The translations under genes were made by a program, and so were the position numbers. From assembly GCF_001194135.2 (NCBI RefSeq), contig NC_068986.1:25281571-25342413 (forward strand): a DNA stretch of 60,843 nucleotides, read 5' to 3'. This DNA comes from Octopus bimaculoides. Its lineage: Eukaryota. Below are positions 1 through 60,843 of this stretch, piece after piece (the first letter of the stretch is position 1; the number at the start of each line of letters is the position of its first letter). The notes beneath the pieces were generated by a model, which was not told the origin of the DNA, ran no database searches, and saw nothing but the letters and a program-made list of their open reading frames with translations.

Positions 1-231
1 GGCAGATAAAAAAAACCATTTCGAGCGTGGCCGTTTTCGTGCGGGTGACACGTAAAAGCACCCACTACACTCTCTGAGTGGTTGGCGTTAGGAAGGGCAT
101 CCAGCTGTAGAAACTCTGCCAAATTAGACTGGAGCCTGGTGTTGCCATCCGGTTTCACCAGTCCTCAGTCAAATCGTCCAACCCATGCTAGCATGGAAAG
201 CGGACGTTAAACGACGATGATGATGATGATG

Positions 232-263
<32 letters not shown>

Positions 264-2131
264 GTGTGTGTAGTAGAAGGCACTTGCCTGGGTTATCGTG
301 CAGTGGGATTGAACCCAAAACCCTGTAGCTGGGAAGCAAAGTTCTCACCACACAGCTACACTTGCTCCTGTATAATGACAACAAAGAAATCTTGAAACTG
401 AATGAAATTCAAGTTTTGTTTGATGTAACCCTGAAAAGAATATATTTAAAAACTTAAGAAATCACTTTTGAACAATAAACAAATGATTATTGGAAAGATT
501 TTGTTTTTATTAATTAAGCAAAATATTTAATTCAAATTGGTAATAGAGACTTCATTTGCTTTTTTTCTTTCTTTCTTTTTTTTTTGTGTAAACTGAAACT
601 AATAGTAAATCAGTTTTTGAATTGATAGACAGTATCAAAGTGGTTAATCTCTTCCAAAGTTTGAACTTTGGTTAAAGAAAAATGTTGATGATGTTTTTAA
701 TTAATATGATTGATAATGGTAATTCTTAAAGTGAAAATATTAATTTGTAAGTGATAAAATTTTAAAGTTTCAGACTTCTGACATTTAATAAAGAATTCTA
801 ATTTTGGCACAAGGCCAGCAATTTTCAGCGGGAGGGGGGATTAGTCAATAACATTAACCCCAGTACATGACTGGTACCTTATTTTGTTGACCTTAGAGGA
901 ATGAAAGGCAAAGTTGACCATGGCAGGATTTGAACTCAGAACGTTAACAACAGGAATGAATGCCACAAAGCATTTTTTTCTGATACTAACAATTCTGCCA
1001 GCTCACTGCCTTTCTAACGTTTAAGAACAAGAAGACAGGTTTACAACCCCAGGTATCTAAATGTTTCAGTGGATTTTTCAGTGGAAAGCTGAAGGTTTTC
1101 ATAGTTGAGTCTCAGGTATCAATGACCCTCCTATTCATAAATAGATTCCATGAGGTGGTACATTTCATTATAAGCAGCAGCAGCAGTAAGTTGATAGAGG
1201 TTTCAATTGCTTGCAATGTGGACTTGAATTCCTCCTGGTCCAGATGACAAGAAGCTGTTTTAGTCCATCCTTCCTTATCTCCCCTGAAATCAACAGGGAT
1301 TAAGAAATATATCTGATCAGGAAAAGTTAAGCAATTGGTCCTATTTATCAAACTTGTGCAAGATAATTTATTTATTTTTTTTGCTTTTGTTAAACAATCA
1401 AAGAATAGAAAGTTAAAAAGAAATCAGTGTATTCTTTCTTTACACTTATTTACATTTTTTGTTTTTGTTTTTGTTTTAGCTAGTCACATGGCCATTAACA
1501 GAAGCAGATAAAAGTATAATTGAATCAATGGATCAAAAGCTATCCATGTTTTAAAAACTATGAGCCACTGAACAAGATACAAGAAGGAATCTGATTAGGC
1601 CTGCTGCCCTCTGCATTGTTTCTACTGCTACTACAATTCTTCAGAAGTAAAATGTAAAAAAAAAAAAATAATAATAATAATAATAATTTCAGTTTACTTC
1701 TATTCTGTACATAAGTGTTTGATATAATTTTTCTTTCGTTAAAAAAATAAATGAAAAATACAGCAATGAATACTAAATGAAACAACCACCAATAAATAGA
1801 TGTACAATATTAACAACAGATGAAAGGTGAAGTGTTTTCTGTAAGGTTTCATCGACAATGTAGTTCTTAAGGAAGAATAAAATTTTTTTAAAGGATTAGA
1901 AGACAGAGAGAAGATTTCTTCTTTCAAAAATGTTTGAATGAAGGAGACAAAAAAAAAAAAAAAAAAAAGAACTTGCTGATGAGTGATGAGAAAAGTGGAA
2001 TATATATATATATTTCCAAGTTGATCAAGGTCCAAATGAAGATTCGAGCACTAATTGCGACATTAATGAAGTGTCGGCTGTTTGAATAATGCTAATTTTG
2101 GTGATCCATAACAAATAGGTGTTGGAGATGG

Positions 2132-2519
2132 GGGTGAGACGATTGGGTGCAGCTGTTTGGGCGCTGATGGTTTGACACAGCTGATTGGACATTCAGTCTA
2201 TTTTGCTGATGGTACTTTATGGTGCTGGAGGTAAACATACATGCACACACACACACACATGTACAGAATTATAAAATATATATATATAGAGAGAGGGGGG
2301 CATTACACATGCAAACATAACTAGATGTTCAATCAGAGAGTGAGAGAGAGAGAATACAATTCATTAATTGAACGCAAGTGACTTAAGCACTTTCACCTCT
2401 CTTCAATACATTTACAGAGAGTAAAATCAAAAGGAGAGAAACAGTAAAATAGCCGATGTCAAGTAAGTCAGCATGGAACCAGTGATGCCAAAACGGCTGT
2501 GCCAAAACGTCTCATACCC
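2132..2519. mobile_element. Probable MITE with degenerate ~30-bp TIRs
   Basis: gggtgagacgattgggtgcagctgtttggg vs the reverse complement of gccaaaacggctgtgccaaaacgtctcataccc. Confidence 0.45.
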
Positions 2520-2934
2520 TGTTGGAGAGTGAGTGTGACAAATGATGAACAGATTTTGAACTTTAGCTGGTCTTTAATGGCTCGGGATTAAATAGGATGA
2601 GGAAATAAACAATATGTATAAATCGGGTAACTTGACTAATAACTTCTGAAAAAAGGGAAGAGGAAGAGAAGGTACATGTGGAATATGAAAATACATGTGT
2701 AAATGTTGGAAAGATAAATCATTGAGAGAAATATATCTGTATATAAAAACAAATGAGTTCCAAATATATTGATAAAACAATGGGAATGGTTTAAAAAACA
2801 AAAAAAAAAAATTATGATAAACTGTGGTGGAATACCAAAATAATAGGCAATCAAATATGAATGTTCTGTTTTGTTTGTATATTCGTTTATGGTTCGTCAC
2901 TCTTCTCAAAATCAAAATAATTAATTCAGTCAAC

Positions 2935-3207
2935 TTAAAGAGCAGTGTTCTGATCCAAACCAACTTTGGTATCTTTGGGTGACTGGCTAGGCTTCAACAA
3001 GGAACCCTGTTCAAGAAAGTCGTTAAGCTCTTGTTCTATGTCCATTGGTAAAGCAGACTCTTCTCCTTGTCCGACAGCAGACAACAAAGCTTGACCGTTA
3101 TCATCATCATCCAGATTGTAAGGATCTAGGAGATCATCAATGGGATTATTTGAAATCCCCATGGCATTACGTAGAGCTTTAACACTGACAACAGCACCTG
3201 GATTAGC
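2935..3207 (-). CDS. BRD7: BRD7/9 exon 16 (last coding exon, or penultimate if the GTTGGT donor at 2964 is used)
   Basis: ANPGAVVSVKALRNAMGISNNPIDD...NTAL*; tttcag| acceptor. Confidence 0.88.
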   Translation of the reverse strand, partial: ANPGAVVSVKALRNAMGISNNPIDDLLDPYNLDDDDNGQALLSAVGQGEESALPMDIEQELNDFLEQGSLLKPSQSPKDTKVGLDQNTAL

Positions 3208-6200
3208 CTGAAAAATTCATAAAAAATATAAGTCATCAATATATGATATTGCTTTCAAATTTTGGCACAAGGCCAGCAATTTGGAGTTAGCAGGTAAGTC
3301 ATTTACATTGGCCCCACTACCCAACTGATACTTATTTTATTGACCCAAGAAAGGATGAAAAGCAAAGTTAACCTTGATGGAATTTAAACCCAGAATAAAG
3401 ATGAATGAAATGCCACAAAGCATTTTGCTTAGCATGCTAACAATTCTGCTGGCTCAACGTCCTAATTATAATAATAATAATAATACTTTTTATCATAGGC
3501 ACAAGGCCTTAAATTTAGGGGACTAGTCGATAACATCAACCCCAGTGATTCACTGGTACTTAATTTATCGACTCTGTAAAGACAAAAGGCAAAGTTGACC
3601 TCAGTGGCATTTGAACTCAGAACACGAAGACAGATGAAATACCGCTAAGCATTTCGCCTGGTGTGCTAATGATTCGGCCAGCTCGACGTCTTAATAATAA
3701 TAACAATAATGATAATAATAATAATAATAATCCTTTCTACTAAAATCACAAGGCTTGAAATTTTGGGGGAGGGGACTAGTTGATTACATTGATCCCCAGT
3801 GTTCAACCGATACTTATTTTATTGACCCCAAAAGGATGAAAGGCAAAGTCAACCATTTTGCTAGGCATGCAAATGGTCCTGCCAGCTCACCACTCTAAGT
3901 TGTAAGAATAATATCAAATTAACACACAAGCTTTTGTTTCAAAACACTAAATTCATTATATTTTCTTACAAGGAAATTTTACTGGTAAAAAAAAGTTTAT
4001 GTTTGGTAGCAGACAATGATAATAGAATGGCCTGGGTCTCTGTTGGTTATGATGACAAGCATTCTAGTTGATTTGATTAACAGAGCAGCCTGCTTGGGAA
4101 ATTAATGCGCAAGTGGTTGAGCACTCCACAGAATGTGATAAGGCTGGCTCTTTCAATTATAGGTACAACATATTTTGGCCAGCTGAGTGAACTAGAACAA
4201 GGAGGAATAGAGAGCCTTACTCAAGGACACTAGAGATAAAGGTGAATATAATAAAATAGTTTACCTGTTTGGCTAATTCTCGCAGTTCTTGAGTTACTTT
4301 ATTGGCTGCAAAATGAAAAATAAAAAATCTTGTTAAAGATTATTTAACAGTTTTTGATGTTGCTGATATACAACAAAAGGATTCTTAACTGATCATCATC
4401 ATCATCATCATTTAACATTCGTTTTCCATGCTGACATGGGTTGGACGGTTTGACTGAGGTCTGGAAAGCCAGCGGCTGCACCAGGCTCCAATCTGATCTG
4501 GCAGAGTCTCTACAGCTGAATGCCCTTCTTAACACCAACCTCCCCGAGAGTGTAGAGGGTGCTTTTTACGTGCCACCGGCACAGGAGCCAGTCAGGCGGG
4601 CCTGGCATCGATCATGTTCAGCTAGTGCTTTTTACATGCCACTGGCACGGGAGCCTGTCAGGTGCCATGTTCGGATGGTGCTTCAACAAAATGTGTACAA
4701 AGAAATACTACATTTCTGTCCAGTGATATCTTAATTAACAAAATAACATTTCAGATATTGTTGTTAGAAGATAGATTTAATACTTGATAAAGTATAGACA
4801 TCCCCTCATCATTTAATGTCCATTTTGTATGCTGGCATGGGTTGGGTGGTTTGACAGGAGCTGGTAAGCTGGAGGACTACACCAGGCCCCAGTTGTCTGC
4901 TTTGGCATGGTTTCTATGGCTGGATGCCCTTCCTAATGCCAACCATTTTACAGGGTGTACTGCATGCTTTCTATGTGGTGCCAGCATGCTGTTCTACATT
5001 TTATATATTCAAAAAATATGTAATTAATGAGAAAGAGAGACGCAATGCTCAGTCCATGTTTCAATTCTTGGGTTGAAGCACTATACATTCACATTATATA
5101 AACGTTCAGACTTAATGCCTCATGAAGACAAATTGTACCTGAAAGTTTTTTTTAAAGATAAATCATTATTAGTGCCTTTGGAAGGACTGTTAAGTTAATT
5201 TTTTTTTAATAGTTTTTCAGACACTGTATTTCAGTTTACTTTTTATTCTTTCATTATACATCATGTGGAACCTGATGATGAATAGGGAACAAACCATTCA
5301 AAATATGTTATGTTACAAAATTAAGCCACAAAGAATTCTTTAAGACCCCAATATTCTTTAAATAGGGACCAAACAAAAAATTCTATTATGTAATGAAAGG
5401 CTGAGTAGTTTAGATGCCGAACTAGTCAGCCTATATCATAGGTTCAAGCCATGTTAGGTGCTGAATACATACTTTAGCAAAGTTCGCATGCATGTTATGT
5501 TTGGAGAGAATCAATTTAGAATATACAAACTTATCCAAATTTGTAAACCTTATTAAATAACTCTTGCCAATGGAGTGGCACTCCTAGTTTCCATGGATTC
5601 TGGTTTTTATTTACAGAATTAGTTTACTCACCAAGTTGTGCTTCCTTTTGTGAAGGCCCAGGAACAAAGGCCAGATGAACTGGTGGTTTAGCACTGAGAC
5701 GATCATGCTGTGTGGAATGAAGATCTTGAATAAGACCTGCAGTGTAGTCTAACTTTTGCTGTAATTCCTTCTCTTTGCTGATTTCCTTTTCTGTAAAAGA
5801 TTACAAAATTACTTCAAAGTATACCATTTATTTTTTTAAGTATACATACATGTATATATATATAAATAATACAGAATGGGACAAGAACGTGAAACATCAA
5901 GACAGTTAGGTGATACAAGAAAGGGACAAAACATCCAGATAGATGATACAAAGAAAACACGGACAGGTCATTCGGAGTTTTCTCTCTTCAGTCAAGATCC
6001 AGATTATCCTTGCAATTTCGAAGTTCCCTCATTGAGCTTGTAGAAGCTTAAAACTTAGTGTTAATACATAAAGGTTAAATCAGGATAGTGGATTAGCAAA
6101 ATCAGTAGACAACAGAAAAATTGTCTTGCAGTATTATTTATTTATCCTCCTGACAACAATAAAAGAGTTCAAATCTTATCAGGTTCAATTCTGCCTTATG

Positions 6201-9200
6201 TTTTTATACTCTCTTTTACCTGTTTCAGTCATTTGAATGTGGCCATGCTGGAGCACCACCTTTAGTCGAACAAATCAACCCCAGGACTTATTCTTTGTAA
6301 GCCTAGTACTTATTCTATCAGTCTCTTTTGCTGAACCGGTAAGTTACGGGGACATAAACACACCAGCAACGGTTGTCAAGCGAAGTTGGGGGGACAAATA
6401 CAGACACACAAACATATACACACGCATACATATATATATATACGATGGGCTTCTTTCAGTTTCCGTCTGCCAAATCCACTCACAAGGCTTTGGTCGGCCC
6501 GAGGCTATAGTAGAAGACACTTGCCCAAGGTGCCACGCAGTGGGACTGAACCCAGAACCATGTGGTTCGTTAGCAAACTACTTACCACACAGCCAGATAA
6601 AATTAAACAAACAAGTACTGGGCTGATGTAAAAGGTAAAACTTTTCCCTTCAGATCTGTTGCCTTGTACCTATGTCAGAGATTAGCACACTTGTGTTGAT
6701 TCCTTAACTCTTTCGCTTTCAGATTACTCTGTCTAATGTAATGCTTATTTATTCACATTGTTTTGGATTTATCCAGCGTTATCTTGTAACCCTGAGATAT
6801 CGATGATGTGATTGTTCATGTTCAAAATGACATTCTAGGGTAGGTGTGAGATGACAGATCTGGCCAGTTTGAACATAAAGCAGGTAGAATATTTTGGCCG
6901 GATATGGCCAGATTAAATGCTAAAGGATTAAAAGTTTGAAAGATAACAACTCATTTGGGAACTTACCAAAATGATCCAGGAATGACAAATCCATTCCAAG
7001 GTCACTTGACAAAGTTTTCAGAGATTCGAAGTCAACATCGTATGGGTCCTAATGAAAATAACCAAACAAAGCATTAGATATTATAATAATAATAATAATA
7101 ATAATAATGAGAGCACTCAGAGAGTGCAAACCTTTGCCAAGGCAACACCAGCATCCTCTCAATGATTAGTCAGAGATGATTTTTAAAGTGAGAATATCTG
7201 AAATAAACTCAACTGCTCTCACAAACGACCATTCTCAAAAATTAAGTAAACAAAAAGAAACAAAGAAAAACGATAAATAATCCAGGATCCTTGTCTGGTA
7301 GCTGTTTGATCCCAAAATCTAATCAATTCGTGCCAGTCACATGACTAAACATCCCTGAAAGTTTCATCTGAATCCATTCACCAGTTCTTGAGATATCTTG
7401 TCCACGGACAAACAAACGTGACTGAAAACAATAGTCCTGCTTTTGCTAAGGCTGAGGTAATAATAATAATAATAATTGATAAAGGTAATTAATTTGAAAG
7501 ATTTAATTACCTGTGAGCTTGTATCTGCACTAGCAGCAGCCATTGCTTGGTCAAGTTCAGCTGCAGCTTGAGCTTGTTTCTTACTTTCTTCTTTCTTCCG
7601 CTACAATAAAATTAGATACATAAGTAGACACACACACAACGCATATATATAACAATGTAATAAAGTGTTCCTCTGAAGAACTGTTGTGAACCAGCATTCA
7701 ACTGCACTATGAACAGCCAGTGCAGAGGATGCAAATAGCTACAATGGTAAAACATATATAGGGAACAAACGGCATAAACTGCACCTAGTGTTTATAATAC
7801 TCTTCCTTCATCATCATCATCGTTTAACGTCCGCTTTCCATGCTAGCATGGGTTGGACGATTTGACTGAGGACTGGTGAACCAGATGGCTACCCCAGGCT
7901 CCAATCTGATCTGGCAGAGTTTCTACAGCTGGATGCCCTTCCTAACACCAACCAATCTGAGAGTGTAGTGGGTGCTTTTACGTGCCACCGGCATGAAGGC
8001 CAGTCAGGCGGTACTGGCAACAGCCATGCTCAAAATGGTGTATTTTACATGCCACCTGCACAGGAGCCAGTCCATCGGCACTGGCAATGATCTTGCTCGA
8101 ATGTCTTTACATGTGCCACTAGCACAATTGCCAGGAAGGTGACGCTGGGCACAGGTGCCATCACGATTTCGCTTTCACTTGTCCCAATAGGTCTTCGCAA
8201 GCAGAGTTTAGTGTCCAATGAAGGAGACGACGTTGGCATGGGCGCCAGTCACACAGTGCATATATACAATTCAGATATGTTTCTTGTTCAAAATTGTTTC
8301 TGGTGCTACAGATTCACTGACTGCAATGAGTCATTTTTGCATGAATACCATTCTATTTTGAATTCAAGTGTATACCTTTCATCATATGAAGGACTTTAAA
8401 GAGAAAAATGAAATGAATTGAATAGGTTAAAGAAGAGTACAACTCTACTCCCTTACTTGGTCAATTTGTCCTTGCACACGGCTGTGTTCTCCGTTTGTTA
8501 GAACATCTAATAGATTGTCAACCATTTTAATAGTGTAATCCCCTGTAGAATCTGCAAAGGCCATTATACTAAAACAAAAAACAAAAGAGAGAGGTTTGAA
8601 TACTGTATGAATATTACTAGAGCAGAATCAATTATTTTAATGATGAAAAATACAAGTTTAACCCTTTAGCATTCAAATCATCATCATCATTTAATGTCTG
8701 CTTTCCATGCTGGCATGGGTTGGACGGTTTGACATGGAGCCGTCCAGACTCCAATTGTCTGTTGTGGCATGGTTTCTATAGCTGGGTGTCCTTCCTTGTA
8801 TGTTAGAAGCTGAAATATTTACAGCTTTAAAAAAACAACAAAATAAATAATCTAAGGAAGATGTACCTTTTGGCATACTGTACTCCTGTTTCATCACCAT
8901 ATGTTGTCATAAGCATATCAGATTCTTCTTTAGTGATGTTGGCAAAAGATGAATCAAACGACGGAGCATAACTGCTGAATGGACCATAATTAAGATACGA
9001 CACTGAAAGAGAAAACATAAATCAACATCAGCTATATAAACTCTAAATGCTAAAATAAATAGAAAAAGAATTAATCAGTAAGAACTTCTATGTAAATATT
9101 TTAATCTAATGATTGAGAAGAAATGTCAAGGCATTGTATATAACAAGCCTTTGATAATAATAATAGTAATAACAATAATTAATGATGTTGTTAGTGGTAT

Positions 9201-12200
9201 CTATCAGTTCAGTAACCAGTAGATGTATTGGAAATTTAAGAAATACTAAACAGTGATACAGCAGGCTGTTTTCAAGCATGGAGTATTATTCCTCTCTTAA
9301 TGCTTTCCTTTTTGTAGCTGGGTGAACTTACCACTTGAGGGAAGATATGTGCATGTACAGTCTTGTGCTGGTGTGAGGATACAAATAATTGTTACTTTGG
9401 CGAGTAGATTTGCAGCACAGACTTTGGCTGTATATAATGTTTTGATTTATTAATGCAGAAACCCCTCAAGGAAGTTGTAGGACAAGTTCTGTACAATGAT
9501 TCAAAGTTTTTATTCTTAATATAAGTGCAATGAAAGGACCTTAGTGAAAAAGCTAACAGAATGATAAACATTCACCAAAGAACTAGCCTATTGTCTTTTC
9601 GAAGACATGGGTTTGTTTGTCTAGAAAGTAGAATTTGTTGAGAAGAAATTTTGGTGGTTTACAGTCCAGGGTTCAATTAAAACAATGAACAATTTTGCCT
9701 TTTATTCTAGCAAGTCTCAATAAAAATGCAGTCAGTACCTTACTAAGAATAAATGGATACGAGTACTGACTGATGTAGATGGTTCGTGTCCATTCAAATG
9801 TTGAATAAGTTGTTTCTGTGCTACACAAGCTGCTTTGATGAAAGCTCCCCCCCCCACCACCACCAATGATAACAACTACAAAGAGTACAATTACATAACT
9901 GAAAAGAACATTCAAAGCAGTTGTGTCCCAAATAAACAGATAATATCCCTAGGTGTTAAAAGAGAAACAGATACCAAATTTCTGAGAACTAAAGACACTA
10001 AATTATCTAGTAAAATCTGTTTGGTTCAGTAAAGCATATATGCTAAAGTTTTAAAAACCACAAAGAACTTCATGGAAAATGGGAAATACCAGGAGAGATC
10101 TTGTTGCGCTTATCTTCTTTAAAACCTGTTAGAACTCCGGTTCCATTAGTTAGTTTTGATGCCAAGGCTCCAAGGTTCACAACTTTTTCAGTATCACTGA
10201 CTGAAATTAAAATAGATAAAAAAAGTGATGCTCAATACAAAGTGAATTAATTTTAATTGGGAACAGAATGAAAAATAATAAAAATTTACAACACAATATG
10301 GTATTATTTCATATAAAATTGTGTTGTTCCTGCTAGCAAAAGACTCATATACCTGCAAATACACAAATGTAGTTACGCTGGCACTCTGTCGGTTATGACG
10401 AGGGTTCCAAATGATCCGATCAGCAGAACAGCCAGCTCGTGAAATTAATGTGCAAGTGGCTGAGCGCTCCACAGACATGCATATTCTGAATGTAGTTCTT
10501 AGGGAGATTGTGACAAAGCTGGTCCTTTGAGATACAAGAACTACTCATATTTGCCAGCTGAGTGGACTGGAGCAACATGAAATAAAGTGTCTTGCTCAAG
10601 AACACAACACACCGCCAGGTATTGAACTCATGACCATATGATCATGAGCTGAATACCTTTACCACTAAGCCACAGCCACAATGTAATCATAATTATAAGC
10701 ATTTTAACATCCACTTTTCCATGCTTGCATGGTTAGACTGAATTTGTAGAGGCAGATTTCCTATGGCTGGATGCTCTTCCTGTCATCAACCCATAGCTGT
10801 TTCCTAGCAAGGTAATATGTCCTCATGGAAATAATTTGTCAGATAAGACTGGAAATGAACAATGTACAAGTTTGTATGATGGTGATGCTAAATATCAAGA
10901 CAATGCCCCCCCGCCCACACACACACCGAGCTTCTTTCAGTTTCCATCTACCAAATCCATGTCCTAACAATAAAACTATCCATACCTTTTCCATCATTTT
11001 CTGGGTTCAAGATGGTCAAAGATGTACTACCATCTTTCCGTCGTCTTAAGAAACCATACTGAAAGTATAAGAAAACCAAGAACACATTATTGTACAGTGC
11101 AACGTGTTAACATTAAATGTGAGATGTCTTCTTATTTGTGTTTTAACTTAATGTTAATACTTCATTTAGATTTTCTGAAGTGCGAAAGTGCAGCCACAGT
11201 CCAGCTGTTGTGTGATTCATAAAGATTTGGAGATTAGCATATTTTAGAAATTAGACAGGAAGGGACAACATCTAACATATACAGTAGGGGTTCTCAACTT
11301 TTTTTTACCTGTGGACTCCTTTGATTCCTATTTTACTCCTGTGCACCCCCATACCAATCTGATATTTAAAAAATCCTATTGTATTTTTGTTGTAAAGTGG
11401 TCTTTTGCCACTGTTGCATCTGTCTTTTGATGATGGTTGTCGCTCTGACAGATAATGTTATATTCCAAAGTTGAGGATAAAATGTTTCCATCTGGCACTG
11501 TGCGACCCCCCACCCACTAGTTGTAACAGTGTTCATCATCATTGTCGTCGTTTAACGTCCGCTTTCCATGCTAGCATGGGTTGGACGATTTGACTGAGGA
11601 CTGGTGGACCAGATGGCTACACCAGGCTCCAATCTGATTTGGCAGAGTTTCTACAGCTGGATGTCTTTCCTAACGCCAACCACTCCGTATCCTCAAAAGG
11701 TTGGAGCATCATAACATTCACTCCGTATCACAGTATGATTACTATATCAACACAGACACGATTATCAACACAGTCTACACGTACTCTTGACCATCTGACC
11801 TTTTCTTTCTGTCAACCGGCTGTTGGTCTATTTATAATGGCTGGTTACTACCACTTTTTACCAGGAGGGATGTACAGTTTCACTACACAACAATTTTATA
11901 GTTAAATATTATTCGCACTTGTATAAAAATTGTTAAAATATTTTGTGTATTGTGAGCTGAAATGCCAAAACACTTCTTTACTTGGAAAGAAAAAAGCCAG
12001 ATCACTTCGATCTCATTTTGATATATTTGATAAAAAAAATCTCAAAGATAACTGCTAACTATCTTACACTGTCTGTCATTAGGAGAAGGCAAAGTTCACA
12101 CAGAAATCCCATTCTATGTAACTGATTGTGGTCAGGGTGACTTCTACTTAGTTTGTCATCATAATACATCAGTATTAAATAGCTATAGTAAAAGTCATTT

Positions 12201-14891
12201 ATTTAACTCAGTGGTTTTCAACCATATTTTTAACTTACGGACTTCTTTGATTACTATTTTATTCTGGTGGACTCTCATAGCCACTCAATGTTTAAAAACT
12301 AGTTTAATAGATGCTTCTTTCAAAATTTCTATTTTGTTTTTCACACATTCACTGGTTTAGTTTGAACTATGTAAAACATTAGAAAAAGAAACTGCACTGT
12401 TTTTTTGCAATAAATATATCTAAAGCAAAATTTTTTTCATGGACCCTGCAAAAGCTTATATGGAACCCCCAGGGGTCTTATAGACCCCATTTGAGAACCA
12501 CTGATTTAACTCATTTGTTAGCATATTCATGTTGAAATACACTACAGCCTTTTATTTTAGTTCATTTTGAAAATAACGAAAAATTTCATAAAATAACTTT
12601 ATAGTTCTATATTTAAGAGATGAGGAATTATGTACATTATTTACATTTGACGGATATTTGTTGTTAACACAACGTTTTGGCTGATATACCCTCCAGCTTT
12701 CTTCAGGTGTCTTCAAACCCAGGTTCGAAATTTCCCCTAGACACCTGAAGAAGGCTGGAGGGTATATCAGCTGAAACGTGTTAACAACAAACAAGATGAG
12801 GACAAATATCTATCGAATGTAAATAGCTTTATCATTATTAAACTAATATTTGAAACGTAGATTAACCCTTTGAGGTCAGATATAAATAAGTCTTTCCATG
12901 CAGGATGCAAAAAAAAAAAAAAAGGAAAAATACAAGATGATAATCAACCAAATAGCTTATAATGCAAATGTGGCTTATATACCACACCTGTCTTCAGAAT
13001 TTAGCATTGTCAATAAGCCACACCCATCCTCTGTGGAAGAAAGCATATTGTGTCAATAGGCCACACCCATTCTTAAAGGGTTAACATGAGATTTAGATGG
13101 GAAGTTTTAATTTCAATCATTTTAAAACTGGAGCTTTGTATCAAAGCCCCAAGTGTGGTTTCAGGTGAGATGATGCTATCAAGAGAAAGGTTAAGTAATG
13201 TAAATCAATCTTTTACCTGTGCTTTCGGTTGTCTCAATGTAAGCAGATCAGCGGCTTCTTTTGCTGCAGCACGAGCTTGTGCCAAAATTTCTTCAGGTGT
13301 CATATTATCGGGAATCGCTTCAAATCGACTCAAGCTAACACAGAAATAGGTTAGAAAAAAGGAAAAAGACACAATGTAAAATAGATTTATATGCATCTAT
13401 CTTTTACTTGTTTCAGTCATTAGACTGTAGTCAATTAATGTTGGATTGTTTATGTTCTCGTTAGTTAGCAGTCTGGTGAAAGAGACAAATAAAATAAGTA
13501 CCAGACTTAAAAATGAAAAAGTAAAATAAGCACCGAGGTGGACTTGACCAACTAAACCCTTCAAGGCAATGCTCCAGCATGGCCGTAGTCTAATGATTGA
13601 ATTAAAAGATAAAAAAAACATAAAACATAATCCTACATTCCTTAAATATGTGTGTATTTTAAAAATTACTATAAAGTGTTGTAATGACTTCTTACTGTTA
13701 AAGTGTGAGAGAGATTAATATGACTCAAGGACTATTACAAGAGGTTTTTAACCCTTTAGCATTTAAACTGCCAATATCTGGCCCTAATATTCTACATGTT
13801 CTATGTACAAAGTGGCCAGATCCGGCCTCTCACACCAACTCAATCATGTCATTCTAAAAATTAACAGCTACCTCATCAAAATCTCGAAGCCACTAGCATA
13901 ACTAGAGTGTGTGCGCCTTCTGTTCCCCCCCGCCCGGACTCCACAAAAAACACATATTGCTTACAGCAGACCAAAAAGTGTTGCCCTGGGTGGACTGCCT
14001 CTACCCCCCCCTCCCGACTGCCCCCAGCTATGCTAGTGCATGATTAATTCAAAACAATGTAAATATATGTTACTTTTGACAGAATAGTGTGAATGCCAAA
14101 GGGTTAAACTGCCAATATCCAACCCAAATATTTTACTTGTTGTATGTTAAAATGAACTAGATCCAACCTTTCACACCTACCCTACAATGTCATTCTAAAA
14201 ATATACTAACACACACCACAGAAATCTTGAAACTATAAGATAATGTGTGATTAATTCAAAGCAATGTGAATAAATAAGCCATACATTTGACAGAGAGATC
14301 TGATTGTTAAAGGGTTAAATAGTTCAATTCTTACCTTGTTTTCTGTTTTTTGTGCTTCTTTTCTTTGGAATGCTGGTCATCTGTGACGGAATCAAAATTA
14401 TCATCATTGACACCGATAATGTTATCTTCACTTTCATCTTCCAGACCAAGTTCCTCCATGGTCAATTCATTCATAAAATCGAGGTTACGCTTCATACCAA
14501 GGAGGTTCTCCTGAACAATGGAAAAATCCACAGACGACGATGAAAGAATAAAGTCAATTTTTTAACAACTATAGGAAAAGTATTTTTCTGTTTAGAACAA
14601 CAAGCACATGTATCATCATCATCATCATCATTTAATGTCCACTTGTACAGATTTTGTTATGGCTTCACTATTGCCAATCCTCACTGGTTTCCAAGTGAGG
14701 AAATACATTCTCACAGCTAGTCATGTTTTTCACGGAAGACTGGAAATTAACAACCTCACCTGTATGACAATGATGCTCACTTATGAATATCGTAGTACTT
14801 ATTCTACTGGTCTCTTTTGTCAAAACGCTAAGCTACAGGGACGTAAATGTGCCAGCATTAGTTGTCCAGCGATGTTGGGGGACAAACACAG

Positions 14892-14926
<35 letters not shown>

Positions 14927-17900
14927 CACACACAATGGACTTCTTTCACTTTCCATCTACCAAATCCACCCACAAGGCTTTGGTCAGCCTAAAGCTATAG
15001 TAGAAGACACTTGCCCAAGGTACCACGCAGTGGGACTGAACCCGGAACCATGTGGTTGGTAAGCAAGCTACTTACCACTAGTTTTATTAATTCTTGACAA
15101 ATTGGTTTTACCAAGAAATATCAACCAAAGAGATAGAGCAAAATTTCAATTTAGCTCTTTTCAGTTTCTGAATGGAATGTAATAAAACTTATACCTTGCT
15201 CAATTGTTTTACTCCCATGTGAAGTAAACGTCTCGCTTCTTTATAATAAATAGTCTCAGGTCTGTTGTAGATCATAGCGTTCTGACACATAAGAATAAAA
15301 TCTTTCTGCAAAAATATAAAGAAATAGAAATTCATAAATTTAAAGAAAGTAAATATTAATATCAAATGTATACACAACAATTAAAAGTAGAAATGACAAG
15401 ACTGATAATAGTATTTCTGTTGTTGGCACTCCGTCGCTTACGATGTCGAGGGTTCCAGTTGATCTGATCAACGGCACAGCGTGCTCGTGAAATTAATGTG
15501 CAAGTGGCTGAGCACTCCACAGACACGTGTACCCTTAATGTAGTTCTCGGGGATATTCAGCGTGACACAGTATGACAAGGCTGACCCTTTGAATTAGAGG
15601 TACAACAGAAACAGGAAGTAAGAGTGAGAGAAAGTTGTGGTGAAAGAGTACAAAAGGGTTCGCCACCATCCCCTGCCGGAGCCTCGTGGAGCTTTAGGTG
15701 TTTTCGCTCAATAAACACTCACAACGCCCGGTCTGGGAATCGAAACCGCAATCCTATGACCGTGAGTCTGCTGCCCTAACCACTGGGCCATTGCGCCTCC
15801 ACGATAGTATTTCTATTAGACCATAAAAAATAAATTAAATAAAAAATTTTGTAGTGGCTTAGAAGAGGAAGGACAGTGCTTTTTAGGGTCTTTGTGACTG
15901 GTGGTTGAAGGTGCTGTTACATCATACACTTGGCCTAAAATGCTTGCAAAAGAGTCAACTCTACTAAAAGTTTTCAAAAGTCAGGTGGTAATCTTGAATT
16001 AGGTGTTGGATTATGTTTGTCACCCAAAGTTGTATTATACAGAATTACAATGAAAATATTATTGATCACTGATTAAGCATTGTAGGTAACTCTGAAAACA
16101 TGTGCAGTTATTGTCTTTTTCCAAGCATTTGGCTGGTATGCAGCAAAAGGATGCCTGAGACAGAGGAAGCACAGTATGTTGAAATCATGTGACCTGATAG
16201 TTCTGGCACCCACGCCTGAATGCCCCTGTCTGTTGTGATATAAGTGTGTGTGCACTAAGCACTGTATGTCTATATGAGAGGGCCTCTCAAGGCAAATACT
16301 GCTGGAATTTGGCATTCTCATAATACATTCACATTAAGAAGGATATAAAGATCATTGTTATCATTTCAGCATCCACGGGTCAGATGAAATTTGTTGAAGT
16401 AGATTTACTACAACTAGATGCTTTTCTTGCCACGAACCCTCACTTGTTTCCAAGTAAGATAAGATTTCCTATGACTAGATATGCCTTGAAAGATTGGAAA
16501 CAAAGGACACCGCTTTAATGACAGTGACACTCATTTACTACTATCACATGATGTCAAAGCAAGGAGACAGTAATACACCCACACACATGTGACTGGCTTC
16601 CTTCAGTTTCTGTCTTACAAATCCTCTCACAAGGCTTTGGTCAGCCCAGGGCAGCAAAATGAAGATGCTTGCCCAAGGTGTTAAGCAATGGGACTGAATC
16701 CAAAACCATATGGTTGGGACGCAAACTTCTTATCCCAGTCACGCCTGACCTGAAAGTCATTCACAGAACTATACTTTTCTTAAACAGTTCAAGCTACAAT
16801 ATTTTCGATACATCTAGCAAAAAGATATTCATGGTGACTACAGGGATTTGATTGTACATGAAGAAGAAGAAGAATTAAAAATACTACCTGATTTTACAAT
16901 ATAAATTTAGGGAGCAAAATATTGAGAATAACATAAGAGAAAATCAAAATTTTAATGATCTTTAGAGAGAATTAATTCCAATAAATATTTTTATTTAACC
17001 CTTCTGATATCCATTAAAATTTCACATTCATTTATGTTCTAAACATCAGCTTCTTAACGACAAAGTTAATAAATTTTTTATTATTTTCAAAATTAATCAG
17101 AACAAAATATATTTCAATAGAAATATGACAATGAAAGAATCAAAGCATGAGCAAATTGTGATTATAAAGATTTTTTGAGACTAAAATGCTATCCTGGTGA
17201 TCAAACCTGGTTGTCATAAAACAAAATCTAGCCATTAATTTTTTTTTTAATCCTGTTTAAAGAAACAAAGCTAAATTAATTTCTAAGTTGATGGGAACCA
17301 AAATTTACCATAAAAATTATAATAATTATAATCTATCTAAATTCAAAGTCATAAAGAAACAAAATAGTAAATGGATCCAAACTTACTTTGAATTCTTTTG
17401 TGCTAGCATACTCTTCGTCATCTACTTTAGAAAGAATTGTGCTGAAATCCATGGGCTTTTGAATGATACTTGAATAACCGGGAGCAATGACATCATTAAC
17501 TGGGAAGGCGAAGAAACCATGGGTATCTTTCCTATGAAAGAAATGAAAATGAAACCAATTTGTTTTAAGTTATTGTTTAGCCCCAGGTCAACACTGATCA
17601 GGAAGATCTATGATCACTGGTATAATGGGGGTATTTCTTTTTTCTTCAGACATCGGCTGTGTGGTAAGTAGCTTGCTTACCAACCACATGGTTCTGGGTT
17701 CAGTCCCACTGCGTGGCACCTTGGGCAAGTGTCTTCTACTATAGCNNNNNNNNNNCACCTTGGGCAAGTGTCTTCTACTATAGCCTCGGGCCGACCAAAG
17801 CCTTGTGAGTGGATTTGGTAGATGGAAACTGAAAGAAGACCATCGTATATGTGCATATGTGTGTTTGTCCCTCCAACATCGCTTGACAACCGATGCTGGT

Positions 17901-18922
17901 GTGTTTACGTCCCTGTAACTTAGCGGTTCGGCAAAAGAGACCGATAGAATAAGTACTAGGCTTACAAAAGAATAAGTCCTGGGGTCGATTTGCTCGACTA
18001 AAGGTGGTGCTCCAGCATGGCCACAGTCAAATGACTGAAACAAGTAACAGAGTAAAAGAGAGTATATATCTAAGCTTTCTTTATTCAATCTATCCTCTTT
18101 TTTTTTTATAGCAGTTCAGTGCAGTTTGAGATAGACTTAGCTGCTATTTGTAACTGGCCCAACAACAGCATAGAATGTTCTCCTTCGTCTTGTTTGTCAG
18201 CCAATTAAGAAAATGCATTAATGATCAACCTCTCTCACTTGATTTGGAGATCAGACATGTATATACCTTCATTGTTACTTGCAAGCAAGTATAGCCTGAT
18301 AGTATGTATCATGTTTCTGCTAATTGTTTTAAGTGCCTATGTATCCACGAGTAAACAAAGACACACTTTTGGTCCTTCCACTCTTGATCTAGAGGAGCAT
18401 TGGGGCTTGAGGGAGAGAGAGAGCTGCAATGAAAATGAAAACCAGCACTTGGCTGGTACCGTCCATCAAAATTTTATGCAAATTTATTTTCCAAATACAA
18501 GCTTAATAATTACAAAGTTATTTTACAAAATTAATTTAAATACTGCATTTCAAGAGACATGGTAAGAAAGGAGTTAAAGAAATGGAAGCAAATGTTCAGA
18601 GAATTACCTTTGGAATTGCTTTGTCATATACTTAAGGAACGTCTTCATGTTACTTGGTTCCTCTTCTTGGTTAGACAGTTTCATCCGTTTTTCAATAGGC
18701 TCATCATCTTCAGCTGCTTTATCTGGAGGATGCGGAGTGGATGTAGGAGGTGACAAAAATAACTGTTTTGCTGCAGGGGAGGAGTATGGTGGAGAATGTG
18801 AATGTAATTCAGATTCATATTCATCACGCTCTCTTTTATGTGGACGTCCCTGCAAATATAATTTTTTTTCACAGATAATTAAGAGTCATCAAATATAGTA
18901 ATGTTTACAGAAATGACTCTTC

Positions 18923-18968
<46 letters not shown>

Positions 18969-21900
18969 GTCCGGTTTCTCTTTCAGAAAGAAATGCAAAC
19001 AAATACACATACATATTTATATCCAGAATGATCATGGAAAATCTCTAGAAATCCTATTAATTTTGAAATATAATAAAAATTATTTCAAATTCTGACACAA
19101 AGTCAGCGATTTTGGAGGAGGGCTTAAGTCAATCAACCCCAGTGCTCAACTGGTACTTATTTTATCAACTCTGGTGGAATTTGAACAAAGAACATAAAGA
19201 TGGACGAAATGCTGCTAAGCATTTTTCCAGGCATATTAACAATTCTTCCTCAAAACTATAAATAAAAAATGTAGACATTTCGTCTACTATTCTACTGATT
19301 CTATTAATCAAGCTCTATTGTTATGTAGAAAAACCAACAGAAGGAACACAGTGAAATTGCTGAGGGAGGAGTTGAATGATCTAATGTGTCAGATAGAGCT
19401 CTTCTTCAAGGAATTAAAAGTTACAGAGCCAGTATCTGATGTGTATACTGAGATCATTGAAGAAACAAACAGTGGTTTTTCAGTGGGTTTGTTTCTCTGT
19501 AAAATAGAAACACTGTCCTCTTTCTTTTTCTTTGCTGTCAATTTCACCTTGATGATGATCTCTGAAATGTTAGATAATCCACTCCCTCACAACAATTTCA
19601 TTGCATCCCTTCTTTCACTTTCACTTTCATCAAATAAAACAAATCTTACTGACACAGACCAGTCTCTTCAGATTCCCTTTTATCTACTGTCATTTGGCTA
19701 AGTCCACAACACAAAGTAGTATATGTATGTACTTCATGGAAATATATTTGGCTTTATTAACCCTTACTGTGTAAGAACCAAGTATAATTGCTTTTGATAG
19801 TGAGGTACTGTTCAGACTTCTACACATTTCACGCATATTTTAATTTTACTGGCTAATAGTAGAATGAAGTTGTAAGAACTTTTTTGCATTCAGTAATTGC
19901 ACATTAGTACACAAAAATTTAATCAGTGTAGGGAGAGTTAAATATAATTGTGTGATTAGTTTTTAGGTGGTTAATGAAATTAACACTTTAATTAGCATCT
20001 ACAATGATATAAATTATAATGTAAAATTTTTTTGTCTTTGGCACAGCATTCATTATGTTCTCTTATTTGCATTGAGGGCCCAATGAACTAATAAGTCCTC
20101 TATTTAAAAAAAAAAGAAAGAAAAAACAAGAAAAGACAGAAAAACTACTATGATTAAATATCCTGACAGAATTGTAAATGGAACTGTAGAAAATGAAATA
20201 AACATTTTGATCAGAGATTCTTTCACATTCCTTAACAAAACAAAAAATAAAAAATCTCCTAGTGAGACAGATAAAAAAAGGAGTGCATTTATACATACAT
20301 CTTCATGGTGTCTGTGTTTTTCTTTTTCACTGGATTTTTTCTTTTTCTTCTTTTTATGTTTATGCCTACGTTCTTCAGTGTCCCCAGTATATACTTCAGG
20401 TACTGGTTCAGTAACTTTTAATACCAATTTCAGTGGTTTTTCAGATGGCTTCTCTGTGGAACACAAACAGATTTTGATCATTTTTTTGCAGGAAGAGTTT
20501 AAGCAAATCATTTTTAAAAAACTAGTCAAACTGTGTGCATGTATGTTCGTATGTGTATGTGCATGTGTGTATGTATATATATATATATATATATCATTCG
20601 CCATGATAGATCGCTGACCACTACATTTATATTTTTTTTCTCCTTGTTTCTCTCCTTATTTCTTTCTGTGTTCCTTTCAGTTGAAGAGCGTAGGCTCGAA
20701 ACGTCAAAGACTTTCGCTATTCCTGAGCGTTAAACTAACACATCCTTTTGTTGTTTACACCACCTGTCTTCGTCTGTTGTTTTTTTAGTAAATTCTCCCC
20801 CCCCCACACACACACATATATATATATGTGCATGTATGTGTGTNNNNNNNNNNNNNNNNNNNNNNNNNNNNNNNNNNNNNNNNNNNNNNNNNNNNNNNNN
20901 NNNNNNNNNNNNNNNNNNNNNNNNNNNNNNNNNNNNNNNNNNNNNNNNNNNNNNNNNNNNNNNNNNNNNNNNNNNNNNNNNNNNNNNNNNNNNNNNNNNN
21001 NNNNNNNNNNNNNNNNNNNNNNNNNNNNNNNNNNNNNNNNNNNNNNNNNNNNNNNNNNNNNNNNNNNNNNNNNNNNNNNNNATATATATATATATATATA
21101 CAAATTCAAATCTCTTTCATGGATATATAATTATGAACAGAAGTCATCGTACTGTGATGGCTACATCGTGGTAGGTTGATTCTTGTTTATTTTTATGTAT
21201 CTTGACCATACATGTACTGATGAACAAAAGAATACAGGTTACTTCACAGTTTTTCTGTATTTGATTGAGAAACCAGTGGTCTACCGTTGAGTTAAATGTT
21301 TTTAAGAGATAAATTTTGAAAGCTGCATTCCCTCGCTTTCAGTAAATATGTTGCTTATTTTTTGGTAGTTTTTTACTTATTTAGTCCCTCGAAGCGTGAG
21401 GCATTACTACACAGCTAATGCCCTTTATATATAATTATATATATATATATCTCACACTTAAAAAATGATCACTCTTTCCCCCACCCCATAATCTACTGTA
21501 TATTCTCCCTTTTACAAGATAAACTTGTTCTGCTCAGATGTAACCCTTCGACAACAAGAAACCCGTTCTGATCTGGCTCCTTCTCTTACACTTTAATTCC
21601 TCATCTCCTATCATAAAGCTGCTTCTCTCAATGTTCATAATCTTGCAACCTGCATGGCAACCTCATGAGTGCTGGTACCATGAAAATAAAAAAGCACCCA
21701 GTACATGTAAAGTCATTGGCATTAGGAAAGGCATCCAGCTGTAGAAACCATGCCAAAGGAGACATTTGAGCCTGGCACAATTCTTGGACCCATCCGTTTC
21801 TATCAAACCATTCAACCCATGCCAGGATGGAACATGAATATCAACCTTTTACTATTTAATCTGGCTGTCTCCTCTCAAAGATCTTTGTTTGCAAGTTACT

Positions 21901-23685
21901 TGGTGACCCTGCCAGTGCATTCAGTCCACACTGTTAAGTGGTTGGCATTGGAAAAGCATCCAATTGTAAAAACCACGCTAAAACTGACCTCACCTGTGCT
22001 GGTGCTATATTAAAAGCACTCATTCCACTCTGTAGGGTGGTTGGTGTTAGGAAGGGCATCCAACCATAAAAACCATGCCAAAACAGACATAGAAGTCTGG
22101 TGCAGTCTTCTGCCTGGCCAGCTCCTGTCAAACCATCCAACCCATGCCAGCATAGAAGGAGGACATTAAAGGATGATGATAACAATAATGAAATCAAGCT
22201 AAAATATTCTACCTGTTTTATGTTCAAACTGGCCTGATCTGACCTCTCACACCTACCCTATGAAGTCATTCAAAAAATATATAATCACATCATAGACATC
22301 TCAAAGCTACAAGAGAATGCATGATTCATTCCAAATAATGTGAACAAATAAGTATTACATTTGACAGAATAATCTGAATGCTAAAGGGTTGGATGACTAA
22401 GAATATAAAAAATGAATTCGATACAACTGTTGATAACCACGACATGGTTGAATTGACAAGGTACTATGAGCTAACAGCCAAATCTCCCTCAAATAATTCT
22501 CCACTGTCTTATAAAAAAAAAGGACACATTGAATATAATGTAGCATGGAAAAAAAAAAACAAAAAAAAAACAAATGGAACTGTCATGACTGGAGCGCATT
22601 TGAGCATATTTTTGCTCATCAGAGCAGACTCGAGGATAAGCAACAATCGTACTATTTCATCCCTTATTGAAAATAAACACTCAACTTATTTTAATAATTC
22701 TAAAAGAAAAACAATATCCCAATGGATTTGATTTAAGCAGACTAACTCAAATCTTTATCTGAGCAGCTGACAAATTTACTCATTCGTATATATTATCAGA
22801 GCATTGATTTTTTAACGGTGAGAAAATCATAATTTGATATCAATAAAGCAGTTATTGACTATCCATCGTGTGTGTGCGTATGTGTGTATATAAATATATT
22901 ACAGATAGAATAACAGAAGTAAGATATTTTAAAGATACACATATCAATGTTTTAAACACGATTTGAAACAACAACATACAGGCTCAGTGTTTAACATTAA
23001 CTATTTGGCAACAAATTCTCTTTGATTTGATATGAACCGTCAAAGTCTAAAGCTGTCGTATGCTTATTCTGTTCTGATAATGTTATTGAATTGTAATGTA
23101 TAAGATTAAATGATCACTAATTAATAATCAATCGTTCAATAAATGAAAGGTAGACGTCAAAGAATTTAGAACTATATTTTGAATTCTAGAAAAATAATAA
23201 AACAAAATGTAAGATAAATATTTTCGTTCATAGCAAACTATCGATAATCTGATCGGCTCAAACGTTTCAAGATTTAATATTATTTTCATTTATAATTTTT
23301 TTTTCTTACAAAATATAGGTCGGAAACTGTAGTGTTAAAACAAAGCAACATATTTTTTAGAAATGTTTCTTTTTTTCTCTAAACAAACTCATTTTTTTTT
23401 ATAAACGTAATATTAATAATTTGTTTTAAATTTAAATTAAAGATAAACTTGACTAATAAAAAAACCCAACAATAATAAATTCGATTATTAAAAAAAAAGA
23501 CGAGACAAATGTATCCATTGTTTTGCGAAATAGTTAAAGATCTGTCCAAGCTTTAAAGAATCGGAACATTTTGATAAGATCTGGTAGACTTTGGAATTAA
23601 AGTATACAAAGTTTTAGATACACTCACCCTCAAGCTCGAGTATTTTCTTATCAGATTTATGATGCTTCTTGTGTTTTTTGCCCAT
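2935..23685 (-). CDS. BRD7: Bromodomain-containing protein 7/9 (single invertebrate BRD7/BRD9 ortholog), 16 coding exons, ~693 aa
   Basis: Hand-spliced: MGKKHKKHHKSD...EKPSEKPLKLVLKV; bromodomain RKDTHGFFAFPVNDVIAPGYSSIIQKPMDFS...KDFILMCQNAMIYNRPETIYYKEARRLLH; GFKEDKRNK; YLNYGPFSSYAPSFDSSFAN; C-terminal LRNAMGIS. These match human BRD7/BRD9 as I recall them. All junctions are GT-AG with compatible phases and exon lengths sum to 2082 nt. BRD7 versus BRD9 cannot be resolved. Confidence 0.96.
4265..4305 (-). CDS. BRD7: BRD7/9 exon 15
   Basis: ANKVTQELRELAKQ; ttgcag| and |GTAAAC; 41 nt. Confidence 0.92.
5632..5790 (-). CDS. BRD7: BRD7/9 exon 14
   Basis: KEISKEKELQQKLDYTAGLIQDLHSTQHDRLSAKPPVHLAFVPGPSQKEAQL; 159 nt. 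Confidence 0.94.
6207..6594 (-). mobile_element. tRNA-derived SINE family A with internal (TA/TG)n
   Basis: Head ggctgtgtggtaagtag...ggttcagtcccac (A/B-box-like); body shared with many copies. Confidence 0.9.
6967..7048 (-). CDS. BRD7: BRD7/9 exon 13
   Basis: DPYDVDFESLKTLSSDLGMDLSFLDHF; G|GTAAGT; 82 nt. Confidence 0.92.
7511..7600 (-). CDS. BRD7: BRD7/9 exon 12
   Basis: RKKEESKKQAQAAAELDQAMAAASADTSSQ; ttgtag| and |GTAATT; 90 nt. Confidence 0.88.
7808..8255 (-). mobile_element. GAT-tailed repeat (RTE 3' UTR family). Other copies near 1-230, 4390-4690, 4805-4990, 11530-11690, 21900-22180, 27790-28050, 34270-34580, 36780-36930, 37810-38160, 47360-47715, 47962-48131, 51243-51580
   Basis: Near-identical gtttaacgtccgctttccatgctagcatgggttggacg...gatgcccttcctaacgccaacc blocks, each abutting (CAT/GAT)n. 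Confidence 0.9.
8457..8568 (-). CDS. BRD7: BRD7/9 exon 11
   Basis: IMAFADSTGDYTIKMVDNLLDVLTNGEHSRVQGQIDQ; 112 nt. Confidence 0.94.
8867..9002 (-). CDS. BRD7: BRD7/9 exon 10
   Basis: VSYLNYGPFSSYAPSFDSSFANITKEESDMLMTTYGDETGVQYAK; 136 nt. Confidence 0.96.
10090..10200 (-). CDS. BRD7: BRD7/9 exon 9
   Basis: SDTEKVVNLGALASKLTNGTGVLTGFKEDKRNKISP; 111 nt. Confidence 0.94.
10986..11058 (-). CDS. BRD7: BRD7/9 exon 8
   Basis: YGFLRRRKDGSTSLTILNPENDGK; tttcag| and G|GTATG; 73 nt. Confidence 0.92.
12201..12511. mobile_element. hAT-type MITE with a perfect 8-bp target-site duplication
   Basis: TIRs CAGTGGTTTTCAA / TTGAGAACCACTG (element 12209-12503), flanked by ATTTAACT on both sides. Confidence 0.9.
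12632..12825. mobile_element. Foldback pair of Penelope-like element termini with hammerhead-like cores
   Basis: ACAC-CTGAAGA-A-GGCTG..CAGC(C/T)-GAAAC motif on both strands. Confidence 0.65.
12862..13084. mobile_element. piggyBac-type MITE
   Basis: TTAA-CCCTTTGAG ... CTTAAAGGG-TTAA. Confidence 0.8.
13217..13334 (-). CDS. BRD7: BRD7/9 exon 7
   Basis: LSRFEAIPDNMTPEEILAQARAAAKEAADLLTLRQPKAQ; 118 nt. Confidence 0.92.
13748..14318. mobile_element. piggyBac-type MITE, tandem 1.5 copies, with a nested MITE. Same family at ~6704-6931, 22190-22390, 59600-60017; a related one at 56963-57189
   Basis: TTAACCCTTTAGCATT ... AATGCCAAAGGGTTAA; second unit ends AAAGGGTTAA at 14318. Confidence 0.8.
14335..14510 (-). 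CDS. BRD7: BRD7/9 exon 6
   Basis: ENLLGMKRNLDF...KKQKT; gttcag| and AG|GTAAGA; 176 nt. Confidence 0.92.
14792..15079 (-). mobile_element. SINE family A copy (BRD7/9 intron 5)
   Basis: Same body and head as 6207-6594. Confidence 0.88.
15195..15305 (-). CDS. BRD7: BRD7/9 exon 5, bromodomain C-half
   Basis: KDFILMCQNAMIYNRPETIYYKEARRLLHMGVKQLSK; acetyl-lysine-binding Asn present; 111 nt. Confidence 0.97.
17387..17531 (-). CDS. BRD7: BRD7/9 exon 4, bromodomain N-half
   Basis: KDTHGFFAFPVNDVIAPGYSSIIQKPMDFST; tcatag| and |GTAAGT; 145 nt. Confidence 0.97.
17655..18062 (+). mobile_element. SINE family A copy (BRD7/9 intron 3)
   Basis: Full head-to-tail copy with a 10-N gap. Confidence 0.9.
18608..18849 (-). 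CDS. BRD7: BRD7/9 exon 3 (GRPHKRER...KQFQR)
   Basis: ttgcag| acceptor, AG|GTAATT donor, 242 nt. Confidence 0.92.
19328..19500 (+). other. Inverted, diverged, partly rearranged copy of BRD7/9 exon 2 within intron 2
   Basis: 19414-19464 matches the exon 2 coding strand at 42/51 nt (LKVTEPVSDVYTEIIEE vs LKVTEPVPEVYTGDTEE); 19328-19359 resembles EKPSEKPLKL. Confidence 0.85.
20299..20453 (-). CDS. BRD7: BRD7/9 exon 2 (EKPSEKPLKLVLKV...KKKKKKK...HHED)
   Basis: ccacag| acceptor, |GTATGT donor, 155 nt. Confidence 0.95.
23628..23685 (-). CDS. BRD7: BRD7/9 exon 1 (MGKKHKKHHKSDKKILELE)
   Basis: ATG at 23685, donor G|GTGAGT, 58 nt, phase 1. Confidence 0.93.
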
Positions 23686-23689
23686 TCTT

Positions 23690-25531
23690 TCCCAACTTGA
23701 AAATATTTCAGGAAAACAAGCCGGGATCCCTATTAATAACAGACATGCGTACAATGAAACTGATTATTTGTCCTCGCTTAAAATAGTTCCGGGTAACCTT
23801 GAAAATTGATGTCTGCACTTCTTTTTTCCTTCATAAAGGAATTAAAAGACAACGAAATATCAAATATACTTATATACAACGTTACAAAACGTTTATTTCG
23901 TAAAATAAAATACTAATTTGATATTAAATACTGATTTTCTCTTTCTAAATTATTTATAAAATTATATTTAGAAAGAAAAGCTTACACCGGTTATAGTTTT
24001 GCAACAGTGTTATTTTGGTTGTTTTCAAAAGCAGAACATATATTTATTTTGTGTTTATATGATTGCTTTTATCATAGCATTAATCTGAAACAAATTTCAA
24101 AATATATTTTTATAATTTAAATATTTAAACAGTTTTTTCTTCTTTTAATCGTTTTGCGATAGACCATAAAATGGGGAGTAAACTGAACTTCTGAAATGAC
24201 TTTATTTTCGCTCTGAAAATGTGGAAATTAACTAAAATGTAAGTTGTACAATTTTAATAACGATAATAAATGAAGAATATTTTATTATTAATTCTGATTT
24301 TTCTTCTCAAACCAACAATATTGTTGCCGATGCCGTAAATACATTTGAAGGTCGTTTACAAACGTGTTATATCGCGTTGGCCAAATGTAAACAAGAACTT
24401 ATCGTTATATTATGCAGTTAATTTATACTTATTTCTTTAGTTGTTATGTAAATTGTATTTTTGGATCCAATAAGCCGGTATATATATATTGTCATTCATG
24501 GCTTTATCAGATAAAAGTTTCTTTATCTAATGTAACTCAAGACGTGTCACTCATCACGTCCCGATTCACTAAAGTACTTGTTCTTTAAAGAAAAAAAAGT
24601 TATGTTTTTGTTTAGAATACTCTTGAAATTCCATTCATTCTCTGGATTTTCTCCGTATTTTTTTATTTAAAATTCGGACACCAATAATACGATCTTAAGT
24701 GAAGCCTAGCTATTACAATATGATATATGATTAATAAATGTAATGTATACGTAAGCAGATGAATTTATTAAAAATCGAAGTATCGACGTTCAAAACAGCA
24801 ATGTTTTGATTGAAAAATCAAATTCTACTCCAAAGATTCATTTTGATACTTTCAAAAGTTATTCATTAAAACTATATATTGTATTTGCAACGAACACGTG
24901 TTTGTTACGATGCTTTAACTACAATGTGCTATCCTCTGGTGTATTACTCTACTTTTTAAATGCTTGTTATGCAATGTTTTCAAAATTCGTGTATGATTTA
25001 TTAGTAATCATAAATCTGTTGCATCGTACACTAAATCTGTAGTTATGCCCTTACTTTATTAGTTCTAAGTAATAGAAATGCATTGCCGGCGAGCAGTGTC
25101 TACAATCTGGTTTCGGTTCCCAGTTGCAACAGTTTATTTACCTTACGTCACTTATGCTCTTGAGAATGTCCCACCATCTCCTTTTCCCGCCACTAAAAGT
25201 ACAAATATGTATAATAATATGTTTTTATACCGTTGAACTGTTTTAACCGTTCATCCACGTAGATCATAACGAGTTTCCTCAGATTTTGCTGTTTAAGTAT
25301 GAGACCTCGAGTGTTTATTACAAATCGAAACATTAAAAACCAAAATTTCTAAATTTATGGTCAAGTGCGAGGCAAGTTCTTGTAGAAAATGTGTTATTGA
25401 TTCAGTCGATCATAGTATGTTATTGGTATTTTATTTATTGATTCCAGAGGAATAAACAATAACATCGATCCCGTATGGGGTTTGGACTTAGAACCTAGAA
25501 GGATCATCATCATCATCATCATCACCATCAT

Positions 25532-25574
<43 letters not shown>

Positions 25575-26800
25575 GTCTGGATCCGTTTTTCCAAGCTGAC
25601 TGAATAGGTTCGCTGCACAACAAATTGCTGCCAATCTTGGTCTTTTGTCATCACATTTCTGAAGCACGATTTCATGATAATTAATCTTACCACTTGTTTT
25701 TGAACTTTTCTTAGTCTTCTTCTTCTTTTTCCATGGCCACCCCACCTCACATATTTTTCACTTAGCTCGTCGATCCACATCACGAGTTCTTATCACTGTA
25801 GTTACCTATTCTTTACAATTCGACTGTTGCTTCTAATGTTGTCGCTGCACTCGATTTCGTCTTATTTTTTTTTTATGGCAGCCGCTATTACACACCCAAT
25901 TAATCATACGTTTAATTTTTTTCCAGCCATGACCGTCCCATCATTTATGTATATCTATGACTGCATTATCCAACGTGTCTTTCATTTTTTTGTGATTCGA
26001 GGGAAATTTGGCTGCTACTTATAGCATGTCGAGATAATCGTATAGAAGTTCCTCATTGGTTCTGGTTCCTCTCGCCCCTCCAATGAATAAATCTTTCACC
26101 TGTTCGAAGAATAATTTTTCTTCCCTTTTTTTTTTCTGGAAGAAGAATGATTTTGGAAATGTTTCAAATACTATCTGAAGAGTAAGTCTAGTAAAATTGA
26201 TGGGAGGAGAAATAGAAAAAGACATCGCTGGATGATGAGTCAAGGGAAAATTGGTCAATTGGATAGATGTCACCCACTCAATCCTTTTATTTAATGAATA
26301 GTTCAGAAGACGCATATAAGTGATGAGTACACCTTCCCAAATATGGGATCAGTACACACGTTTATGTTGTTTCCCTAGATCAGCTTCGATTGAATAACGT
26401 TCGGTCTGGATCACTTTGTCTTTGTTTAACGTCTTATTGGACTTAATTAGCGGTTACAGATCAATGTAGTTCTTCCGCTTTTTAGGCAGTAATTTGTGAT
26501 ATGAAGTTAGATTTGACTGATATCTTTTGCTTTTTAAACGATCACATAGTAATTCTCTTGGATCCGCGAAAAAAGTATGTTAGACAAAAGTTTATTAATA
26601 TCAAGGGAAACAACTTTGCTCTGAGAAGCGAGCACTGTATGAACCGTATTTGATGGCATAACAGACGCACATCAATTTCAGCAGCGCATATTCAGGAGAA
26701 CTGAATGTCAGTAACAAAATTCGATTATAGGAGACCAAACTCTGCATGTAGGGCTCCGGGTGATTTTTTCTTTTTGTGAAAAAATATACGTTTTATATGC
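23690..26800. promoter_or_regulatory. Likely promoter and 5' region for BRD7/9 and possibly for the divergent COX11
   Basis: Immediately upstream of the BRD7/9 ATG; free of SINEs; CpG visibly more frequent than in introns (by eye, not counted). No TSS can be placed. Confidence 0.45.
25503..25575. repeat. (CAT/CAC)n trinucleotide repeat
   Basis: Direct. Confidence 0.95.
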
Positions 26801-26921
26801 CATCAAATACGGTAATGTGGGGAAGAAAATTAATCTGGTTTCTAAGATGATGAATACATTTAGCAATAAAGAAGATATATTTTTCATAATTGTCCCTACT
26901 ATCCTTGTAATATTGAACAGG

Positions 26922-27279
26922 CGAGGGTTCCAGTTGATCCGATCAACGGAACAGCCTGCTCGTGAAATTAACGTGCAAGTGACTGAGCACTCCACAGACA
27001 CGTGTACCCTTAACGTAGTTCTCGGGGATATTCAGCGTGACACAGTGTGACAAGGCTGACCCTTTGAATTCCAGGCACAACAGAAACAGGAAGAAAGAGT
27101 GAGAGAAAGTTGTGGTGGAAGAGTACAGCAGGGTTCGCCACCATCCCCTGCCAGAGCGTCGTGGAGCTTTTAGGTGTTTTCGCTCAATAAACACTCACAA
27201 CGCCCGGTTTGGGAATCGAAACCGCGACCCTATGACCGCGAGTCCGCTGCCCTAACCACTGGGCCATTGCGCCTCCACT
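26922..27279 (-). mobile_element. tRNA-derived SINE family D. Other minus copies at ~15410-15802, 10370-10670, 46995-47295, 4020-4240
   Basis: Head gtggaggcgcaatggcccagtggttagggcagcggac...ggtttcgattccc. Confidence 0.9.
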
Positions 27280-28230
27280 GTCACAGTAAGATTAAACCCA
27301 AAACTATGTGTTTCTCATTTATTGAATAAAGAAGTCATTCACAATTATTTGTAGTCTAAATTATTACATAAAACATAGAAATACCCAGGGGCAGTAACTC
27401 TGAATAAAAACTGACTTGGATTATGACTTCTCCAATCCATGTCGGCATGAAAAAGCGATTTGTAAGGTGATGATGATGACGACTTCCTGTACATATTCGT
27501 TAAAATATTTTCATTTACTCTAAAACGTATGGCAAGTAAAAAAGAAAAAAAAAAGGCCTGGAAACTTAGGTGCAGCCGTGGCTCTATGGTAAGAAATTTG
27601 CTTCCCAACTGCATGGTTCCAGGTTCAGTCGAACTGTGTGGCATCTTGGCCAAGTGTCTTCTACTATGGCCTTGGACCGACCAAGGCCTTGCAAGTGAAT
27701 TTGGTTGATGGAAACAGAAAGAAGCCCGTCGTGGAGAAGACAAGTGACCTGGACTTTTGGCGAATTGCTGTGCTTGAGAAAACATGTCAAGCTAAGTGCA
27801 ATCGGGGTCGTGGCCAGTGCCGGTGACGCGTGAATGACATCCGTGCTGGTGGCATATGAATGGCACTCGTGCCAGTGACACGTTAAATGCACCCAGTACA
27901 CTCTGTGGAGTGGCTGGCGTTAGGAAGGGCATCCAGCCATAGAAACCAAGCCAAAACACTGGAACCAATGCAACTCTCCAGCTTATCATCTACAGTCAAA
28001 CCGTCTAGCCCATGCCTTCATGGAAAACGGACGTGAAATGTTGATGATATATGCGTGTATGCGTCCTTGTATCTGTGTTTTCCCTCACCACTACTTGACA
28101 ACCGGTACTGGGGTGTTTACACTTGACTGCTGTTTGTAGCAGGTTGAGTAACCTATAGAGACTCTTATTGGCTTGTGTTTATGTGGTTTTGTTTAAGACT
28201 TCTTGTTTTATTGCTTGTTATGCTAATAGC

Positions 28231-28603
28231 AGTGGAGGCGCAATGGCCGAGTGGTTAAGGCAGCGGACTCGCGGTTTCGATTCCCAGACCAGGCGTTGTG
28301 AGTGTTTATTGAGCGAAAACACCTAAAGCTCCACGAGGCTCCGGCAGGGGACGGTGGCGAACCCTGCTGTACTCTTTCACCACAACTTTCTCTCACTCTT
28401 ACTTCCTGTTTCTGTTGTACCTGTATTTCAAAGGGCCAGCCTTGTCACACTGTGTCACGCTGAATATTCCCGAGAACTACATTAAGGGTACACGTGTCTG
28501 TGGAGTGCTCAGCCACTTGCACGTTAATTTCACAAGCAGGCTGTTCCGTTGATCGGATCAACTGGAACCCTCGACGGCGTAAGCGACGGAGTGCTAACAA
28601 TAA
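28231..28603 (+). mobile_element. SINE family D copy. A related head with a different body lies at ~59720-59965
   Basis: Reverse complement of 26922-27279 and 15410-15802. Confidence 0.9.
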
Positions 28604-29223
28604 NNNNNNNNNNNNNNNNNNNNNNNNNNNNNNNNNNNNNNNNNNNNNNNNNNNNNNNNNNNNNNNNNNNNNNNNNNNNNNNNNNNNNNNNNNNNNNNNN
28701 NNNNNNNNNNNNNNNNNNNNNNNNNNNNNNNNNNNNNNNNNNNNNNNNNNNNNNNNNNNNNNNNNNNNNNNNNNNNNNNNNNNNNNNNNNNNNNNNNNNN
28801 NNNNNNNNNNNNNNNNNNNNNNNNNNNNNNNNNNNNNNNNNNNNNNNNNNNNNNNNNNNNNNNNNNNNNNNNNNNNNNNNNNNNNNNNNNNNNNNNNNNN
28901 NNNNNNNNNNNNNNNNNNNNNNNNNNNNNNNNNNNNNNNNNNNNNNNNNNNNNNNNNNNNNNNNNNNNNNNNNNNNNNNNNNNNNNNNNNNNNNNNNNNN
29001 NNNNNNNNNNNNNNNNNNNNNNNNNNNNNNNNNNNNNNNNNNNNNNNNNNNNNNNNNNNNNNNNNNNNNNNNNNNNNNNNNNNNNNNNNNNNNNNNNNNN
29101 NNNNNNNNNNNNNNNNNNNNNNNNNNNNNNNNNNNNNNNNNNNNNNNNNNNNNNNNNNNNNNNNNNNNNNNNNNNNNNNNNNNNNNNNNNNNNNNNNNNN
29201 NNNNNNNNNNNNNNNNNNNNNNN
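28604..29223. other. Assembly gap (620 N). Other gaps: 20844-21081 and 10-N gaps near 17746, 48132, 51350, 53511
   Basis: Direct. Confidence 1.
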
Positions 29224-29269
29224 CTCCTAGTAATTTGATACACATATCCTCATTTATCAATAAAGCGGC

Positions 29270-29478
29270 GAGCTGGCAGAAACGTTAGCACGCCGGGCGA
29301 AATGCTTAGCGGTATTTCGTCTGTGTTTACGTTCTGAGTTCAAATTCCGCTGAAGTCGACTTTGCCTTTCATCCTTTCGGAGTCGATAAATTAAGTACCA
29401 GTTGCATACTGGGGTCGATCTAATTGATTGGCCTCCCTCCCCCAAAATTTCAGGCCTTATGCCTAGAGTAGAAAAAGG
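29270..29478 (+). mobile_element. SINE family B (gagctggcagaaacgttagc...ctttcatcctttcggggtcgataaattaagtacc). Other copies at ~800-1010, 3258-3900 (three tandem), 19105-19250, 30495-30700, 38555-38700, 51012-51225
   Basis: Recurrent ~210-nt unit with a tRNA-like head (gttcaaattcc B-box). Confidence 0.85.
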
Positions 29479-29681
29479 ATTGATTGAATTAACCTGTTTT
29501 TGAGTTACCTCCCTTCAGTGATGTAACTAGCTTTGCCGTATTTACACTGATATCTACCAGGCATGGCAGAGTCGTTAAAAAAGTTCACTTCGCAACTACG
29601 TGGTTTCAGGTTCGTTCCCATTGTTTGGCATCAGGCACAAAAGTGAAATTGGTACACGGAAACTGTACAAAGCCGTTGTGT

Positions 29682-29714
<33 letters not shown>

Positions 29715-30449
29715 TAGATAGATGTGTGTCTGTGTGAATGTTTACATTTTGTGCCTTCACATGAAAATATGTTAGCAAAAATTGGTGACATTATATTGAT
29801 ATTCCCCTCAATAAATCATACTTTAGCTCTATGCTTTTGCAGACACTTAAATGAAAAAGAAAAACCTTACTTGTAAAAGGTTAAGAACAGAAAGGGCAAC
29901 CAGATATCAATGCCTTGATAATATTGATAGTATTCATCCAACCCATGCTAACCTGGAATAATGGACATAAAGCATAAATATTTGTGTGCATATGTTGTTG
30001 GGGGGAGGAGGGTTAAGAACTTGCTTCCCAATTGCGATCTTAGGTGTTTACTATAATCCCAGGTTGATCAAAGCCTTGTGAGTAGATTTGGTACATGAAA
30101 AATTAAAATAGCCTGGTGTGTGTATGTGTGTGTAATGTCCTTACTAGCACCATCCACTTAATGATACAAATGGGGTGCATTTTACCATACTACCAGCACT
30201 ACTGAGATTGGCTTCTCCCTCTCAGCTGAACAATTCCTCCACTCAGTATATTATAGTTGAATAATTTATAAGCAATATGATTTATATTGATGGAATTCAT
30301 TATAATCATTCATTGTCCACCTTTTCATACTTGCATGGGTCACATGGAATTTGTCAGGGTGGATTTCTATAGCCAGATGCTCTTTCCATTGCTAACCCTT
30401 ATCTGTTTCTAGAAGACTGGAAACATTGGACGCTTCTAGCATGACAGCA

Positions 30450-30489
<40 letters not shown>

Positions 30490-31022
30490 GCATTGAGCTG
30501 GCAGAAACGTTAGCATGCCGGGCGAAATGTTTAGCAGTATTTCGTCTGTCTTTATGTTCTGAGTTCAAATTCTGCCGAGGTCGACTTAGCTTTTCATCCT
30601 TTCGAGATCGATAAATTAAGTATCAGTTGATTACTGGGGTTGATCTAATCGACTGGCTCCTTTCCCAAAAATTTTGGGTCTTGTACCTAGAGTAGAAAAG
30701 ATACACACACACACACTTGTATGTTGGGCTTCTTCAAGTTTCCATCCACTAAATCCACTCACAAAGCTTTAGTTGGCTTCAGCCTATAGCAGAGACACTT
30801 GCTCTTGACTAACAATTGACACATAGTTGGGAAGCCAATTTCTCACCCCACAGCCACATCAATGTGGTGCCAAATTTAACTTCTGGTTATCTTGTGGAAC
30901 ATTCATGTCCATAAAGCTTTCCTGGTACATTACAAGAGTTAATTTTTTTTTTCTGCTTATAAGAGTAATTAAACTAATTATTTATTTACAGCTAGGTGGA
31001 CTGGAGCATTTTCAAAATCATG

Positions 31023-32332
31023 TACAGGCTGGGGCAAAGAGGATGGTCGTTTCTGAAATGGGAATTACTTAGCCCCAGCGGGAGGGACATATGTCTGATA
31101 AGTACCATTCGGTCTGTGGTGTCTTAGCACTTCTTTTTCTTATCAGGTGAAGCCATGGTGCTTTGGACAATAGAGCATTGCATGTTTGCCTCCGACAGTC
31201 ATGCGAAGAATAACAAGTCTGTCTCAGCACTTTAGCATGAGTTTCAGCGCCACTTCAACATTCACTGAAATCAGGCTGTTCCCTCCCGTAACACAATCTT
31301 ACATTGGGTGAATGCACTTCGTACATGCGGTACACTAATGAATAGGAGACTGGTGGGGGTGCCACAAATGGTATGGACTCCAGAAAATGTGGAATGTGTC
31401 AGACAAACTTTGATATGGAATCCATATTGCTCTTCGAGGCATTCCACTGAACTTGGCATTGGTAATCGATCGATAAGGTGTATTTTGCATAAATACCTGC
31501 ATTTCCACCCATACAAATTAGTCATTGGGCAACAGTTGAAACCATGGGACTGTGCACAGCAGCGTAACTTCGCATGTCAGATGGAAGCAATTTTTGAGGC
31601 AAATGACAACCTCATTTTGTTAATGAGCAATGAATCTCATTTTCATTTCAATGGTATGGTGAATCAACAGATCTGTCATTATTGGGCTCTTGAAAATCCA
31701 AGAGAACTACACAAAAGACCACTGCACACCCCAGAAGTGACCGTCTAGTGTGCTGCTGGAAAAGCTGTCATCATTGGTCCTTACTTTTTTGAAGAAAATA
31801 ATGGAAATGCTGTTACTGTGAACTCCGAGGTGATAAACAACTTCTTTGTGCCTTAATTATGATGAAAACATATACCTATTCAACATGTGTGGTTTAATCA
31901 GGATGGGGCAATGACCTACATGGCCAGAGCATCAATGGACATTCTTCGCCCTATCTTCAGTGACCACCTCATTTCCAGGTTTGCTGACATTCCTTGGCCC
32001 CCTTGGTTTCTCTGATTTGTCCATGTGTGATTATTTCTTGTGAGGAAACCTCAAGGTACGTATGTATGTGCATAAGCCGTATACATTGGATGATTTGAAG
32101 GAAGCTATTCACGTGGAAGTCGCCCAAATTGACAGAGCAATGCTGGAGAAGATGGAGGCCAACTTTTAAGAATGCCTTCAGAAATGCATCAATGAAAACG
32201 GACACCACATGATGGATGTTGTTTTCCACACTTGATTTTGACAAATGCTAGTTCAATATGAATTGTTTGCAGCTAAAATTAATGATTTTGTGAAATTTTC
32301 GAAAACGCCCGTCCTTTCTGTCCCACCATGCA
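31023..32332 (+). mobile_element. Full-length decayed Tc1/mariner-superfamily transposon, DD41D (rosa-like)
   Basis: ~1.3 kb; degenerate TIRs (26/37 match, left TACAGGCTGGGGCAAAGAGG); remnants LHFHPYK, MS(N)ESHFHFNGMVNQQ, QDG, WPP-SPDLSMCDYFL; 41 residues between the 2nd and 3rd Asp after fixing one frameshift; stops present. Confidence 0.85.
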
Positions 32333-32980
32333 CCATGTCCACTTACTCAATGAAGTGCTGCAGACATGAACTGTCATTTAAAGCTTAGAGTTTTTTCCCT
32401 TTATATGTATGTGTGTGTGTCTAATCTCTCTCTCTCTCTCTATGTATATATATCTTCGAAACACCTAGTTTTAGAATAGAGGCAGCTGATGAAGGAATAA
32501 TTCCATAAGTGGCTTGTTTGTTTTCCTATGTTTTCGTTCTGTCGTCTGTAAACAAAGTCTGTTTTGTTTTTATGTTCCCGTTCATTTTTCTAACGTCCTG
32601 TACCCGGATATGCATCTATATATACATGTAGATGTAGGTATGTACATATATGTATGTATACATGCATATGCTTATATATCATTTGTATTATATATATGTA
32701 TTTCTGTATATATATGTATGTGTGGGTGTGTGTGTATATATACACACACACACATATATATATATATCCCTCTCTCACTCTCTAGGACAAAGGCACAAGC
32801 ACATACACAGACATATACACACACAGCAGTAACTTCCACCTACCAAATTCAATCACAAGGCTTCGGTCAGCCTGGGGCTATAGCAGAAGACACTTGCCCA
32901 AGGTGCCACGCGGTGGGAGTGAACCCGAAACCATGTAGCTGGGAAGCAAGCTTCCTAACCACAAAGCCATGCCCGCTCCT

Positions 32981-33019
<39 letters not shown>

Positions 33020-33029
33020 CTTGTTTCAG

Positions 33030-33185
33030 GCCACTGGACTTGGCGGTCAAGCAGTTGCAGGACATGATAGTAGTCGAGTAGAAAATATGAATAAAGTCAC
33101 CAACAGAAGTATTTTAGTACGATTTAATGCTGATGTCGCTTCAAGTATGCAGTGGAATTTTCGTCCCCACCAGCCATCTGTGAGA
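33030..33185 (+). CDS. COX11: COX11 internal exon (156 nt)
   Basis: gtttcag|GCCACT ... GTGAGA|GTAAGT, phase 0/0. Confidence 0.96.
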
Positions 33186-33634
33186 GTAAGTTATTCTTAA
33201 TTGTTAAATTTCCTAACTGTAATTCCTCAGAGTATCATGTACTTATTCTAGTGTCACACACACACAATTTTGCATGAAGTAGCATTGAATAAAATATGTT
33301 TGTGTATAGTAATATTTAACAAGTTCAAATGTATTCCAATGTGAGAATTCCTTCTGCTGCAGAAAGAGTTCCAAGAGAAAATCCTCATCCTAGACATGTG
33401 CGAAAATGCATTTGGAGCTGTAAATAATGCCATAGGATTATGGGACACATGTATTTCTGCTTCTTTTTGCTTTGTCAGCTATGAAAATCATCATCATCGT
33501 CATTTAACATCTGTTGTTCATGCTGGCATGGGGTGGATGGTTTGACCAGAACTGGCAAGTTGGGGTGCTGCACCAGACTCCAGTCTAATTTGGCATGGTT
33601 TTTCTCTCTCTCTCTCTCCCTCTCTCCCTCTCTA

Positions 33635-33722
<88 letters not shown>

Positions 33723-36700
33723 ACAGATACACACTTGCATGTGTGATCACACATACACACACCTCATACATACACACTCAGGCACACATATATGTATCCA
33801 TAAATTTTTAATTGTAATTATGTTTATAATGATCTTTTTTTTTTCTTAGGTTTTACCTGGAGAAACAGCTTTGGCTTTCTATTCAGCAAAGAATCCAACT
33901 GACAAACCTATTATCGGTATATCTACTTATAATATTATTCCATATGAAGCTGCAATGTATTTTAATAAGATTCAGGTAAGCCCTTTTGAAATTACACATT
34001 TTATCTTTGAAAGATAGAACAGACTGGTGTCATGCAACTATTACCCATACTTGTGGCATGTAAAAGCCCCTATTACACTCTTGTAGTGGTTGACATTACA
34101 AAAAGCATCCAGCTGTAGAAACCATGCCAAATCAGACTGGAGTCTTGTGTGGCCCCTCAGCTTACCAGCCCTGGTCAAGCCGTCCAACCCATGCCAGCAT
34201 GGACAATGGATGATGAAGATGGACAGTTTATACTGTTATATTTCTTTTTTTCTTTAATAGTTGTGCTGGTGGCCAATAATAAGCACCATTCAAGTGTGGG
34301 TCGCTGCCAGTGCCGCCTGACTGGCTCCCCGTACCAGTCGTGCATAAAAAGCACCATCCAAACATGGTCGATGCTAGTGCCACCTGACTGGCTCCTGTGT
34401 TGGTGGCATGTAAAAAGCACCCACTACACTCTCAGAGTGGTTGGTGTTAGGAAGGGCATCCAGCTGTAGAAACCTTGCCAGATCAGATTGGAGCTTGGTG
34501 CAGCCTTCTGGCTTGCCAGTCCCCAATCAAACCACCCAACCCATGCCAGTATGGAAAACGGACGTTAAAACGATGATGATGAGTTGTCTGCTTCTAGGTC
34601 ATTTGCATCACAGAACTTCAAAAGTCTTGATGTCTTTTAAATCTTGCTTCATAACCACAACCTGCAAGTCTACAGGAAATGTCATCATGTTGTTGGTCAT
34701 GCTGAATATGCAGACAAGGGGTTGGTAGAAATTCTATACTGTGTACTCAGAGTAACGCACCTGAATTGTAATGGGTTTACAAGCTGGCTAATGGAGAAAG
34801 TAGACTTCATATGTAGCTGTTGTATAGGGGCATTATGCACTATGTGCACACAGAATATAGATTGTTTTGAATGCTTGGAAGGCTCCTTAGCAGTGGCTGA
34901 TTGCTTTTGTTAGACAGGTGACTTTATTAGAAGAGGATGTGTGTTTTTGTAAGCATCGTAGTCAATGTAAGAATGAACTAGAGAAAGTTGAGAGAGAGTT
35001 GCTACTGCTACTGGCAACAAAGGGCTTCTTACTCCCTCTCACTTCTGCAATCTCTCTCCTTTCAACTCTCTCTGTTGGTCACAGGGTGGTGGAAACTGAG
35101 GACTCTTTTGACCTGTGGAATACAAGACAACTTTACTGGTTCTACAATATAAATCCCTCAGTACACACTGCAGAGTGGTTGACAAATGAAAGGATACAGT
35201 GTGATTGAGAGGATCCTTTCGCTTTGTTGAGGACATGACAAGCTTCTGGTGTTGGTGTTGGAATTGGTGTCAATGCATGCAATGTTAGTAAAGGTGTCCA
35301 ATCATAGAGACCATACGAAAAATATAATGTATAAAGGAGATGTGGGCTTCTCCAGTCCATTTCAAAGGGTAGTAACCCTGGGTAAGAACCCATTTGGACC
35401 ATGATATCCTGTTTAACCCATCCAGCATGGAATATCTGCTACTATAGGAGAAAGAACTGTTGGTCAGCAAATTCATTATAGTACCAGATAAATGCTTTGT
35501 GATAATTGTGACTCTTTCCGTTGTAAGTTCAATTCCCACTGTGTCCAAGAAAGATCACTAAAGAATGGGTTAAGAGGGGCTCAAATGGCACCAACTTTAG
35601 AGATGACAATTTGGATTGTAATGAGATCAAGAAGACAGAAAATTGCAGAACTTTCTAGAAGAGTTCTTAAGATGCTGACGGTGTAAGGGTGGTTTTTTTT
35701 ATTACACTAATCACTTATTGTCTCAATAGTTATGAATCTATGACATTTCTGTGTAGCACCTTCGGCAGATGTCTTGTGAAGGAATTTGGTTGACAGAAAA
35801 TGTGGAAGTCCAAGGTGGCGAGCTGGTAGAAACGTTAGCATGCTGGGCGAAATGCTTAGCGGTATTTGGTCTGCCGCTACGTTCTGAGTTCAAATTCCGC
35901 CGAGGTTGACTTTGCCTTTCATCCTTTCAGGGTCAATTAAATAAGTACCAGGTATGCACTGGGGTCGATATAATCGACTTAATCCCTTTATCTGTTCGTG
36001 TTTGTCTCCCTGTGTATAGCCCCTTGTGGGTAGTAAAGAAATAAGAAACGTTAGCACGCTGGGCGAAATGCTTAGCGGTATTTCGTCTGCCGCTATGTTC
36101 TGAGTTCAAATTCCGCCGAGGTCGACTTTGCCTTTCATCCTTTAGTGGTCGATTAAATAAGTACCAGTTATGCACTGGGGTCGATATAATTGACGTAATC
36201 CGTTTGTCTGTCCTTGTTTGTCCCCTCTGTGTGTAGCCCCTTGTGGGCAGTAAAGAAATAAGAAAATGTAGAAGTCCTTTGTGTGTGTGTGTGTGTGTGT
36301 GTGCATCTTTGCGTCTGTGTTTGTTACCCTCCCCTACCACTTGATAACCATGTTGTTTGGTTACTTCCTCATAGCTTAGCAGTTCAGTAAAAGAGATTGA
36401 TAGAATAAATACCAGATTTAGGAAGAAACATAAGTACTGGGGTCGATTTTTTTCTGCCAAAATTCTTCAAGGTAGGCTTGTAGCATGGCCACAGTCCAAT
36501 AACAAAAACAAATAAAAGATAAAAAATAAAACCCAAGAAGAAAAATATATAAAATACATTGGAAAAAAATTTGCTTCATACTAGTCAAAGTATAAGTTAT
36601 CTCCCTTGTACCATATTACCATATGCTAGTGTAATTTTAGACTAGAGTTTCATGAAGTAATTTTTGAGGAATCACAGGGATTCTTTGAAAAATTCTGGGG

Positions 36701-39700
36701 TTCGTAGATAAGGCACCTTTTGATAAAATTTATTTTATTCACTATTTTCAAAATAATAAATTATATGTTCTCTAGGTGATGTGGTTGGTGTTAGGAAGGA
36801 CATCCAGCCATAAAAACTTTGCCAAAGCAGACAGGGAAGCCAAGTACAGTCTTCTGGCTTGCCAGGCCCTGTCAAACCGTCCAACCCATGCCAGCATGGA
36901 AAGCAGACGTTAAATGATGATGATGATGATGTTTGCTTCTTTATTTAATATTTGAAGAAATACTCTCTCTGAAACAGTTTTTGTTTGTCTTTAAAATAAA
37001 AATGTGGGGTTCCATAAATTTTAGATAACCGTTCAAGGGAATCACTATGTTAGATTAAAAAGGCTAATCATAGAACGTTTGAAGATGATGACAACTGTTT
37101 TGGTAATTATGCTAATGAGGCTGATGATAATCATAATAATCACTGTCATCATCATCATCTTCATCATCATACCTTTGATCTTCTGGCTGGCATGAGCAGG
37201 ATGGTTAAACAGGATTCATTGGGTTGGAGGATCACATCTTATCCCAATGTTTCATTTTTAGCATCATTTCTAAGGTTGGATACCTTAATAACCACCATCT
37301 GCCTATGCCTCCCCGCTGCCCCTGGTTGGGGTACATAGGCAGAGATGATGTTTGCTGTGCAACTCTGTGAACTACTCTAAGTTTAAGTGTCCTATCACTT
37401 ACTCTGTCTACCTCAATCACCTTATTGACCCATTTCTCTGCTAGAATTATGCCCATACCTCCTACCCTGTCACTGCCCCCCCCCCCCACCACCAAAGAGT
37501 TTGTACCTGTGCCTCTTGCCTATGAGGAACCTGGCAGAAGATCCTCTCCACCTTACTTCTTCATGCAACACACATCAACATGTCTCTGTTCAAGCATCTC
37601 AACAATCTCACCAGACCTACCTTTCAATGTACCTACAACGATAGTGCCAACTCTGAGGAAATGTACAGGGAGCCAGGAGATAACATGGGGCAGGAGAACT
37701 GCATCTTTCAACATCCGAAAAGAAGGTTCTAATGGGTGTTTTCTAACAGACATGTCATATCAGTTGTCCCCACATTTAATAATGAACTTCAATCATATTT
37801 TACCAATGCATCGTGATGGCACCTGTGCCCAGCGTCGCCTTCCTCGCACATGTAAAGACATTCGAGTAAGATCGTTGCCAGTGCCGCTGAACTGGCTCCT
37901 GTGCAGGTGGCACGTAAAATACACCATTTTGAGCGTGGCTGTTGCCAGTACCACCTGACTGGCCTTCGTGCCGGTGGCACGTAAAAGCACCCACTAAACT
38001 CTCGGAGTGGTTGGCGTTAGGAAGGGCATCCAGCTGTAGAAACTCTGCCAAATCAGATTGGAGTCTGGTGTAGCCATCTGGTTCTCCAGTCCTCAGTCAA
38101 ATCGTCCAACCCATGCTAGCATGGAAAGTGGACGTTAAACAATGATAATGATGATGATGAATATCATATTCTATACATAACACTGTTGTTAGACGATGTA
38201 CAGGGGTGCTGAAAACTTCCTGGCTTTAGGAAAAAGAAAGTACAGGAGGAACAGTTAATTATGATTTTATTCAACATATTCCCCTCTCAGATTCACACGC
38301 TTATTGCAGCGGTCCTTCAGTTTTTCTAAGCCTTGTAAAAGGTTGGGCCTCCAACCAAGCTTTTGTGATATCCTTAAAACTAGGAACTTTTCAGCTCTCC
38401 CTTGTATATATGCCTGGGTGTGACAGAGAGAGGGAGAGGACATGTAGTTCAGTTATATGAGATAGTGGGGTTATTGATTATGTGCTCTCACTAACTTGAG
38501 AAGTTTTAGCACAAAACATTCTTCATAGCAAACCTAAATAGGTTTATATATACTCTTTTCTACTCTAGACACAAGGCCTGAAATTTTGGGGGAGGGGGGG
38601 CAGTCGATTAGATCAATCCTAGTATGCAACTGGTATTTAATTTACTGGCCCCAAAAGGATGAAAGGCAAAGTCAACCTTGGCGGAATTTGAACTCAGAAT
38701 AAGTAAGAGGCACAGGTACAAACTCTTTGGTGGGGGGAGGGGGAACACAGAAAACTGGAAATTAGCAGCATTGTTTGGATGAAGGTGATGCTTGTTTACA
38801 ACAATTACATGTTAAGACATGGGTACACACACATACACACACACCAGCACATATACACACAAACACACACAGACACATACATGTATATATATATATATGT
38901 ATGTATATATTAAGAAAAAGGAGGTAGTCAGAATTTTGAAGAATTATTTATTTAGCACTTTTGTCTTGTTTTGGAGAATCATCAGAAATGAGACGAATGT
39001 GCTAAATAAATAATTATTCAAAATTCTAGCTACCTCCTTTTCATTAATATATAAAACCTGTACACCACCTCAAACAATCTATATATATGTATATATGGGG
39101 TCTATTTCTAGCAGACTGATGTTGTAATCATTCAACACCCTTATTATAATTTTAATATAAATTAACCATTATGGTATTTTAGTATGCTGGCCACTGATAA
39201 ATCATTAAATAATGACTTTATCCTAATTACATATAATATATGCATGTACTCAAAATTAGGAGTAGATAGGCAGCCAACAACTGATGAAGGGTCGTTCATT
39301 GTGTTACTTGTCCTGTTTTCCATTATTCCTCTCGTTGTTTGTGTATTTAACCCATTTGTTTTTGTATTTCATGTTGTTTGATGTTAGTGACGTCCTCTAC
39401 CTGTACATGCATGACCTCTGCCAGAAGTGTGGCCAGCTCACTTATTCGTATCTTTACTTCATTGGACACTAAACTCTACTTGTTTTGTTCGCTATATATA
39501 TTGGAAGATTTCATCCGTCAAAAACTCATGGAAGATTTCCAATGGTGAACTTCCATGTTCAAGATTTGCCTTCATGACAGGCATACCAGTTAACCTAAGC
39601 CATTGGTTGAAATTGTCTCTCCCTTGCCAATGGTCGTGTGGCAAGTGAGAGACAATGGAAGTTCACCATTGGAAATCTTCCACGAGTTTTTGACGGATGA

Positions 39701-42700
39701 AAGTGAATGGTCCTGTTGTCCAAGACCATTCACTACTGCCCACTTGTACCTTTGATTCACCGGAATATCATCATCGCTATTGGAATCATCTGATTCTGAA
39801 CTAGAAAAATACTCAGTCTCGGAGTCATCATCCGAACCGTAAGAAACAACTGGTGAAGTGGTGGAGCTTGGTGTAACTTGGCACAACGACTGTTAATTGG
39901 ACAAAACAAGATGCAGCGACAAAGTTGATGGAACCGGAGTGGTAGGATGCAATGACTATAAATTCGAGAAAACAGGACGTGATGGTGAAGTTGACAGAGC
40001 CGGAGTTGCTGGACCAGTCTATTGGGTTGTAGATATTTACAAGAAGCATCTAATCAGCCAATCAATTGGCAGTTGGACCACTACTAACTCAAGCAACAGG
40101 TTCTAAGTCAGGCAGTGTGTAATTACGATTTAAAGCCTGTACATTGCGTACGTAAATTTAGATCAACCATTTTTCAAGTGTAAAGAAAAAAGAAAGAAAT
40201 ATTGACTTTGTAAAAGTTGAATGAATCATATTCTATAATGTAAAGTCAGTCTTCTGGAAATATCCTACTAATCTGGGTTTTTTTTCTCTTTAGCTACTGA
40301 TCATATCCATTTAAAACTCTTTTTTTACTCTTTTACTCTTTTACTTGTTTCAGTCATATGACTGTGGTCATGCTGGAGCACCGCCTTTAGTCGAGTAAAT
40401 CGACCCCAGGACTTATTCTATTGGTCTCTTTTGCCGAACTGCTAAGTTACGGGGGATGTAAACACACCAGCATCGGTTGTCAAGCGATGTTGGGGGGACA
40501 AACACAGACACACAAACATACACACATACATATATATATACGTATATACGCTGGGCTTCTTTCAGTTTCCGTCTACCAAATCCACTCACAAGGTTTTGGT
40601 TGGCCCAAGGCTATAGTAGAAGACACTTGCCCAAGGTGCCACACAGTGGGACTGAACCCGGAACCATGTGGTTGGTAAGCAAGCTATTTACCACACAGCC
40701 ACTCCTACGTGTAATTTCTTTTTTTTTTTTTTCATTCACTGGATTTATTTAATAACATAGTAACCTATGTTAATACTCATTGTAATTTCTCCACTTGCCC
40801 ACTTCTATCATTTTTTGTTTTTTTGCTCTATTTACATGCAATGACTGTGCACCAATTCCCTTTTATCATATAATTGAATGGAATAAATTTATTTGTGTTA
40901 TGAACAGTTGTTTTGAATTGCATTTTTAATGCTTTCTTAATTCTTAAATATGCATTGAAATATTTTAAGTAACTTACATTACGTTTCACTAAGCAGTATT
41001 AATTACAATTACAATGTTTTGTAATGCAATATAAGTTTGTTGTTTTGTTAAGATTTATATCCAAAATGACCTCAGTGGATCTTATTGTTCATGTGGCTCA
41101 GCCAATAATGTTGGCAGGAATGAAATGGAATGTGAGAAAATCTATTGAGGTGGCAGAGACTACCATGGAATAAAGAGGTGAAAGATGAAGTGCCGAATAC
41201 ATGGGCTGGATTTGGATAGTTATAGAACAAACTGATATCTCGCTATAATAACAAAAGCAGGTGAAATGTTGTGGCTGATTAAATCTGCTGTCCTGAAGAG
41301 GTGGAACAATAGGGGTTGAAAGCCAATGCACATGAACAGCATGGGAGATAACTGAGCAAAGGGATCTTTCATGGAAAAGGAAGCCTGCTAGGTTTCACTT
41401 CTTCTTGAGAGTGGAGCACAATGTGCTTTTATCCCTAATCGATATTAAATGGTGGGAGTGGAGTGACACAGCTGAATGTCCATCGAAGTAGGAGTTTGGG
41501 AGTTATACATTGTTGGAGAATATTTTGGTAGGTGCAGTTATCTTTTGCAGTGTATGCCTGCTGGTATAATCAAGTCTTGAGTATCCCTACCGATACACTG
41601 AGATAACAGTTCAGTAGTGTCAATGAAATGAGAAACAACACTAAGATTCACCTTGTTATTTTCAAGAGGGAGGGCGAGAAAGGTGAGTGCAAGAGCATTC
41701 ACATATGAAGATCATTAGCCAGACTTCTGTTTTATATTAATGACTGGGAGGTGCTGGTAAATTTGAAGGAAGTACTTCAGTTCCTTACTGATATTGCAAA
41801 AACGAAACCTCTTGACATTGTTTAAATTGACAAAGCAAGTCCTGGTTGTTGAGGTGACAATTCACCATGCAGGTGATTAACGCATGACCTACATTTAGCA
41901 GTGCCAAACAGCACTGGTGTTAGCAGGTAATATTTGGGTTCTTTTAGCATCACAAAGTAATATGGTCTTGCCTTCAATATCTATGCAAGTGCATCGAACC
42001 AGGTGATATTGTAACCACTCCAATTTCTGCTTCACTTTTCACTGAATATTTTATCTTTGGGTGAATAAAATGAAATGCATACATAAATGGAAGGGTCTAA
42101 AATATTTTAAACCCTTCCATTTATGTATGCATTTCAGCTAGGTTTCATTTTCTCTTCAGAGTGGAGTACAATGTGCTTCCATCCCTAACCGATGTTAAAT
42201 GGTAGGAGTGGAAAGACACAGCTATATGTCCATTGAAGTGGGAGCTGTATACATTGTTGGAACATATTTTGGTAGGTGCAATCATCCTTTGCAGTGCATG
42301 CCTGGTGGCATGATCAAGTCTTGAGTATTCCTACCAATACACTGCGATAACAGTTCAGTAGTGTCAATGAAATAACAATCAACACTAAGATTCACCTTGT
42401 TATTTTCAAGAGGGAGGGCGAGAAAAGTGAGTCATTAGCTTGCATTTTTGGCTGTGTTGAAATTGTCTGTGGCCATTGAGTACAATGTGTGCAGCTATGT
42501 AGTTAACCTTCATGTTCAGTTGTCATTTCTTTTTCTTGTCTACTGGTGTTGCTGTATGTGCTATTGTGATATTTCTTTTGTAGGTTTTTGTTATGATGTC
42601 ATGTAGTAAGGTATTATGTGCTCTTGGATTGTATACATTGCACAGGTTTTCCACAAATTCAAATGCAGTGGAAAATCTCATTCTCTCCTGCAGCTGCTAC

Positions 42701-43878
42701 TGTTGGATATTTGCTGTCACTTTTCTAGATTTTGTTTTTTTAGAAAATAAATCTTATTTTATTTATCTTTTGTCCATTACTTGTTTCATTCATTGGATTG
42801 TGGCCACACTGGAGCACTGTCTTGAAGGGTTTTAGTAAAACAAATTGACTCCAGTGTTTATAGTTTTTTTTTTTTTTTTTTTAATTCTGTACCTGTTATG
42901 TCAGTCTCTTTTGCCAAACCATTAAGTTACGGGAATGTAAACAAACCAACACCAGTTGTCACATGGTCATAGTGGTGGGTTGACAAATACAAAGACACAC
43001 ACACATGACAGGCTTCAACGAAGTTTCCATTTACCAAATTTGTTGACAAGGTATTGGTTGGCCTGGGGCTGTAGTAGAAGACGCTTGCCTTAAGTGCTGC
43101 AAAGTGGGATCGAACCTGAAACCATGTAGTCGCAAAGCAAGCCTCTTAACCTCACAGATATTCATGCACCTATTTAGCACATAATATTCAAATCTGTGTT
43201 GGTCTTTGTGCTGTGCTGGGTATTTCCTACATTTTAAAGCTACTGTATTAGTTAGTTGCTGTGTTTTGAGTTGATGTGGAAGAAAACTTTCAACTGCTCA
43301 CATTTCATTACATAAACACATGGGTACATACATGTATACACATACATTCATACATGAAGATACATGTACACATGCAGAGGATAATAATAAATTGTAAAAA
43401 GGATTATTATATTATTAATAATAAGGAAAATAAACATACATAAATAAAAATAAATGAACATAAAATTTAAATCGTTAATTAAAAGCATTAAGCTGAAACT
43501 AAGAAGTTAATTATTATGAATCCTTTTCAGTGGTGTTAGTGGTAGTGCCAAGTAGCTCTGAAAGATTGTCAGATTTACAAGATTAATCCATGAAGGATAA
43601 CATTAGAATGTTAATAAAATAAAAATAGACTTTTCATTCACTTCCATATTCTTTTCAAATTATGCCACTAAAGGAGCAATTGTGATGTGTGTATGTCGTA
43701 TGTTACACGTATAGCCACAGGAGTAGCTGTGTGGTAAGTAGCTTGCTTACCAACCACATGGCTCCGGGTTCAGTCCCACTGCGTGGCATCTTGGGCAAGT
43801 GTCTTCTACTATAGCCTCGGGCCGACCAAAGCCTTGTGAGTGGATTTGGTAGACGGAAACTTAAAGAAGCCCGTCGTC

Positions 43879-43963
<85 letters not shown>

Positions 43964-46900
43964 TTGTGTGTCTGTGTTTGTCCCTCCAACATCGTTTGAC
44001 AACTGATCCTGGTGTGTTTATGTCCCCGTAACCTAGCGGTTCGGCAAAAGAGACTGATAGAATAAGTACTAGGCTTCCATAGAATAAAAGTCCCGGGGTC
44101 GATTTGCTCGACTAAAAGTGGTGCTCCAGCATGGCCGCAGTCAAATGACTGAAACAAGTAAAAGAGAGTAAAAGAGTATAGACTTGTTTTGCTTCTGTAA
44201 TAAGTCTTCTATTTCTGTAGGGAATTCTATAAAATATGGAAGTATTTTCTGTTAATGTTTTCCTATCTAGCTTTGTTTTATGGTGTATATGGTGTTGTGT
44301 ATTGCAAATTGTTCCTTATTTTAAACGCCAGTGAGCCTATAAGAGAATGTAATTGATGATAAAGGAGGAATTTGACAGCCTTGTTGTTCCAAATAAACTA
44401 TAAGGGTTCTACATGCAGATACAAAGCAACATTAAAAAAAAAAAGGATTAAATTAGAACATAGTACTGTTTTCTCTACAGCATATTTAAAATCATAAGCT
44501 GTTCTCCTTGTATACAAACATAAATGTCATTGTCATCATTTAAACCCTGGTTCCTGTATTGGCATGGGTTGGATTGTTTGACAGGGTGTGATCAGTTGGA
44601 AATCTGCATTATGCACCAATGCTAAGATTGGCATGATTTCTACAGCAGGATGCTCATCCAAATGCCAAACACTTTACATTTACAGAGTGTACTAACTGCA
44701 TTTTTCATAGCACCAGCACTATCATCATCATCGTTTAACATCCGCTTTCCATGCTAGCATGGGTTGGATGATTTGACTGAGTACTATTGAACCGGATGGC
44801 TGCACCAGGCTCCAATCTGATTTGGCATAGTTTCTACAGCTGGATGCCCTTCCTAATGCCAACCACTCCAAGAGTGTAGTGGGTGCTTTTACATGCCACC
44901 AGCACGAGGGCCAGTCACGCGGTACTGGCAACAGCCACGCTCAAAATGGTGTTTTTTACGTGCCACCTACACAGGAGCCAGTCCAACGGCACTGGCAATG
45001 ACCTTGCTTGAATGATTTTCTAAACATGCCACCGGCACAAGTGCCAGTAAGGCGACGCTGGTAACGATCACGCTCAAATGGTGCTATTTACGTGCCACTA
45101 GCACGGAAGCCAGACAGCTGCTCTGGCAATGATCACGCTCGGACGGTGCTGTTAGTGCTCCACTGGCACGGGAGCCAGTCATCGAATATGGTTCAATTAC
45201 GATTTCGATTTCATTTGCTCCAACAGGTCTTCGCAAGCAGAGTTTAGTGTCCAATGAAGGAGAGGATGGCATGGGTGCCAGTCGTCGAATTTGGTTCGAT
45301 TTCGATTTCAAATTCACTTGCCTCAACAGGTCTTTGTAAGCAGAGTTTAGTGTCCAATGAAGTAAAGATACGAATAAGGGAGCTGGCTACACTTCTGGCA
45401 GAGGCCACAAATTATGCTCTCAATTGGCTTGCCGGGTCTTCTCACGTAATGCATATTTCCAAAGGTCCCGGTCACTGGTCATTGCCTAAAGTTCGAAGGT
45501 TGTGCTTCACCACCTCATCCCAGGTCTTCCTGGGTCTACCTCTTCCACAGGTTCCCTCAACCGCTATAATACATTTCGTTTTTTGCCTGTTGTTGGTTGT
45601 GTACAGAGTATCATGGTTTGGTATACATATATATATATAGGGTCGCAAAGTGAGCACCTTAACCACACAGCCATACCTGCACCCACACACACACCCACAT
45701 GCATATCTTACTTTTACTTTTATTTATTTCACTCATTTGACTGAGGTGTAGGAGTGGCTGTGGTAAGTAGCTTGCTTACCAACCACATGGTTCCAGGTTC
45801 AGTCCCACTGCGTGGCACCTTGGGCAAGTGTCTTCTACTATAGCCTCGGGCCGACCAAAGCCATGTGAGTGGATTTGGTAGACGGAAACTGAAAGAAGCC
45901 CGTCGTATATATGTACATAAATATATATGTATGTGTGTGTATATGTTTGTGTGTCTGTGCTTGTCCCCTCCAACATCGCTTGACAACTGATGATGGTGTG
46001 TTTATGTCCCCCGTAACTTAGCGGTTTGGCAAAAGAGACTGATAGAATAAGTACTAGGCTTACAAAGAATAAGTCCTGGGGTTGATTTGCTCGACTAAAG
46101 GCTGTGTTCCAACATGGCCACAGTCAAATGACTAAAAGAGTATATATATATGTATGTATTAAATTACTACAAGACGATATCAATTAAACCTTTTAAAAAT
46201 ACTACTTTACCTCACATAGCAAAAAAAGTATACTTATTTCAATACACGTTGATAGCATTGCAGCGACACTTCATCTAAGGAAAGACTTAGAGGCAAAACT
46301 AAATATGAGAATATTGTTATTTATGTACTTGCTGGTCTGTAACAGCTGGGTTTTTTTTTTTATAAAATTTGCAATGAAAATCTCTCCCCTCATTAAGTGT
46401 AAATCTAATTATAGAAAAGAATGAAATGCCCACTGATGAAATGAAAGGAATTAAACTCTAATTTGTGCCCATGATTATTAAACCATAATGCTGTGAATAT
46501 GATTTTACTATCAAATAGAAATATATACTTTCTACAGTGTAATGGACTTTGTCAATTAAACTTTTGTAATACATATAAGCTAGCATTACAGTGATCCGAC
46601 ATCAAAAGCTTAGAGAAATAATTACACACATATGCGCACTCACACATACATATGTTTTGTTTGTTTGTGTGTGTGTGTTGGTAAATTGAGCAGAAACAAC
46701 AGCGAATTCTTTAGTATTGCTGAGAGTATGAGAAACTTTCTAGTGTAGGTGCCATGGTGAAATGCACCCAGTACACATGGTAAAGTGGTTGGTGTTTGGA
46801 AGGGTATCAAGCCTTAGAATTGAGATGTATGTGTGAGGTGTGACATTCTGACTCATCTGTGAGGACAGTGGCCCCAAATAAGAACCTATTTGAGATATAA

Positions 46901-47498
46901 TGATCTGTCCACTCCATGCCAGTATTAAAAAAGGTCATAAAATGATTGTGTGTGCGTGTGTAAAAAAAAACAAAAACAGGTGCGTTTTCAATTGTGATGA
47001 CAAGGGTTCCTGTTGATTCAGTCAAGTGAACAGTCTGCTCATGAAATTAACATACCATGTGGCTGAGTGCTCCACAGATACGTATACCCTTAATGCAGTT
47101 CTCGGGGAAATTCAGCGTGACACAGAGTGTGACAAGGCCGGCCCCTTTGAAATACAGGTGCAAGTCATTTTTGTCAGCTGAGTGGATTGGCACAATGCAA
47201 AATAAAGTGTCTGATCAAGGACACAATGTGCCACTTGATTTTGAACTCCCAACCTTACGATCATGAGCCGAGTACCCCTAACCACCAAGCCACATGCCAT
47301 CACTTCTATATGTATATATGTATGTAAGTATGTGTGTGTGTACAGAGCAGTTGATGTTAGGATGGGCAGCCAGCCATAAAAGCCATGCCAAAACACACTC
47401 AGAAGCATGGCACAGGTTCCTGCCTGGCCAGCTTCTGTCAAACTGTCCAACCCATGCCAGCATGGAAGACATTACACAATGTTGATGATAATATATGT

Positions 47499-47572
<74 letters not shown>

Positions 47573-48141
47573 GTTGGTGTTAGGAAGGGTCTCCAGCTGT
47601 AGAAGCCATGCCACAACATATAACTGGAGCCTGGTGCAATTCTCTGGCCTGCCAACTCCTATCAAACTATCCAACCCATGTCAGCATGGAAAACTGATGT
47701 TAAATGATGACGATGACAATATATATATATATTTTCCTTTTATTTTTCTTGCCTTTGTTCATGAGAACAAGAATTCCGCACACAGAATAAAGTACTCTTT
47801 ACTCCAAGACGTAGAGTGTGTTATAGTCTTTATTTTGGTAATTAGTTTGTGGACTTAATTATTTTATGTTTCTTTTAATTGAACCTGTTTACACCCTGTG
47901 AATGGGTTCAATTAAAAGAACCAAAACAGAATTAAATCTGTAAACTTCTCATATATATATCATCATCATCATCATCATCGTTTAACGTCCGCTTTCCATG
48001 CTAGCATGGGTTGGACGATTTGACCGAGGACTGGTGAAACCGGATGGCAACACCAGGCTCCAATCTGATTTGGCAGAGTTTCTACAGCTGGATGCCCTTC
48101 CTAACGCCAACCACTCAGAGAGTGTAGTGGGNNNNNNNNNN

Positions 48142-48180
<39 letters not shown>

Positions 48181-48189
48181 TATATATAT

Positions 48190-48223
<34 letters not shown>

Positions 48224-48240
48224 AACATATATATATGCAA

Positions 48241-48283
<43 letters not shown>

Positions 48284-50443
48284 CTGTTCTTGAATCTAGA
48301 CTGTCTTTTCAGTTTTCCCCTCCTTGGACTTTGGTTTTGAATTGCTGTTGATGCTTCTGTAACTTTGCTGTTTTCTAAGTAGGGATGTTGAGAAATCTAT
48401 AGTATCCTTAATATCTCTTGGCAGTTGCACACAACTATCAAGACCTTATATGGGTATCTTCTGAAGATTTCAGCTGTCATAAGAAAGCATCATCTGGCTC
48501 TTGCTGAACATGTAATGAGACATAGTGAAGCTGCTGCAAGAGTTCTGTTATGGTCCCCCACTGTCACTCATAGACGTAGTTGCCCAAATCTGATCTTCAA
48601 GAAAACCATTGAAGAAGAAGACATTGAACTACATGGCAGTGTCTTGATGGACATGATGCAAGATCGCAATTCATGGAGGAACCTCATAGTGTCACCAATT
48701 GGAGTTGGATGATCTTAAAAAAGAGATGTTGACCCAATGTAGACTCGTTTTTATCTCTGGGAAAATGTGGTTATATTAGTTTGGCCTCTGTCCTCTGATC
48801 TGTCAAACATGGGTGGCCTTACCAAAAGCTTTAATGCTGCTGATATATTCATTACTGGACAAAATTTCAAGGCCAGTGTATAAACTGCCAAAATGAATTC
48901 CTTGCAACTGTTTTTCATTATAGATTCATAATTGACAAATAGAAAAGGATATACGAAAACCTAAAGAAATGTTTAACAGTTAATGCAGAATATATGCATT
49001 GTTTGAAAACAAACACTATTTTGTCTGATCAAAAATTTAAGACCATGACAAATAAAAAGGTTTAAATTTGATATAAACTATAAAAACTGTGGCATTTATG
49101 TTCAAGCTTTCTATGTGTCAACAAGTGTCAGCCACTCCCTGTCTATTTCTCAACAACAATGGGGAAAGCTAAAATATTGACAGATTTTGAATGTGGTAGA
49201 ATTGTAAAGCTTCTGATACAAGATCTTTCTCAACCTGCCATCTCCAGTGATATTGGTCACAGTAAAACTGCCATTGCAAACTTCTTAAAAGACCTTGAAG
49301 TATATGGATTGAAAAAATCGTCTGGCCAGCAAAAGAAAATTTCACAAGCATTGAGTAGAAGGATTCGATGGGAAGTTAGGAAAGACATTAGTCCAACATC
49401 AAACCAACTTAAGGCACTCACAGATGCAGAATGCAGCTCGAGGACAATAAGTCGACATTTGAGAGAGAGGCTTTAAAAATCTTAAATGTTTCCAGAGACC
49501 CTATCTTCTTCCATGCCACAAAACTACTTGTTTAGAATTTGCTCAGAATCACCAGAGCTGGGGCATTCACAAATGGAAGGAAGTTTTATTCTTACATGAT
49601 AGGAAATTTGATCTTGATGGTCCTGATGGTTTCCAACGATATTGGCATGCAAAAGATATTCCATCAGAGACTTTTTCAGCGAGACGCAATGGTGGAGGCT
49701 CTATCATGGTGTGGAGTGTTTTCTCGTACAAAGGAACTATGGAACTTCAGGTTGTTAAGGGGCATCAAACAGCAGCTGGCTATGTTGACATATTGGAGCG
49801 GGTATCACTCTTGAAAGCTCTTGTTTGTGTGGAGAAGTCATGGTGTAGGCATGGCGTCTCCCTGTCCAGGAATTGAAACCACAATCTTATGATCATGAGT
49901 CCAGCACCCTAACCACTGTGGAGAAGTCACGGTGCAGGCATGGCGTCACCCTGTCCAGGAATTGAAACCACAATCTTATGATCATGAGTCCAGCACCCTA
50001 ACCACTAAGCCATGCACCTCCATGCTGGTATATCACTCAGGGTCATTGAGATATACAAGCCACAACACCACAACAAGGAATGAGCCTTGTGGTGGAACTA
50101 ACCTTTGTAGTGGTTTGCTTAACATTCCAAGTAAGGTCTTTTGACAAGAGTTGCACCTAAAAGATGAAGACTAGAAGACTCAGGAAGAACTGTATCAGAC
50201 ATAGAATTGTCTTCAAAGTTCTTGTAATGATTAAGGGAGAGAATTTTAGTTTTTAACAGAATTGATAGTAATCAACCAGTGAGCATCTCAATCAGTCAGT
50301 GAATGCAAAAAAACCTGGATGCCTTTCCTGCAGCTTACCCTGTTATTACATGCACATGTATGTATATGTGCACATGCATATATAAAAGAAAAAAGTGTTG
50401 ATGTTTCATTTCTGTTTCAAGTTTGTGCTTATAATGTCTAATA

Positions 50444-50495
<52 letters not shown>

Positions 50496-51250
50496 ATATA
50501 TGAGTTAGTAGAATTATTCAACATTGTCCAGGCTGTAAAGTAGCTATAAATTGTTCTTAATGAAAGCTTATTTAGTTTAATAAAATATTATTGGATTTCT
50601 CTTAGAAACTTATCTTTCATGTAAGACACGAAATTGTTCTCCAATACTTTTGTAGCAGGTCTGATGTCTAATGCACTTTATTACAGAAATGGTAGTATAT
50701 TTAGTAATTTAATTGTGTAAATGACATGTATATATATATATGTATATGTATATAATTCAGGCTAATTAAGTGAGAATGCAGGAATAAGTAAATGTGAAAG
50801 CAGTTTTATTTCATTTGGAACTGTTATTGAAGTTAATGTATTCTCTTTTATTCTTGATAGTCTATTGACTGATGAGACACAATATGTTAAAACAGTGTCC
50901 CAGAATCCCTTGTGTATGTCATGAACACATTATCATCATAAAAAGTCGTTCTGTGATATACACAGCAGCAACCAGCATATTTTGCATTTGAATCTGCTAG
51001 AACATATTGGTTTCAAATTTTGGCACAAGGCCAGCAATTTCAGGGGATGTAGCTAGTCGACTACATTAACCTCAGTGCTCAACTGGTACTTATTTTATCA
51101 ACCCTGAAAGGATGAAAGACAATATTGACTTCAATGCGATTTGAACTTGGAACATAAAGACAGATGAAATGCTGTGAAGCGTTTCACCTGGAATGCTAAC
51201 GATTCTGCCAGCTTGCCACCTTAATCTGCTGTAATGTATGAAGAATCATC

Positions 51251-51325
<75 letters not shown>

Positions 51326-52516
51326 GTTTAACGTCTGCTTTCTGTGCTANNNNNNNNNNCTGGCAAGCCAGAAGGTTGCACCATGCTCCAATCTGATCTG
51401 GCAGAGTTTCTACAGCTGGATGCCCTTCCTAATGCCAACTACTCCGAGAGTGTAGTGGGTGCTTTTACGTGCCACCGGCACGAGGGCCAGTCACACGGGA
51501 GCCAGTCCAGCGGCACTGGCAACCACCTCGCTCGAATGATTTTCTAACGTGCCACCAGCTCAAGTGCTAGAAGGCAACCCAAATCATTGTACACAGTGCA
51601 AATAAAGGGGTTTATTTTATTAGTTGGCAGTTATAAGCACTGATCAGCAAAAATTTTTGACCACTGAAATTATAAACAAAGCCTGTGGGTTGTTTTGGCT
51701 TAAAAGTTTGGATACATCTAGCTGATATGACACAATATGCCAAAGCACCAGTGTTTCTGAATCCCTTGTGCCAATAAGCCAAGTGTGTTATGAATGTACT
51801 GTTGCCATAGAAAGAAGCTGTTCTCCTGTGACATATACAACAGCGATTAGTATATTTGCATTTATATCTGCTAGAAAAAATATGCAAGATGTCTTAGATA
51901 TATCCAAGATATAATATTGATTTCAAAACATATGTTTACAGATAATTGTATTTTTTTGTGTAATTTTCACTAGTCTTGCCTGATTTACGTTTTTGTTGCT
52001 TCGCTAAATCCCCTTTGAGAATTATTCGGTCTAAGTAGACACATGACATGTGATCTTCTTCTAGCACATTAGCAGTCCACCTAGTGGCCTCCTTTATATA
52101 TATTTTTATATATTCTTATATATAAGATATATTAAATGTATCTAAGATGAAAACCTCCTTGTCTTTACTTTCATCATAAATATATAAGATATATTTAAGA
52201 CATTTTAGATATATTTAAGAAAAAAATATGCAAATCTTTTATTGGATGCTTTCTAGCAATGACATCTTGTTTTTTTTTTTTATTTATTTTGCATCAAATC
52301 ATGTAATCTAATACTATGTTAACAAATATAGTCTGAAATCTCAGATATCATTTTTAATGCAGTATGATGTAATTTAAGGTAACTTTAACTGCTATTTCTA
52401 GCAGGAAAGGCAGCATGTACATGCTTCTCTAATGGCTCGGGGTCATTTGCATGTGTACTTTCTTGAAAATGTACCCTAGTAATGTAATATTCCTTGGTAT
52501 TTCCATAGAAAATACA

Positions 52517-52547
<31 letters not shown>

Positions 52548-54353
52548 AAGAGAAAGACAGAGAGATGGTCTGTGGGTCTCTTTGAGCATCTATTTTATGA
52601 GTATCCCAGTTGTTGAATCTGTAGCAGATTGTTATTTATGTGGAACTTTTTCACTATTAACTCTGTTTTTTGTATCTCTTTGATGCATACACACAAAATT
52701 ACACACGCTCACACACACACATATTCTTGCACTCTCTCACAATCATACAGATGCTCAATGTGCACACACATACACATACACACACACACCTTTTCTTTAT
52801 CCCTTTTCCAGTCTATCATGTTCACTTTCATTCATTTTTTTTTTGTATATATGTCTATGTTTGTAAGCTTTATTTTATTATATTTTATTTATTTATTCCT
52901 GACTTCTCAGATTTCTGAAAACCTCCCTGTCTTTACTTTCATCTTAGATATTATTGTCAATAACAACAGCTTCATAAAATCCGTCAAGTTGTTTATTTAG
53001 TAATTCTACACACACACACACACAAATACACACACACATACATACACACAAGCAAATACACATACACACACATGCTCACACACACATGCTCACACACACA
53101 TGAAAGTTGATATATTCAAATGCTGAATTATGTCAAATGAATGTGAGAGAGATGTGTCCAGTACATGTTGTTGAGTAAATATGGCTTACTGGAGCTCAGT
53201 GTTTGTCTTGTGACTTGAGTTTCATGCCACTGTGATCTTCAGGCAAAAACACCTGAAGATCATGATGCCATGAAAGTGCAGTCACAAGGTAAGCATTTAG
53301 TGTCAGTAACCTATATATGTATGTGTGTGTGTGTATATATAATTCAGGCGTGCGAGTGGCTGTGTAGTAAGTAGCTTGCTTACCAACCACATGGTTCCGG
53401 GTTCATTCCCACTGCATGTCTTCTACTATAGCCTTGGGCTGACCAAAACCTTGTGAGTGGATTTGGTAGATGGAAACTGAAAGAAGCCCGTCTTATATAT
53501 ATATATATATNNNNNNNNNNACACCTGAAGATCATGATGCCATGAAAGTGCAGTCACAAGGTAAGCATTTAGTGTCAGTAACCTATATATGTATGTGTGT
53601 GTGTGTATATGTTTGTGTGTCTGTGTTTGTCCCCCAACATCACTTGACAACCAATGGTGGTGTGTTTATGTCCCTGTAACTTAGTGGTTCGGCAAAAGAG
53701 ACTGATAGAATAAGTACTAGGCTTCCAAAGAATAAGTCCTGGGGTCGATTTGCTTGACTGAAGGCGGTGCTCCAGCATGGCCGCAGTCAAATGACTGAAA
53801 CAAGTGAAAGAGTAAAAAGAGTAAATAAGAATCAGATATTATCCATATAGAATACACTAATTAGTGCTCAAGAGATTTAAACTTGAGTGTGAAGAGAAGT
53901 AAATGTAGCAATAAGCAAGTTAGACAGATCAATATATAAAGTATATTAAATACATGAAATACAAAAAAAGGTCCAGCTTACACTGAATAAAAATGATATA
54001 GACAATTAAAGGAGTCGAAGAAAAGTATTACAAATCCAACAGCTGTTTCTGGGGGTTAAATATGGAGAGCGAAACATTTAATATCAGCAGAGTTGGTATT
54101 TCATTAATCTTGTTGCTTCCTTTAGCCATAGACACTAAGCTATCAGTAGTTCAACCCTTAAAATCTATTAATGTCACTTAATGAGCAGATATTTTCTATT
54201 ATGCTGTATGATTTGATTATGTTATATAATCTTTTTGTACCTTTATATGTTTTTTTTTTTTTCATTTGCTGATTAAATGACCCTAATTTAGTATCAATTT
54301 TTTTTTTCCAGTGTTTCTGTTTTGAAGAACAACGATTGAATCCTCATGAGCAG
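33030..54353 (+). CDS. COX11: Cytochrome c oxidase copper chaperone COX11, partial (three internal exons; first and last coding exons not located)
   Basis: Spliced peptide ATGLGGQAVAGHDSSRVENM...FNADVASSMQWNFRP...VLPGETALAFYSAKNPTDKPIIGISTYNIIPYEAAMYFNKIQ|CFCFEEQRLNPHEQ; CFCF is the COX11 copper-binding motif. Confidence 0.96.
33601..33718. repeat. (TC)n microsatellite
   Basis: Direct. Confidence 0.98.
33850..33975 (+). CDS. COX11: COX11 internal exon (126 nt)
   Basis: tcttag|GTTTTA ... ATTCAG|GTAAGC, phase 0/0. Confidence 0.97.
35817..36265 (+). mobile_element. Tandem pair of SINE family B
   Basis: Two consecutive ~220-nt units, each ending cccttgtggg(t/c)agtaaagaaataagaaa. Confidence 0.88.
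37370..37790 (-). mobile_element. RTE-clade LINE 5' fragment (AP endonuclease start)
   Basis: LRVGTIVVGTLKGRSGEIVEMLEQRHVDVCC and SDRVGGMGIILAEKWVNKVIEVDRVSDRTLKLRV. Confidence 0.85.
38199..38406. mobile_element. Mariner-type MITE
   Basis: TA-CAGGGGTGCTGAAAACTTCCT ... TAGGAACTTTTCAGCTCTCCCTTG-TA. Confidence 0.75.
40316..40705 (-). mobile_element. SINE family A copy
   Basis: Full-length match. Confidence 0.9.
41387..42432. repeat. ~300-bp diverged direct repeat (41387-41688 and 42137-42432)
   Basis: Colinear alignment by eye with long identical runs such as aacactaagattcaccttgttattttcaagagggagggcgagaaa. Confidence 0.92.
43719..44177 (+). mobile_element. SINE family A copy with expanded (TA)n
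   Basis: Full-length match. Confidence 0.9.
44722..45570 (-). mobile_element. RTE LINE 3' end: ORF C-terminus, ~700-nt 3' UTR and (GAT)n tail
   Basis: VEGTCGRGRPRKTWDEVVKH...MTSDRDLWKYALREKTRQAN* (stop 45420-45422) runs directly into the abundant GAT-tailed repeat. Confidence 0.85.
45744..46140 (+). mobile_element. SINE family A copy. Further copies at ~53345-53825, 60290-60630, 58270-58450, 27565-27730, 32820-32985, 42800-43170, 16570-16745
   Basis: Full-length match. Confidence 0.88.
48425..48712 (+). mobile_element. 3' ORF fragment of a second RTE-type LINE
   Basis: LYGYLLKISAVIRKHHLALAEHVMRH...RVLLWSP...MQDRNSWRNLI resembles RTE C-termini (RLRLAGHV.R...DR..WR). Confidence 0.7.
49020..49828 (+). 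mobile_element. 5' two-thirds of a Tc3-like Tc1/mariner transposase, decayed and truncated
   Basis: MGKAKILTDFECGRI...GHSKTAIANFLKD (paired-like HTH), then a frameshifted HDRKFDLDGPDGFQRYW...GGGSIMVW. Confidence 0.85.
49829..50006. repeat. 89-bp tandem duplication
   Basis: 49829-49917 vs 49918-50006, 3 mismatches. Confidence 0.92.
54312..54353 (+). CDS. COX11: COX11 42-nt exon (CFCFEEQRLNPHEQ)
   Basis: Long poly-T tract ccag|TGTTTC ... CAG|GTCAGA; continues in frame from FNKIQ. Confidence 0.94.
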
Positions 54354-55102
54354 GTCAGATATATGACAGTATTTTATATTTAAAAAAAAATATTTAAAAA
54401 AATGAAAGCAACCATTTGCAGAATAATTTTTTCCCCTAGTTCTCACTTTTTTTTTTTCTCATGAAGACTTTCAAACATTATAGCTTATTCTATTGGGTTA
54501 GATACTAATATATATTTAATAGCCTCACTCATATAATATTTGACCTGGAATAAAGATCTTAGTTCACTTATAATTTGTTCTGTTATATTGCCAAAAATAA
54601 TGTCTGTGGATTTTTGTACCACATCCTGGCAATAGCATCTATTAATTTTTTTGTACTAAATCTACACAATGCTAATATAAAATATAGAGATTATTACATG
54701 AGTGTGTAGTATCAACCACTTCAATCAACATAGTATTGATTCAAGTTCCTGTGTACTACACTCAGGATTGATCCAAATATTTCTTATTTATTGACTTCTG
54801 TATACAGGTAGATACATGTTCATATTATCCTTAGTCAGTATCCCACCATCGCCATCAAACTATCGTCTTTAACTAGTCAACCTATAATTGCTATCAGTAG
54901 AGAAGAAGTGCATGTATTTTTAAAACACACATTTTTGACCTATGAAAGTATTAATATTATAGCTTTTTTATACAAACCCTTTCCAGTTCTCATTAATCTT
55001 TTCTATATTTGGCTGTGTGTATGTGGGTTTTTCATTTTAACTAATTAGCTCTGTGGAATTAGAATTAGACCTCAATTATCAGAATGAGCTGTGCTGGGCG
55101 TA

Positions 55103-55166
55103 TTGTTTGAATAACTGATTGTTTGGATAACTGATTGTTTGGATAACTGATTGTTTGGATAACTGA
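55103..55166. repeat. 4 x 16-bp tandem repeat TTGTTTGGATAACTGA
   Basis: Three exact units and one with a single change. Confidence 0.95.
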
Positions 55167-55269
55167 TCTGACTGTAAACAAAGGAAACTATATTGAACAT
55201 AATTATATTAAAACGAAAATGTTTACAGCGTTTGTATGTCATCAAGCCAGACTATCGATGATTTGATGT

Positions 55270-56380
55270 CGTTCCAAGAATCAGTGGCCACAAACAATGC
55301 GTCCTTGACTGTAAATAACTTTTATATTGTGACAACCTTTTGTCTGTATTGTCTTCACCAACGACACCACAAAACATGTTGTGACAATAGCAATGTTTTT
55401 TTTTTTTTGTTTTTTTTTATTGATGTGATGATTTGGTTCCTGATGGAGCAGATGTAGTTGCTTGAAGGTAGGGTTTGATGTTAACAACAAACATTCAACA
55501 TCTCTATCTAGCAGTTTCGATTGGCTGTCTTTCATATTGTATAACATTTCATTGTCAGCTAGTAGAAGGGCACCAGTGAAATATATTGGGAAAATAGTTA
55601 TAAATTTTTCCAGAAATCGGGTTGGAATAAGTGGATATGTTACCAATGCTTTCCTTTGCGATTTGTACTTCATGGAAAATGAATTTATATCACAGTCCTT
55701 AAAGCAACATGGATTAGCATAATGACTAATGTAGACAAATGGTAATTTATGTACGTCAATGTTGTCACAAGGAAAAATTGTAAAGCAATCTTTCTGCACT
55801 TTCTGTCCTGATACAAGTGTCTTATCTGACAATACAATCCAAGAAAAAATCCACTTTAATCAGCATTATACAATTGTTCAAGTTTATAATTCTTTTCATG
55901 TGTGATGGGTTATAATTTCTGTTGGAATTCTCCTATGGTTTTGCAATCCATGGACTATATCAGTGGATTACAAAACTGTAATCCATGATTAGAAAGCTAA
56001 AAATTCTGAGTTCTTTGATTCCAAGATGATCTATGAAGCACAATGACCAACCTGACAACACACTGTGGGTGAACTCTTGTTGTGTTTCATCAGCATGGAT
56101 TCATTTATAGAAAATGTCCGTGTTTTCTTTTAATGTTAAACTAGAGGCTGGAGTCTCCTCTTTACAGTGCTGCAGAATCCACTGTTTGGTTGAGTTGTTC
56201 GTCTTTCATTTTGGTTAATGAATTTCTCAATCATTAGTCTTACTTGCTTGATGTTGGACTCTGTTGTTTTCTTGGAGTTGTAATGTTTTATGTCGTTTCA
56301 GCATGATTCAGATACTGTAAAATCTTTTTTTTTCTTTTTCTATTCAATTGTCAACGGTGTCCACTTTCTCTTCACAGTTA
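55270..56380 (-). mobile_element. Decayed pogo/Tigger (CENP-B-like) transposase
   Basis: KRKWTPLTIE (psq-like HTH); EQLYNAD*SG; GQKVQKDCFT...HKLPF...NPCCFK...YKSQRKA; LLLADN, all resembling DDE_1 motifs; many stops. Confidence 0.75.
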
Positions 56381-59300
56381 TATTAATAGTAATAAACTTA
56401 ATTATTTGTAGCAGATATACAAGGATATAAGCAAAAAGGAGACAAAGGGGACAGCCACCATTGAGCATATATGTGGAACAGCACAAAATTGCCTCTGGCT
56501 ATGGTGGTACTGGATGAGTCTTTGTTTCTGGGTGTTGAGAACAAAGTTGTGAATGAAATCACTGATTTTACCATATTTTTAAACCCTTCAACATGTCAGC
56601 TATTTTTATCTGTTAAAATTATTTCAACACTATTTAAAGTGATAAACTGATATCAAATTAGCAGACTGATAGATACATGATATTATTGATTACTACAAAA
56701 GAAAGGATAAGATCTTTGACCCTATATTGGTAATGTTTGGTTAACATGTTTATGTATCCTTTAATCAGTAGCATAACTGAGGGGAGAGTTGGGGGCAGTT
56801 CACCCTGGGTGATGTTTTTATGGAGCGATAATTTTGAGTCTGCTTTAGATTCCTGTATAGAAGATAATAGATGGGGTTATGTAGGTGTGTTGCAAACTCA
56901 AGGGCTACTCCAAGTGGCACACACTCTAGCTGTACCACTGTCTTCAGTTGTTTGAAGCTACATTAAGCCCTTTTGATACCAACTCACCTGAGATTGCCCT
57001 TGGTCTTGACACAAACTTCCTGTTTTAATATGTTCTAAATTAAAGCCATCCATCAATGTTTTGTGCTAATTTATATTTCAATTACCAGCTTAATAATGAT
57101 ATTATTGTTTTACTAAATTCATTAATTACAAATTTAACTGAAATAAAGGTAATTTATTTCAACAGAAATATAGTAAACAAAAGGGTTAATCATAGTAAAC
57201 AAAAGATAATAGTATAACTAGTACTATTCAGGTTGGCTAAATAGTATAACTAAAGAAATATTCACAGAACCATGAGACCTTGTTTGGATAATCCAGAATT
57301 TGGATAATTAATATTTATTAAGGTTTGACTGTAATGTTAAGGTGCAAAGGTACTTGACTAAAGAATTGTTGTAAGCATGTTGTCCCAAGGTGTAATATTC
57401 GAATCATTCCCCTGCCCTTACTCTGTTTTAAAGCCAATAGTGAGTTTTGGCTGCTATATTGAGTTGAGTTAGTATTTAAGCAGAAGTTTACTCATTGGTT
57501 CGTCAAATGTTTAGTTGATACCATCATTTTATGCTTATGAAATAATTTATGTTGAAAAATTATGGCTGCAAGATTTTCAACATCTTCATCAGAAGCATCA
57601 ATGTACCATTTCAGTAACAAATCAAAGCTCTCCCCCCCCCCCACGCTAATTTAATAATTCAAGGCTCTGTTATTTAAGTGTAAACTATTTTGCTATCTAT
57701 GTATTATGTACTGTTGACTAGTAGTCTGACAGCATCGTTAGATTGAATACCAGCAAAGTAAAAAAACTATATTGTACTGATGCATCATCATCATCATTAA
57801 TTCATTGATTGTTTCTTTCTGAAAATCATATACTGTACCAACTGGGTTAGGACTACCAAATGTTCTAGTTAATGACTATCTACATTTAAAATGAAGATCA
57901 ATAAGACTGAGTTACTGTTTAGTTCTGATTTAGTAGCCTAACATCTGTTCGAGTGTGAAATGAAATGTTTCAACAAAAACAAAAGTGTAATGCTAGTATC
58001 AGAGTTGAGGCTGGTAGATATAAAATAAGTAAAATATTGGCATTACTATTTGCATAAAATAAACATAAGTATTAGAATACAGGTTTTTTAAAAATAATTT
58101 TTAGTATTCCAATGTGTTTATATTTTGAGATGTTCATAATAAAGAAGGCAATAAAACTTCATTGTAGGACACTTGATAACATTTACATATCGTATTGTGT
58201 TATTGAGCAAAAAATAAACAAGGATAGTTATATAGTAGTAATAATTATTTATTTTTACGTGGATAAAAGGAATGCAGGCACGACTGTGTGGTTAAGAAGT
58301 TGTTTTCACACCTAGGTGGTTTTGTGCTTTCAGTCCCATTGTGTGGCACCTCAGGCAATTGTTTTCTACTATAGCCCTGTGCTGACCAAGGTCCTGGGAA
58401 GCTTTTCTTTTTTTTTCATAGATAGAAACTGAAAGAAGCCCATTGTATATATGTTTGATGAAGGCAATAAAACACAAAAAGAAAGAAAACATGTGAGGAA
58501 CAGATATTTAATGGTTAAAATAAAGGAAACGAGTCTTGATGTTTTGAGCACTAGTCCTTTATCAGAAGAAAGATAGAGAAGAAAAATAAGGGAGAAGAGT
58601 GAATGAGAAAAAATGGTTGGAGGATTGTGTGTGTTTATGTCTTTTGATGTTGCATGCTAACTGTGAACTGTCATATAAGTGTTATCGTCTGTGAAAACAT
58701 GTCTAGCCATTGTGCTGTTTGTGTTTGAGAGGCTAGGGAAAAATATAACCTTATGAGAAAATAAGTGTGGATTGGTCATAAGAAGAGCATCCAGCTATAG
58801 AAAATCTGTCTCTGCGTATTCCAATCATGGAAAAGTGTACACTAGAATGATAGTGACACTGATATTGCTGCGATCTTATTCTATCTGCAATTTATACAAG
58901 ATTTCTTAATGAGAAATGCATTTGGGAAACAAAGTTCAGAATAATTAGTATTGGAGCTAATAGATATTGCTATTACAAACAGTGTAGATATATATGAGGG
59001 ATAGAAATATATCCTAGACTGATGTAGCTGTTTATTTCTGTATAGTTCTGGTAACTATGCATTCTAATTAACCCCTTATCTGTTCAAATATTCTACTTTA
59101 TTTCAATTAATTTGCCATTAGCGGTGTTACATAGAGGGGACAAACAAAGACAGACAAACATAAAGTAGCTGTGGATGAAACAAATAATGAGAGAGGCACC
59201 AGTACCCACCGACTGATAATCCCTCGAAAACATTCTTCTTTTTTTTTTTCCTTTAAAAAACACTAATGAGGTTGCAAACTTCTTACACTGTTAATATTAC

Positions 59301-60625
59301 AAATTTTACACAATTTCAACTTGCTTTACTTGTTTTATGTTAACCCTTTTGATACTAACCTCCCTGAAACTGCCCTGTGTTACTTATTCCTTATTCCTGT
59401 GTTACAAATTCTGTTTTAAAGTGATCTAAATTAAAACCTTCAATCAAATTTCCATGTAAATCATGTTTTAAACATCAGCTTAATATTGACAATGTTATTT
59501 TACTAAATTCTTCATTATTTTCAAAAGTCTGTGCATGCTGACTGGAATAAGGTAGTGAAAGGGTTTTAAAAAAAGAAGCTAGATGCAGCCTCTCACATTT
59601 TCTCTACAATGTGTTTCTAAAAACAAGCACCCACATCATTGAAATCTCAAAAGCTATCTGATAAGCCATAATTAATTCAAAACAATGAGAATAAAGAAGC
59701 ATTATATCTGATAGAAATGTGGAGGCGCGTGGCTTAGTGGTTAGGATGTCAGCATCATGAGCGTAAGATTGTGGTTTCGATTCCTGGACCGGGCGATGCG
59801 TTGTGTTCTTGAGCAAAACACTTCATTTCACGTTGCTCCAGTCCACTCAGATGGCAAAAATGAGTAATGCTGCGATGGACTGGCGTCTCGTCCAGCTGGG
59901 AAACACATACGACATTGAAACTGGGAAACCGGGCCCATGAGCCTGGCTAGGCTTTAAAAGGGCGCACTTATTATTTTTTTATATCTGATAGAATAATCTG
60001 AATGGTAAAGGGTTAACTGTAAGAGACTGTCAAATTGATGCTTAAAAATGGGAAACAAGATATGTTTTTGCTACATTTGGTTAAATTCAATACCTAGAAA
60101 TTCTTAATTACAAATACAAATTGAAATGGATCAGGCTGTTGCATTGAACTGATGAGATGTTTGCAATAGCTTTTGAATGGCTCACTTTCAGCAAAGTCAA
60201 TGTTACTCAGATATTGCTGACTCAATACATAACATTGGTATATATGAAAGGCATGCAAAAGAGGAAGTTTCTCAAGATCTGTGAACTGCTATGCTATGGC
60301 TGCATTTGCTTCCTAACCACATGGTATCAGATTCAGTCTCATTGCATGACACCCTGAGCAACTGCCTCCTATTATATATAGCCTCAAAGCCTTATGAGTA
60401 GATTTGGTGGATGGAAACTGAAAGAAGCCTATCATGTATGTGTATATATATATATATATCAGAGGAGTGGCTGTGTGGTAAGTAGCTTGCTTACCAACCA
60501 CATGGTTCTGGGTTCAGTCCCACTGTGTAACACCTTGGGCAGGTGTCTTCTACTATTGCCTCAGGCTGACCAAAGCCTTATGAGTGGATTTGGTGGATGG
60601 AAACTGAAAGAAGCCTGTCATGTGC

Positions 60626-60672
<47 letters not shown>

Positions 60673-60843
60673 TATATATAGTTAAAAAAAACAATAACAA
60701 AAAACACAAAAACACAACAAAGTGAGGACGTGATATGGATAGTATTATTGGACGCTCAGGAAAGGAAAGAGAGAGTGTATGACGTTTCGGGCGTAGCCCT
60801 TCGTCGGAAAGATGGAAAGTTCGGAGAATGGAAGAACGGAGAA

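What the first reader, a model, noticed from the sequence alone, without database searches (positions are those of the whole stretch)
19328..20453. Intronic inverted copy of exon 2: candidate editing-complementary sequence aimed at the conserved KPLKLVLKV motif
Seen: about 850 nt downstream of exon 2 in the pre-mRNA are two blocks complementary to it, in nested hairpin order. 19414-19464 pairs with codons L31-E47 (42/51 Watson-Crick, plus G-U and A-C pairs). 19328-19359 pairs with the exon's first ~30 nt starting at the 3' splice site. A ~50-nt unrelated loop separates the blocks. Differences are biased to third codon positions (ACT/ACA, GAA/GAG, GTA/GTG, GAA/GAT), unexpected for random decay of an intronic copy. 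The copy has GGA where the exon has AAA (Lys25), putting C opposite both A20439 and A20438. Established: coleoid cephalopods recode extensively by ADAR A-to-I editing, exon-intron duplexes direct site-selective editing, and A-C mismatches favour it. Inference: an exon-derived, non-TE guide that could recode K25 to E/R/G, edit neighbouring Lys/Thr codons, or mask the acceptor in a chromatin-remodelling subunit. The cephalopod assignment is itself inferred.
Basis: partly seen in the sequence, partly recalled or inferred. Interest (0 to 1): 0.85.

Follow-up and report, generated by a model that had tools for sequence, protein, structure and literature searches.

The report
Exon-derived hairpin in octopus BRD7 intron
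Intron 2 of the Octopus bimaculoides BRD7 gene holds a real, single-copy, rearranged partial copy of exon 2 that could pair with the exon as RNA. It more probably folds on itself, and nothing available here shows that it guides RNA editing.

Summary
The main observation holds. Window 19410-19464 is a 55-nt inverted copy of exon-2 positions 20371-20425 (45 Watson-Crick pairs plus 2 G-U; blastn E 2e-10; duplex -53 kcal/mol against -15±3 for shuffles). The window is Octopus bimaculoides, and the gene is the BRD7 homologue on the minus strand.

The copy is not isolated. It sits in a roughly 300-nt patchwork that also contains:
- a direct copy of the 3' splice site plus the first 23 nt of exon 2;
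- a marginal inverted copy of the exon start;
- a separate 55-nt inverted repeat.

This element folds on itself (-90 kcal/mol, z = -4.6). That fold excludes the exon duplex and dominates predicted ensembles (0.74-0.90, against 0.24-0.08 for the exon duplex).

The copy is present in O. sinensis and O. vulgaris. It is absent from Argonauta and from a decapodiform contig, although both conserve the exon. It lies in the slowest-evolving intronic stretch of the gene (3.2% against 7.7% divergence). The only compensatory change supports the local hairpin, not the exon duplex.

The reported third-codon-position bias is not significant. The Lys25 A:C argument rests on an ambiguous pairing register. No RNA data could be reached.

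Verdict: a real exon-derived inverted duplicate and a plausible but unproven ADAR substrate.

The parts
20299..20453 (-). Exon 2 of the BRD7-like gene. It encodes (E)KPSEKPLKLVLKVTEPVPEVYTGDTEERRHKHKKKKKKKSSEKEKHRHHED.
   Evidence: Translation. The peptide is identical to residues 21-71 of O. sinensis, O. bimaculoides and O. vulgaris BRD7. The exon-1 ATG is at 23685.
18852..20298 (-). Intron 2, about 1447 nt.
   Evidence: Exon 3 maps to 18851-18590 by alignment to Argonauta and by tblastn. The acceptor sequence is shown.
20371..20425 (-). Exon segment B: the last two bases of the V30 codon plus codons L31-E47. This is the exon arm of the long-range duplex.
19410..19464 (-). B': inverted copy of exon segment B. 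It forms 45 Watson-Crick pairs and 2 G-U out of 55, with exon-A:intron-C mismatches at 20407/19428 and 20392/19443.
   Evidence: Present in O. sinensis and O. vulgaris.
19470..19512 (-). D: direct (same-sense) copy of the exon-2 polypyrimidine tract, AG acceptor and first 23 exon nt. It carries an AAAC tandem duplication.
   Evidence: (families D13, D18). The acceptor is AG in O. bimaculoides and O. sinensis but GG in O. vulgaris.
19326..19359 (-). A': weak inverted copy of the acceptor AG plus exon nt 1-31. It overlaps the right arm of the local inverted repeat.
   Evidence: Shuffle p about 0.05. Cofold gives -25 kcal/mol and about 29 bp.
19561..19613 (-). Left arm of the local intronic inverted repeat.
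   Evidence: (I15).
19339..19393 (-). Right arm of the local intronic inverted repeat.
   Evidence: (I15).
19320..19625 (-). Self-folding intronic hairpin element, 306 nt. The main stem has 49 pairs over 56 alignment columns.
   Evidence: MFE -90.3 kcal/mol, z = -4.55, 0 of 100 shuffles. 98% of pair cells are kept in three species, with one compensatory pair.
19314..19800 (.). Slowest-evolving intronic stretch of the gene between O. bimaculoides and O. sinensis/vulgaris.
   Evidence: 14-15 substitutions in about 450-460 aligned nt (3.2%), against 7.7% over 9.8 kb of introns. It is the lowest of 184 windows. Permutation found 0 of 5000 within intron 2.

Best explanation
The feature is a single-copy, rearranged partial duplicate of the 5' part of BRD7 exon 2. 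It was found in all three Octopus species examined (O. bimaculoides, O. sinensis, O. vulgaris) and was not found in the two more distant cephalopods. It lies 0.8-1.1 kb into intron 2.

Anatomy, in pre-mRNA order:
- a direct copy of the 3' splice site plus exon nt 1-23;
- immediately after it, an inverted copy of exon nt 29-83;
- then a weak inverted copy of the exon start;
- all of this set between the arms of a further 55-nt inverted repeat.

Origin (inferred): one local replication or repair event with strand switching, or a few small successive duplications. This happened after the Octopus and Argonauta lineages split, and well before O. bimaculoides separated from O. sinensis and O. vulgaris.

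Behaviour as RNA: the element most likely folds on itself into a roughly 300-nt imperfect hairpin. The alternative pairing of its 55-nt block with exon 2 (-53 kcal/mol) is topologically exclusive with that hairpin and is predicted to be the minority state.

Consequence (inferred): in ADAR-rich neural tissue the local hairpin would be the main editing substrate. Any editing of exon 2 through the long-range duplex would be incidental and low-level. It would be favoured at the two A:C sites, 20407 and 20392, which are both synonymous.

I find no evidence that the element is a selected guide aimed at Lys25.
For: - Real homology, and single-copy in the sequence searched.
- Patchwork of direct and inverted exon fragments, with no extended flanking homology.
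- Present in three Octopus species. Absent from the Argonauta hians locus (23 kb) and from a decapodiform contig (20 kb), both of which retain the exon.
- Changes on the copy lineage are random with respect to codon position and change the encoded residues.
- No coding or splicing role is preserved. The plus-strand ORF is broken by indels in O. sinensis and O. vulgaris, and the cryptic acceptor AG is GG in O. vulgaris.
- The local hairpin has z = -4.55, and the only compensatory pair found belongs to it.
- Ensemble probability of the exon duplex is 0.24, falling to 0.08 as context grows. The local hairpin is 0.74, rising to 0.90.
- Since the species split, the exon duplex gained one G-U and one A:C mismatch. 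O. vulgaris also lost 6 bp of the duplex through a 16-nt deletion.
Against: - The element lies in the least diverged intronic stretch of the gene (3.2% against 7.7%), so some constraint is possible and a purely neutral relic is not established.
- The exon duplex is still strong in all three species (-54.7, -52.7 and -45.4 kcal/mol). It is the best partner for that exon segment in 18 kb of pre-mRNA.
- Equilibrium folding of RNAs of 1-2 kb is unreliable and ignores co-transcriptional order, helicases and proteins.
- Coleoid ADAR activity is very high, so even a minority conformer could be edited appreciably.
- No RNA data were available to settle the question.
Confidence: 0.5

Rival explanations
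1. Functional editing-complementary sequence. Blocks 19410-19464 and possibly 19326-19359 pair with exon 2 in the pre-mRNA before intron 2 is removed. ADAR binds the 55-bp imperfect duplex and recodes Lys, Thr or Glu codons of the conserved N-terminal motif. Purifying selection on this pairing keeps the intronic zone conserved.
For: - Strong, specific duplex, retained in three Octopus species.
- Meets the published dsRNA criterion (PMC9989829).
- Lies in the slowest-evolving intronic zone. B' itself has 1 substitution in 55 nt.
- Exon-intron ECS duplexes and conserved intronic islands are the established mechanism in mammals and insects (PMC5705066).
Against: - No compensatory change. The two post-split changes weaken or merely tolerate the pairing, and O. 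vulgaris deleted 6 bp of it.
- The conserved zone extends about 190 nt beyond any exon-complementary sequence. B' alone is not distinguishable from its surroundings (Fisher p = 0.08).
- Absent from Argonauta and a decapodiform despite an identical or near-identical exon peptide.
- The A:C mismatches in the strong block are at synonymous sites and arose from exon G-to-A changes.
- The local hairpin competes and is predicted to win.
- Published coleoid analyses tie editing level to local mRNA structure over about 100 nt (PMC7703385).
Confidence: 0.17
2. The conserved unit is the local intronic hairpin (19320-19625), and its similarity to the exon is only history. It would act as a long dsRNA in the pre-mRNA. 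One possibility is an ADAR-recruiting 'editing inducer element' that raises editing of nearby exon sequence without pairing to it, as described for Gabra3. Another is a structural element that affects intron-2 processing.
For: - z = -4.55.
- 102 pairs with 98% of cells paired in three species; one G-C to A-U compensatory pair and four one-sided compatible changes.
- Predicted occupancy 0.74-0.90.
- The low-divergence zone covers the whole hairpin.
- There is precedent for a distant intronic duplex that induces exon editing (PMC3479170).
Against: - There is effectively only one species comparison, because O. sinensis and O. vulgaris are near-identical.
- The shuffle control has no power (173 of 500).
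- Three pairs are broken in O. sinensis/vulgaris, and one inner helix lost an arm to the O. vulgaris deletion.
- The structure was derived from one of the sequences it was counted on.
- The conserved zone also extends 5' of the hairpin.
- No Rfam family matches. No RNA data.
Confidence: 0.2
3. Splice-site masking. Pairing of 19326-19338 and neighbouring bases with the exon-2 acceptor (20455-20444) would modulate exon-2 inclusion. Alternatively, the direct copy D would serve as a decoy or cryptic acceptor.
For: - The acceptor pairs with 19327-19338 at probability 0.97-0.99 in 1.2-kb contexts.
- D keeps a polypyrimidine tract and AG in two species.
Against: - The probability falls to 0.33 when the whole intron is folded.
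- The acceptor is transcribed and probably used before the element, about 1.1 kb downstream, exists (inference).
- The AG of D is GG in O. vulgaris.
- The only annotated isoform difference at this junction is an alternative acceptor 21 nt upstream of exon 3, which is unrelated.
- Skipping exon 2 (155 nt) would shift the reading frame.
Confidence: 0.05

Closest known systems
Exon-intron editing-complementary sequences (GRIA2 Q/R and R/G sites; insect Syt1 and para)
   Same: A sequence in the downstream intron is complementary to part of the preceding exon. It is able to form an imperfect duplex of tens of base pairs in the pre-mRNA, and it lies in a relatively conserved intronic island.
   Different: Those ECSs are validated by editing data and mutagenesis and are conserved, with covariation, over very long times (Syt1: PMC5705066). 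Here there are no editing data and no covariation. Presence was shown only in the three Octopus species examined, and a competing local fold is predicted.
Gabra3 intronic editing inducer element (Daniel et al. 2012, PMC3479170)
   Same: A long intronic stem lies downstream of the exon, within the same intron, and is itself a good dsRNA.
   Different: The Gabra3 element is 150 nt from a short exonic hairpin and was shown to be required for editing. Here the stem is about 690-1130 nt downstream, is built partly of exon-derived pieces, and is untested.
Inverted-repeat transposon pairs (Alu or SINE inverted repeats) as promiscuous ADAR substrates
   Same: Two inverted copies within about 1 kb in one transcript. 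They meet the BLAST criterion of at least 50 nt and at least 80% identity that is used to call intramolecular dsRNA (PMC9989829).
   Different: This is not a repeat family. One arm is a conserved coding exon and the other is a unique copy of it.
Complex local duplication-inversion rearrangements by template switching (FoSTeS/MMBIR-type; named from general knowledge)
   Same: Short direct and inverted segments copied from a template less than 1 kb away and joined head to tail, without long flanking homology.
   Different: The mechanism is inferred from anatomy only. The junctions are too diverged, at about 15-18%, to show microhomology reliably.

Membership tests
ADAR editing-complementary sequence (exon-intron ECS) | Imperfect duplex of at least 20-30 bp between the exon and an intronic sequence of the same pre-mRNA | tested here: met
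   47 of 55 positions paired, -52.9 kcal/mol, shuffles -14.7±3.4.
ADAR editing-complementary sequence (exon-intron ECS) | A-to-I (read as A-to-G) changes observed in the paired exon RNA | not testable with these tools
   No octopus BRD7 transcripts were found in the protein collection. No BRD7, BRD9 or bromodomain entry was found in the supplements that could be searched. Two papers recalled from memory as carrying octopus editing-site lists were not found under the ids tried.
ADAR editing-complementary sequence (exon-intron ECS) | The duplex is a favoured conformation of the pre-mRNA | tested here: inconclusive
   Ensemble probability is 0.24 in 1.2-kb contexts and 0.08 for the whole intron. 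The MFE structure lacks the duplex. Equilibrium prediction at this length is unreliable.
ADAR editing-complementary sequence (exon-intron ECS) | Conservation with compensatory change in species that share the exon | tested here: inconclusive
   Kept in three Octopus species without any compensatory change: one C-G became U-G and one A-U became A:C. O. vulgaris has a 6-bp loss. Absent from Argonauta and a decapodiform.
ADAR editing-complementary sequence (exon-intron ECS) | Editing lost when the intronic block is deleted or mutated | not testable with these tools
   Requires a minigene experiment.
Exon-derived duplication relic (pseudo-exon fragment) | Specific homology to the parent exon, not a dispersed repeat | tested here: met
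   E 2.4e-10. The only other copy in the 60-kb window and in the Octopus orthologous loci is the exon itself.
Exon-derived duplication relic (pseudo-exon fragment) | No preserved coding or splicing capacity | tested here: met
   Inverted orientation and a 4-nt AAAC duplication. The ORF is broken by indels in O. sinensis and O. vulgaris. The acceptor AG is GG in O. vulgaris.
Exon-derived duplication relic (pseudo-exon fragment) | Substitutions on the copy are random with respect to codon position | tested here: met
   Copy lineage: 2, 4 and 2 changes at codon positions 1, 2 and 3.
Exon-derived duplication relic (pseudo-exon fragment) | Evolves at the neutral (intronic) rate | tested here: inconclusive
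   The zone is at 3.2% against a 7.7% intronic mean. It is the lowest of 184 windows, but the 5% quantile is 4.1% and there is effectively one species comparison.
Intronic long-hairpin dsRNA / editing inducer element | Long local stem that is more stable than expected from composition | tested here: met
   MFE -90.3 kcal/mol, z = -4.55, 0 of 100 shuffles.
Intronic long-hairpin dsRNA / editing inducer element | Stem maintained by compensatory evolution | tested here: inconclusive
   One compensatory pair, four compatible changes and three disruptive changes. The controls have no power with three sequences.
Intronic long-hairpin dsRNA / editing inducer element | The stem is itself edited and is required for editing of the nearby exon | not testable with these tools
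   Requires RNA data and mutagenesis.

The most novel reading that the evidence does not exclude
An editing-complementary sequence born recently by local inverted duplication of the very exon it targets. On this reading, an Octopus-lineage rearrangement created a guide for exon 2 of BRD7, which I take from general knowledge to be a PBAF chromatin-remodelling subunit. The guide is now under purifying selection and toggles between a self-folded 'off' hairpin and an exon-paired 'on' duplex, which would recode the conserved KPLKLVLKV-TEPVPEVYT region in neural tissue.
Probability: 0.1. Interest if true: 0.6.

Novelty: new member of a known kind. Interest (0 to 1): 0.3.

Why it matters
The coleoid editing analyses I could read were done on transcripts and tie editing to local mRNA structure (PMC7703385). 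I found no analysis of exon-intron guides in cephalopods, though I did not search for one systematically.

If exon 2 were edited through this block, it would be a datable example of how an ECS arises, namely by duplication and inversion of the target exon. It would sit in a chromatin regulator rather than an ion channel, and it would come with a built-in competing fold.

If exon 2 is not edited through this block, the locus is a useful negative control. It would show that a strong 55-bp exon-intron complement in an ADAR-rich animal, lying in a slow-evolving intronic patch, need not be a guide.

The practical lesson for the scan is that a third-position bias between an exon and its non-coding copy is expected from the exon's own synonymous changes. 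It is not evidence of selection on the copy.

Tried and rejected
- **Chance match:** rejected (E 2e-10; 0 of 1000 shuffles).
- **Transposon origin:** no other copy of the block or of the 540-nt zone in the 60-kb window, in the three Octopus loci, or in the Argonauta and decapodiform loci. The 72-nt SINE-like repeat that flanks the bromodomain exon has 10-14 copies in the window. Genome-wide copy number could not be tested.
- **Larger tandem duplication of exon plus flanks:** no flanking homology.
- **Real coding exon on the plus strand** (127-aa ORF, 19318-19701, which reads ELKVTEPVSDVYTEIIEE): rejected. It is broken by a 2-nt insertion in O. sinensis and a 16-nt deletion in O. vulgaris.
- **Alternative or poison exon using the copied acceptor:** the AG is not conserved in O. 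vulgaris. The extra 7 aa of O. sinensis isoform X1 come from an acceptor 21 nt upstream of exon 3.
- **Known RNA family:** no Rfam hit in the zone. The mir-297 and mir-466 hits, far below their gathering scores, lie in the TG/TA-rich low-complexity stretch at 20535-20600.
- **Finding edited transcripts:** three protein searches found no octopus BRD7 transcript contigs, and one query timed out. Exact look-ups of the window ORFs found nothing.
- **Editing tables in the literature:** no BRD7, BRD9 or bromodomain entry in the searchable supplements. Two papers recalled from memory as carrying octopus editing-site lists were not found under the ids tried.
- **Metagenome scan for the block:** 0 hits.
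Full report
**What is there.** The region belongs to a gene on the minus strand.
- Exon 2 (20453-20299) encodes (E)KPSEKPLKLVLKVTEPVPEVYTGDTEERRHKHKKKKKKKSSEKEKHRHHED.
- Later exons carry a bromodomain and the BRD7/9 C-terminal domain.
- The exon-2 and bromodomain peptides are identical to the proteins NCBI names 'bromodomain-containing protein 7' in Octopus sinensis, O. bimaculoides and O. vulgaris. The exon-2 peptide is identical in Argonauta hians.
- The window is 100% identical over 2201 nt to O. bimaculoides chromosome CM046606.1, so the cephalopod assignment is now established.
- Exon 1 starts at 23685. Exon 3 is 18851-18590. Intron 2 is therefore 20298-18852.

**The observation.** The main block is real.
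- 19410-19464 is complementary to 20371-20425: 55 nt, 82%, with the arms 906 nt apart.
- The blastn E-value in the window is 2.4e-10. No shuffle out of 1000 reaches its score.
- As RNA it gives 45 Watson-Crick pairs, 2 G-U and 8 mismatches. The energy is -52.9 kcal/mol, against -14.7±3.4 for shuffles.
- It is the best partner for that exon segment anywhere in 18 kb of the pre-mRNA; the next best is -35 kcal/mol.
- The second block (19328-19359) is much weaker as a copy: 46 of 1000 shuffles score as well. It can still form about 29 bp with the acceptor and exon start, at -25 kcal/mol.

- Immediately 5' of the inverted block, in pre-mRNA sense, there is a direct copy of the exon-2 polypyrimidine tract, AG acceptor and first 23 exon nucleotides. 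It lies at 19512-19470, carries an AAAC tandem duplication, and no shuffle out of 1000 matches it.
- The '50-nt unrelated loop' is one arm (19339-19393) of another inverted repeat, whose partner is 19561-19613 (55 nt, 75%).
- There is no extended homology of the flanks, so this is not a simple tandem duplication.
- The element is therefore a roughly 300-nt patchwork of direct and inverted exon-2 pieces. I infer a local duplication with strand switching. This is an inference from anatomy, not a demonstrated mechanism.

**It is not a dispersed repeat.**
- Neither the block nor the surrounding 540 nt has any other copy in the 60-kb window or in the orthologous loci, apart from exon 2 itself.
- Five inverted-repeat pairs of at least 50 nt and at least 80% identity, within 2.5 kb, exist in the window.
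- The pair flanking the bromodomain exon consists of copies of a 72-nt repeat present 10-14 times in the window.
- The exon-2 pair is the only one of the five that overlaps a coding exon of this gene.

**Folding.**
- The element alone (19625-19320) folds into a long hairpin: MFE -90.3 kcal/mol, z = -4.55, 0 of 100 shuffles. Its main stem pairs 19561-19625 with 19326-19393.
- The inverted exon copy sits inside the loop closed by that stem. Exon:B' pairing and the local stem therefore cross each other and are in practice mutually exclusive.
- In partition-function folds, the exon:B' pairs have probability 0.24 in 1.2-kb contexts and 0.08 when the whole intron is included. The local stem has 0.74 and 0.90.
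- The acceptor-to-19327-19338 pairing drops from 0.97-0.99 to 0.33.
- Predicted folding is thus dominated by local structure. Equilibrium predictions for RNAs of this length are only indicative.

**Comparative evidence.** I obtained the orthologous loci of O. sinensis (L004), O. vulgaris (L006), Argonauta hians (L003) and a decapodiform-like contig from an ENA metagenome assembly (L001).
- Argonauta and the decapodiform conserve the exon (89% and 80% nucleotide identity). They have no inverted copy of it anywhere in 23 kb and 20 kb, and their introns do not align with the octopus intron.
- O. sinensis and O. vulgaris align across the whole intron at about 89% and both carry the element.
- Duplex energies are -54.7 kcal/mol in O. 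bimaculoides, -52.7 in O. sinensis and -45.4 in O. vulgaris.
- Since these species split, the two arms differ at two adjacent pairs. C-G in O. bimaculoides is U-G in the others, and A-U is A:C. Neither change is compensatory.
- O. vulgaris also has a 16-nt deletion that removes six base pairs of the duplex.

**Rate of evolution.**
- Between O. bimaculoides and O. sinensis, intron 2 has 117 substitutions in 1376 aligned sites.
- The stretch 19800-19326 has 15 substitutions in 459 sites, against 102 in 917 for the rest (Fisher p = 2e-7). In a scan-statistic permutation, 0 of 5000 trials matched the best 450-nt window.
- Across all 9.8 kb of aligned introns of the gene the mean is 7.7%. This stretch, at 3.2%, is the lowest of 184 intronic 450-nt windows. 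The 5% quantile is 4.1%, and a second stretch at 12350-11850 reaches 4.0%.
- Some constraint is therefore possible, but three points limit what it says about the exon duplex:
  - The slow zone is about 470 nt and extends about 190 nt beyond any exon-related sequence.
  - The inverted block alone is not distinguishable from its surroundings (p = 0.08).
  - There is effectively one species comparison.
- Counting pairs of the local hairpin across the three species gives 98% of cells paired. There is one compensatory pair (G-C in O. bimaculoides, A-U in the other two), four one-sided compatible changes and three disrupted pairs. The controls have no power with three sequences.

**The arguments for selection on the copy.**
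- The ten exon-copy differences fall at codon positions 1, 2 and 3 as 2, 4 and 4 (p = 0.44 for an excess at position 3).
- With the Argonauta exon as outgroup, eight changes lie on the copy lineage (2, 4, 2) and change the encoded peptide.
- The other two lie on the exon lineage. Both are synonymous G-to-A changes. They are exactly the two sites where an exon A now faces an intron C (20407 in Glu35 and 20392 in Val40).
- A third-position excess is in any case expected, because the exon can only accept synonymous changes.
- The Lys25 claim depends on the marginal block and on an ungapped register. In the optimal pairing A20439 is bulged opposite C19343/C19344 and A20438 pairs with U19345.

**Other readings tested.**
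- The plus-strand 127-aa ORF through the copy is broken in the sister species.
- The copied acceptor is GG in O. vulgaris.
- The annotated O. sinensis isoform that differs at the exon 2/3 junction uses an acceptor 21 nt upstream of exon 3.
- No Rfam family matches the zone.

**Editing evidence.** None could be reached.
- The protein collection holds no octopus BRD7 transcript contigs.
- The searchable supplements of two coleoid editing papers contain no BRD7, BRD9 or bromodomain entry.
- Two papers that I recalled as carrying octopus editing-site lists were not found under the ids I tried.
- Literature context: exon-intron ECSs and conserved intronic islands are established in mammals and insects (PMC5705066). 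A distant intronic duplex can induce exon editing (PMC3479170).
- Coleoid analyses so far relate editing to local mRNA structure over about 100 nt (PMC7703385).
- The pair meets the BLAST criterion used for potential intramolecular dsRNA (PMC9989829).

**Verdict.** The sequence feature is real, exon-derived, and shared by the three Octopus species examined. Its reading as a guide aimed at the KPLKLVLKV motif is not supported by the specific arguments offered, and it remains untested at the RNA level.

My estimates for the competing explanations are:

| Explanation | Confidence |
|---|---|
| Rearranged duplication whose RNA mainly folds on itself; exon pairing is an incidental minority state | about 0.5 |
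| The local hairpin is the constrained unit | about 0.2 |
| A true ECS | about 0.17 |
| Splice-site masking | about 0.05 |

Noticed in passing
window 16661-16732 and 17665-17736: Two copies of a 72-nt SINE-like repeat lie in inverted orientation (82% complementary) on either side of the bromodomain exon 17551-17384. The repeat occurs 10-14 times in the 60-kb window and also in the O. sinensis locus. Flanking inverted repeats of this kind can favour back-splicing or exon skipping.
   Followed up: partly
window 11850-12350: Second slowest-evolving intronic stretch of the gene: about 4.0% against a 7.7% mean, and 94% identical to O. sinensis. It is single-copy in the window and not alignable to Argonauta. 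Its nature is unknown.
   Followed up: partly
window 18852-18875; L004 8090-8115: O. sinensis BRD7 isoform X1 carries 7 extra residues (GQKLHLQ) from an alternative acceptor 21 nt upstream of exon 3. In O. bimaculoides the corresponding AG is TG, so this isoform should not exist there.
   Followed up: yes
window 26922-27280 and 28230-28573: A 359-nt inverted repeat, 91% complementary, with arms 950 nt apart, upstream of the BRD7 gene. It is probably a pair of transposon copies or one element with long terminal inverted repeats.
   Followed up: no
window about 20850-21100: A run of N (assembly gap) about 400 nt upstream of exon 2, inside intron 1. It shows up as X runs in ORF translations.
   Followed up: no
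window 18930-18966: A run of about 35 A on the plus strand, which is a long U tract in the pre-mRNA shortly upstream of the exon-3 acceptor. It is variable in length between species, with gap columns in the alignment.
   Followed up: no
window 20535-20600: Rfam hits to mir-297 and mir-466, far below their gathering scores. They lie in the TG/TA-rich low-complexity stretch just upstream of exon 2, so I do not read them as miRNA genes.
   Followed up: yes
L003 1-1471, L004 1-1468, L006 1-1468: A COX11 (CtaG_Cox11) gene lies head-to-head upstream of BRD7 in Argonauta, O. sinensis and O. vulgaris, so the neighbourhood is syntenic across octopods. The corresponding part of the window, above about 24000, was not examined.
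   Followed up: no
window 20380 and 19455-19456: The only exon-2 difference between O. bimaculoides (C) and O. sinensis, O. vulgaris and Argonauta (T) lies in the duplex. In O. bimaculoides it turns a G-U into a G-C pair with the intronic copy. It is a single event and cannot be told from chance.
   Followed up: partly
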